Both the position numbers and the translations under genes were made by a program. Under the pieces are notes generated by a model. It did no database searches. It saw nothing but the letters and a program-made list of their open reading frames with translations, and was not told the DNA's origin. Below, piece by piece: positions 1 to 64,000 of a stretch of DNA of 64,000 nucleotides. Position 1 is the first letter of the stretch. Each line of letters begins with the position of its first letter. This DNA is from a virus: positions 64,001-128,000 of IMG/VR virus record IMGVR_UViG_3300035193_000067. One strand, written 5' to 3'.

Positions 1-1970
1 GAAGGAGTACCTGCTATCCATGAAGACCCGCCATCAAAGGACACTCTCAAAGTTGCTTCCAAAGTGCCTGAATTGAGACTCAGAAACCATCCTGAGATTT
101 TTAAGTCATAGCCCTCATAATCAGCAATGCCTCCAGGTACACCAAGAACCCCATCAGGAATACGTACGGAAGAATCTATAGCAGAGGATTGCAAAGACCT
201 TCCACTCAATGTAACAGACGTAGCAGCAGAATCAGTAAACCTGTAAGCAAAAGCAGGAGTAACGTCATATGAATCATGCTTATCTGTCAAAATAAAAGAT
301 GGATAAAATTCTGAGGAAGACGTACCAGTTATCGGACTAACTCTCCAGTAGTCAGGAGTCTCTACGTACCCATCCGTAATATCATCATAAACAATTACCG
401 TATCAACCTGAGTAGTCGAGGGTAGAAGTTCTCTGTTTACAGACACCAACAACCCCTGAGATCTCACAGTGTTTTCCACCAGTTTATGAAAAGATACAGA
501 GATGGTTTCTTCAGCCAGTGCTGTTTGTACAAGCAAATCAACATCCACGTAAACGTTAATGACATGACCATCTGCATCAGTTATCGCATAATACCCCGAT
601 TCTGACACAGTATACATACCCCCAAAGGATGCAGAGACTGAAGCTTTCCCGTAGAACTCGAAAACATCAAAAGTAGAGTTATAGATATACCTTACTCTTG
701 CCTCATTAACGTCATGTATATACCCTTTCGCCCCACCATTGATCTCCAAAACCTGTACTGCATTGTTAAAAAGAGAGGATGTACCCAGGTAAAGATCTCC
801 ACCATCCACACCCAGCAACTCAGAAGCTGCATTGTACTGACCACTTTCCACTTTTATCGAATTCGTTGCACGCAGTAGCAACCTGCCTCCATATACTGAA
901 GCAGTGGTAGTGTATGGAGCACCGTATCTAATATCTGAAGAAAGGGCTGTATTGATAGCACTTACCACAGTAGCCACAGAAGGAGTACCTGAAGGAATGT
1001 CTATAGAAATCACTCCTCGTGAGTTCAAGTCCAGGTACAATGTCTTATCGACACCTGATACTATAGAGTAGGAGTATGTTGAAACATCTCTTCCTGTAAT
1101 TGTTACATTGCTAAATTTTAAAGGGCCTGCTAAAAAAACCTCTCCGTCACCTGCGTAGACAGTTTGACCTACACCTCCGTCAGGACTCCACTCCAGATTA
1201 CCTGTAGAAGGATTGTACGTCAAGCTATGTGGTACAGAAGGACTGCTAAGAACATCTGGATCAGCTTTAACCAGCGTTACTCCAGTTATATTTCCTGTAG
1301 AGGTAAGAACAGAAGATCTGTCCAGGAACCTGTGATTAACCAACATGGACTGATCCAGCACCCAATTAGGACCCCAGAACTTACGAGAATAGCTCATAGG
1401 CTCCACTTGAGTAATAACAGCTACTGCCTCATTAAGTCCTTTATAGACGCCTCCAAAATTGCGATAGGAAGCTCTCAGCTGATACACCTGATCTCGGTAG
1501 GAGTCAACCCCTTGACCAGTATCCCTGTAAAAAGATAAAGGCTCTCCATAGATTTCCTGAAGAGATGTAGCATTTGCTGTATTTATTGAGATATTTGATC
1601 TTACCTGAGAAATATTATCGTCAATAATCTCCAGACAGTACGCATATGCTGCCAACCATATTGCCCAATCCCGTACAGTAAGGTATGCCTTATATACTCT
1701 TCCGGTTTGATTAGACCTGCAGGAAATGATAACTTCACCTTGGGGTATCTTTCTGGAGAAGGTAACAGATCCTCCAGAGTTGCTTTTAGCTATACCTGAG
1801 AAATTATCATTTATGTAGATACCAAATTCTGTATTAGGTTCTGTGGTCTCCAATCGTAATGGAGTTGTTCCAGATCTTAACGGTACTACTACACCAAGGG
1901 ACTCATAAAAAGGGCCTCCAACAATACTGCGAACCATCTGAGAGTATCTGTCAATTACAGGGAACGTCAT
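1..1970 (-). CDS. Baseplate wedge/tail protein (P2 gpI-like N-terminal region), partial, runs off window start
   Basis: Not in the ORF track. ATG at 1970, hand-translated MTFPVIDRYSQMVRSIVGGPFYESLG...DSYRDQVYQLRASYRNFGGVYKGLNEAVAVIT; the segment near 815-1100 is open in the same frame. Lies two genes downstream of baseplate J. Confidence 0.65.
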   Translation of the reverse strand, partial: MTFPVIDRYSQMVRSIVGGPFYESLGVVVPLRSGTTPLRLETTEPNTEFGIYINDNFSGIAKSNSGGSVTFSRKIPQGEVIISCRSNQTGRVYKAYLTVRDWAIWLAAYAYCLEIIDDNISQVRSNISINTANATSLQEIYGEPLSFYRDTGQGVDSYRDQVYQLRASYRNFGGVYKGLNEAVAVITQVEPMSYSRKFWGPNWVLDQSMLVNHRFLDRSSVLTSTGNITGVTLVKADPDVLSSPSVPHSLTYNPSTGNLEWSPDGGVGQTVYAGDGEVFLAGPLKFSNVTITGRDVSTYSYSIVSGVDKTLYLDLNSRGVISIDIPSGTPSVATVVSAINTALSSDIRYGAPYTTTASVYGGRLLLRATNSIKVESGQYNAASELLGVDGGDLYLGTSSLFNNAVQVLEINGGAKGYIHDVNEARVRYIYNSTFDVFEFYGKASVSASFGGMYTVSESGYYAITDADGHVINVYVDVDLLVQTALAEETISVSFHKLVENTVRSQGLLVSVNRELLPSTTQVDTVIVYDDITDGYVETPDYWRVSPITGTSSSEFYPSFILTDKHDSYDVTPAFAYRFTDSAATSVTLSGRSLQSSAIDSSVRIPDGVLGVPGGIADYEGYDLKISGWFLSLNSGTLEATLRVSFDGGSSWIAGTP

Positions 1971-1974
1971 ATAT

Positions 1975-2988
1975 CTATTTACCTCCACCCAACCCCTGAG
2001 ATTCCAGAACAGGAGTACGAACAGTAGTATCATCAGGTATAGTCATCTTAACATTAAACTGAGGCGAGTTTAGTATGACTAAATTATCCTCAAAGTAGTA
2101 TTCATAAAAATTGGGGCGTGTAACTGTCCCTCCTGATACCACAGATACGTCCACATAACCACTGTATGCAGCCAACTGATCTCTACCATCTCTGGAAGGA
2201 GGAGTAAGACCTCTTAAACGGTATGCTGAGACTATGATAGGATCAAACACTACCTGCTCACCAAATACCACAAAAGTCTTTAAAAGAGAATGTAATACAT
2301 TTACACCAGCTACTGCATAGGATGCAGAATTATTTGCAGAATAGTAGCGTATAGTAGCACTTGTTGTGACGAATCTTTTCGAACTGAAGAACAATGATCC
2401 GTTTCCATAAAAATACACTGAGGTACCAAATCTCAACATCCGGAAAACTGACACACCAGTTGTCCAGGAAGAACTCCAGGTATCAACCACACGACCATTG
2501 ACAACAACAGAGGCAGTAAGCTCAGTCGTACCACTGGAAGTTCCCTGAGTTACTGCAAATGAACAGTAGTTTGAAGAATCCACGTATGCTTCATATGTAA
2601 ATAAATTGACAGAGGATGAAGGGTATACACTTACGGAAGGTATGCTAACCCGTGTCTCGAATTGAAAGTTTGATACAGAGGATACAGAGGATACCCCGGA
2701 AACACTTCCAGAGGTTGCCCCTGTGTTCAGTAAAAGATTAGGAGAAGCTACAGATATGGATCCAGATCCCGAAGATATATCAGACCATTTGGCAGCGTCA
2801 AGTGTGGCATTGGTCCAGGTATCATCATACCCTTCATAACCAAAACTCTCCCCAGTTAGTACAAAACGCTGGCCGCCCGTAGAAGGACCGGATTCTACAG
2901 AAATACTGCTGAGGACAGTATCAAAACCGTAGACATCACCACCTGCCGCATAAGTACCTGCATATAAAAAGTCTGAATAAAGTCCCAT
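1975..2988 (-). CDS. Baseplate/tail-associated protein with IPT/TIG-like Ig domain and inserted beta-rich domain
   Basis: SSISVESGPSTGGQRFVLTGESFG fits the IPT/TIG start motif; Ser/Thr-rich and beta-rich; lies in the baseplate cluster. Confidence 0.5.
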   Translation of the reverse strand: MGLYSDFLYAGTYAAGGDVYGFDTVLSSISVESGPSTGGQRFVLTGESFGYEGYDDTWTNATLDAAKWSDISSGSGSISVASPNLLLNTGATSGSVSGVSSVSSVSNFQFETRVSIPSVSVYPSSSVNLFTYEAYVDSSNYCSFAVTQGTSSGTTELTASVVVNGRVVDTWSSSWTTGVSVFRMLRFGTSVYFYGNGSLFFSSKRFVTTSATIRYYSANNSASYAVAGVNVLHSLLKTFVVFGEQVVFDPIIVSAYRLRGLTPPSRDGRDQLAAYSGYVDVSVVSGGTVTRPNFYEYYFEDNLVILNSPQFNVKMTIPDDTTVRTPVLESQGLGGGK

Positions 2989-2989
2989 A

Positions 2990-4414
2990 CTAAGCCAGAT
3001 TAATAACCAGATCAGCTTCTTCTATTCTGGCATATTGGTTTTTATCAATCACTAAATCTCCAATACCTGTACCACCCTGGTAATCTAAAACGGTGTACAC
3101 AAAGTTATCAACACCATAAATCCTACCAACCTCCCTGTCAATATCAAATTCCTCCAAATTGTCGCCGAGCATCAATGAGTTGATGTACGTTTTTATGGCA
3201 CTTCTAACGTTGGCAAGGACATTTGTAGGAGATCCTGCATTTACCGTTAAAGTAGCCTCCAAGGTTACAGGTACGCGTATGGCAGCCTTAAACAAAACAT
3301 CAGATCCACGAGATTTTTTAGAGATCTGACCGAAAAATGATTGAAGCTGTGCAATTAAAGAATTATATACATACGTAATAGTGAGGTCATCTCCGATATC
3401 AGGATGATTACCACCGCTCAACCACCTTATACCATCAGATCCACGAACACTGTAAGAATACACAGAGTCTCCAGTAACAACCTCATAATCAGTTCCTTCA
3501 AAATAAGAAGCCGCAGCAGCAACTGAAGTTACTGAAGAGACAGATACCACAGGCTGCTTGTCCAGAATGTTGGTAGTGTAAACGCCATAATACTCTGTTG
3601 TATAGGATCTTGTCAAAGAAGAATCACCAAGCACCCAGGCATCAACTGCACCAGGATCCTCATCAGACCTTGTAAAGATGGTATCCCCGTCATAAACAAC
3701 AGCTATATCAGTAACACTTGAGAAATTATCCAAAACAAAACTTTTTAGACCATCAGGAGTACTTATCTGAGAGCCTGTCACATGAAGCAAATACCTTTTT
3801 GCCAGCTTATCATTAGTTTCAATACCACTGCCATCAGTTGCCGCAGATCTGTTGAAGACCTCATCAAACTCAGGAAGCGCCCTTCGCATTTCTGTAATAT
3901 TAAAAGCAGGAACTGCTGTATTGGATCCCTGTGAAGTACTTACTACAGAAACATCCAATTCATACTTACCTGTATCGCTGTTATAATACTGGCTCGCAGA
4001 AGCTGCATACATTGTCTTCTCTTCAGAAGTCTTAAACAGAATACTCCTACCTGTAGCAGCGCTTATTTTAGTTGACACAGGAAAGGAAATAGGTACAGTG
4101 ATATCAGATACTGGAGGAGTTGACCTGCTGAAAGTTACCACTGTAGAGGATCTTACCGATCCAAAGCGGATAATATTGTCATTGTACACCAGATCGTCCA
4201 CATCATCAGGTACCAGTTGATCGGCATTTTTTAAACTAATCAGCTTATTGAGATAATAAACACGATCATTCTGATTTTGCAGAACTCCTGCTTGTGGATC
4301 AATAAAAATATCCCGGTAGGGTCCTATGCGCGTATCCAATGTCCTGTCACGCTCATTGACCGCATTGCTCAGGAATGTAGCAAAATCGTCAGATGTCAAT
4401 CGTTCTATTGTCAC
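2990..4414 (-). CDS. Baseplate J-like wedge protein
   Basis: 474 aa with VTFSR, GSGIETNDKL..R, PGAVDAWV and IKTYINSLMLGD-type segments; follows a gp25-like gene. Confidence 0.85.
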   Translation of the reverse strand: MTIERLTSDDFATFLSNAVNERDRTLDTRIGPYRDIFIDPQAGVLQNQNDRVYYLNKLISLKNADQLVPDDVDDLVYNDNIIRFGSVRSSTVVTFSRSTPPVSDITVPISFPVSTKISAATGRSILFKTSEEKTMYAASASQYYNSDTGKYELDVSVVSTSQGSNTAVPAFNITEMRRALPEFDEVFNRSAATDGSGIETNDKLAKRYLLHVTGSQISTPDGLKSFVLDNFSSVTDIAVVYDGDTIFTRSDEDPGAVDAWVLGDSSLTRSYTTEYYGVYTTNILDKQPVVSVSSVTSVAAAASYFEGTDYEVVTGDSVYSYSVRGSDGIRWLSGGNHPDIGDDLTITYVYNSLIAQLQSFFGQISKKSRGSDVLFKAAIRVPVTLEATLTVNAGSPTNVLANVRSAIKTYINSLMLGDNLEEFDIDREVGRIYGVDNFVYTVLDYQGGTGIGDLVIDKNQYARIEEADLVINLA

Positions 4415-4845
4415 GCCGTACCGCCTACTGTAAAGTTGCTGCGTCTGTCTTCAGTAAACACATTTATACTCCATTCATAATTCCGAGGATCCTGGTCCGA
4501 ATACCAGACCTTGACAGTGGAAAAATCAAAAATAAGCTCATCAGGAGTACGTGTATCATACTGGTAAAATTTCTGTGCACTCTTAAGCCTGCTAAGACCG
4601 TTGTACAGGTTTCTTTGAAAATCAAAAACTGCAGGATATTGAGTGTAGGAAGAAGTATACATCATGGTATCCTCTCCAATTATCTGCCTGAGACCACACC
4701 CTAAACCGGTAGATTTCCTGATATCTGTTGTAATTACGCACTCGACGTCCTGCTTCACTTTGCTTTTGCCGGATACGTAAGAATAACCTGTACCGCCGTC
4801 TAATCGTACCATATCACCATTGGAAAACTGTAAAGTTGTTGACAT
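4411..4845 (-). CDS. Baseplate wedge subunit, gp25/gpW-like (sheath initiator)
   Basis: 144 aa, NGDM...VSGKSKVKQDV...GLG pattern; directly upstream of baseplate J with ATGA overlap. Confidence 0.65.
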   Translation of the reverse strand: MSTTLQFSNGDMVRLDGGTGYSYVSGKSKVKQDVECVITTDIRKSTGLGCGLRQIIGEDTMMYTSSYTQYPAVFDFQRNLYNGLSRLKSAQKFYQYDTRTPDELIFDFSTVKVWYSDQDPRNYEWSINVFTEDRRSNFTVGGTA

Positions 4846-4853
4846 TTAAAACC

Positions 4854-5351
4854 TCATGGGATTAAATTTCCCGCTTTCTGTGTTTGAATGTATGCTGCAT
4901 CGTCAATAACATCCAATATAGCTAACAGGAACGTACGAATACCTACCCAGTACGCAATGAGCTGATCATAATAATGAACAACAGATACAGTACTCATCCA
5001 CTGATCAGTATAAGGAGTATACGCAGATAAGGATGCATCGATCAACCCAATCAAAGGATCAGTTATGTAAGCATAGAACTCAGGGCACGCATCATCTATT
5101 GGACCTGGAACCCCACTGAGAAGTGCGGATTTAATTTCATCAATAATAGCCTGTACCTGATCATTGACCAGCTCTGCATATTTTTTAATCAGATCATACT
5201 GAGCTAAAAATGCACGAAGCTGTAAAATCTTTGCATCAATGAAAAACAACGCCTTTTCTACAATAGCCCTTAGTTTTGATAAAAGCTCTGAAGTAATGGA
5301 GTAGATGTAATTTAAAATACATTTTGCAAGAGGTTGAAGTGGTGTTGCCAT
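4854..5351 (-). CDS. Hypothetical helical protein in baseplate cluster
   Basis: 165-aa ORF tightly packed between the spike and gp25-like genes. Confidence 0.6.
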   Translation of the reverse strand: MATPLQPLAKCILNYIYSITSELLSKLRAIVEKALFFIDAKILQLRAFLAQYDLIKKYAELVNDQVQAIIDEIKSALLSGVPGPIDDACPEFYAYITDPLIGLIDASLSAYTPYTDQWMSTVSVVHYYDQLIAYWVGIRTFLLAILDVIDDAAYIQTQKAGNLIP

Positions 5352-5354
5352 GTG

Positions 5355-6653
5355 TTAAACCCCTTTCACCTGGACTGTTGCAGAACTGGATAAGGCTGCT
5401 GCCATTGCTGTAGCCCCTGCTGCTGCAGTAGTGTATATAGTCGCAGTGGCAGGGTCTGGGCTTACTGTAGGATTAGTGGACAGTTTTGTCCACGCAGCCG
5501 CTGCTGAAGTAAAGTAGGTTGTCCAGACAGTAGCCAAGGTAGGAGTAATTTTAACGAAAGGTAAGCTGCCTACAGTATTGCCAAGAGATACCATGGGAGC
5601 TAAAACATTAGCCGCAGAGGCAGCTGTGGCAGTTATTGTAGGAGCAGTTATGTTGTACGCTCCTCCCGCAGAATGAGTGGTTGCTCCTGAAGACGTGATT
5701 GTTGTGCTTAGGTTGGTTATTGACCAGGCTGCCAAAGGTGTCGAAAAAGAGAAGACAGAAGCCAATGCAGCTGTTACGAAACTGTTTCCATTACTGTCAA
5801 TAACTTTATCATGAGTAGTTAAGAGCCCCGTAATATCCTGTGAATACTCCCAACGTCTGACAGGTAGAGCTGAAGGAGATAATTTAATGAAAGATGCACC
5901 ACCTTGCTCTTCAACAACATCTCCCTGAGAAATGTAAGCAAGGTCAACAGGTCCTGTACCAGGGTTCCAGCGAGTTGCTGCAGTATACTCCTGGGCAGCA
6001 GTACCTCTGGATGAAATAATAAGACTCTCTTCCCTGTCTGTAGGCAATTGCTTACGACGGACAGCACCATATCGAATATCTGAGGCAGACGCATTGTTTA
6101 CAATTATCAACGCAGTATTGGTAATATCGTTGGTACTTTGATTGTATATAGACTTGCAACTGGTGGATCCTATAACAGCACGATCACCCAGGTATAAATA
6201 GGATCCTCTGGAGGATTTAAAATCCCAATCTCCAGGCTTCACTTCCCTACCAGCAACAGTACCCCACCCAATACCCCCTACGTCAATACTGTCTTCATCC
6301 TGTATGTCAAAGTCTTTGTAGTATACAGCAGAATATCCTAAAATGTGCACCTTGCGATTAGGAGCTATCCCAACGAGAACCATATCCCCAACCTGAGGAA
6401 TGTACCTCCCCCAGGATGCCTTGTTGTAGTTGGCAGAATCGCCTTCCAAAGGAGCGGACAATCCCAGCAAAGGAAACAGTGCTTCAGCAGTACCTGAAGT
6501 ACTTTCCATGTTCAATGAAACAGTGCCTCTGGAGATATGTACTTCAGATACTCTAGCTCGTTGTATGGAAGAGGTGGACAGCGATTGAGCATGTTCTCTC
6601 TGCTCAAAAGAACTCCTATTCGGAAGTACTGTGTTCATTCCCATGAGTATCAC
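5355..6653 (-). CDS. Baseplate central spike (gpV/gp5-like)
   Basis: N-terminal OB-fold signature ARVSEV...YIPQVGDMVLVG and a beta-rich Ala/Thr C-terminal part; follows the hub gene. Confidence 0.7.
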   Translation of the reverse strand: MILMGMNTVLPNRSSFEQREHAQSLSTSSIQRARVSEVHISRGTVSLNMESTSGTAEALFPLLGLSAPLEGDSANYNKASWGRYIPQVGDMVLVGIAPNRKVHILGYSAVYYKDFDIQDEDSIDVGGIGWGTVAGREVKPGDWDFKSSRGSYLYLGDRAVIGSTSCKSIYNQSTNDITNTALIIVNNASASDIRYGAVRRKQLPTDREESLIISSRGTAAQEYTAATRWNPGTGPVDLAYISQGDVVEEQGGASFIKLSPSALPVRRWEYSQDITGLLTTHDKVIDSNGNSFVTAALASVFSFSTPLAAWSITNLSTTITSSGATTHSAGGAYNITAPTITATAASAANVLAPMVSLGNTVGSLPFVKITPTLATVWTTYFTSAAAAWTKLSTNPTVSPDPATATIYTTAAAGATAMAAALSSSATVQVKGV

Positions 6654-9413
6654 CTATTGAAAGTAGAACTTGTAGTTCTGGTTGTCTTTGGAAGAATCTG
6701 ATACAGATCCTTTTCGTTTTTCATTAAGCTCCTTGAAAAGTGTTGCCAAGTTGAAAGGTCTTCTGCTGTCTCCAAAATGCCTGTATACCAACTGTCCGGT
6801 ATCAGGATCTATTTCTCCTGACCATGTACGTACATTATTCAGATTTACTGAGGTAGAAATTTCACTGTTCCAGGTCATAGAATGAGACATTGAAACCGTG
6901 GTACAATAGTAATTACGGTGTCCCCAATATAAAGGCCTGTTTACCATTAAACCAAACTTGGGAGTAGTCGTTATGGACAGATTACGTGCATTGGAATTTA
7001 TCTTATTGAGCTGCAATGCTGAAAATACTGCCGCTTCTTCGTTGGAGTCTATAAAGTACCACATCTCTTCACCTTCAGACTGACGATACCCCAGTGTTGG
7101 AAACAGAGTAGGATCATATACAACAACTTCTTTTCTGTACCCACTGTTCGCATCAGATCTACCCTCAACCCAATTCACCTTAGTACGATAACTCGTAATA
7201 ACCCCATTATCAGTATTAGTGTTTGAATAATCCGATTGTTCGTAAGGTTGTATTGAAAAGCATGACGAATAGTCATAAGGTATATCAGGCTTTTCTGTAT
7301 TATACAGGTTAAACGCCCCGGAATATAAAGAGAGCTCATCATAAAGCAAATTCCAGCTGGCAGTGTCTGCAGAATTAACGTTGGAAAATACTGCATCACC
7401 TCTTCCAAAAAAAGCACTGGTAGTTATGCTGCTAATCTGATCAAGGTTCTTGTCAGCAGGTTTTGCAATAACTGACTTGTTTGCCCAAAAATCTGAAGGG
7501 TTGTAATCATAAAAAGGCATTTCAAAAACAAAGTCACCTTTTGGAGTAGCATAGCAACGCCAGTCAATAGCGTCCGCCAGATCATACAAGTATGAAAGTC
7601 TGTCCTTGAAAGATGAATATACAGACCCTGCTCCGCCGAACGCACGATCAAGAGCATTCAACCCTATTACTGAAGTCAGCCCTGCAGGAGCCATGTAGAA
7701 AACTCTACCACCACCAACAGGGTAGTCCTTTATATTCGTACCAATCTTCCAGATTGCCTGATCCAGAGTAATGTCCTTGCCAGGCTCAACCAGATTAACT
7801 GCATCAACATGCATAGTCTGCAAATCAGAAACACGCACCCTGTGATGCACTACCTCATTCCAATCCCGCAAATCCTTGATAGGAATAGCACCAACGCTGT
7901 TATCTGCTGAATCAGGATCTCCATAAACATAATGATAGATCCCACTGTAGTTACCATTACGCTTAAACGCAATATGACGAGGAGAGGTAACACCTGGGTA
8001 ATCCAGAGAATTTAACTTACCACGCCTTTTAACCCTCAAATCATCAAGAACTTTGTTCTTTGCCACTTCATAGTCAGTAGAGCCTTCCACCAGCTTTACT
8101 CGTGAGTTAATTTGAGCAGACTCAGTACTTGCTGAAATGGATCTGTACCAGTCCTCCAAGGTCATTTTATCACTCTCAAGGAGGTACCTATCCAACTCTT
8201 CTTTGGATAGGTCTTTTAAATTCTCAATCAAAACTGAAGTGGCAGAATCTGAAATATTTGCTGCAGATTTAGAACCGAAAAATATTGACTCAACAATAGA
8301 ATACACTGGAAGATTGCTGAATAGTTCCTTGTCTACAATAACCCCTTGGTTGGTTGCAGTCTGAGCCCCTTCAATTGACGCTATAGGAGCCTCAGACGCC
8401 TCTGTAATACCTGTTCCTATACCTATAGTAGCATAGCGGGCCATCTTTGTTACGTCAGTAAAAGACAGCGTTAAGGTTGATTCCTTATTAACTCCAGAAT
8501 ACTCTGTAAACGTATCAAGGAATCCTGTAAAGCTCCAGTACCAAATTTGAGGATTGAAAGGATCTCTTAATGCCACCCTTACAGGATCATTTGAATTAAA
8601 GATACAGTCACCTGCACTCATTGGGTATTCATAAATTAATTTGTCTTCATACGTCAGAGCATCGTAATTCCTATTATCAGGAACAATATGTACAGTGTTC
8701 TTCATTTTACTGGAGACAACTGCCTGTTTTACCCCAAAAGGTACATCCATCTCAGTAGACAGAACATCAAAGAGACCGCTGTCTGTTATAGGTCTGTCAG
8801 AAACCAGACGCAGTCCTTCCAGTCTCTGACTCAGAGTCAGTGCATCATCTGCATTCAATACCAGAGGATTACCGGAATCATCGGTCATACCTGCAAGAGT
8901 CTGATAAATCTCTTGAGGTGACTTGTATGCCAACCGCTCCACCAGGCTCTGAAGAGTGGCAGGATCTAAAGACTTCCCGCCTAAAGGATATAATGCATCT
9001 TCTCCTGGGAGATCTATGTCAACAGACCATCTGCTGCCCTGCTGATTGACATTTACAGTACCGTTATCAGAGACATACGGATCTACATAAAGATCAATCA
9101 GAGAAGCTTCTATCCCATTAAAACCTGAAGGATTGTCATAGGTGGACGCCAAAGCGTCTTTCCAGGTACCTTGCATCTTCTGCTTAAGTACTCCTATCTT
9201 TCGCATATCTTTATTAGTCAGTATGTATTTATCGTTTGAGTTTGCCAGAGTAATAGAGCATGTGGAAGGAGCTCTCTCCAGGCTGCCGGAGGATTGATTA
9301 ATCCTGATATCAATAATATCTGCAGAAACTTCCTGACCGTAAACAAAAACTCTGGCCTTGGGAAAAGCTACCCTGTTTACAGATCCTCCTAATAAAGAAT
9401 TTACAGAAGTCAT
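6654..9413 (-). CDS. Baseplate hub protein (gp27/gpD-like)
   Basis: 919 aa; PSTCSITLAN, FTGFLD, YATPKGDFVF and terminal SMSHSMTW..STSVNL motifs; lies between tube initiator and spike. Confidence 0.7.
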   Translation of the reverse strand: MTSVNSLLGGSVNRVAFPKARVFVYGQEVSADIIDIRINQSSGSLERAPSTCSITLANSNDKYILTNKDMRKIGVLKQKMQGTWKDALASTYDNPSGFNGIEASLIDLYVDPYVSDNGTVNVNQQGSRWSVDIDLPGEDALYPLGGKSLDPATLQSLVERLAYKSPQEIYQTLAGMTDDSGNPLVLNADDALTLSQRLEGLRLVSDRPITDSGLFDVLSTEMDVPFGVKQAVVSSKMKNTVHIVPDNRNYDALTYEDKLIYEYPMSAGDCIFNSNDPVRVALRDPFNPQIWYWSFTGFLDTFTEYSGVNKESTLTLSFTDVTKMARYATIGIGTGITEASEAPIASIEGAQTATNQGVIVDKELFSNLPVYSIVESIFFGSKSAANISDSATSVLIENLKDLSKEELDRYLLESDKMTLEDWYRSISASTESAQINSRVKLVEGSTDYEVAKNKVLDDLRVKRRGKLNSLDYPGVTSPRHIAFKRNGNYSGIYHYVYGDPDSADNSVGAIPIKDLRDWNEVVHHRVRVSDLQTMHVDAVNLVEPGKDITLDQAIWKIGTNIKDYPVGGGRVFYMAPAGLTSVIGLNALDRAFGGAGSVYSSFKDRLSYLYDLADAIDWRCYATPKGDFVFEMPFYDYNPSDFWANKSVIAKPADKNLDQISSITTSAFFGRGDAVFSNVNSADTASWNLLYDELSLYSGAFNLYNTEKPDIPYDYSSCFSIQPYEQSDYSNTNTDNGVITSYRTKVNWVEGRSDANSGYRKEVVVYDPTLFPTLGYRQSEGEEMWYFIDSNEEAAVFSALQLNKINSNARNLSITTTPKFGLMVNRPLYWGHRNYYCTTVSMSHSMTWNSEISTSVNLNNVRTWSGEIDPDTGQLVYRHFGDSRRPFNLATLFKELNEKRKGSVSDSSKDNQNYKFYFQ

Positions 9414-9417
9414 ACAT

Positions 9418-10215
9418 TTACCCCAAAGGATTCATAAAAACAGAGCTTAAGTTGGAAGATACTGTCGTATAAATTGCATCCATGGAAGGCATGGAAGACA
9501 GTACAGTAAAACCGAAGCTATAACGGACATTAAAAGGAGACGTAGCATCGTCAGTGAAATCAAGAACATTGTTGAAGTGACCAATAAAAGTTACAAATGT
9601 ATTTGCAAAAGCAGGACTACTGTATGAAATAAAGTACTGAATAGGCACTTTGGTGTATGGATCAATCATCGGTTCCCTCGTGAGAGAGTACAAATTGTAG
9701 AAGTTGCTTAAACGGGCAGCGCCTGATACGCTGTAACCACCACCTTTTAACGCCACTGCCAACTGAGTAGAAGAAACACTGCGATTCTCTGCAGCAATGT
9801 TGTTTATCTCGTCTACAGCCTGAGTCTTTTCTCCAGTAATTTTGTTCCAGAGATAACCAAGAGCTTCGGAAGCCCCGTTATTAACGGTACCAAAATTTAC
9901 GCCAATATTACCAGTCTGTCCTGTAAACTCCATACTGAGTATGTCATTGTTCCGACCATCTTTATTTGTCCAATGGTAAAAGACAGATCCTGCCTGAGTG
10001 TCTCTTCTAGTAGTCCTTTTTGCCTGAACAAAATGAACAGAAGAAGGATTCATCAGCATGCTTACACCAGGGATTCCGTTAGCCTGGCGATAGCTTGACG
10101 TGAGGTAGAAAGGTACCCTTATGGACTTATCTCCGTAGGGTGACAATGATCTCTCCAGCACCATGGAAAAATCTGAAACAAGAGTATCTCTTTCAAATGT
10201 ATTAGTAACTGCCAT
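9418..10215 (-). CDS. Tail-tube-like baseplate protein (tube initiator)
   Basis: MLMNPSSV...TRRDTQAG..FYHW, FIGHFN and PFNVRYSFGFTV; follows the tape measure genes. Confidence 0.65.
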   Translation of the reverse strand: MAVTNTFERDTLVSDFSMVLERSLSPYGDKSIRVPFYLTSSYRQANGIPGVSMLMNPSSVHFVQAKRTTRRDTQAGSVFYHWTNKDGRNNDILSMEFTGQTGNIGVNFGTVNNGASEALGYLWNKITGEKTQAVDEINNIAAENRSVSSTQLAVALKGGGYSVSGAARLSNFYNLYSLTREPMIDPYTKVPIQYFISYSSPAFANTFVTFIGHFNNVLDFTDDATSPFNVRYSFGFTVLSSMPSMDAIYTTVSSNLSSVFMNPLG

Positions 10216-12989
10216 TATAAACCACTTTCCGTAACAGGAGCCTTAAACGAAGTATCCTCAGATTTGTATAAGTTTTGATCAATCCATTCTTCAGGATTGG
10301 ACACTCTACTCTCTTCAGAGGACTTCTCTCCAACTTTTGACGTATCAACCCCCAACCAAGGGTGTTTTTTCCTGACATCAACATGCACAAAAGGAGTATT
10401 AGTGTAGTAACCAAGACCTCCTTTTTTAGTTCCGTAACCTTTCTCATAGAGAGTTCTAAACACGTCCTCTTTTGACACACCCTCTACTCCCAGATCAAGC
10501 GCTTTACCTGTGGCATGCACGCCTTTATTACCTTCTTCACCCACCCGTTCAGAGCTGTACAACTTGATAGCTTTCCCTGGGTACGCTGCAGCCAATACTT
10601 TCAAAGGTGCCTTTAGTGCAGGATCGAGAGGATCCAATTCCTGACCAGATTCTTGAATTTCCTGCTTTCTTTTCTTAGACATTTCAAGTTCTTTTACCCG
10701 ACTCATCGCATCAGAAGAATCCAAATTGATGTACTGAGATTCCCCTGGTTTCTTTGTGGATTTAAATTTAATTCCAGTTGCTTTATCCCAGTCATCCATG
10801 TAAGACCCTTCATCAAAACCTTCATCATAATCAAGACCGCACCTGGGGCACTGACCGGTTAAGGCCAAATGAATAGATCCTGAGTCATCTACTCCATAGG
10901 ACACTATCTGAAGAGGTTCTGTTCCCTTCCAGTAGTCCATCGCGAGCTTGGCAGGACCATAAGGGTTCCTGGCATAAGCAGCTTTGGCGGCTTCATACTC
11001 AGGTACTTCCACAGAAGCTACAGCAGGACCTGACTGAGGTACGTACACAGTCCTTACAGTTGGAGGAGCTGCTATTACTACACCAGGAGAAGTGCCTCTG
11101 CCAATACCCATATTACTTCTGATAGCTTCCCTGTCTGATACAGCTGCCTTATGGGTATCTATCGACAAATCTGTACTGAATGCACTCTTAAGGTTTTTGA
11201 TGGACTGCCCAAAAGCGTCCCCCATCAAAGAGATACCTGCATCAACCAAGCCTTTAAACCCACGCTCAATCAGATCTGTTGAGGATTTGGTATTACCTAC
11301 CGTCTTTTCTATCGATCTTATAATTGCATCACGACGGGCAGATCCACCTTTTTCAAAAAACGTCCCAAACATCTCCGGGACATATCTCCAGAACAAAATC
11401 ATCTTGGACAGAGCATTTGCAACAAGACCCATTAAACCCATTCCTATATGAGAAATATGCTTCATCCACTTATTCATATCTCTTTCCCACTGAGTTCTTT
11501 TTTGAGCCTCTGTCTTATAAGAGTTTCTAAGATTTTTAAAAGCTTCTTTAGAAGCCTCGGCAGCCTTTTCCTTAGCTTCACTGGATTTTGTTGGATCCTT
11601 CTCTATAAGACTGTTTTGATAAACTTCCCAAGCTAAAGTAGCTCCTTCAGCACTCATTCCTATATCTGACTGCTGGAGTTTATGTTTAGTAGTATATTCG
11701 TCTTTAAAATACTCTACGAACTTTTTAACAACACCAGTAACAAATTTTTGAAGAGCTTCCGGATCCCCTTTATTCTCAGACAGACGAGACCAAGTCTCTT
11801 GAAAATTAATTAACGCCTCTAACCCAGTTCCCATACCCAAACTCTCAGCAATCTCAGTTTTCCACCCTTCAGACATCCCTTGAATACCTGAAGAGATTCC
11901 TTTTATGCCTTTGTTGATTAACGCAGCTCCTATAAATTTAGGGATATACAGACTGTCAAAATGTTCCTGCATATTAGCCATAAATTCTGCAGTAGTTTGA
12001 ACATTGAATCCCAGTTTCTCTGTTTCTACGGAAGCGTCTTTGACAGATTCATAAAATTTGGAATAACCAAGACCTGTTGTAGTACCCAGTACAAGAGATC
12101 TGTTCAGGTAATCGGTAGACTCCTTCAAAGACATCCCAAATCTGTGCTGGTTATCAACCATGTCTCTGGCAGTTGATCCTCCAGCAATGTTAAGCAGCTT
12201 GTCAACGCCTAACGAGAGAGTGTGGAAGTTTTTTCCAACTAAACCAAGGTCTCTATCTGCAGACTGACTCCACTCAGCAGTAGCTATACCGCCTTTAACC
12301 ATTTCTGAAAGAGCTGCCTGATATTCCTGTCTGCTGATTCCGTAGAACTTCTGAAGAGATTCCTGTACTGCTGCTACAGTTCTCTGAGCCTTTCCCTGCA
12401 GCTTCTTTAAATGCCCATCTGACGCCATTACCAGAATGTCTGATACTTCACCAGCCTCAGCCTGTAAACGCTGTCTCTCGGCAACACCATAAGCGATTAG
12501 ACCTATAAGACCAGCACCTACAGCACCAAGAACAGGAAGTTTCAAAGAGTTAAGAAAACCCTTTAATTTAAATTTTACAGACTCAACCTCTTTATTAGGC
12601 TTACGTTTCTCTTTCTTGGGAACTTTCAGCTGCTTTCTTTTATCAGAGTTCTTCTTGTCCTTTAGATCTCCGGAAACTGCAGAGAAATGATCAGACAATT
12701 TATTAACAGATTCAGAAAACTTGTCCACTTCAGGAGTACTGATGGAAGACATTGTGTCGAGGATAGAATCAACTTTAGACATCTGTTCCATTACGGTATC
12801 AGCAAATGAAGAAACTTTATGTAGTTCATCCTGTGAAATTACACTCTTCATCAGTTCCGTTAATTTCTCTGTCTGCAGGTAGATGCTGTTAAAGTACTCA
12901 TCATTCTGACGTGATAAATCAGAAAGAACTGCCCCTGTACTGGACAATAAGTACTTCATCTCCTCAAGTTTTTCCAGATCAACTATCAC
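10215..12989 (-). CDS. Tape-measure-like protein 2 with C-terminal peptidase M15 (Zn) domain
   Basis: Long helical region paralogous to 12986..15358; C-terminal VHATGKALD (H-x6-D) and GLGYY...FVHVDVR are M15 motifs. Confidence 0.75.
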   Translation of the reverse strand: MIVDLEKLEEMKYLLSSTGAVLSDLSRQNDEYFNSIYLQTEKLTELMKSVISQDELHKVSSFADTVMEQMSKVDSILDTMSSISTPEVDKFSESVNKLSDHFSAVSGDLKDKKNSDKRKQLKVPKKEKRKPNKEVESVKFKLKGFLNSLKLPVLGAVGAGLIGLIAYGVAERQRLQAEAGEVSDILVMASDGHLKKLQGKAQRTVAAVQESLQKFYGISRQEYQAALSEMVKGGIATAEWSQSADRDLGLVGKNFHTLSLGVDKLLNIAGGSTARDMVDNQHRFGMSLKESTDYLNRSLVLGTTTGLGYSKFYESVKDASVETEKLGFNVQTTAEFMANMQEHFDSLYIPKFIGAALINKGIKGISSGIQGMSEGWKTEIAESLGMGTGLEALINFQETWSRLSENKGDPEALQKFVTGVVKKFVEYFKDEYTTKHKLQQSDIGMSAEGATLAWEVYQNSLIEKDPTKSSEAKEKAAEASKEAFKNLRNSYKTEAQKRTQWERDMNKWMKHISHIGMGLMGLVANALSKMILFWRYVPEMFGTFFEKGGSARRDAIIRSIEKTVGNTKSSTDLIERGFKGLVDAGISLMGDAFGQSIKNLKSAFSTDLSIDTHKAAVSDREAIRSNMGIGRGTSPGVVIAAPPTVRTVYVPQSGPAVASVEVPEYEAAKAAYARNPYGPAKLAMDYWKGTEPLQIVSYGVDDSGSIHLALTGQCPRCGLDYDEGFDEGSYMDDWDKATGIKFKSTKKPGESQYINLDSSDAMSRVKELEMSKKRKQEIQESGQELDPLDPALKAPLKVLAAAYPGKAIKLYSSERVGEEGNKGVHATGKALDLGVEGVSKEDVFRTLYEKGYGTKKGGLGYYTNTPFVHVDVRKKHPWLGVDTSKVGEKSSEESRVSNPEEWIDQNLYKSEDTSFKAPVTESGL

Positions 12990-15358
12990 GGAGTTCGCCC
13001 CACTCTTCTCTGATTGCGTATCATGTCAGACTTGTCAAGGTCTCCTGCATTTATTACTGCAGTTACTCCTTTTTTTACCTTCTTAGATAGACTATCTTTT
13101 GAGACAGATCCTTTCATCGTAGGACCTTCCCATCTTTTTGCAGAATCATATGCCACGTCAGTAGCTTTCTGTCTCTGTTGTTCCCGAGCCTTAACCGCAC
13201 TATCTGATAAAACACCTGTCTTGTTTAGCACAACATCTGCAAGAAACTCTACCCGATCAGTCAAGGATCTCATTAGCATATCTCTCTCTGTCTGAGAGCT
13301 CATTAGGTTGTCTACAGCCTCTTTAGTATCCTTTACGGTGTTCCACATGCTTGTCCAGTTTACAGATCCTACATCAGCTGTAGCAGCCCTCTTAATACTA
13401 CCTAACTGGTCAATTATAGAGATCGTATCACCTAATGCTGAAGCAACGTTTTTGTAACCTTCAATGATCTTAGAAACAGCATCAGACATTCCTTCAAAAA
13501 AAGTGCTTTGAGTCTGCCCTATCTTATCAATGTTCCCAAATGCAGCGTTACGATCTTCCTTGGATGCAGTGGGATCTAAAGCAGTTACTGCTGCATGAAC
13601 CAATGGAGGAATCGACCTGATTCCCAGTATTAAAGTTGCCAGGATATTTGATACCAGATTAAGAAGACCTTCACCCACCTTGGCAAGTCCATCGATAAGA
13701 TCTCTCTGATTCTTCTGGAGCTGTGTTAATTGCGATCCTTCAATGTTAAACGTCTGTTTCCACTGCTTTTCCTGTTCAGGGGTCATAGGAGCCAAACCTT
13801 CAGGTGTTCTGTTGGCATTGTAGTAATCAACAATACCTTGAGCCTGTAGACTGCTTAAGCCGTAGCCACCTTTAAGTATATGCTTTCTATCGTATACACT
13901 CTTAGCCCCTGCGGTTGCGTCTGTATTAAGCCATTCAATTAAACTAAGCAGTGCTCCTGAAGATTCTCCACCTCCTTGCAAAAAAAGCTCCTCCATTCTT
14001 ACAAGAGCTTCATGACCTTTTGTTGAATAATCTTTTCCTTGTTTTTTCTTAAAGTAATAAATAGCAAAAGCCTGCTTCTGAGACTCGCTCATACCCCCAA
14101 AAACACCGCCCATTCCTTCAGTGACCTTCGCAGATAAAGCTCCTGCCTGAGCCTCTCCCATACCCATATCTTCATAAGTTTTCTTCAACCCCTTCATCAC
14201 AGACGCTACTTCAGACATATCAACCCTATACTGCATCAGCGATGATTGGCCTGACAGTATTGAATTAACAAACTTGTCCATAGACATACCAGATCGTTGA
14301 GCCTCATAATTAAGCATCTTCAGTTGCTCAACAGCCCCTCCGATAGTACCTCCAAATTCCTGTACAAGTTTATCCGCCTGCTTTATCGTAGTACCGGCAG
14401 CCTGGTTGAATGCTTTATCGAGTGCTAAGGATTGTGTAAGAATGTTTGCATTAACATCCGACACAGACTTGTTAAAGTCAGACATTGACAACTCTGCAGC
14501 GTGTCCTCCTTTAACAATAGCCTCCATAACAGACTGGATCTCTTTACGCCCGATCCCGTAATGGTACTGAGCCTTCTCCTGAAAATTGGAAGCCCATTTT
14601 ACAGCCTGTTGAGATGTCTTCTCAAAGAGGTTTCCTGCCGCCTCATACGCGTTAGCCATCTCCCCTCTCTGAGCACCCTTGCGCTGCCTCTCCTGAACAC
14701 CCATCACCATGGAGCTTATCAAAGCTAAAGCACCCATACCCAAGAAACCAGTGCCGAGAGCTCCCCCACTAAAACCGCTGAGCATCCCACTTATTTTTGA
14801 CTTGGCAGTTTTAAGCTCTTTTACAAGATATCCCCCAATTTTCTTGGCAGAGTCTTTCCAGGACTTTTCAGCCTTCTTTGATTCTTCTATGGCTTTTTTG
14901 GCAGCCCTGCTAACAGCCTCTGCAGTAGCTAAAGACTTCTGCAGCTCTTCAACGTTCTGAGCACCACCTGAGATACTAAAATTAAAACCCTGACCACCTG
15001 CCGCAGCACCTGCAGGAACGTTGGATCCGTTTGATTTCAGATTAAAATCACCAAGAACTTTTAACTGATTGTGAAGACTTTTTGCATTACTGTCAATTTC
15101 TGAAAACAGCTGGGAAGATGTCTCAAGTCTGGAGAGAAATGAAGTATAAAAAGTATCCAGCTTTGAATAGGAAGAATCCAGAGCTGATGAGATATTTACC
15201 ACCTTGTTTTCGATATCTGTCAAGGAAGTGTTAATATCTCGGGATGTCTGCTGTACTCCGGAGGTGAATACACTGTATGCAGCCTGGAGCTCTGCCATCT
15301 GCCTGGTGAGCTCCTGTACATCGAACGAAAGAACGTATTGAGTATCTAAGTCTGCCAC
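12986..15358 (-). CDS. Tape-measure protein 1
   Basis: 790 aa, helical, Ala/Gly/Ser/Lys-rich; directly downstream of the tail chaperone genes. Confidence 0.75.
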   Translation of the reverse strand: MADLDTQYVLSFDVQELTRQMAELQAAYSVFTSGVQQTSRDINTSLTDIENKVVNISSALDSSYSKLDTFYTSFLSRLETSSQLFSEIDSNAKSLHNQLKVLGDFNLKSNGSNVPAGAAAGGQGFNFSISGGAQNVEELQKSLATAEAVSRAAKKAIEESKKAEKSWKDSAKKIGGYLVKELKTAKSKISGMLSGFSGGALGTGFLGMGALALISSMVMGVQERQRKGAQRGEMANAYEAAGNLFEKTSQQAVKWASNFQEKAQYHYGIGRKEIQSVMEAIVKGGHAAELSMSDFNKSVSDVNANILTQSLALDKAFNQAAGTTIKQADKLVQEFGGTIGGAVEQLKMLNYEAQRSGMSMDKFVNSILSGQSSLMQYRVDMSEVASVMKGLKKTYEDMGMGEAQAGALSAKVTEGMGGVFGGMSESQKQAFAIYYFKKKQGKDYSTKGHEALVRMEELFLQGGGESSGALLSLIEWLNTDATAGAKSVYDRKHILKGGYGLSSLQAQGIVDYYNANRTPEGLAPMTPEQEKQWKQTFNIEGSQLTQLQKNQRDLIDGLAKVGEGLLNLVSNILATLILGIRSIPPLVHAAVTALDPTASKEDRNAAFGNIDKIGQTQSTFFEGMSDAVSKIIEGYKNVASALGDTISIIDQLGSIKRAATADVGSVNWTSMWNTVKDTKEAVDNLMSSQTERDMLMRSLTDRVEFLADVVLNKTGVLSDSAVKAREQQRQKATDVAYDSAKRWEGPTMKGSVSKDSLSKKVKKGVTAVINAGDLDKSDMIRNQRRVGRTP

Positions 15359-15969
15359 TACTTAATCCGGAAGGTTGAAGATCTCCTGCGCTCCCCTTCC
15401 ACTACGGAAGGATTACTCTCATTTAGTATATCATCCTTTTGGTTCATAGGCTTAACCATATGCTTAAGAATTTCCTTATTCTCGAATGATTCCCATTTAA
15501 GTTTCTTTTCAAGCTCTTCAGGATCATCGGGGAATATCAAATCATCATCCTGCATAAACTCGTCAAGCTCTTCAGGAGTCATCATAACAATCTTGCCTGA
15601 CTCTTCCTTCTCTTCAAGCTCTTCCTGCTTCTGCAGCTCTGCATGAGATTCAGCCACTTTACTAAGTACTGCATCATTTCCGCAAAGAAACGCCAGAGGA
15701 GTTATTTCATTCTCGTCAGGCTTACGCAGTCTGGTATAAGTGTTACCCTCTTCATCCACAAGACTCTCTTCAACAGGTATGGTATTTAGACCCAACATGT
15801 CTATAAGAGAATTACGAGATACTTTCATGATCGAAGAAATATCCTCATACTTCCGCTTGTCTCGCTCAACCAAACCCAGCAGCTCAAAGTTCCACTGAGT
15901 GGAATTCATTCTCTGAGCTGCAGGATCACTGATTAAAATTCTCTTACGTGAAAGAACTTCAGATTTCAC
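15358..15969 (-). CDS. Tail assembly chaperone, frameshift extension (gpT-like)
   Basis: Frame is open upstream to the A-AAA-AAG site at 16056-16062 and is the -1 frame of 16014..16550. Confidence 0.75.
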   Translation of the reverse strand: MKSEVLSRKRILISDPAAQRMNSTQWNFELLGLVERDKRKYEDISSIMKVSRNSLIDMLGLNTIPVEESLVDEEGNTYTRLRKPDENEITPLAFLCGNDAVLSKVAESHAELQKQEELEEKEESGKIVMMTPEELDEFMQDDDLIFPDDPEELEKKLKWESFENKEILKHMVKPMNQKDDILNESNPSVVEGERRRSSTFRIK

Positions 15970-16013
15970 ACGTATGGTGGAACAGATTTTTGGCCATTCC
16001 GGAAAAGTTTCAT

Positions 16014-16550
16014 TCAGCTCTCTTCCGTACTCTTCTCCGAACTCTCCGGTAAGGACTTTTTTACGGATGCCTGCATATCATTCTGTCGCTTCTGAAGCTC
16101 TCCCCATTTTGTATACAGATCATTCAAAAATGTAGAAGGTTGCTGCCCAAGCCATTCATAGAATAATTTGCAAAGTAAGTATTTTCCTTCAAAACCATCA
16201 TACGGAGACAGGAACTTACTCAACTCATCCTTTTCTTCCTGCTTAAGAGTCTCGAAGTGATCGTAGTACCGGGTACGTTTACTGAGAATCTCATCAAGAT
16301 CCTCCTGAAAGATTTCTTCAATGCTGCACCCGTTAATGCTGCGGATACCTACTGCGAGAGTTGCAACACGGGCTGTCAACGTAAGAGTGACTGTATTCTT
16401 GCTGTCTATGATATTGTATGACCAGGCAGCCTCTGAGTCAGTGAGAAGTTTCATCTCATAAGATCTGCCATTAATCTCGTAAGTTTCACACAACAACTGT
16501 CCCTGCAGTTCTGCATTCAGATCCAGTAAAATTTGCTTGGCTTTTGACAT
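16014..16550 (-). CDS. Tail assembly chaperone (gpG-like)
   Basis: Between tube and tape measure genes; slippery heptamer near the 3' end; GGAGG RBS. Confidence 0.8.
   Translation of the reverse strand: MSKAKQILLDLNAELQGQLLCETYEINGRSYEMKLLTDSEAAWSYNIIDSKNTVTLTLTARVATLAVGIRSINGCSIEEIFQEDLDEILSKRTRYYDHFETLKQEEKDELSKFLSPYDGFEGKYLLCKLFYEWLGQQPSTFLNDLYTKWGELQKRQNDMQASVKKSLPESSEKSTEES
16056..16062 (-). promoter_or_regulatory. -1 programmed ribosomal frameshift slippery site A AAA AAG
   Basis: Minus strand GTA AAA AAG; the -1 frame reads VLTGEFGEEYGRELNETFPEWPKICSTIRVKSEV straight into 15358..15969. Confidence 0.85.
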
Positions 16551-16658
16551 TATTCAAGCCTCCATCTGTCTTTAGATTGTCAATGTTTCCTGAAAATATA
16601 CTAATTTCCAGATAAGGTTACTTACTATAAGGAGAGAGTTTGAGGAAATTTCCGAGGA

Positions 16659-17108
16659 CTAGGAAACTCTGTACTTTTTAACGTACATGAGAGATGCATT
16701 AACTTTAGTAATGCGATCCCCTTGAGCAGAGTGGTTACGGCCAAGAGAAGTGAACCAGCAGCCTGAGTACACCCATACCTCTGGAGTCCCGTTAGGTTTA
16801 AGCCATTTTTCCTGAATCTGTATAGGGTTGGTCTGATCAGTAAGCATCTGAATAGAAAAGTCAGGTCCCCACACATCTTCCATTTTGGAAGTATACAGAT
16901 CATAGCGATTGACAGTAATATTCAATCCTGTGATATTACCAGGAACGTTCTCATAAACTTCACCGGATGTAGCAGAATTGAGCTCATACGTATGAGTAAC
17001 AGTTCTGTTCTGTTGAGGGTTCCAATCCTGTATCTGACCAATTGTCTTACCGCTCACCCTAATGGATAGAGCATGATCAGTTCTAGTGGCTGTATTTGGC
17101 AAAGGCAT
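16659..17108 (-). CDS. Tail tube protein
   Basis: 149 aa directly after the sheath; IGQIQDW..., VYSGCWFTS...VNASLMY pattern typical of myovirus tubes. Confidence 0.85.
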   Translation of the reverse strand: MPLPNTATRTDHALSIRVSGKTIGQIQDWNPQQNRTVTHTYELNSATSGEVYENVPGNITGLNITVNRYDLYTSKMEDVWGPDFSIQMLTDQTNPIQIQEKWLKPNGTPEVWVYSGCWFTSLGRNHSAQGDRITKVNASLMYVKKYRVS

Positions 17109-17118
17109 TTATATCTCC

Positions 17119-19596
17119 TTAGTTAGTGTAGAACGGATTATCGACACTATATTCACCGAAAAATCTCTTGGCTACGTACTTAAGATTGAACCAATATCTG
17201 AACACAAAACTACGAGGATCGTTCTCATCCTGGTACGCTTCAATATCTGTTAGCAAATCGATGTCACGTGTAGATCCGTTGGGATTTCTGTAAGTACCAA
17301 TATCTCTGTTTGAGATTGATCCTTTAATCGCAATGGAAATCCATGTTTTAATGTCAGTAATAAAATCTGCGAGATCATCAGGAACAACACCTTTTACATT
17401 CCCATCCAACGCCCTGGCAACCGCACGAGTAACAGCATCCTTCTGAGAAGAAGAGGAGATCTCTTCAAACTGTACAACTTTAGCCCCACCTGCTTCAGTT
17501 GTAAGAGGATCAATCAGAGTCAGGTTACCTGCTTCATTGGTCACAACAGTTACGCCATTACCTGCCAGAGTATAACGCTGACCTTGCAGATAAGTCTGAA
17601 AAGTGCTGTCAGTGAGGAATCCTGTAACAGTCTTGTTCAACAAAGCCTCTGAAGGACCTGAGAGGCTGCAGAATCTTGCAGCAACAGCTGTAGCAAGGTA
17701 ACTTCCATCAAGCTGTACAGTAACCTCTGTAGCGTCTTCCAGAACCAGTGTACGAGATACGTTGGCAGGAGCTACAAGGATCTGACGACCTCTACCGGAG
17801 GAAGTGTTACCTGGTTGAAGAGTTCTGGTAGCTCTATATACGAATGTATCAGGCGTATCAGGATCTCCAACAGCGGTATCACGTGCCATACCATACCAAC
17901 CACGACGATATTTCTTTTCAGTGATAGAACTCATGGAAGAAACATGATTCATCAGGTATACTGCCTGAGCTTCTGCGGTATCAATAACAACTAAATCAGT
18001 AATTCCGGATTTTTCACGACATACATCAATAGCTGCATTTACCTGTGAAGGAGTCGGGTACCCTGGAGCAGTTGAGTCATTAATCTGAGTGATGTACAGA
18101 GCAGAGATACCATTCTCAAAAGCAATCTCACCAGCTACAGCAAGCTCATTACGAGGGTAGTTGGCCAGAGTTAAAGGAGAGCAGTAATCATACAGCTGAT
18201 CAGGTGTGTAAACAATATTTGAAGTAGCGTAATCCGTGCTGGGGCGGGTATAATCATACGAGGAGTAGAACACTGTACCAAAGTTAGGACGGTTACCGGT
18301 ACCTGAGATTTCATAAGGGAGGGAGCTGGAAGCTATCCCGAAGATATCAGTTACACCAGAAGTGGTTCCTTCGAATAAAGAAATAGAGGATGCCGCACCT
18401 TTGGAAGAAGGTGTATCAGTAAACATTGCAGGAGCTGTCAGATTGACAGCAGAGCCACTTACTGAAGCAACATGACCATACAAAGGACCGTAAGAAGCAG
18501 ATGCAGTAAAAGCTGCATTAATATCAGCTACAACATCAGCAGCTGCAGGATTAGGGAGATTGGTGGTCAATGTGACAGTTATAGGATCGATGTTGTTGAA
18601 ACCTATTTTCAGATCTGTACCTGTTGCAGTAAAGACACCATCAAGTCCCGTAATAGTAGCATCCGTCCATGAAGTAGTATCCCAATCAAGATAATTGCCG
18701 TTAGCTTCATAGTCATAATTCTGAGTATAACTGGAAGATCCAGGATATGCACCAACAAACAGGATAGAGCTTAAAGGAGTTGCTGTAGCAGTGTTGGATA
18801 ATACATCAAGAAGCATATCCACAGCTACATAATCAATAGTGTAGGTATCAGACGAGCTGTACAGTGCGTCATTGACACGAACTACAGTAGAGGATTGAAC
18901 TCCTGCACCAGTAGTAGGAGCCCATGCAGTATTGGATACTTCAGAAGCAGCATCAGCAGCTGCAGGAGATGACAAAATAACCTTAATGTCAGAAGTTGAA
19001 TCAGTAGCTACCCCGTTAAGAGTAATAACCGGATACGTGACACCTGTAGCAGAAGAAGCAAATGCACTGTAGGAAGATCCATACAAAGGACTTGCAACCA
19101 AACCTGCATTAATGGCAGCAGCAATATTGGCACCACTTGCTGTAGCAGGAGTACCACCGACTGAAGTAACCAAGGCATCTAGATCCAGTTTAATGAAACC
19201 TTTATTATCTGCATTCAACGAAAGGTATTGAGCTGTTCCTGTTCCTGAAGATACGTCTATTGTTGCAGCAGCCCATTCATCGCCTACGAGAGTTGCAGCA
19301 ACAAAACTCCAATCACCAAGACCCAGTGCATTACTGTTCCTGTAAAGAACTGCCTGGGTACGATCTCGGTTGGAAGTATTGGAAAGAGTAGCTACATAAG
19401 GAGTGGAGGTTGAGAGAGTCAAAGACTCATTGTATACCTTACCTCGTACAATAGCTTCATCATTCGCTCTACGCGTCCGTGGTGCAATAGCAACAATACC
19501 CAGTGTTCTCTCTGATGTAATAGAGACAGCACCAGGCTGTACTTTTTCTCGAATATATGTTCCTGGGTCAACATACCCATTAACTCCAAAAGCCAT
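17119..19596 (-). CDS. Tail sheath protein with inserted accessory domains
   Basis: N-terminal YVDPGTYIRE; C-terminal YLATAVAA, LAGNGVTVV and FRYWFNLKYV-type sheath core; 825 aa. Confidence 0.9.
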   Translation of the reverse strand: MAFGVNGYVDPGTYIREKVQPGAVSITSERTLGIVAIAPRTRRANDEAIVRGKVYNESLTLSTSTPYVATLSNTSNRDRTQAVLYRNSNALGLGDWSFVAATLVGDEWAAATIDVSSGTGTAQYLSLNADNKGFIKLDLDALVTSVGGTPATASGANIAAAINAGLVASPLYGSSYSAFASSATGVTYPVITLNGVATDSTSDIKVILSSPAAADAASEVSNTAWAPTTGAGVQSSTVVRVNDALYSSSDTYTIDYVAVDMLLDVLSNTATATPLSSILFVGAYPGSSSYTQNYDYEANGNYLDWDTTSWTDATITGLDGVFTATGTDLKIGFNNIDPITVTLTTNLPNPAAADVVADINAAFTASASYGPLYGHVASVSGSAVNLTAPAMFTDTPSSKGAASSISLFEGTTSGVTDIFGIASSSLPYEISGTGNRPNFGTVFYSSYDYTRPSTDYATSNIVYTPDQLYDYCSPLTLANYPRNELAVAGEIAFENGISALYITQINDSTAPGYPTPSQVNAAIDVCREKSGITDLVVIDTAEAQAVYLMNHVSSMSSITEKKYRRGWYGMARDTAVGDPDTPDTFVYRATRTLQPGNTSSGRGRQILVAPANVSRTLVLEDATEVTVQLDGSYLATAVAARFCSLSGPSEALLNKTVTGFLTDSTFQTYLQGQRYTLAGNGVTVVTNEAGNLTLIDPLTTEAGGAKVVQFEEISSSSQKDAVTRAVARALDGNVKGVVPDDLADFITDIKTWISIAIKGSISNRDIGTYRNPNGSTRDIDLLTDIEAYQDENDPRSFVFRYWFNLKYVAKRFFGEYSVDNPFYTN

Positions 19597-19670
19597 TCAG
19601 CATCTCCTAATCTCTCACTGCGTGAGCTTAAATGGAAAACAGCAGATCAATACTACCTACCGCAGTATCA

Positions 19671-19696
19671 ATTATAGAACAGAGATTGTCGGGATT
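19671..19696 (-). promoter_or_regulatory. Putative phage late promoter AATCCCGACA-N10-TATAAT
   Basis: Upstream of the sheath gene; similar motif at 25008-25033, 30689-30715 and 39910-39935. Confidence 0.6.
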
Positions 19697-19711
19697 TTAA
19701 AGATGGGTTGT

Positions 19712-20875
19712 TTACAGTTTAAAATAGTTAGTACCAAAATAATCACCGGATAAGGAGTCTCCTGATGCTGTAGGTATAGGTACTGCATTTGTTTTGTCAG
19801 CTATATATACGTCTCCAGAAGTCTTCTTATCTATAAAGTCTTCAATGAATATAGGTACAGACCCTCGCACTGCATAAATGTGCTCATACTGCTCCCCTCC
19901 CTGTCTGGGTTTATTAATTTCACCGTTCCAGGAGAATTGATTATTTAATGATATATGATACCATTCATCCGCAACAGATCTGTCAAAATAAGATCTTCCA
20001 AAAAACTCAAAAGCATTCTTGTTTGTGTAGTATGTAAAAAAAGCGCTAACAAGGTCAGACAGCTCAGCACGAGTATTGATACTATCGCCTACTACATCTA
20101 TATTTATGACCATATCAGCAGACTGAGAATATCTGTTCAGAATAGGATTGTCTGCATCAGTATATGAAGCAGATTGACCAACACTTAAGCCTAGCAAGGA
20201 CAGCAGCTGTGAATTTCCTCCAGTAATTTCAACTGAATTACGATCTGAAGGAGATGCAGCTCCTCCGGCTTCTATCTCCAAACAACCTGAAGAAGATTCT
20301 TTGAGCGTATAATAGAGTGCCTGAGTCTTATTAACCACTCTGACAATATCTGCCACAGACACTGAAGAGAAATCTGCGAACTGAGAAGGATCCAGAGTGA
20401 TAGTGGAGTATTGAGTATATTGATCCAGAGGAGTTGTTTTAATCTGAATATTCAAAGGGGATATCAATGTATTTAAATTAAAAGGCCCTGTACCAGTACC
20501 TGAAACAAAAGGAGGGTATTGAATTTGAGAAACAAAAGTACCACCTATACCCATAACCCGCTCTCTGTAAGAAGATGACGTGATGGAGATCATGGGGAAC
20601 TTATCCAGGGTATCACCGTATGCAGTAATGATATTAACTACAGTCTCAAGCCCTGATAAACCTTCATTTCCACCAAAGGAGAATTTTTGAATATTGGGAA
20701 TCTCTTCAATCTTGGAAAGACCGTCCTGATTCGTGTAATCAAAAAAATCAGTAAGTTCTTTTATGAAGACATCCTTGGCAGTCTCCTGAAGCTGACCAAA
20801 CCTGGATCTGTCGGTAGGATCAAAAGGCTGGCTGGATCTCATTTCCAAATAAGGTCTTGTTTGAGTTGCAACCAT
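19712..20875 (-). CDS. Tail terminator/completion protein with inserted domain
   Basis: Directly upstream of the sheath; KFPMISIT and INIDVVGDS..TRAELSDLV terminator-like segments. Confidence 0.6.
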   Translation of the reverse strand: MVATQTRPYLEMRSSQPFDPTDRSRFGQLQETAKDVFIKELTDFFDYTNQDGLSKIEEIPNIQKFSFGGNEGLSGLETVVNIITAYGDTLDKFPMISITSSSYRERVMGIGGTFVSQIQYPPFVSGTGTGPFNLNTLISPLNIQIKTTPLDQYTQYSTITLDPSQFADFSSVSVADIVRVVNKTQALYYTLKESSSGCLEIEAGGAASPSDRNSVEITGGNSQLLSLLGLSVGQSASYTDADNPILNRYSQSADMVINIDVVGDSINTRAELSDLVSAFFTYYTNKNAFEFFGRSYFDRSVADEWYHISLNNQFSWNGEINKPRQGGEQYEHIYAVRGSVPIFIEDFIDKKTSGDVYIADKTNAVPIPTASGDSLSGDYFGTNYFKL

Positions 20876-20878
20876 ATA

Positions 20879-21922
20879 TCACCACACCAGAGAGAAAGGC
20901 CCTACAGAGTCTTCTGCTCGAACCTTAAACGTTTGAGTCATTACTGTAAATCCTCTGGGATCAGATCCTGACCATGCAGTCAGAATGAAGCGACTCCCTT
21001 TAAAGGTACCGTCCATAAACTCAATTACTACATTAGGACCTTCCAGTTTCTCCTGATCAGATCCCACCTCAATACGAGAATCAAAAAATGAAAGACCCAC
21101 TGTCCAGAAGGATAGACCGTTTATTTCAGGATAATCACCATACTCTGATTTTACAATTGTTTTCTCAGGAACGGTCTTAATTACCTTGATAAAAGGACCT
21201 GTCTGATACTGCCCATCTGCATCCAGGTTTCCTAAAGGAATTTCAGAATACCTTGCCCGAACTATCTCAAAGAAAGGTGAAAGCACATTAATAGTGTCTC
21301 TATGAAGAACTGCCTTAAATCTTATCAAACCCGTTGAAGGATTATCCGTTGGAAGATTTGATATAGGACTCCAGGTAGATCCTGAGTCAGTGGAATAGTA
21401 AACATCAACTGAAGAATACTGACTTATGCGCTCGTATGTAACTGCTTCATAATCCCAAACACTACCTATGGCATCTCGTGTAAAAGGTTTATCACCACTT
21501 TCAAGACTTCCTTCAGTTTCCCCTGAAACTATTTGTACCTTTGAAGATTTGAAGTCTGTAGTTATTTCAAGGTTACTAAGAATTACGTCACCATCAGTAG
21601 GAGCCATCCACAAAGTCTTGTAGCCCCACTTAAAATACCCCGGTACGTAACCATCAAAAACACCATGACAGCTTCTACATTTCCGATCAGAGCTTGCATG
21701 AGACTTTTTGTAGCAACTGCAGGTATTACCTGATGTAGCGCCTATCCAAACTTCCACACGAACACCTGCCAGAGAAACCTCTTCCCGTAGAGAGGCAAGT
21801 TCCTTACCTGTAGTATTGTCTGCGGTAATCCTACGATTAATATCCCTGCCCCAGTAACCTACAGCAGTACCTCCCAGGCCTTTACAGCCATCCTTCGTAA
21901 GCCATGGAACACATGTTGACAT
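20879..21922 (-). CDS. Neck/head-closure protein with Cys Zn motif
   Basis: CSC-x10-CRSCHG..GY motif of the kind seen in large-myovirus head closure proteins; gene position. Confidence 0.6.
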   Translation of the reverse strand: MSTCVPWLTKDGCKGLGGTAVGYWGRDINRRITADNTTGKELASLREEVSLAGVRVEVWIGATSGNTCSCYKKSHASSDRKCRSCHGVFDGYVPGYFKWGYKTLWMAPTDGDVILSNLEITTDFKSSKVQIVSGETEGSLESGDKPFTRDAIGSVWDYEAVTYERISQYSSVDVYYSTDSGSTWSPISNLPTDNPSTGLIRFKAVLHRDTINVLSPFFEIVRARYSEIPLGNLDADGQYQTGPFIKVIKTVPEKTIVKSEYGDYPEINGLSFWTVGLSFFDSRIEVGSDQEKLEGPNVVIEFMDGTFKGSRFILTAWSGSDPRGFTVMTQTFKVRAEDSVGPFSLVW

Positions 21923-21928
21923 AGGAAA

Positions 21929-22102
21929 CTACCGCCCTTCCAAAAACTCTAATACAAGCTCTTCCAGAGACCTCTTTTCATGAGGATCTTTTACTCTGGA
22001 AATCAGTACGGATATTCTCTCCGGATTGAATATGTTATTAAGTATTTCCTGACCTTCTGACTGAGGATCTGATAAATCAACCTCTATCTTTTTTTCAGTC
22101 AT
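21929..22102 (-). CDS. Small hypothetical protein (57 aa, MTEKKIEVDLSDP...)
   Basis: Below the ORF-track cutoff; TGATG coupling with the upstream gene; fills the gap. Confidence 0.6.
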   Translation of the reverse strand: MTEKKIEVDLSDPQSEGQEILNNIFNPERISVLISRVKDPHEKRSLEELVLEFLEGR

Positions 22103-23025
22103 CAGTACGTACCAGGCATGTTCGAATTATAATAATTTCTGAAATAAGCACCTGTAGGGGCTGCCAGGATTCCCTGATAAAAACCATAACCAACACGGTA
22201 CTCTGATATAGAGAACCCTGTGTTGATATAGTGCATCTTAAATTCTCTGATGTCCTTTGAAATCTCCGAAGATAGTGAATCATACATGGGTTTCAACATC
22301 TGAGCATGCGTAATGGCAAACGAATGTCCGCTGTCCGAAAACTGCGGAATATCCGTATCCACCGCAAAAAGGAACTGGCTGCGAAGCCCTTCAAGTACAG
22401 CACACCTGATAAGCAACTCAGATCCATGCCAGAACGGAAAGTTGGACATTCCAAAAGTTACATATGGTTGAGCCTGATTAATTCGCTCAAGACCTGCCTG
22501 CAGATACAAAAGGAGCTGAGAATCACTATAACCCAATGTACAAAACTTTTCAGGATTGATAACCTTAATGGATTTATCCAACTGAAGACGTAACCTGGGA
22601 AGTAACGACAATACTACCGGAGTGTATACTTCCAGAAGTTGTACTCTAAAAACTTCCTCTTCCCCTGAAGCACGTCTAACTCTCCATGCGAACAAATACG
22701 CCCCTGAAGAATTTGTTTCACCTGAAGAGTCTCCCCAGGTTATGCCGTATTTTCCTGTGCCAATATGCTTTATCCGTCTGTTGTCAGGGATGGAAACAGG
22801 CCAGTATGATTCTGAATAAACTATTGTATTTGTATAGTCGTAAACATCAAGATACAAATACCCTGTAGGCTCAGTACCGCCGTTAGTCATCTGCTCTTCT
22901 ATATCTACAGGATTACCTTCATAATCCATTACTGATATATCCACCAACCTCTTGGAGTTGAGCATAGCCATCTCAACCTCATTGAGAACGGAAGGAGCGT
23001 TATGACCTGGTTGGATAATGAGCAT
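22102..23025 (-). CDS. Head-tail adaptor/neck protein with N-terminal Ig-like domain
   Basis: C-terminal LRLQLD...YSDSQLLLYL..GLERIN...FSDSGHSF adaptor-like helical domain; gene position. Confidence 0.6.
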   Translation of the reverse strand: MLIIQPGHNAPSVLNEVEMAMLNSKRLVDISVMDYEGNPVDIEEQMTNGGTEPTGYLYLDVYDYTNTIVYSESYWPVSIPDNRRIKHIGTGKYGITWGDSSGETNSSGAYLFAWRVRRASGEEEVFRVQLLEVYTPVVLSLLPRLRLQLDKSIKVINPEKFCTLGYSDSQLLLYLQAGLERINQAQPYVTFGMSNFPFWHGSELLIRCAVLEGLRSQFLFAVDTDIPQFSDSGHSFAITHAQMLKPMYDSLSSEISKDIREFKMHYINTGFSISEYRVGYGFYQGILAAPTGAYFRNYYNSNMPGTY

Positions 23026-23405
23026 TAATCACCCAGTACAATGAAAGTTACTACCGCCTGTGAGGAAGTTGCCTGCACTGTGGCTTCCGTAATGTTGCAT
23101 TTAGCAAGAAGAATGAAACCGCCAGCACCTATAGAGATCGTCTCAGCACCACCGTTTAAAATAACATCAACCGGAGCACTGGCACCGACATAGAATACTG
23201 ATCCTGAAGAGACTGTGCTCATGGGAAGAGATGTGGGAGAAGCTGTAGGGACACTAAGTGTCTGAGCACCTCCCTCAGCATACGTAATTGTAAGACCTGT
23301 TGTAGAGGAAGATCCTACGGCAGGAGATCCCAACAGAACACTTGAAGATGCACCGTCCTGCACGATTGGATAAGTAATACTACCTGTTATAGTTGATGTT
23401 GACAT
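23025..23405 (-). CDS. Small beta-rich probable virion protein
   Basis: 126 aa, Ser/Thr/Gly-rich, translationally coupled within the structural operon. Confidence 0.5.
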   Translation of the reverse strand: MSTSTITGSITYPIVQDGASSSVLLGSPAVGSSSTTGLTITYAEGGAQTLSVPTASPTSLPMSTVSSGSVFYVGASAPVDVILNGGAETISIGAGGFILLAKCNITEATVQATSSQAVVTFIVLGD

Positions 23406-23860
23406 TAATCAGCTCCTTGCAGCCCATATGAGAGACCTATTGCCAAGAGTCCCCCTGATATTATACCTACTATAAATAAAAATGATGGTGATTTATACCA
23501 TCTACTGTTTTCATTTAAAGATTGCCTGTACCGCTCTTCCAGTGCATCATAGTTCTTTTCGGACTTTCCCAAAGCGTCTTCATACTTATCGGAGATCTTT
23601 TCTGAGACTGCCAATTGGACCTTGTACTTGGAAATAAGTATTTCCTGCAATCGTATTTTTGTATCCAACTCAGGGATCTTTTTCTCTCGGATTAATGAAA
23701 GCTCTGAAAGATCTTTCAGCATTAAATCAGTAGTAGGCTCATCAAACCAGTATCCAGGAACATCGTTATATACCAAATACGCTTTATTGGAGTAACCCAG
23801 AGAATTCACAGAGAACAATGAAAACAACAACAGTAATACAACTGATACTACTTTCTTCAA
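23405..23860 (-). CDS. Spanin-like protein (signal peptide, coiled coil, C-terminal hydrophobic helix)
   Basis: MKKVVSVVLLLLFSLF signal, heptad region, terminal FLFIVGIISGGLLAIGL; no lipobox Cys. Confidence 0.45.
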   Translation of the reverse strand: MKKVVSVVLLLLFSLFSVNSLGYSNKAYLVYNDVPGYWFDEPTTDLMLKDLSELSLIREKKIPELDTKIRLQEILISKYKVQLAVSEKISDKYEDALGKSEKNYDALEERYRQSLNENSRWYKSPSFLFIVGIISGGLLAIGLSYGLQGAD

Positions 23861-24210
23861 TACCCCAGCTCCTCAAATTTATCCAGTTTTTGATCAAAGT
23901 CCATGGACTCAATCTCTTTATTGGTTTTAACGATCTCCTGATCTACTTCTGAAATGTTGGCATCGGTTTCCTTTAAAGAACCCTCAACCTCAATTATCTG
24001 CTCCTGTAGCGCTTCCTTATAACCTTTAAGATGCTCAGCCTCCTGAAGGTCCTCAGATATACCATTAGGCTTCTCAAAATCTACTGGAGGTAATATATCT
24101 TTTCTCTTAAATAAAGCAAACAAAACAACTGCCGCAACGCTGATAGCAGATAAAACAACTACAACATGATCAGACAACCATTCATATACTCTTTTTAAGA
24201 CAGTCTTCAT
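23857..24210 (-). CDS. i-spanin (Rz)-like protein
   Basis: Single N-terminal TM followed by a coiled coil; next to the holin-like gene. Confidence 0.5.
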   Translation of the reverse strand: MKTVLKRVYEWLSDHVVVVLSAISVAAVVLFALFKRKDILPPVDFEKPNGISEDLQEAEHLKGYKEALQEQIIEVEGSLKETDANISEVDQEIVKTNKEIESMDFDQKLDKFEELGY

Positions 24211-24518
24211 TTTTTAGACTCGATCTTTTTCTCTATTGAAGCTTTTTTTGCAATGGTAACGGTAACAGTTTTATAAATCAGAAGATTCAAGCAACCCAAG
24301 CCACCACCTACCAAAAGCTTATCACCTAAAGAGTCCTCCGGAAGAAGAAGTCCACCAGCAGCTCCAAGTATTACAGGAAGGAAGTGGATAACCCGAAGAC
24401 CATTAACGGTATGAAAAAAATCAAACCTTGACTTTAAACCGTTGACAATAAAATGAACAATAACAGGGAGAAATATATAAGGACCAAAATCCTTAAAAAT
24501 GCTTACCAGTTCACTCAT
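24207..24518 (-). CDS. Holin-like membrane protein
   Basis: 103 aa, three hydrophobic segments, basic C-tail KKASIEKKIESKK. Confidence 0.6.
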   Translation of the reverse strand: MSELVSIFKDFGPYIFLPVIVHFIVNGLKSRFDFFHTVNGLRVIHFLPVILGAAGGLLLPEDSLGDKLLVGGGLGCLNLLIYKTVTVTIAKKASIEKKIESKK

Positions 24519-24529
24519 AACACACTCCT

Positions 24530-24976
24530 TTAAACGTTTGAACTTAAAACTTCAGTGATAAAAATCACCTCAACAGGCATATCCACCGTATCTGTGTTTT
24601 TAAATTCTACAACAACAGGATAACCGTTGAGATCTACCGATTTACCTGGGACATTTGCAGGAAGAATACCTGTACCTGAATAGATAGTATATGCAGCCTC
24701 AGATGTGCTGGTGCCGACTGCAGCCGCAGCCGCCTGACTGATACCTCCTACATGAATAGAGTCAACAGCGTAGGCAGAAACCTTGTTACCTGACACATCC
24801 GTAAAGTAACCCCCAAAGAAAACTTCCCTGGAAAGCTTGGTTGCATCCACTCCAACGGACCTAACAAGGATGGTTAGATTCTTAACCGGAGCAGAATATG
24901 TATTATCCCAAACACGATAAGCACCACCACCTGTAGGCACGCTTACATTTTTGACAGTCTGATTAAATTGAGGCAT
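24530..24976 (-). CDS. Probable virion structural protein
   Basis: 148 aa, beta-rich; AGGAG RBS; late-type motif upstream. Confidence 0.5.
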   Translation of the reverse strand: MPQFNQTVKNVSVPTGGGAYRVWDNTYSAPVKNLTILVRSVGVDATKLSREVFFGGYFTDVSGNKVSAYAVDSIHVGGISQAAAAAVGTSTSEAAYTIYSGTGILPANVPGKSVDLNGYPVVVEFKNTDTVDMPVEVIFITEVLSSNV

Positions 24977-25007
24977 TTAGTCTCCTAAATAAAAGGTCAA
25001 CAATAAT

Positions 25008-25033
25008 AGTATAACAGCACGTATGTAGGGATA
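25008..25033 (-). promoter_or_regulatory. Putative late promoter TATCCCTACA-N10-TATACT
   Basis: Copy of the recurrent motif upstream of 24530..24976. Confidence 0.55.
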
Positions 25034-25046
25034 TTAAAGTGAGGAA

Positions 25047-25856
25047 CTATTCAGTGAGGTGCTTGAGAGCAAAGTCTTTAACTGTCGGATATCCTGCATT
25101 GCTGGCAAGGTACTCCCAGTCAAGATCCTTCAGATCAGATTCAATAGTTTCAATTTCATCGATCATGTCACGAGCTTTAATTCTATCCGCACCCTGGTCT
25201 TTTTCAGATCTCAGGCACAAACCTACTACACGAGGATCAGGCTCATTTGCATTCAGAATTTTCTCTTCCTTGGAAACTTCTTCATCTTCTTCAGGCTTAG
25301 CATCAGAAACAGATCTCCTGTTCATCAGTGCCGAAAATTTATCCTGTGCATTCATCATCTCTTCTTCGGCAGATGTACCAAACCGCTTAGCCAATTTTTC
25401 AAAATAATCATAATACTCTTCCTCAGATACGAGTCGAAGGATTGAAGGTTTGCGGTTAATCATTGCGCGTAATTCCATAGAACCTTTAATACCGTCAAAT
25501 GGTACAAACTGAGTCAGATTCATAGGATGCTTAACCCTGGGGATGTTGATAAAAATAGGCTCGCCCTCATATTTACAGGTTATTGAGATATTGGTAGTAC
25601 CCAGGTTCTGAATATAGATCTCAGATTCTTCCTCAAAGAGTTTAGTCCAGTTGGTTACAAAGCTGTTAGCGTTTTTTGTCTGTCGTTTAATCATTGTTTC
25701 ACTCTCAATTTCTCCAGCATGCTTTAGCATGAAGGGTTTTTTGCTGAAGACAGTACACTTGCCTGTTTTCAGCAGCATTCTTGCTTTGGCCGGTGATGTT
25801 TTTGAGATAAACTGATTATTTTGATCCAGAACTGGTACAGTTTTATCTGTGGACAT
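25047..25856 (-). CDS. PLMP/RRXRR-domain protein fused to an unknown non-nuclease region
   Basis: Likely start MSTDK at 25856 (track starts at 25922). VPVLDQNNQFISKTSPAKARMLLKTGKCTVFSKKPFMLK resembles the IscB/IsrB N-terminal PLMP domain; no RuvC or HNH motifs follow. Confidence 0.7.
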   Translation of the reverse strand: MSTDKTVPVLDQNNQFISKTSPAKARMLLKTGKCTVFSKKPFMLKHAGEIESETMIKRQTKNANSFVTNWTKLFEEESEIYIQNLGTTNISITCKYEGEPIFINIPRVKHPMNLTQFVPFDGIKGSMELRAMINRKPSILRLVSEEEYYDYFEKLAKRFGTSAEEEMMNAQDKFSALMNRRSVSDAKPEEDEEVSKEEKILNANEPDPRVVGLCLRSEKDQGADRIKARDMIDEIETIESDLKDLDWEYLASNAGYPTVKDFALKHLTE

Positions 25857-25951
25857 TTTCCAGCCTTCGCTGATCTCTCCAAAAAAGGAGGTTAAATAGA
25901 GACCTCCCGGTTTGAGGTGCATTATTGCATAGCCTTGGGAGGTTCTGTTTT

Positions 25952-25999
25952 AAAAAAGAGGGGAGGGTCACAAAAGGAGGCGAAAAGCAACCCTCCCCC
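25952..25999 (-). terminator. Rho-independent terminator after the major capsid gene
   Basis: GGGGGAGGGTTGC / GTGACCCTCCCCT stem followed by C and TTTTTT. Confidence 0.75.
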
Positions 26000-26012
26000 A
26001 AAAAGCTAATGA

Positions 26013-27179
26013 TTATTTGGAACCTTTAGCAACACGGCGACCATCAGGAAGACCGAAGCCTACCATCTCAGTAAACATCCAACCCTTAACGGTTTCACCC
26101 AGAGCATACTTATTGTACGGCTCGCTGAAAAGCTCAATACGCTCACCCATAACACCGAGGTACTCAGGAGAAGTACAAGCATAGAAAGTACCGCTGGGGA
26201 TAACTTCCTGTACGCCAGTACCGGCAGCAGTCAGAATTTGAGCATTCATGATGTTACCAATGTAACCAGACAGCAACAGTTCACGCTCAGTAACCGGATC
26301 AACAGCAGAAGACATGGTTTTAACGATGTCAGAAAGCTCAGAACGGTTAATCAGGAACTGCTCCACCATCAAGCGGTGACGCTCTACCTGGTAACGTACA
26401 TCTTCAAAAGCACCAATACCCAAAGTACTGAAAGTGGTTTCGGTGTTTATAGCAGTGGAAGCAGCATCAAGAGCATTGATAGCAGCTTTGTCTTCCTGCA
26501 ATTCGATTTCCTGACGAGCTGTATCCTGAGCTCTTTCCAGGATGTCAAAATTAGCCTGATAGATGTCAACGATGTCTACAGGAGCAAAAGACGTAATTTT
26601 GAATTCTTCCGGAGTAATGTAGTTGGTTTTGATCCGTGATTCAGGAGTTTGACCATCCTGACCGATGATGTAGGCAACCGCACGAACATCCTTCGGAATT
26701 CTGAACAATTCAGCCTGTCCCAGTTTACGAGGCATGAAAATTCTGCGAGCAAAACCTTCATAGTCCAGGATAGCTTTGATCGGAAGAGAAAGCTCTTGAC
26801 CAATGCGATGGAAGCCACGACCACTCGGATCCTGAATAGCAGCTGTCAGTGCACGTCGTTGCTGCTCAAAAGAGGCTTCAACTTTGGAGGAAGTACGCAC
26901 CATTTGAAGACTGGAAGCGTTCTTTTTCGTTACATCGTTCAAGAGATGAGCAACCTGTTGCAGAACGTCTTTTTTGTCATATGCATTGACTTCACCCTTC
27001 GTATCAAACATACGATTGGCAGTTTTGGCAGCTTTATAACGAGTAGGGTTAAATTCCCCACTGGGATCATAAAGACTCTCTTCTCTTTTCGAAGAAACTT
27101 TTTTAACCGGTTTTACACGCATACGGCTAGGAGCTGTCTTCGAAGCACTCTTACGGAAAGGATTTTTCGTATTCTTCAT
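26013..27179 (-). CDS. Major capsid protein (HK97 fold, basic N-terminal extension)
   Basis: 388 aa after protease, scaffold and decoration genes; LDYEGFARRIF, EIELQEDK and KGWMFTEMVGF capsid-like segments; AGGAG RBS; followed by a terminator. Confidence 0.88.
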   Translation of the reverse strand: MKNTKNPFRKSASKTAPSRMRVKPVKKVSSKREESLYDPSGEFNPTRYKAAKTANRMFDTKGEVNAYDKKDVLQQVAHLLNDVTKKNASSLQMVRTSSKVEASFEQQRRALTAAIQDPSGRGFHRIGQELSLPIKAILDYEGFARRIFMPRKLGQAELFRIPKDVRAVAYIIGQDGQTPESRIKTNYITPEEFKITSFAPVDIVDIYQANFDILERAQDTARQEIELQEDKAAINALDAASTAINTETTFSTLGIGAFEDVRYQVERHRLMVEQFLINRSELSDIVKTMSSAVDPVTERELLLSGYIGNIMNAQILTAAGTGVQEVIPSGTFYACTSPEYLGVMGERIELFSEPYNKYALGETVKGWMFTEMVGFGLPDGRRVAKGSK

Positions 27180-27194
27180 AACATTATCTCCTTA

Positions 27195-27983
27195 TTAGCC
27201 GAAGTACTTAATGCCCAGGAAGGGGTCATCAGCAGTTGGAAGTTGGATTACCCGACCAATTACAACAGTGTTGGTAGAGTCAGTTGTACGGTCAAAAAGA
27301 CCACCACAGTAATCAGTAGTAGCATCACCAGGAGATACGCTATCATTGATAGCCCATGCACGTGCAGCATTGTACTGAGTAGTGAAAATAGTAGCTTCGC
27401 CTTCAATTACAGTAACTTTTCCGCCCTGAATAGTAACATCATCTTGGTAATTCCAGAAGTTAGCACCATTAGCCAGAAGCTCTACAGCAGAAAGAGTTCT
27501 CATGTACCAGGCATATACTGTAGTTGCTGTAGGAATGGAGCCACCACCAACATGAGTAACTACGCCAGTAGAAGATACATACGTAAAATCAGTAGTCTCT
27601 GTGTAAGTAGTACCTACACCCGCTGCATCGGAGGTGATGCGAAGACCGCCTGTATTAGCAGTCGCACCATGATCAACAAGCGTTGTGTACTTCAGAGTAG
27701 CAGTGCCACCAGAGGTAGCGAACTGAATCGGCTCAGCACTGACCATGGCTGTAAAAGAGGTCTTTTTGTTGTATTTTGTGATACCGAAAGGACGTGTATC
27801 CGTACCAGGATGTACAACAACCTGACCACTGGTGTTAAGAGAAACAGGCATACCTGCTTCAAAAGTTGTGCTGGGAGCCGCAACACGATTCCCGTAAGCC
27901 CGCAGATAATCGGTACGCTGGTGGTCCAAGCCCCGAGCGATAGTATCTACTCTGAAAGCTTCTCTTTTTGTCGATAGAGTCAT
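27195..27983 (-). CDS. Capsid decoration/cement protein
   Basis: Directly upstream of the capsid gene; FEAGMPVSL, GKVTVIEG and IGRVIQLP..LG decoration-like pattern. Confidence 0.65.
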   Translation of the reverse strand: MTLSTKREAFRVDTIARGLDHQRTDYLRAYGNRVAAPSTTFEAGMPVSLNTSGQVVVHPGTDTRPFGITKYNKKTSFTAMVSAEPIQFATSGGTATLKYTTLVDHGATANTGGLRITSDAAGVGTTYTETTDFTYVSSTGVVTHVGGGSIPTATTVYAWYMRTLSAVELLANGANFWNYQDDVTIQGGKVTVIEGEATIFTTQYNAARAWAINDSVSPGDATTDYCGGLFDRTTDSTNTVVIGRVIQLPTADDPFLGIKYFG

Positions 27984-28006
27984 ATCTCTCTCCTCATAGG
28001 CTAGTC

Positions 28007-29734
28007 CTAGCGCTGCCCCTTGTTGAGCGTAGCGAGTTTAACTGCACGCTGGCTCAACGAAGTGCTTCCGACAACTGAGCGGATACTGCCATCTTCTTTG
28101 GTGTTATTAAAGCTCGAAGCAGGAGCTTTTATTTGCATATTAAAATTTCCATCAACAGCTTCCTTACGAGCTGTTTTGGCTGTTTTTGATTTTGAAGAGG
28201 ATTTGGAAAAAGCAGAAGCTTCTACAGGACGTACATTTTGAATTTCAAGATCTTTTTCAATATCGTTACGGTAGTCACTGGATCTCTTCATGAGAGAAGA
28301 AGTACGATTGAGAAGCTGTTCAATAAACGCAGTATGACCTGCACTTGCAATCATCTCTGCCAACTCTGCAGCATCATCCTCATCCATGTCTGAAACTACT
28401 TCATCATCTGTTAGTACATCAAAAGCAGCAATTTTAAACTGGTGCTCATCGTGATTCAGAAGCATACGTGTAGCAGCAATCTTAAAGGATTGAATGAAGT
28501 CAGCTACGAATTTCGTGTTCAAGTCTCTGGCTTCTTTTGTAGCACGACTCTTATACAGCTCTTTAAGGTTAGCCTCTACTGTAGAGTAATCAACTTCAGC
28601 AGCGTCCTGAGTGCTCTCATGAGATGCAGGCATTGCCTCATCAGTTACATCCTCTGCACCATCAAGAACTGAAGAAGGTGTAGCGTCTACTGCTTCATCA
28701 GTGGTTAAATCAACACCCTCATCAACTCCACCTGATTTGTGATTCTCTTTGGAATCAAACTCAGCTTGTGCATCAACAGAATCTGTAGAAGGAGTTTTTA
28801 CTTCCTTAGTATCCGACTCAGCAGAATCAGTTACAGGAGCAGTCACTTCAGGGACTTCAGCATCAGCTGCTAAATCAACACCTTCATCAACTCCACCGAT
28901 AATAGAAGTACCACATTTCTGTGCCGCAGTTTTCAACCCATCAAAAGCGCACCAGGAAGCCACTTTATTAGCTTCACGAGCCAGAGCTTTATCATTACTG
29001 CGAACAGACTCAGAGGCAGTATGAAGGAATACAGGTTTACCTTCATAGGATACGAGGATGTTGCGATCTGCAGTAACTTTAACTCTAAGCTTGGATATAT
29101 CTATAGAACTCTTGATACCAAGAGATTCCGAAGAAGTGACGTCCTCTTCAGACTCATCTTCCTTCAGAGTCTCCAGATCCTCATCGGACTCTGTAGAAAT
29201 CTTCTTAGACCGTGCAATCAGGTCTTTTTTCTCCTCATCCATAGGCTTTTTAGGACCTTTACCAGGCATATCTTTTTTACCCTCAGGACCTTTTCCAGGA
29301 AGCTCTTTTTTATCTTCAAGACCTTTCCCTGGCATATCCTTTTTCATCTCAGGACCTTTTCCAGGTTTCACCTCTTCAGACTCTTCTTCCTCTTCAGACT
29401 CTTCAGACTCTTCAGACTTCTCAGGACCTTTAACAGGCTTCATCTCTTCAGATTTATCTTTAACAGAATCAGTATCAAGCTCCCCGCGATCCTTAAGAAA
29501 TGACAAAACAGCCTCAAACGCCTCATCGGCATTCTGAATGCCTTTCAGTTCGTTTAAAAGTTTGTCAAAACCTTCAGGAGCCTTGGAAGCTGTCCTGGCT
29601 GCGCTCAGCAACTCACGAGTCTCCTGCTCAATAATGCGTTGCTCTGCAGCAGTCAGAGTTACCGATCCTTTTGAATGAAGAGACTGTACTGTTTTCAATA
29701 GTTTCATCGTTTCTTTACCCATAAACAGCCTCAA
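28007..29734 (-). CDS. Capsid scaffolding protein
   Basis: Acidic, low-complexity, helical; between protease and capsid genes; probable start at ATG 29722. Confidence 0.65.
   Translation of the reverse strand: MRLFMGKETMKLLKTVQSLHSKGSVTLTAAEQRIIEQETRELLSAARTASKAPEGFDKLLNELKGIQNADEAFEAVLSFLKDRGELDTDSVKDKSEEMKPVKGPEKSEESEESEEEEESEEVKPGKGPEMKKDMPGKGLEDKKELPGKGPEGKKDMPGKGPKKPMDEEKKDLIARSKKISTESDEDLETLKEDESEEDVTSSESLGIKSSIDISKLRVKVTADRNILVSYEGKPVFLHTASESVRSNDKALAREANKVASWCAFDGLKTAAQKCGTSIIGGVDEGVDLAADAEVPEVTAPVTDSAESDTKEVKTPSTDSVDAQAEFDSKENHKSGGVDEGVDLTTDEAVDATPSSVLDGAEDVTDEAMPASHESTQDAAEVDYSTVEANLKELYKSRATKEARDLNTKFVADFIQSFKIAATRMLLNHDEHQFKIAAFDVLTDDEVVSDMDEDDAAELAEMIASAGHTAFIEQLLNRTSSLMKRSSDYRNDIEKDLEIQNVRPVEASAFSKSSSKSKTAKTARKEAVDGNFNMQIKAPASSFNNTKEDGSIRSVVGSTSLSQRAVKLATLNKGQR
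29240..29460 (-). repeat. Intragenic KK(D/E)(M/L)PGKGPE-type repeats and EES repeats in the scaffold
   Basis: Visible in the translation and as ggacctttt/gactcttca repeats in DNA; boundaries approximate. Confidence 0.7.
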
Positions 29735-30657
29735 ATTCCTGCAGATATGGCAAAGTTTATAGCCTTGGCCACAGATTCTGGAAGAATCCCTGCATTTTTG
29801 ATAGTGTATTTAATCAGCTCTTCCCTATCCTTATCTGTAAGAGATAAGGAAGAAGCAGCTTTTTGAATGCTTAGTAAGCCGTCCTGTATAACAGCCGTTT
29901 TATCTGCAGGATCTGCTACAGCAGACAGTTCCTGATAAACAGTACCAATGCAAAGCTCACCACCTAAACGGTAGGATCCATCAGGCATTTGGTATTCACG
30001 TTTTTGAAATTTATTGCGTACATGATCGCAGAACTGAAATGTGGTAGACGCTACATTTCCACAGACATTACACTGAGTTGCCTCAACATCTGCCCCCATG
30101 GAAAATGTACTAACACTGCCATTTTTGTACGCTGCAGCAAGCGCCTTATCTTTAGTAGTATCTACTGCAATCAATGTCTCGACAAAAACATCTTTTGCAG
30201 GATACGTACCGATGGTTTTGAACACTTCCTCCTGATCCTCAGGAGACGCATCATTATCAGCATTGATATGGGCATCCAGAAGGAAACCTCTGGAGACTTC
30301 TGGGTGTGCTGCATTATGTTCAACAAAATGTGGTTTATTGCGGTAGGTCTCATACGTGAGGCAACCCAACTCAGGACGGAATGCTTTTATTTCATCCCAG
30401 GTCCAACCATCCAGATTGGCATTTAAACGCCCTACAGAGTTGGCTCTGGCAGGTATAAGGAGGTAATCGGAAGGGTCTCTACTAATCCTGTAAGTATCAG
30501 CAACATGCTCAAGACGTTCTCCTAAAGAAAATGAGAGATCGCTTGACTGCTTGTTCATGAAATATGACTCAGCTTTGGATTTACTGGCAGACTTACGCCA
30601 TGAACCTGACGACAAGACTCCCATAAACTCTATTGATGCATATTTTCTAAAACTCAA
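29731..30657 (-). CDS. Prohead maturation protease
   Basis: FVEHN (His), FSMGADV (Ser), CNVCG..FCDH and ELSAVADPAD motifs; lies between portal and scaffold. Confidence 0.85.
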   Translation of the reverse strand: MSFRKYASIEFMGVLSSGSWRKSASKSKAESYFMNKQSSDLSFSLGERLEHVADTYRISRDPSDYLLIPARANSVGRLNANLDGWTWDEIKAFRPELGCLTYETYRNKPHFVEHNAAHPEVSRGFLLDAHINADNDASPEDQEEVFKTIGTYPAKDVFVETLIAVDTTKDKALAAAYKNGSVSTFSMGADVEATQCNVCGNVASTTFQFCDHVRNKFQKREYQMPDGSYRLGGELCIGTVYQELSAVADPADKTAVIQDGLLSIQKAASSLSLTDKDREELIKYTIKNAGILPESVAKAINFAISAGI

Positions 30658-30688
30658 AAGATTATTCCTTTACAAAAGGTACTATACC

Positions 30689-30715
30689 AGTATAAGTTAA
30701 ACAGGTGTCGGTATC
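30689..30715 (-). promoter_or_regulatory. Putative late promoter GATACCGACA-N11-TATACT
   Basis: Copy of the motif upstream of the protease-scaffold-capsid operon. Confidence 0.55.
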
Positions 30716-30745
30716 CTAAAGCTCTGCAAAAATCCCATAAATAAA

Positions 30746-31066
30746 TCAAAGAAGACTTTTAGAGAATTCTTCAAATTCAGCAATATCAACAAATTCACCG
30801 GATTCTGAAACAGACCAGTAACCTGATTTACAAAGAACCTCTAAGACCTTATCTGCGTATTCTGAAAAACTTTCAGTTATGTAGTACACAGATACTGACT
30901 CATCTGTGCTCTTCCGCAGCTGTGCAGATTTTATAGAGTCTGCACAGAAACCCAAAGCAGTATTCAAGTAAGACGATCTGCTTCTGGTCAGAAACAGAGA
31001 GCTGCTATAATCATGCAACACTGATCCCACAGGACCACTGCTGTCAGAGATCACAAAATACCTCAT
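30746..31066 (-). CDS. Hypothetical protein
   Basis: 106-aa ORF in the head operon, ATGA overlap with the upstream small ORF. Confidence 0.55.
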   Translation of the reverse strand: MRYFVISDSSGPVGSVLHDYSSSLFLTRSRSSYLNTALGFCADSIKSAQLRKSTDESVSVYYITESFSEYADKVLEVLCKSGYWSVSESGEFVDIAEFEEFSKSLL

Positions 31067-31185
31067 TTACTCTCCGAGGTGTCTTTTGATTCTTCCTTAA
31101 GGTCTTTTTCAGTCTTCTCATCAGAGTTTTTCAGATCCTTCAAAGGACCTATAACTTTTCCATCATTTTTTCCGTATTTTTTCAT
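31063..31185 (-). CDS. Small charged protein (40 aa, MKKYGKNDGK...)
   Basis: Fills the gap; its stop overlaps the next ATG (ATGA). Confidence 0.45.
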   Translation of the reverse strand: MKKYGKNDGKVIGPLKDLKNSDEKTEKDLKEESKDTSESK

Positions 31186-31187
31186 AA

Positions 31188-32159
31188 CTAAACACGCTCT
31201 CCTGATTCTATATCAAAATAGTATCCATTATTAAGAGTTACCTGCTTACCTTTATAATAAAGGATTTCATCCGAGGAATTACAGGTTACTGCCGCATCAC
31301 TATCACCTTTCACCCATTCTCTCAAAAAGTCTGCAGGAGACTTATTACTTACATATAAATTATGTACAAGCACATACTTTTCTGTAGCCATCAGCACGTA
31401 CTCAGAAGTGTTCAAATCGGAAAAATTAATAAAACGTACATCTTTCACAGGTACTTCAATGCTAGTAATCTCAGAGATAAGCTCTATAGGAATTCCCGTA
31501 TATTTAATTCCATTTTGCTCAAGATCAGATAATGTATTAAATACCAATGAAGATCTGTCGTAAATTAACGGAAGGAAATTATATGCACAGGAAAATTTAT
31601 CAGATCTTGCCAGAATCAACTCCCACACCTTCTCCAATAATACAGAGACATTATTCATACAGGCACACAACGGACAACTGCATAAAGACTCGATCCTCAA
31701 ATAAGGAATACGAAGATCTCTGTATGCAGAAAGCTGTGCCAGGTTAATAACGGCAGACTCTGAAAAAACCTCTTCAGCCAAGTACTTAATGAGGTAATTA
31801 TCTGCAGGAGTCAGAACAAGATCAGACAACCTTGCAGGACCTTCCATAATAGAGGATTTGTACTCAGTATAATTGAACAGATCATAACATCGTTTTTTGT
31901 ACTCCAGAAACAAACGTGATGCTTCACTTCGGGAGACTGGAGAGATCGTATTTACCGGAAAATCATCCATCATACAAAAGGAAGACTGATCTTCTGCGAA
32001 CAGATCCTTGAAATCAGATACACCTGTAAGCTGAAAAGAGCTGCCCTGTTTACTTGACATTCTTCTGTAAGTTTCAGCGTTTCCTTCTCCTACAAGAAAA
32101 GGATCAAAATCCAGCAACTCTTCGGTTATATCATCATATTGTTCAGAAACAGCTTGCAT
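31188..32159 (-). CDS. Hypothetical protein, possibly a MuF/gp7-like minor head protein
   Basis: Directly after the portal; CSCPLC Cys cluster. Family call is weak. Confidence 0.4.
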   Translation of the reverse strand: MQAVSEQYDDITEELLDFDPFLVGEGNAETYRRMSSKQGSSFQLTGVSDFKDLFAEDQSSFCMMDDFPVNTISPVSRSEASRLFLEYKKRCYDLFNYTEYKSSIMEGPARLSDLVLTPADNYLIKYLAEEVFSESAVINLAQLSAYRDLRIPYLRIESLCSCPLCACMNNVSVLLEKVWELILARSDKFSCAYNFLPLIYDRSSLVFNTLSDLEQNGIKYTGIPIELISEITSIEVPVKDVRFINFSDLNTSEYVLMATEKYVLVHNLYVSNKSPADFLREWVKGDSDAAVTCNSSDEILYYKGKQVTLNNGYYFDIESGERV

Positions 32160-32162
32160 AAA

Positions 32163-33929
32163 TTATCCTATCGAAGGCTCTGAAGGAGTCTCCACTGTGT
32201 CACTCAAAGTACCCCCTGAATCAGAGTTACCTGGAGGAGTTGATACTTCGGACTTACCACCGTTTGAAGGAGGGGTGGATCCTGGAGGTTTAGCGCCGGA
32301 TCCTGCACTGCCAGGTGGTTTGGATCCTCCTGCGCCCTGCTGATCCTCCTGAGCCATTTCAGCACTCATAGTAGGACCGAGAACCTTCTCACGGATACGC
32401 TTCTGCTCCAGAAACTCTGCAGCTCTTTTCTCTTCTTCCTCTTTCCAATTAAGTCCAACAGCGCTACCAACAGTCTGAAGAGATACTTTGAACCCTAGGT
32501 TATTGAGTTGTGAAATAGCTGTCAGAAGGTCTGTATCAACTGTGGAATCCAATCTATTCTTCCAACGGATCTTAGGCTCAATGGACAAACCCATCTCCCT
32601 GGCTTCCTGTCCAGTGCGTTTAATACGAATCCTATGGTCTACTTCAGCTCTTGTGGACTTCTGCCAATCATTGATGTCAATGATTGGTTTGAAGAATTTT
32701 GGATATAGCCAAACACTCTCAAAGAACTGTCGCATACTAAGCAGTTTTCTCAGCAGGACCTGAATACCACTCTTAACCGCTGCAAAGGATGTGTCTCCGG
32801 AAAGAATAGATTTCGATAAACCTAATCCTACCAGTTTAATCTGCTCTATGGTACTCCATTCTCGATTGATCGAGATAGCCTGATTAGTATTACCCCAGGT
32901 CTCAAAATTGACTGCATAGTTTGTAGCAATCCATGTCTGAGGATCTATCTCAGCCTGATTGACCATCTCCAGGATATTTCGCTGCATATCAGGACCTGGA
33001 ATAAAACCTGTCTGAGAGTCTCCCATTTTGATTACCTTCAGAGGAGCTGCATGACGCCTGTAGGTGGCGATAGTGGACGCATAGACTGCATCCTCCACCA
33101 TATTAATCCGCCACAATCTGGAAGCCAGTGAGGTGCCTCTGACATCATACGGATGTAGTTTTCTGGGTATGAAGGTACAATTCAAAGGGCTAAGACGTAT
33201 TTTCTGATTGGACAGAACCTTGGACACAAACTCAGCAGGCAATGATCTGCGAATCTCCATTGACTCAGGAGTATTGTCCATTAACAGCTCTTTTAGAGAA
33301 TCCGGAGGAAGAAAGTACAACAAAGAATCTGCATTTAGCATGTAAGGATCAATAACATCAATGTAATCAGGATCATGAAAAGTTACCTTGTCCCAGATCC
33401 CTTTTTGGTTATTGAAAGTACAGTGAGGTGCAGCTTCCCCAACACCCAGAAACTCTGTAACCATATCCTGAAAGGTTCTTTGCAGATTTACGGTCTGAGC
33501 CATGTCCTCTAATTGACGTTTAATTGAGGAGTCCTGATCATTGGAGATAGTGATATCAAAATCACTTACCATCATTGTAGCATACATATCCACAGCAGTA
33601 CCGAACACAGGATCCATCTTGTAGAAGAGTCTCCAATATTTGGTAGCTTCACAACGATCATCAGGGTACCAGGGTCTGTCAGGAGAATCAAATTCAGGAA
33701 GATAAGGTTTCTGGGTATGAAACATAGAGTTTCCACCTGATCCAAAAGAAGAGGATCCGCCCCAGTAATTTGCCGTTTTATTATTGTAATCCATAAGACT
33801 GTAGCCTTCCGGTAAAGCTGATTTGGCAACCTCCCGTCTGATGTAGTCAGGGCTTGTTGACTCGCTTGAATGAGATGATAATGAATTCATCCTCTTTGAT
33901 TTTAAGAATGAATCAGACAGTCGTGACAT
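32163..33929 (-). CDS. Portal protein
   Basis: WRLFYKMDPVFGTAVD, RGTSL, RHAAP..VIK and QFFE..WLY motifs, Pro/Gly-rich tail; start at ATG 33929 by TAATG coupling (track 33962). Confidence 0.85.
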   Translation of the reverse strand: MSRLSDSFLKSKRMNSLSSHSSESTSPDYIRREVAKSALPEGYSLMDYNNKTANYWGGSSSFGSGGNSMFHTQKPYLPEFDSPDRPWYPDDRCEATKYWRLFYKMDPVFGTAVDMYATMMVSDFDITISNDQDSSIKRQLEDMAQTVNLQRTFQDMVTEFLGVGEAAPHCTFNNQKGIWDKVTFHDPDYIDVIDPYMLNADSLLYFLPPDSLKELLMDNTPESMEIRRSLPAEFVSKVLSNQKIRLSPLNCTFIPRKLHPYDVRGTSLASRLWRINMVEDAVYASTIATYRRHAAPLKVIKMGDSQTGFIPGPDMQRNILEMVNQAEIDPQTWIATNYAVNFETWGNTNQAISINREWSTIEQIKLVGLGLSKSILSGDTSFAAVKSGIQVLLRKLLSMRQFFESVWLYPKFFKPIIDINDWQKSTRAEVDHRIRIKRTGQEAREMGLSIEPKIRWKNRLDSTVDTDLLTAISQLNNLGFKVSLQTVGSAVGLNWKEEEEKRAAEFLEQKRIREKVLGPTMSAEMAQEDQQGAGGSKPPGSAGSGAKPPGSTPPSNGGKSEVSTPPGNSDSGGTLSDTVETPSEPSIG

Positions 33930-34462
33930 TACATATCCACCAAAACAGAAAGAACCTGCCATTGATAATTAGACAGCTTAAGATTATCGTAATTAATGTC
34001 CTTAATAGATATTTTCTCAAAGTCATAATCTGAATATCCTGAAATAGTATTTCTGTAATGCTCTTCTACAGACTTGAGATATTTTATAAAATCTGCATAT
34101 TCAGAATTTTCAGAGAAATCATTCTTTATTTTTAAAACTTCACCCTCATGCCCTGGTATAATCTTACCCAAACCTGTAGGATCTTTAACCAGATTTCCTT
34201 CAACATCCTTTTCAAGGTGATCGTCTTTAACAAGATCTATCAAAGATGACATGGATTTCTGATGCTCTTCAGAACTTTGAAGCTCCAACAACTCTTTTTC
34301 CACAGAAAGTATTTCCTGATAAGCTTCTCTCAAATTGAAGAGATTTTTAGACATGACAGTATTTGCTTCATACGTATACTGTACAGACTGTGTCAGCATA
34401 TCTGTAAAAAATAATTTTACTAAAGCTATAATATCGCTGTTTTTTATTTTCATTGAAAGCAC
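33929..34462 (-). CDS. Hypothetical protein
   Basis: 177-aa ORF coupled to the portal gene. Confidence 0.55.
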   Translation of the reverse strand: MLSMKIKNSDIIALVKLFFTDMLTQSVQYTYEANTVMSKNLFNLREAYQEILSVEKELLELQSSEEHQKSMSSLIDLVKDDHLEKDVEGNLVKDPTGLGKIIPGHEGEVLKIKNDFSENSEYADFIKYLKSVEEHYRNTISGYSDYDFEKISIKDINYDNLKLSNYQWQVLSVLVDM

Positions 34463-34517
34463 CTCTCAACGCTACTTACTTTATTAAAAAAAGATGAATA
34501 ACTTATAGCGCAGATAA

Positions 34518-34934
34518 TTATACAGGAGATGTTAGTGTAAGATCATCTCTTTCAGGTATAAGATAATAACCTGGTCCAGGACCAACAGAAAAAACATATG
34601 TAACAGGGCTATCAGTAGTACCATTCAATATCCAAAATTGCGTACCATTATAAGACACGTATGCAACATATGATGCATTATAGTACACGATTACTTTAAA
34701 TTGAGCACGCGAAAGTCCTTCGATATTTGTTTTACTTAAAGTAACATCTGATGTTCTATCTCCACTAACTTCTATAAAATTGTTTTCATCTGATGGTTCG
34801 ATATCATCAGATACAAGAGTAAATCTCGACGTAGCTCGATGACCATGTACAGTTGATGCTATAGGTGATCCATCAACAAGTGATTCATAATTCGACTTAT
34901 CATCTGTATCAATTATTAATTTTTCATATGACAT
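34518..34934 (-). CDS. Hypothetical beta-rich protein, possible fibre accessory
   Basis: Directly after the 1639-aa fibre gene; GAGG RBS. Confidence 0.5.
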   Translation of the reverse strand: MSYEKLIIDTDDKSNYESLVDGSPIASTVHGHRATSRFTLVSDDIEPSDENNFIEVSGDRTSDVTLSKTNIEGLSRAQFKVIVYYNASYVAYVSYNGTQFWILNGTTDSPVTYVFSVGPGPGYYLIPERDDLTLTSPV

Positions 34935-34944
34935 ACTTACCTCG

Positions 34945-37900
34945 CTATATAGGTGTAGGCTCTTTTAATAGTACTGGGCCCCTAGAACGCACATGGTAAT
35001 GTACAATAACATCACTTGCACGGCTTGTGGTATCCCATGTAACCCTGATCGTTAAAGTACCTGGAGTCCCTGTTGTTATTTGTTCAATTGAATCCAACCA
35101 ATCTATTGAAGTAGGCTGTAATGTATTTTCAGTATTAGCTGTTTTCATATTTGGATAATCTGCAGCATCAATGTGCTGCGAGATTGCAACCAGTACAGAC
35201 GTCGTATTTCTGACTTGTAAAACAACATCAGTTATTAAAGATGCAACTTCTTCCGCCCCAGAAACGTCCTGAAGAACATTAGGTATTTTTATATCATATG
35301 TACCTGATGCAGTTCCACTGGGGACTGTAAACTGGTCAGATCTTTTGAGATCGATGTAATCATTGTACCTGTCGGATATGAGCTGTTTTGATGCTCTACA
35401 CCAATCTAAATAAGAATAATGCCCTCCATCATAAATAAAATCAGACGAGTTGATGTTCGATCCATCGATATGGTTAGGTGCGTTTAATGTGAGTGATGGT
35501 AATTGGTAGACGACTATTTTATCACTCGCATTATCCAGGGAATATAATTTTCCTTCGTAAATATCAGTATAATTTCCCTGGAATGAAAAAGTGTTATTAT
35601 ACAGTTCATTTGTCAGATCATCTGGGTCTAAATATAATATTTTTTTAGAAGAGTAATCGCCAAGTGCAACACATAGTGTATTAAAAAACGGTGAGACAGA
35701 TGAGGAAGTTAGTGATGACACTACAACGCTGTATGCATTTGAGCTATCGTCAATCGCTCCTGTAGATGTATTAATATTTCTGACATAGACATCTGCAGTA
35801 GAAGTGTTATCTCCATCCAACACAAATAATTTCTCACCCACAAAACACAGTGCATACGCCCGATTACTGATCCCTATTGGTCCAGCGATATTTGATAGTA
35901 CATTAGTATCCATATTGTATTGAAAATAAGTTTTTGCCCCGTCGACAATATGTAATATACCATCCTTCTCTACAATTCCACCATAGCCTGCAACCAAAGC
36001 GGCTTGATATTTGGTTGTTGTTATGTTCAACAGAGGATTGTAAATACGTACGTTGACACCTGTAAAATAATATAATTTGTCATCAGGAGCTATAAACCCC
36101 CTAGTGTAGGGAAGCAGTTCTGTTGCATCTAATATTTTTTCTCCAGTAATCCTATTATATACCCTGTTTTCAGACGCTATAGTACTTGTGACTATCACAT
36201 GTTTTTCACCAATCATTATTGACTGATAATTAGCAGGAGTATCAATATTAAACTCCGATTCAGCAGTCAGACCCCTAAACTCGACCCCCGCATAGTCAGT
36301 ACTTCCAGTGGTCACACCGTTCGAAATTTTAAATTTCTGCGCCGTAGACGTGATCGATCCCTGCATGTTTCCAGGATTAACTTCATCCCCGCCTAAATAC
36401 TCGTGATTAGGTGCATGAGGACCAACTGCCAGAGGATCTGTGGAGGTACCTGTACCTGTCAAAGTTGAATCAGTTGATACAGTGCTTAAAAAACTTCCTG
36501 CAACAGATCCTACAGTTATTGTACGAGATCCTTCAAGCCTTAATGATTCTTCTACTGTCCAATCCCCTCCAGTCCTGTTAATAATAAATCTCTGTATAGG
36601 CACAAACTCAGCAACGAGTGAAGAAAACTCTCCAAGATTCAACTCCTGAGGATAATATTGTTGAGCCAAACTCAAAGAATCGAAGTAGTCCTGACCAGGA
36701 ATGTAAATGAATCTTGCCAATTGTGAAGCAGCATCTTTGGTAACAGGAAGAGCATAAAGGAAAACAACACCATACTTTGCAGTAGGAATATCTGTAAGCT
36801 GCCACGCACCTCCAGTATACTGATTATATCTTGGAGCACCTGCATTTAAAGGAACTATGTCAGTAGAACCTGTAACCAGGTTAGTTAGAGCACCTGCACC
36901 TGTCAAATACACTTGAGAGTAATTGTTTTGAGTATTGTGAACAAGCAGCCTGGATTTCCTATCCTCATCTGCAACAACACACTCAGAAACAATAGGACGC
37001 CTTTCAGAAGCTGTCGTACTGCTTAATACAATACCTGAAACATCACCACCTGAGTATCTGTAAGTACCATGCAGATTATGCATTTCCTCATGAGATGCAG
37101 TGCTCATCCCACAACCGTGCATCTCTTCCAATCCAAAAAGGAATGTACCAGCACTGTTATAAACTACTGCACAGATCTGAACAGTATTAAAAGACCACGG
37201 CAAAGAACTCCAGGTAAAACTGCCGTCATAATACAAGTACTGGGTAGTTGTAGGAGCAGCAGTATAAGAACTGGAAACCCAACCATTGGCTACTCCGATG
37301 TCATCACCATTGTAAAGAGCTGATATATCAACTCCAGACAACGTTACTGTCCGTGCAGTAGTGTCTACTGCAGCCTGCTGATTATCCGGATCAGAAGTGT
37401 ATTGAAAACCTATAGGCTCCCCTGTTGCAGTAACATACCGAGACATTCTGGCGGCTGCAATTTCACCAGCTGCATCTACATGATAAAATTCATCAGTTGT
37501 AGAGCTACCACCTTGAAGACCTGAAAGACCATTGTGTACAGGGATTCCTGAAGACGAAACAGGTGCACCAAAAGCTGATTGAACAATTAATGACGTTCCG
37601 GATTTTGCAACAATAACTTTCCCAACTCGAATAGAAAAATCCACAAGGTTGTCAGGTATATCTGAAGGAGGTAATGCATTTTGCGCTTCTTCAAGCGTAT
37701 AAGAATTTAACCCGTAAACTACATATAAATTGGAACCGCTGAAATCAAGATATACCCAGTGTACTCCGTATTTATTGTTTGCCAGAGTCTGTAAAGATCC
37801 TGATCCATCATCGTATTGAAGATTATCAATAGCTGTCTGGGATGATACTACAGTATGACCACCAATACCATCACGGTAGATATAATCAAAAGTATCTGCA

Positions 37901-39864
37901 ACACTGGTATCAAAAGCTGAAGAAGTCTTCCTTCCTACTCCTCCATAAAAAACACCAGCGGTCAATTTTAAATTAAGAGTCCCGATTTCAGAGAGCATTG
38001 CCCCGTATGCCCACTCAGCAATTGCAGATCCTCTACCAATTGCCACCTCAACAAATCTCTGGGTAAGAGCCATGTTGAAGTCAAGGAACCCATTGTCATA
38101 ATTAACCAGAAGGACATCACTACCTTGACGGTATGCAAGATCAAGAGCTACTTTATCCCTGCTAAACAGTACTGCAGAGCTTGTCCCTGCAAGAACTGCA
38201 GGAGTACCTGAGTTATAATCCACATAAATATAGTTGATACTGTTGTCAGTAAGAACTAAATCAGGAGTTGCAGAGAACTGCACAAAACCTGTATCAGATC
38301 CAACAGCAGCTGAATCCTTACAAAGAACTACACCGGAAGACACATCAACTGCACCTGTAGTAGCGCTTACAGTTACTAAACCGCCTGAGATAAGACCTCT
38401 ACCCTGATGATAATTTATCATGTCCTGAATACTGTCTACAGTGGCTCCATCAATATCTGCCAGATGTACCTGATCAGCAGTGTAATCACCGTCAGCAGGC
38501 ACCACAGCACCCGTACGAGTATTAAAGGATGTAACGTAGGATCCTTTAATGGTTGCCAGGTCCTCATAATTCTTCAGGATGTCAGAGGCATAGACAGGTT
38601 TGGACATTGATCCATCCTGAAAAGAGATGGTTCTTCCGCTTATTGCTGTGTCTACTCCTATCAGAGATTTCTTAAGTCCAGGAGCGTAGTAAAGCTTTGC
38701 AGTGGAAGTTCCGTCAGTGACACAGACATGAGTACCTGTGTAGCTCAGGCAGGTAACTCCAGAAACTACGTAAGAGTCTATGTTTACCAAAGAAGCATTG
38801 TACCAGGAAACTACTGAATCAGCAAAGCTTGCCAGAAGGAACGTTCCATCACCCAACGCAACGACACCTGAAGCACCATTGAAGGACAGAACATCCACAT
38901 AAGCATACCCACTTATTGCAAAACGCTCCATCACATCCAAAGTACTGTTGCACAGATATACATAAGTGTTATCTACAGCAAGGCATCCGTTGGAAGAGTT
39001 CCCGCCAGACCTTACCACCGTACCTGCAAGAGCACCTGCATGAGTGTATACCTCAAATCCGTAGTTACCGGAAGTACCGATCTCTACAAACACATGAGTG
39101 TCATTTGCAGTCACATATGATTCATTTGAAGTAGTAGTGATGCCTGAATATGCAAAGGATGTTGACAAAGCCAGGGTAACAACATCGTATACATAAATTG
39201 TAGTGGTCGTATTGCAAGCTACAAAGATCTTCCCCGCAGCTACAGCAATACCACCTTCTGCAGGAGTAACCGAAGCAGACACTTCCACAACCTGATCAGA
39301 GACTCTTATTTTCGAAAGAGTATTGGAAGATAACCTGTAAATATACTGTCCAAAAATAGCAGTATTGTGAGCCGCTCCTCCAAAAGTGAGGGAAGAGTAC
39401 AGAGAAAGATCCTGAAACTCCACCCTCTCCTGCTGAAGAGGTACACGTGTGTCACTGACGTTGTAGGCACCTTGTTTCAGGTTTAGTACCGGATTGGCAG
39501 CAACTGCAATAGACCCGTCATAAACGTACTGAACAGTACTTGTAGCAGAACTTGCCAGGGTGTAAGTGGATCCTGTATCATCCGTATAACGCAGAATGAA
39601 CCCAGGGCCTCCTGTGTTGTCTGCCCAGATCGTAGGAATACCTACACCGCCTGGGTTGGAGGACTTCCCAGAGGGCTCAAAAGACACACCACCCAACCCT
39701 GTTACAGGGTCGCCATCTTTACCCAGCTTTGTTTCTACCGCCACCAGAGCGCCTGCAGGAACGTTCTGATGAGACGCCAGAACAAAATCAACACTATCGA
39801 TGAGAGCAGGAGCAAAAGTGTCTAATGCAATAGGATAATTTGAGGAGGGCCAAACTGTTGTCAT
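34945..39864 (-). CDS. Large virion fibre / receptor-binding protein with beta-propeller-like regions
   Basis: N-terminal YPIALD...ASHQN...AVETKLG anchor; VTSFNTRTGAV and HNGLSGLQGG..EFYH fibre motifs; two propeller-like repeat regions. Confidence 0.7.
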   Translation of the reverse strand: MTTVWPSSNYPIALDTFAPALIDSVDFVLASHQNVPAGALVAVETKLGKDGDPVTGLGGVSFEPSGKSSNPGGVGIPTIWADNTGGPGFILRYTDDTGSTYTLASSATSTVQYVYDGSIAVAANPVLNLKQGAYNVSDTRVPLQQERVEFQDLSLYSSLTFGGAAHNTAIFGQYIYRLSSNTLSKIRVSDQVVEVSASVTPAEGGIAVAAGKIFVACNTTTTIYVYDVVTLALSTSFAYSGITTTSNESYVTANDTHVFVEIGTSGNYGFEVYTHAGALAGTVVRSGGNSSNGCLAVDNTYVYLCNSTLDVMERFAISGYAYVDVLSFNGASGVVALGDGTFLLASFADSVVSWYNASLVNIDSYVVSGVTCLSYTGTHVCVTDGTSTAKLYYAPGLKKSLIGVDTAISGRTISFQDGSMSKPVYASDILKNYEDLATIKGSYVTSFNTRTGAVVPADGDYTADQVHLADIDGATVDSIQDMINYHQGRGLISGGLVTVSATTGAVDVSSGVVLCKDSAAVGSDTGFVQFSATPDLVLTDNSINYIYVDYNSGTPAVLAGTSSAVLFSRDKVALDLAYRQGSDVLLVNYDNGFLDFNMALTQRFVEVAIGRGSAIAEWAYGAMLSEIGTLNLKLTAGVFYGGVGRKTSSAFDTSVADTFDYIYRDGIGGHTVVSSQTAIDNLQYDDGSGSLQTLANNKYGVHWVYLDFSGSNLYVVYGLNSYTLEEAQNALPPSDIPDNLVDFSIRVGKVIVAKSGTSLIVQSAFGAPVSSSGIPVHNGLSGLQGGSSTTDEFYHVDAAGEIAAARMSRYVTATGEPIGFQYTSDPDNQQAAVDTTARTVTLSGVDISALYNGDDIGVANGWVSSSYTAAPTTTQYLYYDGSFTWSSLPWSFNTVQICAVVYNSAGTFLFGLEEMHGCGMSTASHEEMHNLHGTYRYSGGDVSGIVLSSTTASERRPIVSECVVADEDRKSRLLVHNTQNNYSQVYLTGAGALTNLVTGSTDIVPLNAGAPRYNQYTGGAWQLTDIPTAKYGVVFLYALPVTKDAASQLARFIYIPGQDYFDSLSLAQQYYPQELNLGEFSSLVAEFVPIQRFIINRTGGDWTVEESLRLEGSRTITVGSVAGSFLSTVSTDSTLTGTGTSTDPLAVGPHAPNHEYLGGDEVNPGNMQGSITSTAQKFKISNGVTTGSTDYAGVEFRGLTAESEFNIDTPANYQSIMIGEKHVIVTSTIASENRVYNRITGEKILDATELLPYTRGFIAPDDKLYYFTGVNVRIYNPLLNITTTKYQAALVAGYGGIVEKDGILHIVDGAKTYFQYNMDTNVLSNIAGPIGISNRAYALCFVGEKLFVLDGDNTSTADVYVRNINTSTGAIDDSSNAYSVVVSSLTSSSVSPFFNTLCVALGDYSSKKILYLDPDDLTNELYNNTFSFQGNYTDIYEGKLYSLDNASDKIVVYQLPSLTLNAPNHIDGSNINSSDFIYDGGHYSYLDWCRASKQLISDRYNDYIDLKRSDQFTVPSGTASGTYDIKIPNVLQDVSGAEEVASLITDVVLQVRNTTSVLVAISQHIDAADYPNMKTANTENTLQPTSIDWLDSIEQITTGTPGTLTIRVTWDTTSRASDVIVHYHVRSRGPVLLKEPTPI

Positions 39865-39909
39865 ATTATAATAACCTTTGGTTAATCAAGTTAAAAATCA
39901 CCAAAGATT

Positions 39910-39935
39910 ATTATACTACATGCTATTTCGGGATT
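39910..39935 (-). promoter_or_regulatory. Putative late promoter AATCCCGAAA-N10-TATAAT
   Basis: Copy of the motif upstream of the fibre-portal operon. Confidence 0.55.
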
Positions 39936-39956
39936 CTAAAGGCAGGAGGGATAGGA

Positions 39957-40196
39957 TTAGAGTCTTCCGTATTCATAAACTCCACGGATATTCTGCCAAA
40001 TAAACTGCCCTTTTGAAGGAGCCTCCCAGAAAGCTGCCCAGGTCTCCGGAGAAACTCCTGCATACCAGTACGTATCTTCTGCACCAGTCTTCTTATTGTA
40101 GAAAGTAACGTACAATACTGCAGCATCCTCATCATAACCCATACGACGAACATTGCTGGAGTCTACATCGAACATCTGTGTATTTTCAAAAGCCAT
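39957..40196 (-). CDS. KTSC domain protein
   Basis: SSNVRRMGYD...LYVTF...YWYAGVS...APSKGQF..NIR is the KTSC consensus. Confidence 0.9.
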   Translation of the reverse strand: MAFENTQMFDVDSSNVRRMGYDEDAAVLYVTFYNKKTGAEDTYWYAGVSPETWAAFWEAPSKGQFIWQNIRGVYEYGRL

Positions 40197-40205
40197 GGTA
40201 TCCTT

Positions 40206-40469
40206 CTAAAGAAATTTATCAGTACTGAAAGGATCCTGATTGGTTACTTCTTCAGTATAACCCTTCCCAAGAACTTTTGCAACTATTTTTCTGGATTCTT
40301 TTGTACCGAGCTTTGTCTGTATACCTAAATCGACTAAACCAATCGTAAATGCATACTTCTCAGCATCATTCAGTTGTGAGCACAACCTGTTGTACATTTC
40401 CTGACTCAGCAGATTGTCATCATCTGCCGCAAGTCTGGCCCGCTCTATAGCATCTTCCATCGTAATCAT
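40206..40469 (-). CDS. Hypothetical protein
   Basis: Coupled small ORF. Confidence 0.55.
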   Translation of the reverse strand: MITMEDAIERARLAADDDNLLSQEMYNRLCSQLNDAEKYAFTIGLVDLGIQTKLGTKESRKIVAKVLGKGYTEEVTNQDPFSTDKFL

Positions 40470-40651
40470 AAAGAAGCGTCCTTTACCTTACCTTCAAATA
40501 GAGATTCCAAAGATCTGTCAACTTCCTGATCAGCTTTCTTCCGCTGCTCAGAATAATCAAGCATGTCGCACAAATGCATGTTACGAACATCCTCAATAGA
40601 CATTCCCGCAGATCTTTCAATTTCTTTAACCAATTCTGACTGAATACTCAT
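40466..40651 (-). CDS. Hypothetical protein
   Basis: GAGG RBS; ATGA overlap. Confidence 0.55.
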   Translation of the reverse strand: MSIQSELVKEIERSAGMSIEDVRNMHLCDMLDYSEQRKKADQEVDRSLESLFEGKVKDASL

Positions 40652-40688
40652 AATTTCCTCCTGTAAAGTCTACCACAGACTTTTTCGA

Positions 40689-40865
40689 TTAGCTTAACGG
40701 GTTATCATTTTCTGAAGGAGTACATGTATCATAGTATTCCTCACACAACTCTTTCATGCAATAAGGCTTCTTCCCACCATAACACTTGGGACGGTCGGAC
40801 TCCTCTTTGACAATGCTGCTGTCAATCTCCGTAATTACTGCTACAGCTTTACGCTTCTTTGCCAT
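40689..40865 (-). CDS. Small Cys-rich protein (MAKKRK..., 58 aa)
   Basis: GGAGG RBS before ATG 40865; four Cys. Confidence 0.55.
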   Translation of the reverse strand: MAKKRKAVAVITEIDSSIVKEESDRPKCYGGKKPYCMKELCEEYYDTCTPSENDNPLS

Positions 40866-40866
40866 A

Positions 40867-41034
40867 TCAATCCTCCTGCAAAGGCTCTTTAAGTTCCCAG
40901 GATAACTCTCCGGAGGTCTCGACAACTTCTACAGTAGGCAGATCGTCCAATCCTTCTTCAAATCCTGTGTTTTCATACAGCCTGCGGAAACCTCCACAGG
41001 AATCAGGTACAAAAAATAAATGCATAGATGTCAT
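40867..41034 (-). CDS. Small hypothetical protein (55 aa, MTSMHLFFVPD...)
   Basis: AGGAG RBS; fills the gap; absent from the track. Confidence 0.5.
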   Translation of the reverse strand: MTSMHLFFVPDSCGGFRRLYENTGFEEGLDDLPTVEVVETSGELSWELKEPLQED

Positions 41035-41047
41035 AATTAACTCTCCT

Positions 41048-41335
41048 TCAATCTTTCTCAGTCTCTGAGAGACCGTACCATTTTCTCAATTGAGATCTGC
41101 AAAACATTACCTGAGCTCGGCAAAACATTACCTGATTCCAGTAAACCTTCGGAAGATCTGCCCAATTATGAGTAGAACAAGATCTCAAAGCGGGACAGTT
41201 TCCATCTGGTGCCTCACAAACAACTGTAACGGAAATTCTATCAATCATGTCGGTTGCTGAAGATGTCCTTGCTTTTTTACCGAAAACAAGCTGCATGAAA
41301 TCCTTCAGCTTCTTTTTCTTGTATCTAGTCGTCAT
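41048..41335 (-). CDS. Cys-rich hypothetical protein, tandem paralogue copy B
   Basis: Closely similar to 41350..41619; start MTTRY. Confidence 0.65.
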   Translation of the reverse strand: MTTRYKKKKLKDFMQLVFGKKARTSSATDMIDRISVTVVCEAPDGNCPALRSCSTHNWADLPKVYWNQVMFCRAQVMFCRSQLRKWYGLSETEKD

Positions 41336-41349
41336 CTCCAAAGTCTCCT

Positions 41350-41619
41350 TCAATCTGCCTCAGTATCTGAAAGACCGTACCATTTTCTCAACTGAACTCT
41401 GCAGAACATCATCTGATTCAAATAACCCTCTGGTAAATCAAACCCGTTATGAGCAGAACAAGATCTCAAAGCTGGACAATTTCCATCAGGAGCTTCACAT
41501 ACTACGGATACAGCAATTCTATCAAGCATCTCATTTTCAGATGATGTACTTGCGGCTTCTTTACCAAAAACAAGCTGCATAAAATCCTTCAACTTCTTCC
41601 TCTTGTATTTAGTCGTCAT
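41350..41619 (-). CDS. Cys-rich hypothetical protein, tandem paralogue copy A
   Basis: Start MTTKY; VVCEAPDGNCPALRSCS shared with copy B. Confidence 0.65.
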   Translation of the reverse strand: MTTKYKRKKLKDFMQLVFGKEAASTSSENEMLDRIAVSVVCEAPDGNCPALRSCSAHNGFDLPEGYLNQMMFCRVQLRKWYGLSDTEAD

Positions 41620-41938
41620 CTCCAAAATCTCCTTCAAATTCCATATCAACAACTCTATCTGCATCAGAACTTTTTAGCAGCATCTCAGCCACAAATAGAG
41701 AAGTGTAGTAATCCTTGCTTTCAACATAATCTGAAGAGAACTCTTTACGAATAGTATACTGCAGATCCAGATCCGTGATAGGATTTCCAAAACCCTCCAT
41801 CCAGAACTTCTCCAGCCGATCAACAACTTTAATCCTGAAAGTATCTCCACATCTAAGAATAACTACAGTACCCTTTACTTTAAGCCTGAAAGTGTCGCCG
41901 TAACTGAGAGTAGCTACCGTACCTTTAGTGTTACTCAT
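41609..41938 (-). CDS. Hypothetical protein with internal 17-aa duplication
   Basis: KGTVATLSYGDTFRLKV / KGTVVILRCGDTFRIKV; likely start ATG 41938. Confidence 0.55.
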   Translation of the reverse strand: MSNTKGTVATLSYGDTFRLKVKGTVVILRCGDTFRIKVVDRLEKFWMEGFGNPITDLDLQYTIRKEFSSDYVESKDYYTSLFVAEMLLKSSDADRVVDMEFEGDFGDDD

Positions 41939-42125
41939 CAAGGTCACCTTTAACAGCCTTTTCCAAAACTTCCAAGTATTTGCGATATTTGTTGAGGACC
42001 ATACGCAGACTGATCGAATCTGACCCAGCCTTGTCGCCCAATTCCTTGAGAGTCTTCAGCATGGATTTCTGAGTCTTGATTGAAGATTTCAGCAATTTTA
42101 CCAATTGTTTTTCACGAGTTGTCAT
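41931..42125 (-). CDS. Small basic coiled-coil protein
   Basis: AGGAG RBS; first gene after a sigma70-type promoter. Confidence 0.6.
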   Translation of the reverse strand: MTTREKQLVKLLKSSIKTQKSMLKTLKELGDKAGSDSISLRMVLNKYRKYLEVLEKAVKGDLDE

Positions 42126-42167
42126 AATATCTCCTTTTTAATGCGGGTTACTGAACCCTACCTGTAA

Positions 42168-42196
42168 AAGGTAACCCTGAATAAATACTATGTCAA
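42168..42196 (-). promoter_or_regulatory. Sigma70-type promoter TTGACA-N17-TACCTT
   Basis: Perfect -35 and 17-bp spacer upstream of the small-gene cassette. Confidence 0.6.
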
Positions 42197-42214
42197 GAAT
42201 TTTTTATCGAAAAA

Positions 42215-44383
42215 TCAGAATTTCTGACCAGGTCTGAAAAGAGTGGTATCAAAAGCATTCTGAGATGCGTGCAATTTCTTGATCACATCTCTTCTCCTGC
42301 CGGAGTCCAGTCGAGATACTACAGAGTCCTTGATAATTCTGTCAAGACCTATTACACATCTGGCAAGGTCATCAGATCCTCTACCTCGGACAGATCCCTT
42401 CTTCGGAGAGATCACACGAGTCAGATCAGAGGATCTTCCCAAACGCAGCAACTCAACCAGGACTACAGACTCCCCAGACATAAGCTCTTCAGGCGTCCCC
42501 ATCTGCAGAGCTCCTTCAGTAGTCAATCCTACCATATCCACAGGATCAGGAGGAAGCAGCTGCACCTTGTCTCCATACAGCTCCTGAATAAAATTCATGA
42601 AATCTGCTGACTTCAATGTCACTTTATTGGATTGTATCCCAAGATCTCGAATCCCCTGAATAAGCTGTGTTGAGTTCCACCTGTCGAATGCTACTGTAGC
42701 AATCTTCTGCTTCTTTTTGATCTCTTTAATGATATCCAATATACTATTAAAGTAAATCTCCCTACCTTTTGTAGGTACAATACGCATAGCCCAGTCAACC
42801 ACGGTTATAAGTTTGGCAAGATTCTCACCCTGTGAGAGAGCCTGCCCAGATCCTCCAGAGAGCATTCCACGTGCCATTGGGCAGTCAGGATCCATGTCCT
42901 CAGAACCTAACCTGACAGCTGTATCAGCAAAGCTTATGAAGCCTTCAGGAGCCTCTGAAGGTACTCTGATTTCAGGCATGCCCAGGTAGTGATCCGCATC
43001 CACATACTCAGGATGTCCTCCCGCAAGTGCAAAGCTGTCAAAGGTTTCCCCGGCATCTCCAAATATGTATAGCGGACTTTTGAAATTGTAGGGACAGTCT
43101 GCCACTGCTGCCCCGTCATAATGTTTACCTGTTTTATCGGTAATGTGCAGTTTTTCAAAAGTGACTGTAGGTTTCTTCTCGTGGTCAATACATTTCCAAA
43201 ATCTCAAAGGAGAATCAATAAGAGGTGTCTCAGCTGCCGGAGGATTTACACCAAAGTCACGCTCAGCACCTATTGCATCCTTTGCATACTCTTCATCGAA
43301 ATCTGCCCGAGTAAACTGAGGATTGAACTCCCAGGTAGGACCTTTCCAGTACAAGGTCTTCTTCAGAGCTCCTTGAGAAGCCTTGGCATACAGCTGCATG
43401 GCTGCATCGTCAATACTGATAGGACTGGTAACGTTGAGCATTATCCCGAAAAACTGAGGCAGCTGCATACGTCTGACAGCACCTCGGACAGTCTTTAAGG
43501 ACTGGTTAAGCACACGATACAGCTCCTGTGCAGAAGTTTTCGACTCTGTTACAGACAGACGGGAGAGCTCATCAATTCCTGCGAAGATCCTTGTCTTACC
43601 GGCAATACCGCCTGAGTTGCTGGACAACCTGTTAATACGCAACTGAAGATACTCATCAATTATTGCATCATCCAGCTCCTTGTATTTCCACAGACCAGTT
43701 TTACCAATCTGCTGAGATTCCAGATTGGTAATGTATGCAACAGCCTTGTTCATCCATGGAGAGTTGTTTCTCATGGATCGGAATTTTGCATAAATTGTGT
43801 CACGGGCCTGCATGGCTGTGGAAGCTGCAAAAGAAATCTCGAAGGTCTCACCCAGGGCCTGTCCAAGCATCCTGGGGATAGCATGCCTACCGCCTCTGGA
43901 AGCTATTACACGTAGGACATGCTCAATGTAACCTCCCATGTGAGCGCCAAAGAAGGACTTACCAGATCTCATGCCTGCGATGACAAGACCCTGATCGTAA
44001 TGAGTGACCATACCATCGTCAAGGAATTCATAGTAGGTTGTTCCACACTTGGGGCATTTGAAATCATTGTCTGCATCAGACCACTCAAGCAGTACTTCAG
44101 ACTCCAGGTACTCACGGCCTTTTCCCCAGGGATCTGCCGATTCAATGTCCTGAGGATTGCAAACCTTACAACGTAAATTGAAAAAGTCTCTGAGAAGCTG
44201 ATACTGTCGGGAATGCTGAAAAGTGGATGGTACATTCCAGTAGTCAGTACCTGTCACCCATTGAATAATGTTTGGAGCAAAAGTGCTTAGATATTGCTTT
44301 TCTTCGGCAAGCTGATCAGATCCGCCGATACGTGAATCAATTTGACTGGAAAGATCGTTGAGGAATTCTATGGAGGATTTCAT
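42215..44383 (-). CDS. terL: Terminase large subunit
   Basis: Walker A VIAGMRSGKS, Walker B FAGIDEL, nuclease motifs IFGDAG, FDRWNS and DDLARC. Confidence 0.92.
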   Translation of the reverse strand: MKSSIEFLNDLSSQIDSRIGGSDQLAEEKQYLSTFAPNIIQWVTGTDYWNVPSTFQHSRQYQLLRDFFNLRCKVCNPQDIESADPWGKGREYLESEVLLEWSDADNDFKCPKCGTTYYEFLDDGMVTHYDQGLVIAGMRSGKSFFGAHMGGYIEHVLRVIASRGGRHAIPRMLGQALGETFEISFAASTAMQARDTIYAKFRSMRNNSPWMNKAVAYITNLESQQIGKTGLWKYKELDDAIIDEYLQLRINRLSSNSGGIAGKTRIFAGIDELSRLSVTESKTSAQELYRVLNQSLKTVRGAVRRMQLPQFFGIMLNVTSPISIDDAAMQLYAKASQGALKKTLYWKGPTWEFNPQFTRADFDEEYAKDAIGAERDFGVNPPAAETPLIDSPLRFWKCIDHEKKPTVTFEKLHITDKTGKHYDGAAVADCPYNFKSPLYIFGDAGETFDSFALAGGHPEYVDADHYLGMPEIRVPSEAPEGFISFADTAVRLGSEDMDPDCPMARGMLSGGSGQALSQGENLAKLITVVDWAMRIVPTKGREIYFNSILDIIKEIKKKQKIATVAFDRWNSTQLIQGIRDLGIQSNKVTLKSADFMNFIQELYGDKVQLLPPDPVDMVGLTTEGALQMGTPEELMSGESVVLVELLRLGRSSDLTRVISPKKGSVRGRGSDDLARCVIGLDRIIKDSVVSRLDSGRRRDVIKKLHASQNAFDTTLFRPGQKF

Positions 44384-44390
44384 TTAAGAT

Positions 44391-45158
44391 TTAATCAGAT
44401 TGTGAGGGATCTGATGTACTCACAGCAATAAAGTTGTTACTTTCTTCTAGCGTATATAATACATCTGGTTCAAGACCGTCTTCTCCTATATACCCTATTT
44501 TAACACGGGATCGTTCTACCTTACTATCCCAGTACTCAATAGAAATTTTACCTCGTTCACCTGCTGAAGCAGATCCTCCGCATCCTACCGTGGCAAATCC
44601 TTCAACACCCACTTTAGCAGATCCTCCTGATCCTGCTGTAGCATACCCATAGTTATCAGCTACGGAAACCCCGTGATAGCCAGAAGTAGATCTACCTCCT
44701 ATACCTGAAACTGAAGTTCCATAATCACCTGTACAGGAGACTCCGCACTTTCCTGATGTAGCAGATCCTCTGCAACCTGAAACAGCCATTGCAAGATCTC
44801 CTACAGAAACAGTAGCACCCACTACAGGACCTTGTGCTCCTTTTCTCATGATAAAATCTGTAGCAGATTTCTGATCCCCACAATGCTCTACATACCCTGA
44901 TTGAAACTCGACATGTGTGCTATGCTGCCGGATAGTACCATCTACACGAATTACCAACCACTTAGCTTCAGGAAACCAATCAATTACACCACCAAAACCA
45001 CTGCCCCAAAAAAGACCATACAACCCACTATGATCAACTTCAGGATCCCAGTCAGCAGACTCCACATAACCCGATTCAGGCCATTGAAAACCTTTATAAT
45101 CAGTAAGATCCTCTTTACAAGTCCTCAAAACATAAACTGGATTATTTACACCACTCAT
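44391..45158 (-). CDS. Mini ice-nucleation-protein-like repeat protein (paralogue 1)
   Basis: VLRTC...WPESG.VE...GL.GL.WG.G N-domain, 11 octapeptide repeats, YWD...GYIGEDGLEPDVLY C-cap. Confidence 0.75.
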   Translation of the reverse strand: MSGVNNPVYVLRTCKEDLTDYKGFQWPESGYVESADWDPEVDHSGLYGLFWGSGFGGVIDWFPEAKWLVIRVDGTIRQHSTHVEFQSGYVEHCGDQKSATDFIMRKGAQGPVVGATVSVGDLAMAVSGCRGSATSGKCGVSCTGDYGTSVSGIGGRSTSGYHGVSVADNYGYATAGSGGSAKVGVEGFATVGCGGSASAGERGKISIEYWDSKVERSRVKIGYIGEDGLEPDVLYTLEESNNFIAVSTSDPSQSD

Positions 45159-45466
45159 TACTCCTCCTCATGCAGATAATCCTCATCATACGCGTCATCA
45201 GAGTCTTCCCAGTAAGCCTGGGAAAAACTGTCCGCCTCTCGTGCCTCAACACCTGTAACTGATAGATAACCTTCTTCATCACCGTAATAACGTCCAAGCT
45301 CAATATGAGTATACCCCTTGCTCAAGGCCTTCTCCCTGACATTAATCAGGAAATCTACAACCTGTACCAGATCTCCTTCAAGCTCTTCCTCTTTAATTAT
45401 CTTCAGTTCTTTCCGCATAAGCATTACCTGCACATTCCAATAGTATGTTGGAAAGGATATGATCAC
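45158..45466 (-). CDS. Acidic hypothetical protein
   Basis: Coupled ORF; start may be MRKELK at 45418. Confidence 0.5.
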   Translation of the reverse strand: MIISFPTYYWNVQVMLMRKELKIIKEEELEGDLVQVVDFLINVREKALSKGYTHIELGRYYGDEEGYLSVTGVEAREADSFSQAYWEDSDDAYDEDYLHEEE

Positions 45467-45698
45467 CCTCTCTCACTTTGATCTTACTTTTATCTATGGA
45501 TCTAGGTAAAATATATTTGATACCATCAACCCACACTTCCAATCCCAAATATGATAAGGCATACACTGTCGGGAATTTTATAAGGGATGCCAAAAAAGGC
45601 TCACCCTCTTTGTACTCATCAGGAAATCTCAGAACAACCCTTCCAAGAGGCTGGCCGTTCTCTCTCCTTAATATGTGATCCTGCTGAAAAGTTTTCAT
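45393..45698 (-). CDS. Hypothetical protein
   Basis: ORF track; same-strand cluster. Confidence 0.5.
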   Translation of the reverse strand: MKTFQQDHILRRENGQPLGRVVLRFPDEYKEGEPFLASLIKFPTVYALSYLGLEVWVDGIKYILPRSIDKSKIKVREGDHILSNILLECAGNAYAERTEDN

Positions 45699-45701
45699 AT
45701 C

Positions 45702-45962
45702 CTACTTCCTGTTCAACTCTCTTAGAAACTCTGCAAAACATCGATTAAGTTCTGCGTTATTATCTTTTTCACCCTTCAGTTCTGCCTGACTTTTGCTGTA
45801 CATCCTACGTAGAGTAGACAATTCACTGGAATAAATATCTCTTAACTTATAACAGGTATCCTTCCAGAATCTAACATCCTCAATAAGCTCGCTGACAACT
45901 CTAGTGTGTCTATATCTAATTTCCATTTTCATCACCTCCATCATCATACAGATCACAACCAT
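45702..45962 (-). CDS. Hypothetical coiled-coil protein
   Basis: ORF track; start probably MEIRY after GGAGG. Confidence 0.5.
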   Translation of the reverse strand: MVVICMMMEVMKMEIRYRHTRVVSELIEDVRFWKDTCYKLRDIYSSELSTLRRMYSKSQAELKGEKDNNAELNRCFAEFLRELNRK

Positions 45963-46104
45963 CTACAAAAATAGAGTCAAGACTCCCACAGACATTATAA
46001 CTGTAAACCATGCAATCATAATGTTCGCTTTCCCTGTTGTCACAGATTGAATAAAATATACTCTCACCATATTCCGAGTGTTTACATTCTTTACATTTAC
46101 TCAT
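45916..46104 (-). CDS. Small Cys-rich protein
   Basis: CKEC plus four further Cys. Confidence 0.55.
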   Translation of the reverse strand: MSKCKECKHSEYGESIFYSICDNRESEHYDCMVYSYNVCGSLDSIFVDGCDLYDDGGDENGN

Positions 46105-46133
46105 TCATGTGTATCCTTTGAATCAGTCATTTT

Positions 46134-47048
46134 TCATGAGTCCTTAATCTTGAATTCTGTCAAAATCTTCTTGAGGATCACCGGGAGGACATCCTTCATT
46201 GCTTCAGCAAGCCTCTTCAGAACCATCCCGAAGACTTCATCCGGCATGCTGCTGCCTGGGTACTCTGTTTTAAAGCTGTCTCTGCCTTCATCCAGGAGCG
46301 GTTTAAGTCTCTCAATAAAAGCTACTGTAGTCAGCTCCAGCGCCTTGTGAACAGCCTCTCCAGTGATTTTGGTGGTGTTTCTGAGCTTGGACAGATCCTG
46401 TTTCTGCTTAACCAGTGCTGAAACCTGTTTCTGGTATGACTCGATCTCTTCAATAGTGATCTGCTCCTGCGCTTTGATACGATCTTTCAAAGTCTTGTCG
46501 AAATACAGGAGGATCTCCTCAAGACTCTGCACCATCTGCTGAAGACCAATAAACTCTGTCAGCTTTTCATTGGCTGTCTCCACCATGTTGGTGGATGCTT
46601 CAAAGACTGCCGGAGTGATTACAATAGCCTTGGAGGACTTTTTAAACGAAGGATCGTGTCCTCCATTCTCAATCTGATTTTTGCACTGAAGAAAGTCTCT
46701 GCAGTGCCCTGTGGTACCCTCTGATTTAAAACCTGTCAAATGCCTGTCCACATTCTCCCGGTTAAATCGGGAGATCTTCTCAGACTCCTGACGATCCTCA
46801 TTAATGTCGTCAAGGCGGCTGTTTAAGTACCTGATCAGATCTGCCTTGCTGACACCGTCCTTTTCAAATTTCCTGTGAAACTCCAGCCAGGTCTCCGGAT
46901 CGATAATGAACAGTTTACAGATCTTGCAAGTTGGTACCCACTTGTCATTAGCGGAGGATTGCCTGGTTAAGGCCTTTAGAGGAGTACCTGTGGAGGGTTC
47001 CTGAGTAATGCTGTCATTAAAAGGATCTGTATTTGTAAAGTCTTCCAT
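46134..47048 (-). CDS. Hypothetical protein, candidate terminase small subunit
   Basis: N-terminal CKIC...RH..HC Zn-finger/HTH-like region and helical oligomerisation-like region; upstream of terL on the same strand. Confidence 0.4.
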   Translation of the reverse strand: MEDFTNTDPFNDSITQEPSTGTPLKALTRQSSANDKWVPTCKICKLFIIDPETWLEFHRKFEKDGVSKADLIRYLNSRLDDINEDRQESEKISRFNRENVDRHLTGFKSEGTTGHCRDFLQCKNQIENGGHDPSFKKSSKAIVITPAVFEASTNMVETANEKLTEFIGLQQMVQSLEEILLYFDKTLKDRIKAQEQITIEEIESYQKQVSALVKQKQDLSKLRNTTKITGEAVHKALELTTVAFIERLKPLLDEGRDSFKTEYPGSSMPDEVFGMVLKRLAEAMKDVLPVILKKILTEFKIKDS

Positions 47049-47082
47049 AATAGTAATTACTTTTTATGGAGGACCTGAAGAA

Positions 47083-47538
47083 TTATTTATTCTTTTGAAG
47101 CTCTTCCAGGGCGTCCTTGAGAGCTTCCTTCAGCATCTCCCGTTCTGACTCATCCCTCTTGCGGAGATCTGATTGAATGGTCTGAATGGAGGCTTTGTTG
47201 TTCTCCACAGAGTAATCCAGTTTGTCAATAAGGCGTACCGCAGCTATTCCTGTGGTAAGGAAGAATACAAGAAGAGCTATACCAATTCCTGCCTGCCATC
47301 TGTACAGAGTCTTGACAGATCTTTCATTTTCTATAGAGGTTTCCTTCAAATCATTAATTCTATCTGAAGCAGTACATACATGTTCTACAGGTATTGATGT
47401 AGAGATGTCACTCAATCTGTCTGAAAGGTGATTCAGTTCTCTTTTAACACTTTCTCTATAATCACTGCATGAATCTCTTTGAGCGTTTAAATCGTCCTGC
47501 AGGACTTCCAGGGTTGTTGGCATTTTCTTACGGACCAT
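47083..47538 (-). CDS. Coiled-coil membrane protein (single TM)
   Basis: AGIGIALLVFFLTTGIAAV TM flanked by coiled coils. Confidence 0.55.
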   Translation of the reverse strand: MVRKKMPTTLEVLQDDLNAQRDSCSDYRESVKRELNHLSDRLSDISTSIPVEHVCTASDRINDLKETSIENERSVKTLYRWQAGIGIALLVFFLTTGIAAVRLIDKLDYSVENNKASIQTIQSDLRKRDESEREMLKEALKDALEELQKNK

Positions 47539-47651
47539 GATGTGAGGACATTCCTTTGCATTGAATCAGATCTTCCAAGTTTCATTATATTACAGATTTA
47601 ATAGAATTTATTAAATACACTATCTATTCAGCTATATAAAAAATATTTTAA

Positions 47652-47863
47652 TAAAAGTAGAATCTAAAATAATAGGATAAAGCCGGAGCTCGCTTGCGAG
47701 CGGATGGCTGCCTAAAACGATGGTAAAAAAGGTAAAACCACTTTTTACATAGATCCCCTTTAGAATTAAACGTTTTTAACAGTGTCTGTCGTTCTTACCG
47801 TTTATTTTCTATCCGCCATCCGCTTCGCTACGGCGTCATCCTTTTATTTTTACGGATCTATTT
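47652..47863. repeat. Long imperfect inverted repeat / multi-stem structure in the divergent non-coding region
   Basis: AGCGGATGGC (47699-47708) pairs with GCCATCCGCT (47815-47824); the flanks also pair (GCCG/CGGC, AGGAT/ATCCT, AT-rich arms). Confidence 0.7.
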
Positions 47864-48448
47864 TTTCTATCATTTTCTATTTACTGATCTGTTTGAAATC
47901 TGTTTAAGTCGTAAATCTGTTTGAGGTTTTTCAATGAGTTTTACGTTGAAAAGTTGTTGTCGGTTTCAAAAGGAATGTGTTTAAGTACTTTTTTCGCAAA
48001 ACCTCATCCTTTTTTCAGACAGAAGATTGGGACTCACTAATGATTCTGTAAAGTACTGTAGATATTGGGTAAAGTATAAAATGTGCTAATTTCGCTTCGC
48101 TGAAAGATGCATTAACGTACATTCCTGAAAATGTAATAGTATTCATCAAACACTCAGAATATCTATATTTATAAAAATAATCTTTTTTAAACTTTTTTAA
48201 TATCGCCTAATCTCTGTTAAGAATTACTGTATTATTACAGTACAATTTTACCGAATTTTAATAATTATAAACTTTTTTAGTATTACTAGAAAAAGGTGAG
48301 CAGATCATAAAATCATTAGTGAGTCAAGCAAAAAATGAATAAAATGGTAGTTTTATTTTGATAAATTTTCTTGCTAAAAATAGGTGGGTGCTTTATGTTA
48401 TGAATGAATCCACTTTGGTAGTGGTTTGTTAATTTAACGGAGGTAGAT

Positions 48449-48646
48449 ATGCGTAAATTAAAAGCTGATAAGATTTTGGACCAGATTAAAGAACTCAATA
48501 AGGAGCTTGAAGCTCATCAATCAAAATGTAAGCATACAAAAGTGATTGAGGTAACAGATGATTATGGTACGACTACAACGTGTGGAATATGCAAGCTTTC
48601 CAGATTTACACCACGATGTACTTACTGGTATGATGCGGATCAATAA
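48449..48646 (+). CDS. Small protein with CKH and CGIC (possible Zn ribbon)
   Basis: GGAGG RBS; first plus-strand gene. Confidence 0.6.
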   Translation: MRKLKADKILDQIKELNKELEAHQSKCKHTKVIEVTDDYGTTTTCGICKLSRFTPRCTYWYDADQ

Positions 48647-48783
48647 GTATGCTGATTAATTAGTGTAATCTATCTTAAGTAGATTATTGATACTACAATA
48701 TTTTAAGAGGCTTTATAAACGCTACCAAGCCTAGTATATAATACGTAAAGGTGTACTGTCAACTGTTTTACGTAGGAGAGGTA

Positions 48784-49128
48784 ATGACAACTTTATACAT
48801 AAAAAATCTGACAAATAAAAATATTTCTATCGATGGAGGTGGTGAATCTCCTTTAAGGTTGTATATAACCCCTGCAGTAGGCAGAAATTATGCAACAATA
48901 GATGATTCTAATCTTGTAGGAGATACTGTTGCATGTAATTTTATTGCATCTTTAATTTCTGAAAGTAAGGTTTTAGTATCGGTTGGATCTATAACCGGAA
49001 CATCTGTATCTGCTGCATCTATTCTTAAATATGCGTCGGGTACTCAATGGAGTGCGCCTGAAGGTAATGGTGCTATCAATAAGCTAAAGAGCGCTGCGGT
49101 GAGAAGGGTTGATGTTGTTTGGGGATAG
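48784..49128 (+). CDS. Probable virion protein N-terminal domain, paralogue of the 50363..51097 N-terminus
   Basis: ATG 48784 with AGGAGAGG RBS; about 90 aa align closely with the 50363 gene. Confidence 0.65.
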   Translation: MTTLYIKNLTNKNISIDGGGESPLRLYITPAVGRNYATIDDSNLVGDTVACNFIASLISESKVLVSVGSITGTSVSAASILKYASGTQWSAPEGNGAINKLKSAAVRRVDVVWG

Positions 49129-50227
49129 CAACCAACATTATGATGATAAAGGGTTTGACTGGGCTATTAATAACTACTTGTCTAATACATACGGAAATTA
49201 TGCCAGCCCAGTTTTTTGTAATGAAGTTTATCCTTTTCAGGCTACTGATTCTTTTCTTGGTCTACTGGATGTGCCTGATACTATAAATACGAACCATGCT
49301 GACTATTTTATTAACGACGGGAAGGGTACTTTTACTTCAACAACAAGCGTCAGACACGGTATTAGAGCTTATCAGGGTGGGAATTTTAATTTGTCATCAG
49401 CTAAGCTTAGGTACTGGTATGGCTGGGCTGGGTTTGACAGTGGTTCCGGAAATTTTACCCCAAAATTTAGAAATGCTACAGCATCTTCAACTATTCAACT
49501 ATTTGATGTGGTACCTACTAATAAAGGAGTTTTTGATCGGCAAGTTGGTTACTTTGATGTAGATGGAAGTGGTAAAGATTATGATTTCGGCTTTTATGCT
49601 ACAAATGGTACTCTTAATGCTCCAGCCACACTTTTGTTTCACAGAGTTGAAGACAGAGAGAAAATATCAGGCATCAGTTGTCATTCATTATATGGGGTAA
49701 GCGGTGCTTCCTTATATGATGCAGCTGTACAGATGAATACATGGACTCTTGGACAACTTACAGGATATTTCTCTGAAGTTAGAAGGTTACAACAAGCACA
49801 GGGCCAAGTTCCTATTATAGTAATTTATATAAATTTTGGAATTAATGATCGATCTGAGTTATCAAGGAGTATAGGAATTTACAGAGAAATTAGCTCTACT
49901 CCTGAAGGTTATCTTGATAATTTGTTGAATATTACCGACAGAATAAAATCAGTATGGGATTATAACGGCTGGGATCAATCAGAACTTTCATTTTTGATAG
50001 TACCTTCACATGTAATAGCCAGCCCTGATGATTCTACACTAGTATCTTACAGAGAGATAGCTAAGCAGGTAGAAAGAAATAGAGACGATTTTACTGTAAT
50101 TGATTTAGCCAAGGATCTTACGTATCAGGATTTTGTTAATAATGATTGGTACTCTACTACAGTTAATCATCTATCTACGGCAGGTTATACTGCTGTAACT
50201 GAAAAAATATTTGAGGGTATTAGTTAG
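49109..50227 (+). CDS. SGNH/GDSL-family hydrolase (esterase)
   Basis: GDSN block I, INFGIND block III, NHLSTAGY block V; may be the +1-frame continuation of the 48784 gene. Confidence 0.75.
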   Translation: MMLFGDSNQHYDDKGFDWAINNYLSNTYGNYASPVFCNEVYPFQATDSFLGLLDVPDTINTNHADYFINDGKGTFTSTTSVRHGIRAYQGGNFNLSSAKLRYWYGWAGFDSGSGNFTPKFRNATASSTIQLFDVVPTNKGVFDRQVGYFDVDGSGKDYDFGFYATNGTLNAPATLLFHRVEDREKISGISCHSLYGVSGASLYDAAVQMNTWTLGQLTGYFSEVRRLQQAQGQVPIIVIYINFGINDRSELSRSIGIYREISSTPEGYLDNLLNITDRIKSVWDYNGWDQSELSFLIVPSHVIASPDDSTLVSYREIAKQVERNRDDFTVIDLAKDLTYQDFVNNDWYSTTVNHLSTAGYTAVTEKIFEGIS

Positions 50228-50362
50228 CATCACGCAATAGTACTCTTTTACTCTATCAATTATACCTACCAACCCCCCCTCCTCTTAACAAAATCTACAG
50301 ATAGTATGATATGATTTGTATAGTATACTACCATAATTTTAATCACAGGAGTAAAGAAAAAA

Positions 50363-51097
50363 ATGGCAACGTTGTACGTAAAAAATTTAACAAGCAATAA
50401 CATTTCTATTGATGGAGAAGGTGAAACGCCTGTACGACTGTACATTTCTCCTTCAGTAGGAGCTAATTATGCAACAGTAAGTGATACTGTTCTTTTGGGA
50501 GATACCACTGCTTGTACAGCTCTCTCGAACCTGATCACCAACAGCAAGGTATCTGTCACTATTGGATCACTGAGTGGTACTTCAGTTACTGCCGCAGGGA
50601 TGCTGAAATACGCTTCCGGTACTCAGTGGGATACTAATGCAAGTGGAGCCCTGGAAGTAACTGATGCATCTGACAATTCCAACTACATACAAACCCGTCA
50701 AGATCTTCGTATGCAGCGATTGGCTGTTACAGGTCTTGCTGTAGATACGCTGAACGACGAAGTATCTGCTGCCCTGGGCGGAGCTGCTACAGACCTTTTC
50801 GTTCCTCAGAAGCTTATTGTACATTTGGAAGACGTTGGCGCAGGTGCTGCTGCAACTGGTGACTTCGAGATTACTGTAGGAACTGCTACAGGTGGTACTC
50901 AGCTGCTTACAGCAACTGCATGCACAAACTGCAAAGATCTGAATGATTGTTTCACTATCGCTTTCGCAGGTCTTCAGGATGCTATTACAGCGGATTCCAC
51001 GATCTTCGTAAAATGTACCACAGCAGACACTTCAGCAGGTGCTGGTCATCTGGCAGACACATACCTCATCGGTGAGCTTATTGTAGCTGGCGCATAA
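50363..51097 (+). CDS. Probable virion decoration/fibre protein
   Basis: Ala/Thr/Gly-rich, AGGAG RBS; shares its N-domain with the 48784 gene; loose late-promoter motif at 50291-50315. Confidence 0.55.
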   Translation: MATLYVKNLTSNNISIDGEGETPVRLYISPSVGANYATVSDTVLLGDTTACTALSNLITNSKVSVTIGSLSGTSVTAAGMLKYASGTQWDTNASGALEVTDASDNSNYIQTRQDLRMQRLAVTGLAVDTLNDEVSAALGGAATDLFVPQKLIVHLEDVGAGAAATGDFEITVGTATGGTQLLTATACTNCKDLNDCFTIAFAGLQDAITADSTIFVKCTTADTSAGAGHLADTYLIGELIVAGA

Positions 51098-51135
51098 TCC
51101 TCCTTTCATTTTTTAATCCAAAAATAAAATATTTG

Positions 51136-51164
51136 TTGACACAGGCAATATCTCTGGTTAATCT
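51136..51164 (+). promoter_or_regulatory. Sigma70-type promoter TTGACA-N17-TAATCT
   Basis: Perfect -35, 17-bp spacer, AT-rich upstream tract. Confidence 0.6.
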
Positions 51165-51284
51165 GTTATAGAAACTCAGTGATGGTCACTGATGATTAAC
51201 ACCTGGAGGCACCAGGTCCTGATGAGGATCTGTCGGAGATCTGTTGATACAGGAGCTGCTACTGCAGTATGCCGCTGTAAAAAA

Positions 51285-51608
51285 ATGAAACTGATAATAT
51301 TCCATCAAAATTCTGACGGTCTCGTGCATTTTATGCAGAGATCACAAAAACACATCAAATGTGGCCAGGCAACTGAGTACTACTATTCAGGAAGAAACGT
51401 AGTTACTATTATTAATGAAGATCTGTATTTCTACATTCTTGCAGATAATTTTACAGACTTTATTCAATCTCTGCAGATTAATCCGGAGGATTTTGAAGTG
51501 GTCTTCGGAGACTCTGATGATCTCCGCAGGAAGATTATGGGAAGTAAAACACCGTTTATCAAAGATGAGATCATTACAGCCCAAATTGTGTTTGATGAGA
51601 GGTTTTAG
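51285..51608 (+). CDS. Hypothetical protein
   Basis: Likely start MKLIIF at 51285 (track 51192). Confidence 0.5.
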   Translation: MKLIIFHQNSDGLVHFMQRSQKHIKCGQATEYYYSGRNVVTIINEDLYFYILADNFTDFIQSLQINPEDFEVVFGDSDDLRRKIMGSKTPFIKDEIITAQIVFDERF

Positions 51609-51612
51609 GGTT

Positions 51613-52023
51613 ATGTTATCAGTGAATCAATTATTAGGTGTAATCAGAGGCACCCAAACCACAAAACCAGATCCAGAGGATTCTGAAAGCCTTTTTATTC
51701 CAGCCATATATGTTGAGCGGATTGACCCTGAAACGGGAGAGCCTACATACCATAGGGAACCGGAGGATCTTCCAATGGATGAAGATCTCTATTTAACTCT
51801 ATCAGTCGAGCAGAAATCAAAATACATAGCAGCCAAGACAGTTCTGTTTAAATTTCTGGACATTGATGAAGTTGATGTGCGGGAAGTCATGCATATGGTG
51901 GGAGAGGTCGATTCAGAAGTGGAGAAGGCAGCTATCATAGAAATACTGAACTACGCTCAATACATAGAAACACAGGGAGAGCTTCCTACCGGAGTCTTCT
52001 CAAACCTGTCAATCTTTAAATAA
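51613..52023 (+). CDS. Acidic hypothetical protein
   Basis: Likely start MLSVNQ at 51613 (track 51415). Confidence 0.55.
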   Translation: MLSVNQLLGVIRGTQTTKPDPEDSESLFIPAIYVERIDPETGEPTYHREPEDLPMDEDLYLTLSVEQKSKYIAAKTVLFKFLDIDEVDVREVMHMVGEVDSEVEKAAIIEILNYAQYIETQGELPTGVFSNLSIFK

Positions 52024-52034
52024 AGGAGAGTGCC

Positions 52035-52406
52035 ATGACTGAGAAAAACGATAATTACGTAAAACTGCTTGAGATTCGATTAAAAACTGCCGAAGATCTG
52101 ATTGAGAAAATCAGAGAAATATGTAAAGTTCCTCCAGGAAAAAGTATCCTTGATTACCTGAAACCTGCGGCAGCTCCTGCGGATAAGCCTGTAGCAAGAG
52201 ATGTTAGAGCGGGAAAAGCTATTGACAGAATTGAAAGAGAAAATCTCAAGCGTATACTGAGTCAGCACGGGGTTAGTGTAAATGAAAAAGACTCATCAAA
52301 ACGTTTACTGAGAATGGCGTTAGCTTCGGTTGATTTCAGTCAACTTGATAAAATTGATATAACTTTTCTTGAAAGAGTAGCATCAAGTCTCCAGGATCTC
52401 AAATAG
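52035..52406 (+). CDS. Hypothetical protein
   Basis: AGGAG RBS. Confidence 0.6.
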   Translation: MTEKNDNYVKLLEIRLKTAEDLIEKIREICKVPPGKSILDYLKPAAAPADKPVARDVRAGKAIDRIERENLKRILSQHGVSVNEKDSSKRLLRMALASVDFSQLDKIDITFLERVASSLQDLK

Positions 52407-52646
52407 ATCATGAGAGAAACGGGGATCATGATGAACTTTTGCATGACAGTTCTTGCACAGACATGCACATTTGTCCAACTCTGCAAAGAATTCTTCAGAA
52501 GCAGAAGAATAGCTGCTTATGTTTTGAACCTTCAGAGGTGGGTTTATGTGATGAAAGTCCAGAGATGCCAAACACTCAACAGGCCCGCAAAAGAGACATC
52601 CTCCTCCCAGGTAATCAACAGCAATCTTTTTAAGATCTGCATGCAT
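52383..52646 (-). CDS. HNH endonuclease
   Basis: CLFCG...LDFHHINP...ELDKCACLCKNCHAKVH. Confidence 0.85.
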   Translation of the reverse strand: MHADLKKIAVDYLGGGCLFCGPVECLASLDFHHINPPLKVQNISSYSSASEEFFAELDKCACLCKNCHAKVHHDPRFSHDLFEILET

Positions 52647-52695
52647 GGATTGATTATATCACAAGTCCTATGCAATTAACTAAAGGTAATATTTT

Positions 52696-53013
52696 ATGAC
52701 AACTGTAATTAAGGATTGGTACTTCCCTGAAGAATCGAAAGAAATTGAAAACTTTGATCTGCACACTCCTGCCGGAGGAATTGTCAGCAAGACATTTTAC
52801 GAGACAGATAAAAACGTAATCACAATTCTTCCTAAATATGATATTGATTATGAATGCTTTGGAGAGTTTCTCCCGTTTCTGTTGGATTATGATCTGTTGG
52901 CTTCAGATCCTTCTTTAAAGGAAATTAAGAATCACGTCAAAGGGTTAATCAAACGATTGGAGGCTTCAGGTGAGATACTAAAGTACCGTAAACAGAACAG
53001 GGATCAGGCATGA
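52696..53013 (+). CDS. Hypothetical protein
   Basis: ORF track; coupled to the next gene. Confidence 0.55.
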   Translation: MTTVIKDWYFPEESKEIENFDLHTPAGGIVSKTFYETDKNVITILPKYDIDYECFGEFLPFLLDYDLLASDPSLKEIKNHVKGLIKRLEASGEILKYRKQNRDQA

Positions 53014-53234
53014 GTAAAAAGAAGTTGAAACCTGGGAAGTTTATTTCAAAGGCTGGTGATTTTAGTTCACACGAAAAATACATAATCAATAAAATTCTTT
53101 CAGGAGATTCCATGGATACTGAAGAGATTTATGGTATTTTGAGTCGAAAATATCCACCGAACAAACTTATGGGTGCTTTGGAGTCCTTAATGAGTAAAAT
53201 CGAAAAAATTCGAATGGAAAGTGAGTCTGAATAA
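53010..53234 (+). CDS. Small basic protein
   Basis: ATGA and TAATG couplings. Confidence 0.55.
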   Translation: MSKKKLKPGKFISKAGDFSSHEKYIINKILSGDSMDTEEIYGILSRKYPPNKLMGALESLMSKIEKIRMESESE

Positions 53235-53515
53235 TGTGTTACTGTCTAAGATGTGATTGTTGGGGTGCTACTGTTGATAAGCTGTCAGGCATTGCTCTGT
53301 GTCCGGAATGCAAGGATTATTCAGATACGGAAGAGGATTATTCTTCATCCATAGGTGTTCTTCTTGGCCGTACCATGTCTCTGGAAAGTAGTGTATCCGT
53401 TCCTGAAAATATCCTAAGACAGCTGCCGGAACCTTTGGATCCGTTGTTTGCCTTCGGAGACTGCATTAAAGCTAAACATTTTCCACTACAGGAGCTGGGT
53501 GAATGGGACTTTTAA
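53234..53515 (+). CDS. Zn-finger hypothetical protein
   Basis: CLRC...CPEC. Confidence 0.55.
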   Translation: MCYCLRCDCWGATVDKLSGIALCPECKDYSDTEEDYSSSIGVLLGRTMSLESSVSVPENILRQLPEPLDPLFAFGDCIKAKHFPLQELGEWDF

Positions 53516-53673
53516 GTTCTCCTGAATACCACCTGGGAGAGATAACCACTGCTGCAGAAGAGATTGCGGAGTTGCTGCTGAAACCTAATTGTCAAAAGCC
53601 TCAGGTATTCACTGAAGTTGAGATAATTATCGATCATGTGGAAAAATTGAAAAAAATTATTGACAGCAAATAA
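53503..53673 (+). CDS. Small hypothetical protein (56 aa, MGLLSSPEYH...)
   Basis: AGGAG RBS; absent from the track. Confidence 0.45.
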   Translation: MGLLSSPEYHLGEITTAAEEIAELLLKPNCQKPQVFTEVEIIIDHVEKLKKIIDSK

Positions 53674-53688
53674 TATCAGGGTTACTAT
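53660..53688 (+). promoter_or_regulatory. Sigma70-type promoter TTGACA-N17-TACTAT
   Basis: Near-consensus with an A-rich upstream tract. Confidence 0.7.
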
Positions 53689-53730
53689 TATCTTAACAGC
53701 AGTTACGCTGTCAAAAACCTGGGGGTATTT

Positions 53731-54015
53731 ATGATACGTTTTAAAATCACTAAGAAAAAAGGCGGGGTGCTGCGTGTGTCTTTGGATCCTAATGAGAAAA
53801 ACACTCTGGAAACGTTGCTGGGCATGAAACATCTGAGAGTAATACCTGAGGAAGAAATGGAAATGCTGTCAGAGATCCTTGAAGGTGAAACACTTCGTTC
53901 TCAGTTTGCCCGATTTGCTATGCAGGTTGGGAATCTGGATGATGCCTTCGATGTTCTTGGTGTGATGCCATCAGGTTCTGAAGAAGCCACTGTTGCCCTT
54001 CCAGGGAGGAGATGA
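53731..54015 (+). CDS. Hypothetical protein
   Basis: First gene after the promoter. Confidence 0.6.
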   Translation: MIRFKITKKKGGVLRVSLDPNEKNTLETLLGMKHLRVIPEEEMEMLSEILEGETLRSQFARFAMQVGNLDDAFDVLGVMPSGSEEATVALPGRR

Positions 54016-54224
54016 CTGTTGTTATGATTACGAGCTGCAACAATGACACTTTAAAATACTATGTCCTGAAGCATTTGGATACTCATGCAGATTTGGATAA
54101 GGATGGTGAAGTTACAGGTGATGTTGCACAATATAAAAACCTTTCCGAGGCAGTTACTGCACGGAATAATTTTGGTAATTGTTACATTGATATGAGAAGG
54201 TTTCATATCGAGATTGAGATTTGA
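54012..54224 (+). CDS. Hypothetical protein
   Basis: ATGA overlap; GGAGG RBS. Confidence 0.55.
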   Translation: MTVVMITSCNNDTLKYYVLKHLDTHADLDKDGEVTGDVAQYKNLSEAVTARNNFGNCYIDMRRFHIEIEI

Positions 54225-54226
54225 TT

Positions 54227-54520
54227 ATGGAAAAACATGAATACCCAATATGCCTGGTAAAAATTGAAACAGAAGGAGGTGTGTCATACGAAGCATCACT
54301 TCCAGACTTTTCCTACATGGAGTTGTGCGGCAGAGGTAAAACAGCTACTGCTGCATTAAAAGATGCACGGCAGCAGAAAAATCTTCTGTTTAAAGATTAT
54401 GTGGATAAAGGAATCGATCTCCCAATACCTAACTCAGTATTTTGCAATATTGACTCAGTACGTCATCAGCTCAACTATCTGTACCTGGGTAAAAAGTACA
54501 CAGCTTTCATGATTCACTAG
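54227..54520 (+). CDS. HicB-like antitoxin (orphan)
   Basis: YPI...EGGVSYEASLPDF...GKT...ALKDA...GIDLPIP matches the HicB N-terminal fold; no hicA nearby. Confidence 0.75.
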   Translation: MEKHEYPICLVKIETEGGVSYEASLPDFSYMELCGRGKTATAALKDARQQKNLLFKDYVDKGIDLPIPNSVFCNIDSVRHQLNYLYLGKKYTAFMIH

Positions 54521-54533
54521 AAAGGATCTCTAT

Positions 54534-55328
54534 ATGTCTAAACCTTTTTTGAAATGGGCAGGAGGTAAAGCCCAGCTTCTCCAGCAGATTTACAAGCACA
54601 TTCCTGAGAATTTCGGGACATACTTTGAGCCTTTTATAGGAGCAGGTGCTGTATTCTTCTCCCTGAAGCCTGAGAAGGCTGTCCTGAACGATGTAAACGG
54701 GGACCTGATGAATACCTACCGAGTCGTTAAAAACAACCTGCAGGGCGTTATAGAGCTCCTACAGACGTATGAGAATGATGAGAAGTTCTTTCTGAGCATG
54801 CGTGAGAAGATGCCGATGGAGATGTCCGCTCTGGAAGCTGCAGCACGTTTTGTCTATCTGAACAGAACAGCGTTTAATGGGTTGTATCGAGTAAACTCGA
54901 AAAATAAATACAATGTACCTTTTGGTCATTATAAAAACCCAACTATCTGTGATGTCCAGGCGCTTACACTTGCATCCAAAGCATTAAAATCTGCGGAGAT
55001 TATGTCTACAGATTTCGAAAAAGTTCTGTTGACAGCTGAAGAAGGTGACTTTGTTTATATGGATCCCCCCTACATAAAAGTCAATCATAGCTCTTTTGTA
55101 GGATACTCCAAAAAAGGATTCAACGACAAGGACCACGAACGTTTGGCAGATCTGTTTAAGGAACTGATGGGCAGAAAAGTAAAATGCCTGCTGAGTAATG
55201 CAGACACTCCGTACACCCGGGAGCTTTATTCAGGCTTTGATATAATTTCTGTGGAAGCTCGCAGAAACATTAATTCCAACGGAAAAGGAAGAGGAAAGGT
55301 CGGTGAAGTTCTGGTAAGGAACTACTGA
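54534..55328 (+). CDS. dam: DNA adenine methyltransferase (Dam/D12 class)
   Basis: PFLKWAGGK, EPFIGAGAVF, FNGLYRVN..NVPFG and DPPY motifs. Confidence 0.93.
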   Translation: MSKPFLKWAGGKAQLLQQIYKHIPENFGTYFEPFIGAGAVFFSLKPEKAVLNDVNGDLMNTYRVVKNNLQGVIELLQTYENDEKFFLSMREKMPMEMSALEAAARFVYLNRTAFNGLYRVNSKNKYNVPFGHYKNPTICDVQALTLASKALKSAEIMSTDFEKVLLTAEEGDFVYMDPPYIKVNHSSFVGYSKKGFNDKDHERLADLFKELMGRKVKCLLSNADTPYTRELYSGFDIISVEARRNINSNGKGRGKVGEVLVRNY

Positions 55329-55335
55329 AGATATT

Positions 55336-55674
55336 ATGAACACGCATAAACAAAAAACAATATGTATTAAGGAAGACCTGGTGGATTTGAACATCATTCC
55401 TGTGGTAAACATTATTAACAATTCCAGGTTCATTACACGGTATTCCTGCGAAGGGAAGTACAGAGGAACTTATCCCTATGTAGGTTTCTATTCTTTCACA
55501 GAAAATTCTTCAGACTATGCCAGGAAGTTTTTACAGGACGTAGGCATGGATGAGGATTTCTGCAATTATCGATGTCTTGGAGACTCCTTCAATGCAGTGT
55601 ATTTCTATTCCGTCGATTCCCTGTTTGAGTTTTATGCAGCATACGATTTGTTAAAGGAGATCCCAAATGACTGA
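55336..55674 (+). CDS. Hypothetical protein
   Basis: ORF track; TRYSCEG motif. Confidence 0.55.
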   Translation: MNTHKQKTICIKEDLVDLNIIPVVNIINNSRFITRYSCEGKYRGTYPYVGFYSFTENSSDYARKFLQDVGMDEDFCNYRCLGDSFNAVYFYSVDSLFEFYAAYDLLKEIPND

Positions 55675-56041
55675 CGAAACCGTAGAAAAAACTGAAGCAG
55701 TTGAGGAAGCCATAGAAAAAGTGGAAGAACCTGAAGTAGGTGAAGGAAATTTGGTTAAGTTCTCTGAAGGAGAAAAGGTCTTTATTGGGACATTTGCTAT
55801 TGATTCAGGAATTGCGGAGATTACTGAGTGGGAAGTCAAGCAATTCGACCAGGGAAATTTCAGCGTTCTTCTGGAAGGTATGGTAAAACATCCGAGCGGA
55901 GATGAAGTTAAAGTGCATCAAAGGGTTGACTTGATTAAATCTTTTGTGTACAGAGACTATGAGTCTGCTAAACAAAGGCTTGAGCAGGACATGATTCGAC
56001 TCATCCTGAAAACTCAAAAGGCCTTGAAAGGATTGGGGTAA
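55667..56041 (+). CDS. Hypothetical protein
   Basis: AGGAG RBS. Confidence 0.6.
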   Translation: MTDETVEKTEAVEEAIEKVEEPEVGEGNLVKFSEGEKVFIGTFAIDSGIAEITEWEVKQFDQGNFSVLLEGMVKHPSGDEVKVHQRVDLIKSFVYRDYESAKQRLEQDMIRLILKTQKALKGLG

Positions 56042-56044
56042 GCT

Positions 56045-56905
56045 ATGGATCACTATTTAGTAATTTTGTATTTACTTGGGGTTTTACTTATTACATTTAT
56101 TATTAGTATTTCGTGGAAGTATTTATTAATTCGTTTTGATCGTAAAAAAGATATTTTCGGTGAGGGTGGTGGGGTGTATGTTTTAAGGACCTGCAATGAG
56201 GATTTAACATCTTACAACGGTTTTCAATGGCCTGAATCAGGTCCTGTTGAAGCTCCTGACTGGGATCCTGCCGCAGAATGCGGCAATGGCCTCCACGGCC
56301 TCCTCTGGGGTCAAGGAGATGGAACATTGCTGGACTGGTCTTCTAAAGCCAAATGGTTGGTTGTTCGCGTAACAGGTCCTATCACAGATCTGAAGCAAAA
56401 GGTAAAGTTCCCGGCAGGCTACGTGGAATTCTGCGGGGACCGCAAAGCTGCCACAGAATTTATTATCTCTAAAGGGGCTGACCCTGCTAATACAGTTGGT
56501 GCTTTCATTACTGTTGGAAATAATAAAACAGCTGCTACAGGTTACCAAGGAACTGCCACAGCCGGTGATGAAGGAACTGCTACAGCTGGTGATGAAGGAA
56601 CTGCTACAGCTGGTTACCAAGGAACTGCCACAGCAGGCTACCGAGGATCTGCCACAGCTGGCGATGGAGGATCTGCTACAGCAGGTAATTATGGAAAGGC
56701 TACAGCTAGCTGGAGAGGATCTGCCTCAGTTGGCTACCAAGGATCTGCAGCAGCCGGTAAGTTTGGTATGATTTCCATTAAGTACTGGGATGAAGAAGAA
56801 ACACGATACAGGTTGAAAGTAGGGTACATTGGAGAAAAAGGTTTGAAACCCGACACTCTCTACAAACTGGATGAAAACAATGAATTTACAGAGGTGCAAT
56901 CATGA
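56045..56905 (+). CDS. Mini ice-nucleation-protein-like repeat protein with N-terminal TM (paralogue 2)
   Basis: TM helix, InaZ-like N-domain, 11 ATAGxxG(T/S)-type octapeptides, InaZ-like C-cap. Confidence 0.8.
   Translation: MDHYLVILYLLGVLLITFIISISWKYLLIRFDRKKDIFGEGGGVYVLRTCNEDLTSYNGFQWPESGPVEAPDWDPAAECGNGLHGLLWGQGDGTLLDWSSKAKWLVVRVTGPITDLKQKVKFPAGYVEFCGDRKAATEFIISKGADPANTVGAFITVGNNKTAATGYQGTATAGDEGTATAGDEGTATAGYQGTATAGYRGSATAGDGGSATAGNYGKATASWRGSASVGYQGSAAAGKFGMISIKYWDEEETRYRLKVGYIGEKGLKPDTLYKLDENNEFTEVQS
56530..56760 (+). repeat. 24-bp coding tandem repeats (ggaactgc(c/t)acagc(c/t)ggt...)
   Basis: Encodes the ATAGxxGT octapeptides; boundaries approximate. Confidence 0.85.
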
Positions 56906-57621
56906 AATTATGGACAGTTACCTGGGCAGATATTGATGATGGATCTTTGATGGTTGATTATGTTTCAGCGCCTATCTCTTACAAATCTATTTTGAAGATC
57001 CTGAAGACCAAGATTCTGAAGAATCGATCAAATATACAATATATTGCCAAAAACGCCCCTCGGGCAGGTTTGGCGAAACTTGTGGAGTACCTGGCAGCCA
57101 ATGGGGTAAAAGTTGGAGTACGTACAACACCTGATCATGAGGATTCCAACAGATCTGGTTTAACCTACCTGAAAGGAGATGCAACATATCCTCAGACAGG
57201 TAATGCATGTGTTATTCCACATATCTGCAATGACTGGGGTCTCTGGGGTTCTGGTTTTGTGATAGCAGTATCAAAGCGCTGGGAGGGACCTGAGAGACGG
57301 TATAAAGCAACCTTTAAGCGCTCAGGACTGTACCTGGGAATGACTCAATCAGTTCTGGTTGAGGATGACAAGTATGTATACAACATGGTTGCGCAGCACG
57401 GAACTATCAGTAGAGACAATCCTCGACCATTATCTTACGATGCATTGTATGAATGCTTGACAAGTCTTTGTGCATTTGCTAAGAAGAATAGTCTGGAAGT
57501 GCATGCTCCAAAATTCGGCTCAGACAGAGCTGGTGGAAGCTGGGCAATAATTGAAGAAATGATCATGGAGACTCTGGTGAGAAAAGGTGTGAAAGTCTTC
57601 ATCTATGAGTACTGTGAATAG
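56902..57621 (+). CDS. Macrodomain (ADP-ribose processing) protein with extra N-terminal domain
   Basis: YLKGDAT, HICND.G.WGSGF..A, VYNMVAQ and PKFGS..AGGSW..IE motifs. Confidence 0.85.
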   Translation: MKLWTVTWADIDDGSLMVDYVSAPISYKSILKILKTKILKNRSNIQYIAKNAPRAGLAKLVEYLAANGVKVGVRTTPDHEDSNRSGLTYLKGDATYPQTGNACVIPHICNDWGLWGSGFVIAVSKRWEGPERRYKATFKRSGLYLGMTQSVLVEDDKYVYNMVAQHGTISRDNPRPLSYDALYECLTSLCAFAKKNSLEVHAPKFGSDRAGGSWAIIEEMIMETLVRKGVKVFIYEYCE

Positions 57622-57970
57622 GGAATTTAAGGAAAAGGAGAGTAATATGAATAACAAACTGTTTATGATGGAACCTCACAAGAGTAAGAACGGTTATGTA
57701 GGTTTAGTAGCTACAGGGGGTACGATGGGACAGTTATTAATTACATACACCCCAGGATACCCTTTCAAAACATATACAGATATTGTGTATAAGATGGATG
57801 CAGAGGATGTTGTACTTTTGGTAGTTGATTTATACCTTGATTTGGTTGATGATGATTATGAGAGAGAAATATCCTGGGAGAGCTTTAAAAAGCTCGTGGT
57901 AATGCGGAAAAAGATGGACAAGTTTGGTCTGCTGGACAAACCCAACAGATATTTGGGAGTAGCTGAATGA
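57605..57970 (+). CDS. Hypothetical protein
   Basis: Start probably MNNKL after AGGAG. Confidence 0.55.
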   Translation: MSTVNREFKEKESNMNNKLFMMEPHKSKNGYVGLVATGGTMGQLLITYTPGYPFKTYTDIVYKMDAEDVVLLVVDLYLDLVDDDYEREISWESFKKLVVMRKKMDKFGLLDKPNRYLGVAE

Positions 57971-58308
57971 TTACTGAAAAAGAACGGGATACCTTAACAA
58001 AGCGTTATGAGACTCATATGGAGTCTCAAGAAGTAGCTAGACAGGATTCTGAGAAGTACCAATCCTACGCAAATAGATTAGCCAGGAAGTACTCAGGTAT
58101 GAAAAAAGGATCCTTGATAGAACTTAAGGACAACTTTATTAAAGACGGTAAATTTACTAGAATAGTTTCTCACGTAGCAGGCGAGCTGATAGGATCGGAT
58201 TTAAGGATTTCTATCTGGCATGACACAGGGTTTACGTTTAATGACTTACTCCTGGTATACTTCCTTTCAGAAGGTCTTCCTGAGTACGTATCAGTAATTG
58301 AAAAGTAA
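57967..58308 (+). CDS. Hypothetical protein
   Basis: ATGA overlap. Confidence 0.55.
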   Translation: MITEKERDTLTKRYETHMESQEVARQDSEKYQSYANRLARKYSGMKKGSLIELKDNFIKDGKFTRIVSHVAGELIGSDLRISIWHDTGFTFNDLLLVYFLSEGLPEYVSVIEK

Positions 58309-58352
58309 CTGGTTTAAAATTTACAAATAAAGTATACTGTAGGTACGCTTTT

Positions 58353-58910
58353 TTGACAAAAAATAAACTAAGGAGGTTTCTTATGGTTAAACTTGTTAGA
58401 GATCCTAATATGTGGAAAGATATTGAGAGGCATTATGTTTTGAATTTCCACGATAAAGAGTATGAGGGTTATTATATAAACCCGTGGTGCAGTACGTCAA
58501 GAGATATGCCTGATGGTTATCATTCTGATTTTTTTGGAATTGTACTTGATGGTACTTTGTGTGGAAGTATTATTTATGATCTGGATATAGAGTCTCGCTC
58601 CATATATGACATCGGTGTCTTCATCTTCAAGGAGTATTTGGACAAAGGGTTAGGAGTGGTTGCTTTGGTTAAGTTCCTGGAGTACGCGACTAAGACTTTC
58701 TTTAAACTAACGTTTAGCTGTGTAACAGATAATACTCGTGCCAAGAAGATTTATGACAAAATCTTAAACATGGGAGGGGTATTTGTAGGTACGTATAGGG
58801 AGCATACAATAAGCGTAGATGGTAAACGTCATGATCTAATGATGTATGAGCTTATCTGCTCAGAGTTCAAACCAGACAGCTTATATAAAAAACTACTGAA
58901 GAGAGGTTGA
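58353..58910 (+). CDS. GNAT (RimJ/RimL-like) N-acetyltransferase
   Basis: IGVFIFKEYLDKGLG, DNTRAKKIY and GKRHDLMMY; start probably MVKLV after AGGAGG. Confidence 0.8.
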   Translation: MTKNKLRRFLMVKLVRDPNMWKDIERHYVLNFHDKEYEGYYINPWCSTSRDMPDGYHSDFFGIVLDGTLCGSIIYDLDIESRSIYDIGVFIFKEYLDKGLGVVALVKFLEYATKTFFKLTFSCVTDNTRAKKIYDKILNMGGVFVGTYREHTISVDGKRHDLMMYELICSEFKPDSLYKKLLKRG

Positions 58911-58951
58911 TATGATACTTGAAATAATTTTCAGGAAGTGTAGGATTTTTA

Positions 58952-60913
58952 ATGGATAACGGAGAGTACACTTATCATCACGGTTTTAATATAGCTGAGA
59001 TGGATAATTTAGCAGGTCCTGAAATAAGGGAATTACAGATAGGAATGCTTGAGGAGGCAATTCTGTATCACAGGAAGAAGTACTATTCAGGATCTGCCGA
59101 AATATCTGATCAGGAATTTGACATCCTGGAAGAGATGCTTCGAGATCGGTCTCCTTACAGTCCTGTTCTGCAATCTGTAGGAACCTCTCCTGACACGGAG
59201 AAGGTAAAGCATGACATTCCTATGCTGTCTCTTCAGAAAACAAAAGATCCTGAAGAAGTTATCCGTTGGGCTGCCGGAGAATCGCTTTTACTATCTGACA
59301 AAGTTGATGGATCTGCTGCATCTCTTATTTATGTCAATGGAGAATTTACTCTCGCAAAGACTCGTGGAGATGGTATTTATGGGGAAAATATTACTGCATC
59401 CATGAAGCATGTATCCTTTCCTAAAAAGATCTCTCCCTCTATTGAAGAGGTGCGTGGAGAGGTTTGCATACTCATCCAGGATTTCCTGAAGCTGCAGGAG
59501 GAAATGTCAAGACGTGGTTTACAGCCTCCTAAAAGCATCCGCAATTGTGTGGCAGGGCTTCTTCACAGAAAAACTGAGACAGATCTGTGCAAGTATCTAA
59601 CATTTCTTGCATACGGTATGGAGTCTTCAGATAGTTATACACGTGAAGATGATCTGTTTATTGGGTTATTCAGAGAAGGGTTTAGTCTTCCCCGGCATCA
59701 ATGTTATCTGCGTAATATTAAAGAGAGTATACAAAAGTTTCGTGAAGAACCTGTCGATTATCTGACAGATGGCTTGGTATTCTCTATCATGTATCTGTCA
59801 AACCAAACTGCCCGAGGTTTCACCAGCCACCACCCAAAAGGTAAGATGGCCTTTAAATTCCCTGCAGATGTTGTTACATCAACTGTAACAAACATTCTCC
59901 TGGATGTTGGAAGAACTGGAAAGATCTCTTTTGTTGCTGAAATAGATCCTGTACAGGTGCCTGGGGCGACTCTGAGTAAATGCACTCTGCATAACTGGAA
60001 GTACGTAAAAGACAACAGCGTAGCACCTGGAGCTGTCATTGAGATTATACGCTCCAATGATGTTATTCCAAAGCATGTAAGCACTATTCAGCCTGCAACT
60101 GTTGAGAAACCTGCAGAATGCCCTGTATGCGGCTCTGAGCTCTCTTTATCTGATACCGGGATAGACTTGTACTGCACCAACCTTAACTGCCCTGCAAAGG
60201 CTGCTGGACGCGTTGAGAATTGGGTTAAGGTACTAGGTATTGACAACCTTGGAACAGAACTGCTGAAGAACCTGTACGAGTCTGAGAAGGTTCAATCAAT
60301 TCCGGATCTGTACAGGTTGAAAGTTCAGGATCTCATGGAAATGCCAAGGATGGGAAAAAGATCTGCTGAAAAGGTATTCAAGAATATCCAGAAATCTGCG
60401 GAAGTTCCTTTTGACAAGTTTCTGGCAGGACTTGGTATAGAAGGGTTGGGTGTCAGCACTGCCAAGACAATTGGAGAGCACTTCCTGAGTATGGACAGTT
60501 TTTATAGAATATTTGACCAGGGTATACCTACTTTAATTCTTTCCGGATTGAGAGATATTGGGGATATTACTGCAGAAAACATTGTGAATGGGATGTTTGA
60601 TTACGGACTGAGTACTCTGGTAGAGATGCGGCAGGCTGGGGTAACAATTGTTGACCTGGAGGATCCCAAGGACTGTACGCTTTCTGGTAAGGTATTTGTG
60701 ATAACCGGCAATCTTTCCCGTCAAAGAAAAACAGTTTCAGACATGATTAAGAAAAAAGGTGGTAAAGTCTCCAGTAGCGTTTCTGGGAAAACTGATTATC
60801 TTGTATGCAACTCTTCCAGTGGTTCAAAAAAATGTCGAGCTGCGGGAGATCTTGGAGTACCTGTAATTACTGAAGAAGAGCTGTACAAGCTTATGGATGG
60901 TGGTAAAGAGTGA
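58952..60913 (+). CDS. ligA: NAD-dependent DNA ligase
   Basis: KVDG adenylation motif, TRGDG, AFKF, GRTG, C4 Zn finger, HhH repeats and BRCT domain. Confidence 0.96.
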   Translation: MDNGEYTYHHGFNIAEMDNLAGPEIRELQIGMLEEAILYHRKKYYSGSAEISDQEFDILEEMLRDRSPYSPVLQSVGTSPDTEKVKHDIPMLSLQKTKDPEEVIRWAAGESLLLSDKVDGSAASLIYVNGEFTLAKTRGDGIYGENITASMKHVSFPKKISPSIEEVRGEVCILIQDFLKLQEEMSRRGLQPPKSIRNCVAGLLHRKTETDLCKYLTFLAYGMESSDSYTREDDLFIGLFREGFSLPRHQCYLRNIKESIQKFREEPVDYLTDGLVFSIMYLSNQTARGFTSHHPKGKMAFKFPADVVTSTVTNILLDVGRTGKISFVAEIDPVQVPGATLSKCTLHNWKYVKDNSVAPGAVIEIIRSNDVIPKHVSTIQPATVEKPAECPVCGSELSLSDTGIDLYCTNLNCPAKAAGRVENWVKVLGIDNLGTELLKNLYESEKVQSIPDLYRLKVQDLMEMPRMGKRSAEKVFKNIQKSAEVPFDKFLAGLGIEGLGVSTAKTIGEHFLSMDSFYRIFDQGIPTLILSGLRDIGDITAENIVNGMFDYGLSTLVEMRQAGVTIVDLEDPKDCTLSGKVFVITGNLSRQRKTVSDMIKKKGGKVSSSVSGKTDYLVCNSSSGSKKCRAAGDLGVPVITEEELYKLMDGGKE

Positions 60914-61080
60914 TTGTTAAAGAAACTGCGTATGATCCTGATGCGTTAAGCGAGATATCGGAAGCAGCCAGGAAGATTCTGGATGAAATGTCTGAGTGGC
61001 AAAGACAGTATGCTGAAGAGATTATTGAACAGGCACTCAGCAATGAAGAAAGCAAACTCCCCAGGTTTTTAGGTAAATAG
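60910..61080 (+). CDS. Small hypothetical protein (56 aa)
   Basis: GTGA overlap with the ligase stop; absent from the track. Confidence 0.45.
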   Translation: MIVKETAYDPDALSEISEAARKILDEMSEWQRQYAEEIIEQALSNEESKLPRFLGK

Positions 61081-61083
61081 AAG

Positions 61084-61341
61084 ATGAGAGAACTATCAGA
61101 GAAAAAGAGAATTGAGTTAAAGTGTGAAGCAGAACACACTGCATTACAAGATCTTTACGGATCAATTATTGATGAAAGCTTATTACGGACTATTGAATGC
61201 ATGATAAGAAATTATTTCATGTATTTACAAGCAATGCAAGTAATACGCACTGTTCCTGATATAAAATGCAACGCTTTTACTACTTATGGTAATTCTGTTT
61301 CAATTACGTACACAGATCCTGAGACAGGTGAAGAGTTGTGA
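61084..61341 (+). CDS. Hypothetical protein
   Basis: ORF track. Confidence 0.55.
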   Translation: MRELSEKKRIELKCEAEHTALQDLYGSIIDESLLRTIECMIRNYFMYLQAMQVIRTVPDIKCNAFTTYGNSVSITYTDPETGEEL

Positions 61342-61360
61342 AAAAAAATGAAAAAATAAT

Positions 61361-61389
61361 TTGACAACATTCTTTTCTGCGGTTAAACT
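61361..61389 (+). promoter_or_regulatory. Sigma70-type promoter TTGACA-N17-TAAACT
   Basis: Near-consensus with an A-rich upstream tract. Confidence 0.7.
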
Positions 61390-61429
61390 TCTTAGTGAGA
61401 GGTTAAAATACCTCAGAAGGAGTTTAGCC

Positions 61430-61894
61430 ATGGCACGTAAAGCACTTCCCGGAAAATACATAGTAATCAACAATATGTACGCAGTGGCTTTCAATCCTAA
61501 TATAGAGCATGTCGACAAATGCCTGGGAAGATGTGCAACGTCTGCAGGTTTCTTCGAAGCTTCAGTAGTAGATGGAAAATTCTCAATTGAGTGTTTTGGT
61601 GAATCTGATTCTCTTGGTGGTTTGAAAAGCCGTCCTGTAGAAGATGCAGCATTGTTGGAAGCCCTGTTTGAGAACTGTGCAGCTATCCTGGTAGGGAGAA
61701 TGGTACCTGTTTTGTTTCCTGATACAGAGGACCTTCGAGAGTCAGAATCCGGTGAAATGGTTGAAAAATTCTCAGGAAAATGCTTTATTTCTCTTAAAGA
61801 AGGTGCAATATCTGTATCCTGTTCAGAAGTTGATGGAGACTCCAGTAGAATGTCAAAAATAGCTTCAAAAATGATTATGGATCTTATTTGTTGA
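61430..61894 (+). CDS. Hypothetical protein
   Basis: Start MARKAL at 61430 after AGGAG; the track's TTG start is the promoter -35. Confidence 0.6.
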   Translation: MARKALPGKYIVINNMYAVAFNPNIEHVDKCLGRCATSAGFFEASVVDGKFSIECFGESDSLGGLKSRPVEDAALLEALFENCAAILVGRMVPVLFPDTEDLRESESGEMVEKFSGKCFISLKEGAISVSCSEVDGDSSRMSKIASKMIMDLIC

Positions 61895-61901
61895 TTCTTT
61901 A

Positions 61902-61930
61902 TTGACAGCTTTACACTTCCGCATTATATT
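61902..61930 (+). promoter_or_regulatory. Sigma70-type promoter TTGACA-N17-TATATT
   Basis: Near-consensus. Confidence 0.7.
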
Positions 61931-61969
61931 TAACAGTGTAAAGCAGTTGATGCCAAAAGGAGACTCACT

Positions 61970-62161
61970 ATGTACGTAACCTACAATGAAAAAATAAATG
62001 CAATTGGCGATAAAGGTGCGACTGAGGATGATGCATGGTTGGATCATCATGATACAACAGGATCTCCTGATGGTTATAAACTAGCGGTATTAGGAAGTGT
62101 CACCGGATGCTCCCGCAAGCATGTGTATGATTTTGAAAACGGTATTTCCTACATAATTTGA
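61970..62161 (+). CDS. Hypothetical protein
   Basis: AGGAG RBS. Confidence 0.6.
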   Translation: MYVTYNEKINAIGDKGATEDDAWLDHHDTTGSPDGYKLAVLGSVTGCSRKHVYDFENGISYII

Positions 62162-62183
62162 AGGATTCCAAAAAGAGATTGTC

Positions 62184-62594
62184 ATGGGAAATTTTAACAA
62201 TAATGTACTGGACCGTGAAGTAGTTGAAGTAGGTAACTCAAAAAGAGCTATTGTAGGTGATTATGGTAAAGCTGTTGCAGGTGCATGGGGTACAGCTTTA
62301 GCAGGTTACTATGGGACTGCTGTAGCAGGTAGCTGGGGTACTGCCGAAGCAGGAGAGCATGGCACAGCTATTTCAGAGTATAAAGGTGTATCCAGAGTTA
62401 GCAGGGGTGGAAGAGCTGCCTCAGGTGAAAAAGGGCGTATTGAGATAGAATACTTTAACGACAATGAAGAAAGGGGTAGGGTTATAGTAGGTTACATCGG
62501 AGAGAATGGATTAGAGCCCTACGTATTTTACCATCTTAATGAATCTCATGAACTAATTCCCGTTGAGGGCGAATGCGGAAGGAGACTGTCATGA
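62184..62594 (+). CDS. Mini INP-like repeat protein lacking the N-domain (paralogue 3)
   Basis: 9 octapeptides (AVAGAWGT, ALAGYYGT...) plus VGYIGENGLEPYVFYHL C-cap. Confidence 0.75.
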   Translation: MGNFNNNVLDREVVEVGNSKRAIVGDYGKAVAGAWGTALAGYYGTAVAGSWGTAEAGEHGTAISEYKGVSRVSRGGRAASGEKGRIEIEYFNDNEERGRVIVGYIGENGLEPYVFYHLNESHELIPVEGECGRRLS

Positions 62595-62848
62595 AAACTA
62601 AAGAGAATATCCAGACATTGGTAACCTGTTATGATCATATTTCAGGAGTACATGCCCTGGATACTCGTATAGTAATTGATGGAAATCTTGTGGATCAGAT
62701 TAATCTTGCTCTGGAGACATACGTAACGCTGCAGCAAATATATCAGTTCCGGGCCTGTGTATGTCTGAACAGACACAGAGATGCTTCCTGGTGGGGAAGT
62801 GTAAAGAAATGTTCGAGTATTCAGGAAGTACTTGATTTTTTCAGATAA
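62591..62848 (+). CDS. Hypothetical protein
   Basis: Start MKTKE after AGGAG; ATGA overlap. Confidence 0.55.
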   Translation: MKTKENIQTLVTCYDHISGVHALDTRIVIDGNLVDQINLALETYVTLQQIYQFRACVCLNRHRDASWWGSVKKCSSIQEVLDFFR

Positions 62849-62860
62849 AAAGGAGAAATT

Positions 62861-63217
62861 ATGGAATCTATTAATTTTGATGCTCTTCGTGATGAATTGA
62901 GAGATATTTCAGGAGATGACGATCTTGAGTTGATCATTACCTCTACTGACAGCAACCGTTATGTTTACATAACTTCAACCGATTTAAAACCGGAGACTGT
63001 AGGTGTATTTGGAAAAGTTTTTTCAAAGGTTTACTTTACGGGATTCATTTCCAAATTAGATGTTATTTATAAGAAAAACTTCGAATTAAAAATAAGTCTC
63101 GGATGGGATAATGCTCAAGGAGGCTCCAATGGAACAGATTGTCTATGGGGTGTGTGGAACTATTCAGAAATGAAATGGTCTTTTATCCGGTTAACAGATA
63201 TGAAATTCCAGCAGTAA
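62861..63217 (+). CDS. Hypothetical protein
   Basis: AGGAG RBS. Confidence 0.6.
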   Translation: MESINFDALRDELRDISGDDDLELIITSTDSNRYVYITSTDLKPETVGVFGKVFSKVYFTGFISKLDVIYKKNFELKISLGWDNAQGGSNGTDCLWGVWNYSEMKWSFIRLTDMKFQQ

Positions 63218-63231
63218 AAAGGAAACAAAAA

Positions 63232-63597
63232 ATGCTAACAGAAGATAAATTAGTTCAATTGATGTGCAAGGTCGACAAAGCCTTGGGAAGTAACCGGTCA
63301 AACCAGGAGATTTTCGATTTTATCGAATCTGCAGTTCTGGTTAAACTCGACCAGGAAAAGAAGATCAGAGATCATTCATCAGAAACTGTACAAGGATGTT
63401 TTGTGGAGTTTAATTTTGACCAGAGCATATACAATACTTGTGCTTTGGAGGATGGTGGTTACTGCAATCTGGCAGAGGACATGAAAGATGCACATCCTGC
63501 AGCATCCAAACACTGCTGCAAGTACTGGGGAGATGTGTCCAGTGACTTAGAGGGTAACCTTGTATCGTTGTTGAATGGCAATCTGGTGACTTCATGA
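63232..63597 (+). CDS. Cys-rich hypothetical protein
   Basis: Start probably MLTED at 63232. Confidence 0.55.
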   Translation: MLTEDKLVQLMCKVDKALGSNRSNQEIFDFIESAVLVKLDQEKKIRDHSSETVQGCFVEFNFDQSIYNTCALEDGGYCNLAEDMKDAHPAASKHCCKYWGDVSSDLEGNLVSLLNGNLVTS

Positions 63598-63773
63598 AAA
63601 ACAAACAATATTCCATACACCCTTCTGCAGAAAGCATGAAGAAGTTTGTTGAGCAGGATTTCGAAGAACTTGAAGCAAGAATTGTGGCAACTCAGTACAA
63701 TCTTGATCAGATTTTTTCATACGATCCTGTACCTTTCCTCGATTTCCTGAGGAAAACCTCCGGAGAAAACTGA
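63594..63773 (+). CDS. Small hypothetical protein (59 aa, MKNKQYSIHP...)
   Basis: ATGA overlap; fills the gap. Confidence 0.5.
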   Translation: MKNKQYSIHPSAESMKKFVEQDFEELEARIVATQYNLDQIFSYDPVPFLDFLRKTSGEN

Positions 63774-63971
63774 ATGTCATCTCAAAAGGTACTTGACAGA
63801 ATGCAGGAGACGGTTATATTCCTGTCAGACTTGTATGACAGCCTGTACAGGCTTGAGAAGACTCCCACAGTGGTGGAAGTCCTTCGAGATATTCACGAGG
63901 CTCAGACAGCTCTGGAGAGAGCTCAAAACGGTATTAAAACCTTTGTAAAGGAGACAAGTAATGAAAACTAA
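63774..63971 (+). CDS. Hypothetical helical protein
   Basis: GGAG RBS; ORF track. Confidence 0.55.
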   Translation: MSSQKVLDRMQETVIFLSDLYDSLYRLEKTPTVVEVLRDIHEAQTALERAQNGIKTFVKETSNEN

Positions 63972-64000
63972 GCTAAAACAAATTAAAATCAGGACTAGCG

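Follow-up and report, generated by a model that had tools for sequence, protein, structure and literature searches.

Immediately downstream of the major capsid protein gene of an uncultured large phage lies a gene whose product begins in the manner of an RNA-guided nuclease and continues without one, which raises the question of what an IscB-type N-terminus is doing on such a protein. To our knowledge, this N-terminal module, the PLMP domain, has been described only in the RNA-guided nucleases IscB, IsrB and IshB, where it is an accessory domain, and its role has been read mainly as that of a scaffold for RuvC and the omega-RNA. No description of a nuclease-free PLMP protein was found in the literature searched. 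The gene was analysed within a 64,000-nt stretch of DNA (the window) from a 163-kb IMG/VR record with an estimated completeness of 93%, and was compared with its relatives in other phages.

The gene, its PLMP domain and its core

The gene and the late module around it comprise the following features:

25047..25856, minus strand: coding sequence of the long isoform, 269 aa (PLMP domain plus core); stop codon at 25047-25049
25695..25856, minus strand: PLMP domain, residues 1-54; basic, pI 9.6
25692..25694, minus strand: internal ATG, Met55, at the PLMP/core boundary; probable start of a PLMP-less isoform, with a weak SD
25317..25661, minus strand: core middle domain, residues 66-180; four-stranded sheet plus helical hairpin, no known fold match
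25242..25316, minus strand: acidic low-confidence linker, residues 181-205; pI 4.4, pLDDT below 60 over residues 181-200
25050..25241, minus strand: C-terminal helical bundle, residues 206-269; generic helical matches only, Z at most 6.1
26013..27179, minus strand: major capsid protein gene, directly upstream of the PLMP-core gene
29731-30657: protease gene, late module
32163-33962: portal gene, late module
42215-44383: large terminase gene

Also within the late module, an acidic scaffold-like gene and then a 262-aa gene lie between the protease and major capsid genes, and the PLMP-core gene is followed by small genes and then by genes for an 825-aa protein and a tube-like protein. The neighbour had been named as the major capsid gene on inspection of the sequence, and its match to phrog_2522 (E 1.5e-56) bears this out. 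The ATG at 25856 is used as the start in relatives P0002 and P0003 as well; a 291-aa reading from the ATG at 25922 was rejected, its extension being non-conserved, situated inside an extra hairpin described below, and missing from the 89%-identical relative L080. Inside the head-tail module, at 23405-24518 on the minus strand, three consecutive small ORFs (103, 117 and 151 aa) carry hydrophobic membrane-type segments, one of them with a signal-like N-terminus and a hydrophobic C-terminal stretch; a role in lysis or at the membrane is possible for them.

Pfam, PDB-profile and structural matches agree that residues 5-55 form a genuine PLMP domain. Pfam RRXRR (PF14239) aligns with residues 7-54 over positions 1-48 of its 174-position profile, and its score of 29 bits (E 1.2e-6) exceeds the cut-off of 25; the peptide that a sequence-only reading of this DNA had quoted as an IscB-type N-terminus was found in place. 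NCBIfam guided_IscB (NF040563) matches the same N-terminal stretch only, at 46 of its 314 positions, and reaches 26 bits against a cut-off of 175. A profile built from 14 family members matched TbaIscB in the PDB at E 1.3e-9, with the residues N-P-L-M-P-T-H-P-A-K-A-R of the latter paired with n-k-f-l-S-n-T-t-p-A-k-a-R. The PLMP tetrapeptide itself is replaced by F-I-S-K, as had been pointed out; the family consensus is F-[LI]-S-x-T, and both prolines of the motif are gone.

In the full-length AlphaFold model, which was built from an 88-sequence alignment (pLDDT 88.5), residues 5-55 superpose on TbaIscB (9k30_A) with a Z of 8.0 and an rmsd of 1.9 Å over 50 residues at 44% identity, and four further IscB/IsrB structures superpose on the PLMP domain at Z 6.6-7.5. 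The best nine Foldseek matches in the PDB are all IscB or IsrB, so that the structural check proposed earlier for the N-terminal half came out in favour of the assignment. They are followed by the IF3 N-domains 1tif and 6o6d, which share a similar small alpha/beta fold, weakly (E 0.25-0.45) and with no relation in sequence; a likeness to IF3 has been reported for the PLMP domain of IsrB (PMC9581776).

The protein is split in charge, the core, of about 215 aa, being acidic (pI 4.9) and the PLMP part basic. The claim that the remainder of the protein carries neither RuvC nor HNH motifs stands: a Pfam search of the 269-aa protein at E <= 10 returned no family of either kind, and PHROG matches to 'HNH endonuclease' (E 0.14-0.18) are confined to the PLMP residues. 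The middle domain was modelled separately with a pLDDT of 91.9, and a fold search against the PDB with residues 62-185 alone gave no match at Z >= 5. Its likeness to a ribbon-helix-helix fold is a loose strand-helix-helix resemblance (Z 4.0-4.8, rmsd 7-8 Å) and was not relied on. A shape search of the ESM Atlas with this domain returned viral hypothetical proteins only, a language-model atlas search with the core gave no usable match, and no match to known head, decoration or neck proteins emerged from the PHROG and structure searches.

The core does have relatives in other large phages. Its residues 66-267 match phrog_17686 (E 1.1e-4), and structural matches in BFVD, at E 3.6e-9 to 2e-5, are proteins roughly 200-245 aa long in phages PaBG, Motura and BcepSaruman; a family profile, A2, finds PaBG gp154 at 2e-14 and Lu11 gp139 at 7.8e-6. 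PaBG gp154, Lu11 gp139 and Motura gp042, uncharacterised phrog_17686 proteins of about 220 aa, are thus homologous to the phage protein over residues 62-269, but possess neither the PLMP domain nor a hairpin leader and lie in recombination, replication or terminase surroundings. In PaBG and Lu11 the core-only gene is found two to three genes after a RuvC resolvase gene and adjoins primase, and in Motura it lies two genes past the large terminase; the PaBG paper says nothing on gp154. The blocks in PaBG (112347-114233, L045) and Lu11 (102551-104874, L100) consist of a RuvC-type Holliday junction resolvase gene, one or two small genes and the core gene, and have as neighbours a primase gene and one that bears the annotation 'CRISPR/Cas system associated'. 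Because these core-only genes sit elsewhere, the core is not bound to the head module across its full range. Placement in a core morphogenesis locus, as the sequence-only reading had it, therefore stands for the post-capsid genes described in the next section but not for the distant core-only homologues. Roles of the core in head assembly or in DNA handling may be considered as candidates only.

Conservation of the fusion and its internal start

An exhaustive profile search returned 206 cluster representatives at E <= 1e-3. Pfam RRXRR was seen in 54 of 88 aligned family members, and the PLMP domain is recognisable across members that share only 25-40% identity. Among 34 IMG/VR loci, the PLMP part is in frame and free of stops in 33, and a capsid gene lies immediately upstream in 32. 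Both the fusion and the post-capsid position are kept in L002 (49% identity) and in Virus Rctr197k (L001, KX853510.1; 30% identity), and their persistence in dozens of related phages answers the question, raised with the original observation, of whether the arrangement is conserved. The possibility that the N-terminus was a one-off transposon remnant did not survive, given the size of the family and the 33 loci with PLMP. The PLMP-core gene is a conserved late gene in a clade of large myoviruses. The Rctr197k homologue, a 380-aa open frame that begins with GTG, carries no annotation beyond a misc_feature 'similar to hypothetical protein', and the same is true of several neighbouring features. 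Two 402-aa members, P0059 and P0068, carry two tandem PLMP domains, and P0059 still follows a capsid-sized gene.

A figure of 40% of the family for core-only forms was discarded, since at the DNA level these forms are mostly artefacts of contig ends, miscalled starts or a split gene. The short form P0011 is cut by a contig end; in P0026, P0030, P0036 and P0042 the upstream DNA encodes the PLMP part in the same frame, and its start is likely a GTG or TTG, no in-frame ATG being apparent there; and the gaps upstream of P0033 and P0044 match the size of a PLMP domain. P0038 (L111) is a true split, in which a 65-aa PLMP ORF ends in TAA and is followed by a new SD and then by a 228-aa core ORF (L111:2791-3687). 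Because the PLMP ORF directly precedes the core ORF at this locus, the pairing of the two persists even when they are separate. The split locus adjoins genes for adenylosuccinate lyase and dCMP deaminase, with no capsid gene and no hairpin leader. Truly PLMP-less are L038 and P0035 (L006), along with the distant PaBG gp154, Lu11 gp139 and Motura gp042.

The PLMP part is under constraint at the protein level, as judged from its codons: relative to L080, 8 of 13 differences fall at third codon positions. Across the leader and the PLMP codons (25695-25897, minus strand, against L080:2461-2662) synonymous divergence is low, with 5 synonymous and 6 non-synonymous changes in the 54 PLMP codons and 33 and 9, respectively, in the next 77. 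This low synonymous change could reflect either constraint at the RNA level or a recombination boundary.

At the boundary between the two parts, the Met is kept in 81 of 84 PLMP-bearing cluster representatives, although the flanking residues vary. Of 35 distinct loci, 25 have a strong SD ahead of this Met (<= -6 kcal/mol to the anti-SD); among control codons taken from the same genes the share is 13%. This conserved internal SD and AUG probably give rise to a second, PLMP-less core isoform beside the long one. In the window, the SD before Met55 amounts to only -3.1 kcal/mol, and the ratio of long to short isoform may differ there for this reason. The suggestion that translation might instead begin downstream, at MIKRQ, was half right: the Met is conserved as a probable second start, but it is no alternative to the upstream one, the PLMP coding part being conserved as protein.

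Since a strong SD precedes the boundary Met, gene callers start at this position, and public gene calls do truncate the family at the internal SD and ATG (for example in L004, L110, L112 and L113). The true upstream start often has no in-frame ATG, GTG or TTG being likely, and lies behind RNA structure. As a consequence of this truncation, protein databases under-report the PLMP fusion.

The two-hairpin leader

Between the capsid gene and the PLMP-core gene, 156 nt fold into four elements, namely a hairpin with a U-run, an extra hairpin, and hairpins A and B, the last two of which belong to a conserved leader:

25951..25999, minus strand: terminator-like hairpin plus U-run; RNAfold gives a 13-bp stem followed by UCUUUUUU
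25902..25943, minus strand: extra hairpin, AACC-UCCC...GGGA-GG; phage-specific
25857..25897, minus strand: conserved leader RNA, 41 nt; covariance model R1, 36.2 bits
25890-25896, minus strand: leader UUUAACC
25877-25890, minus strand: hairpin A, CUCC-U6-GGAG, followed by GAGAU
25861-25872, minus strand: hairpin B, CAGC-GAAG-GCUG, ending 4 nt before the AUG

In the relatives that were folded, a hairpin in the post-capsid position likewise comes before the leader. The extra hairpin is an insertion relative to L080 and resembles a second AACC-stem-GGAGG unit; against Rfam it scores 26 bits with abiF, under the gathering score of 37. In the window, the only GGAG lies in hairpin A. Diverged relatives share the same plan, which consists of (U)UAACC, a hairpin A whose stem varies, GAGR, hairpin B (often with a GNRA-like loop) and UGG.

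A covariance model, R1, was built from 19 leaders. With filters off it gives a single match in the 64-kb window, at 36.2 bits, the next best being 11.3, and its matches come one to a locus, in every case just 5' of the family gene. Outside its seeds it finds the leader in the expected place in L065, L080, L083-L086, L088, L090, L092 and L112, some of which may duplicate seed sequences, and it matches weakly in L081, L082, L087, L091 and L110. Most PLMP-bearing relatives thus carry the leader just before the gene. Conversely, R1 has no match at the 5' end of the five PLMP-less homologues (L038, L006, PaBG, Lu11 and Motura), of which L038 is the sole control in a capsid-adjacent position; these genes have plain leaders with an ordinary SD, or overlap the preceding gene. 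Some nine PLMP-bearing loci (L001, L017, L029, L032/33, L035, L037, L106 and L111) also gave no significant R1 match, and in four of them the plan of the leader can be seen by eye. A second model, R2, yielded only insignificant matches at the expected sites in L110, L032 and L106, no stronger than noise, and was set aside. One further R1 match, weak at 16.7 bits (E ~0.03), lies in L002 at 19264-19313 on the plus strand, between the tail-tube gene and the next gene; the R1 scan of the 64-kb window found no counterpart to it.

The pairing in this element is maintained by changes on both sides of its stems. Over 29 leaders, aligned by fitting to the structure of the model itself, pairing holds in 87.8% of cells as opposed to 68.5% after shuffling, and 58 double-sided changes are observed as opposed to 24. 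None of 500 shuffles reached the observed value for pairing or for double changes, and slid controls were 34-60% paired. Furthermore, the stems contain G-U pairs on the mRNA strand, which speaks for structured RNA and against a DNA site.

Two other readings of the leader motif were tried and rejected. The heptamer UUUAACC is no general late promoter: it occurs 17 times in the window against 9.5 expected, with just one copy in a leader and no second R1 element. A loose DNA pattern for the leader was located before family genes in 13 of its 35 matches in IMG/VR, and the rest were chance matches without hairpin B; the pattern is thus too weak to serve as a test of specificity.

What the PLMP domain may bind

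Shared with IscB and IsrB are a PLMP domain that is homologous in sequence and fold to that of IscB, IsrB and IshB (PF14239; PDB 9k30, 8dmb, 7xht) and is likewise N-terminal, and tandem hairpins with an SD-like sequence directly in front of the ORF that encodes the domain. The PLMP domain of IsrB makes contact with SL7 and SL8, two tandem hairpins at the 3' end of the omega-RNA, and SL7 or SL8 holds the SD immediately before the isrB ORF, for which the authors suggest a part in the regulation of expression (PMC9581776). The PLMP domain of IscB similarly recognises terminal hairpins, mainly without sequence specificity (PMC9640706).

Beyond this, the differences from IscB, IsrB and IshB are extensive. 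The P-L-M-P tetrapeptide is replaced; RuvC, with the Arg-rich bridge helix that divides it, is missing, the Pfam match covering just 48 of 174 positions, and so are the HNH and TI domains. The locus has no 200-400-nt guide RNA, its upstream gap being 156 nt with 41 nt conserved, and an Rfam scan of 24000-28000 at E <= 1 returned no omega-RNA or HEARO, only the sub-threshold abiF. Instead of an IS200/IS605-type context, the gene has a fixed place between capsid and head-tail genes, and the fusion partner of its PLMP domain is an unrelated acidic phage domain, with RNA binding putative. With five of six defining features lacking, the phage protein is not an IscB, IsrB or IshB; what it shares with them is one homologous domain and, probably, the habit of binding RNA.

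We consider it a substantial possibility, a little short of even confidence, that the PLMP domain binds its own leader hairpins in the way that IsrB holds the SD-bearing terminal hairpins of the omega-RNA. An RNA partner is made plausible by the co-occurrence of the conserved two-hairpin leader with the PLMP domain; that this co-occurrence reflects binding is something that we infer by this analogy. The sequence-only reading is thus supported in part: the domain, the nuclease-free protein and the post-capsid place hold, whereas domestication from an OMEGA element, RNA binding and a virion role are candidate readings. In the mechanism that we propose, the PLMP domain would grip tandem hairpins A and B in the leader of its own mRNA, and the bound hairpins would keep the ribosome-binding site shut; the expected effect on the site follows from the position of the only GGAG within hairpin A and of the end of hairpin B just before the AUG. 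The long isoform would thereby limit its own translation, and the internal SD and AUG would also yield the core isoform devoid of PLMP.

Autogenous translational repressors occur in phages and in ribosomal operons, T4 gp32 and RegA being examples. The logic proposed here is the same as in those two proteins, namely a structured operator over the repressor's own ribosome-binding site, but there is no homology and the mechanism is in this case inferred. An operator-like overlap with the ribosome-binding site is seen in the window. In a second subgroup (for example L012, L031 and L011), by contrast, the hairpins lie roughly 20-30 nt upstream of a start with its own SD, and at that distance they do not cover the ribosome-binding site.

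The leader hairpins might instead be cis-acting elements that work independently of PLMP, as a 5' stabiliser, as a site of RNase processing past the capsid terminator, or as an SD-AUG bridging hairpin that sets a low level of translation, while the domain binds another RNA, DNA or protein. We regard this as possible, though not probable. The second subgroup would fit such a role, as would the several PLMP-bearing loci in which no copy is detectable; furthermore, since the leader always follows the capsid-gene hairpin, it may serve the processing or stability of the capsid-operon transcript rather than PLMP. However, the window contains no second copy of the element, which is specific to the PLMP-core gene; it is missing from the capsid-adjacent, PLMP-less L038 and from four other PLMP-less homologues, and the arrangement copies the known layout of PLMP domain, tandem hairpins and SD in IsrB. 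A different proposal, which we judge unlikely, would place the protein in the virion as a minor component, or in head assembly, with the PLMP domain tethering nucleic acid (packaged DNA or an RNA) inside or on the capsid and the long and short isoforms combined within a single assembly. The conserved position between the capsid and head-tail genes, the basic N-domain on an acidic core and the two isoforms to which the conserved internal start points are all in keeping with this, but core-only genes occur outside the head module (in PaBG and Lu11 near the RuvC resolvase and primase genes, in Motura past the terminase), the searches for known head, decoration and neck proteins were without a match, and no proteomic data were found.

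That the N-terminus is a decaying, functionless remnant of an inserted IscB- or IshB-type element, with only the core from Met55 being made, seems very improbable to us. While the loss of the PLMP tetrapeptide and the conservation of an internal start that gene callers favour would be expected of such a remnant, a decaying sequence is hard to reconcile with a domain that stays recognisable among members of 25-40% identity, is uninterrupted in 33 of 34 IMG/VR loci, survives as an ORF of its own in the split locus and differs from that of L080 at third codon positions in 8 of 13 cases; neither transposon features nor remnants of a nuclease are present. We give hardly any credence to the idea that the protein and an RNA act as an OMEGA-like ribonucleoprotein, guiding a nuclease provided in trans. 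PLMP domains do usually operate inside RNA-guided nucleases, and the core-only homologues of PaBG and Lu11 lie two to three genes from a RuvC resolvase, but the absence of an omega-RNA or HEARO match, a 41-nt element without a guide-like part, and a 163-kb record without a second RRXRR, a PF02075 RuvC or a PaBG-type resolvase match all argue against it. A PADLOC scan for defence families returned nothing.

What is new here is a conserved two-hairpin leader with compensatory changes and a conserved internal Met that suggests a PLMP-less isoform, both as read from sequence comparison. The PLMP domain has been kept over a long period of evolution without a nuclease, and beside a short RNA that resembles the part of the omega-RNA with which it makes contact. 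Some 55 aa and 40 nt thus constitute a minimal testable system for what the domain recognises, and bear on how the ancestors of Cas9 became tied to RNA encoded upstream of their genes. A broader proposal, which we ourselves hold to be rather doubtful, is that a PLMP domain and an SD-bearing hairpin pair may form a self-contained, portable module of translational feedback outside OMEGA elements. If it is true, then the PLMP domain may originally have served to grip hairpins before its own gene, and the partnership between IscB or IsrB and the omega-RNA could stem from an autoregulatory pair of protein and leader, or else phages could have lifted the module from a transposon.
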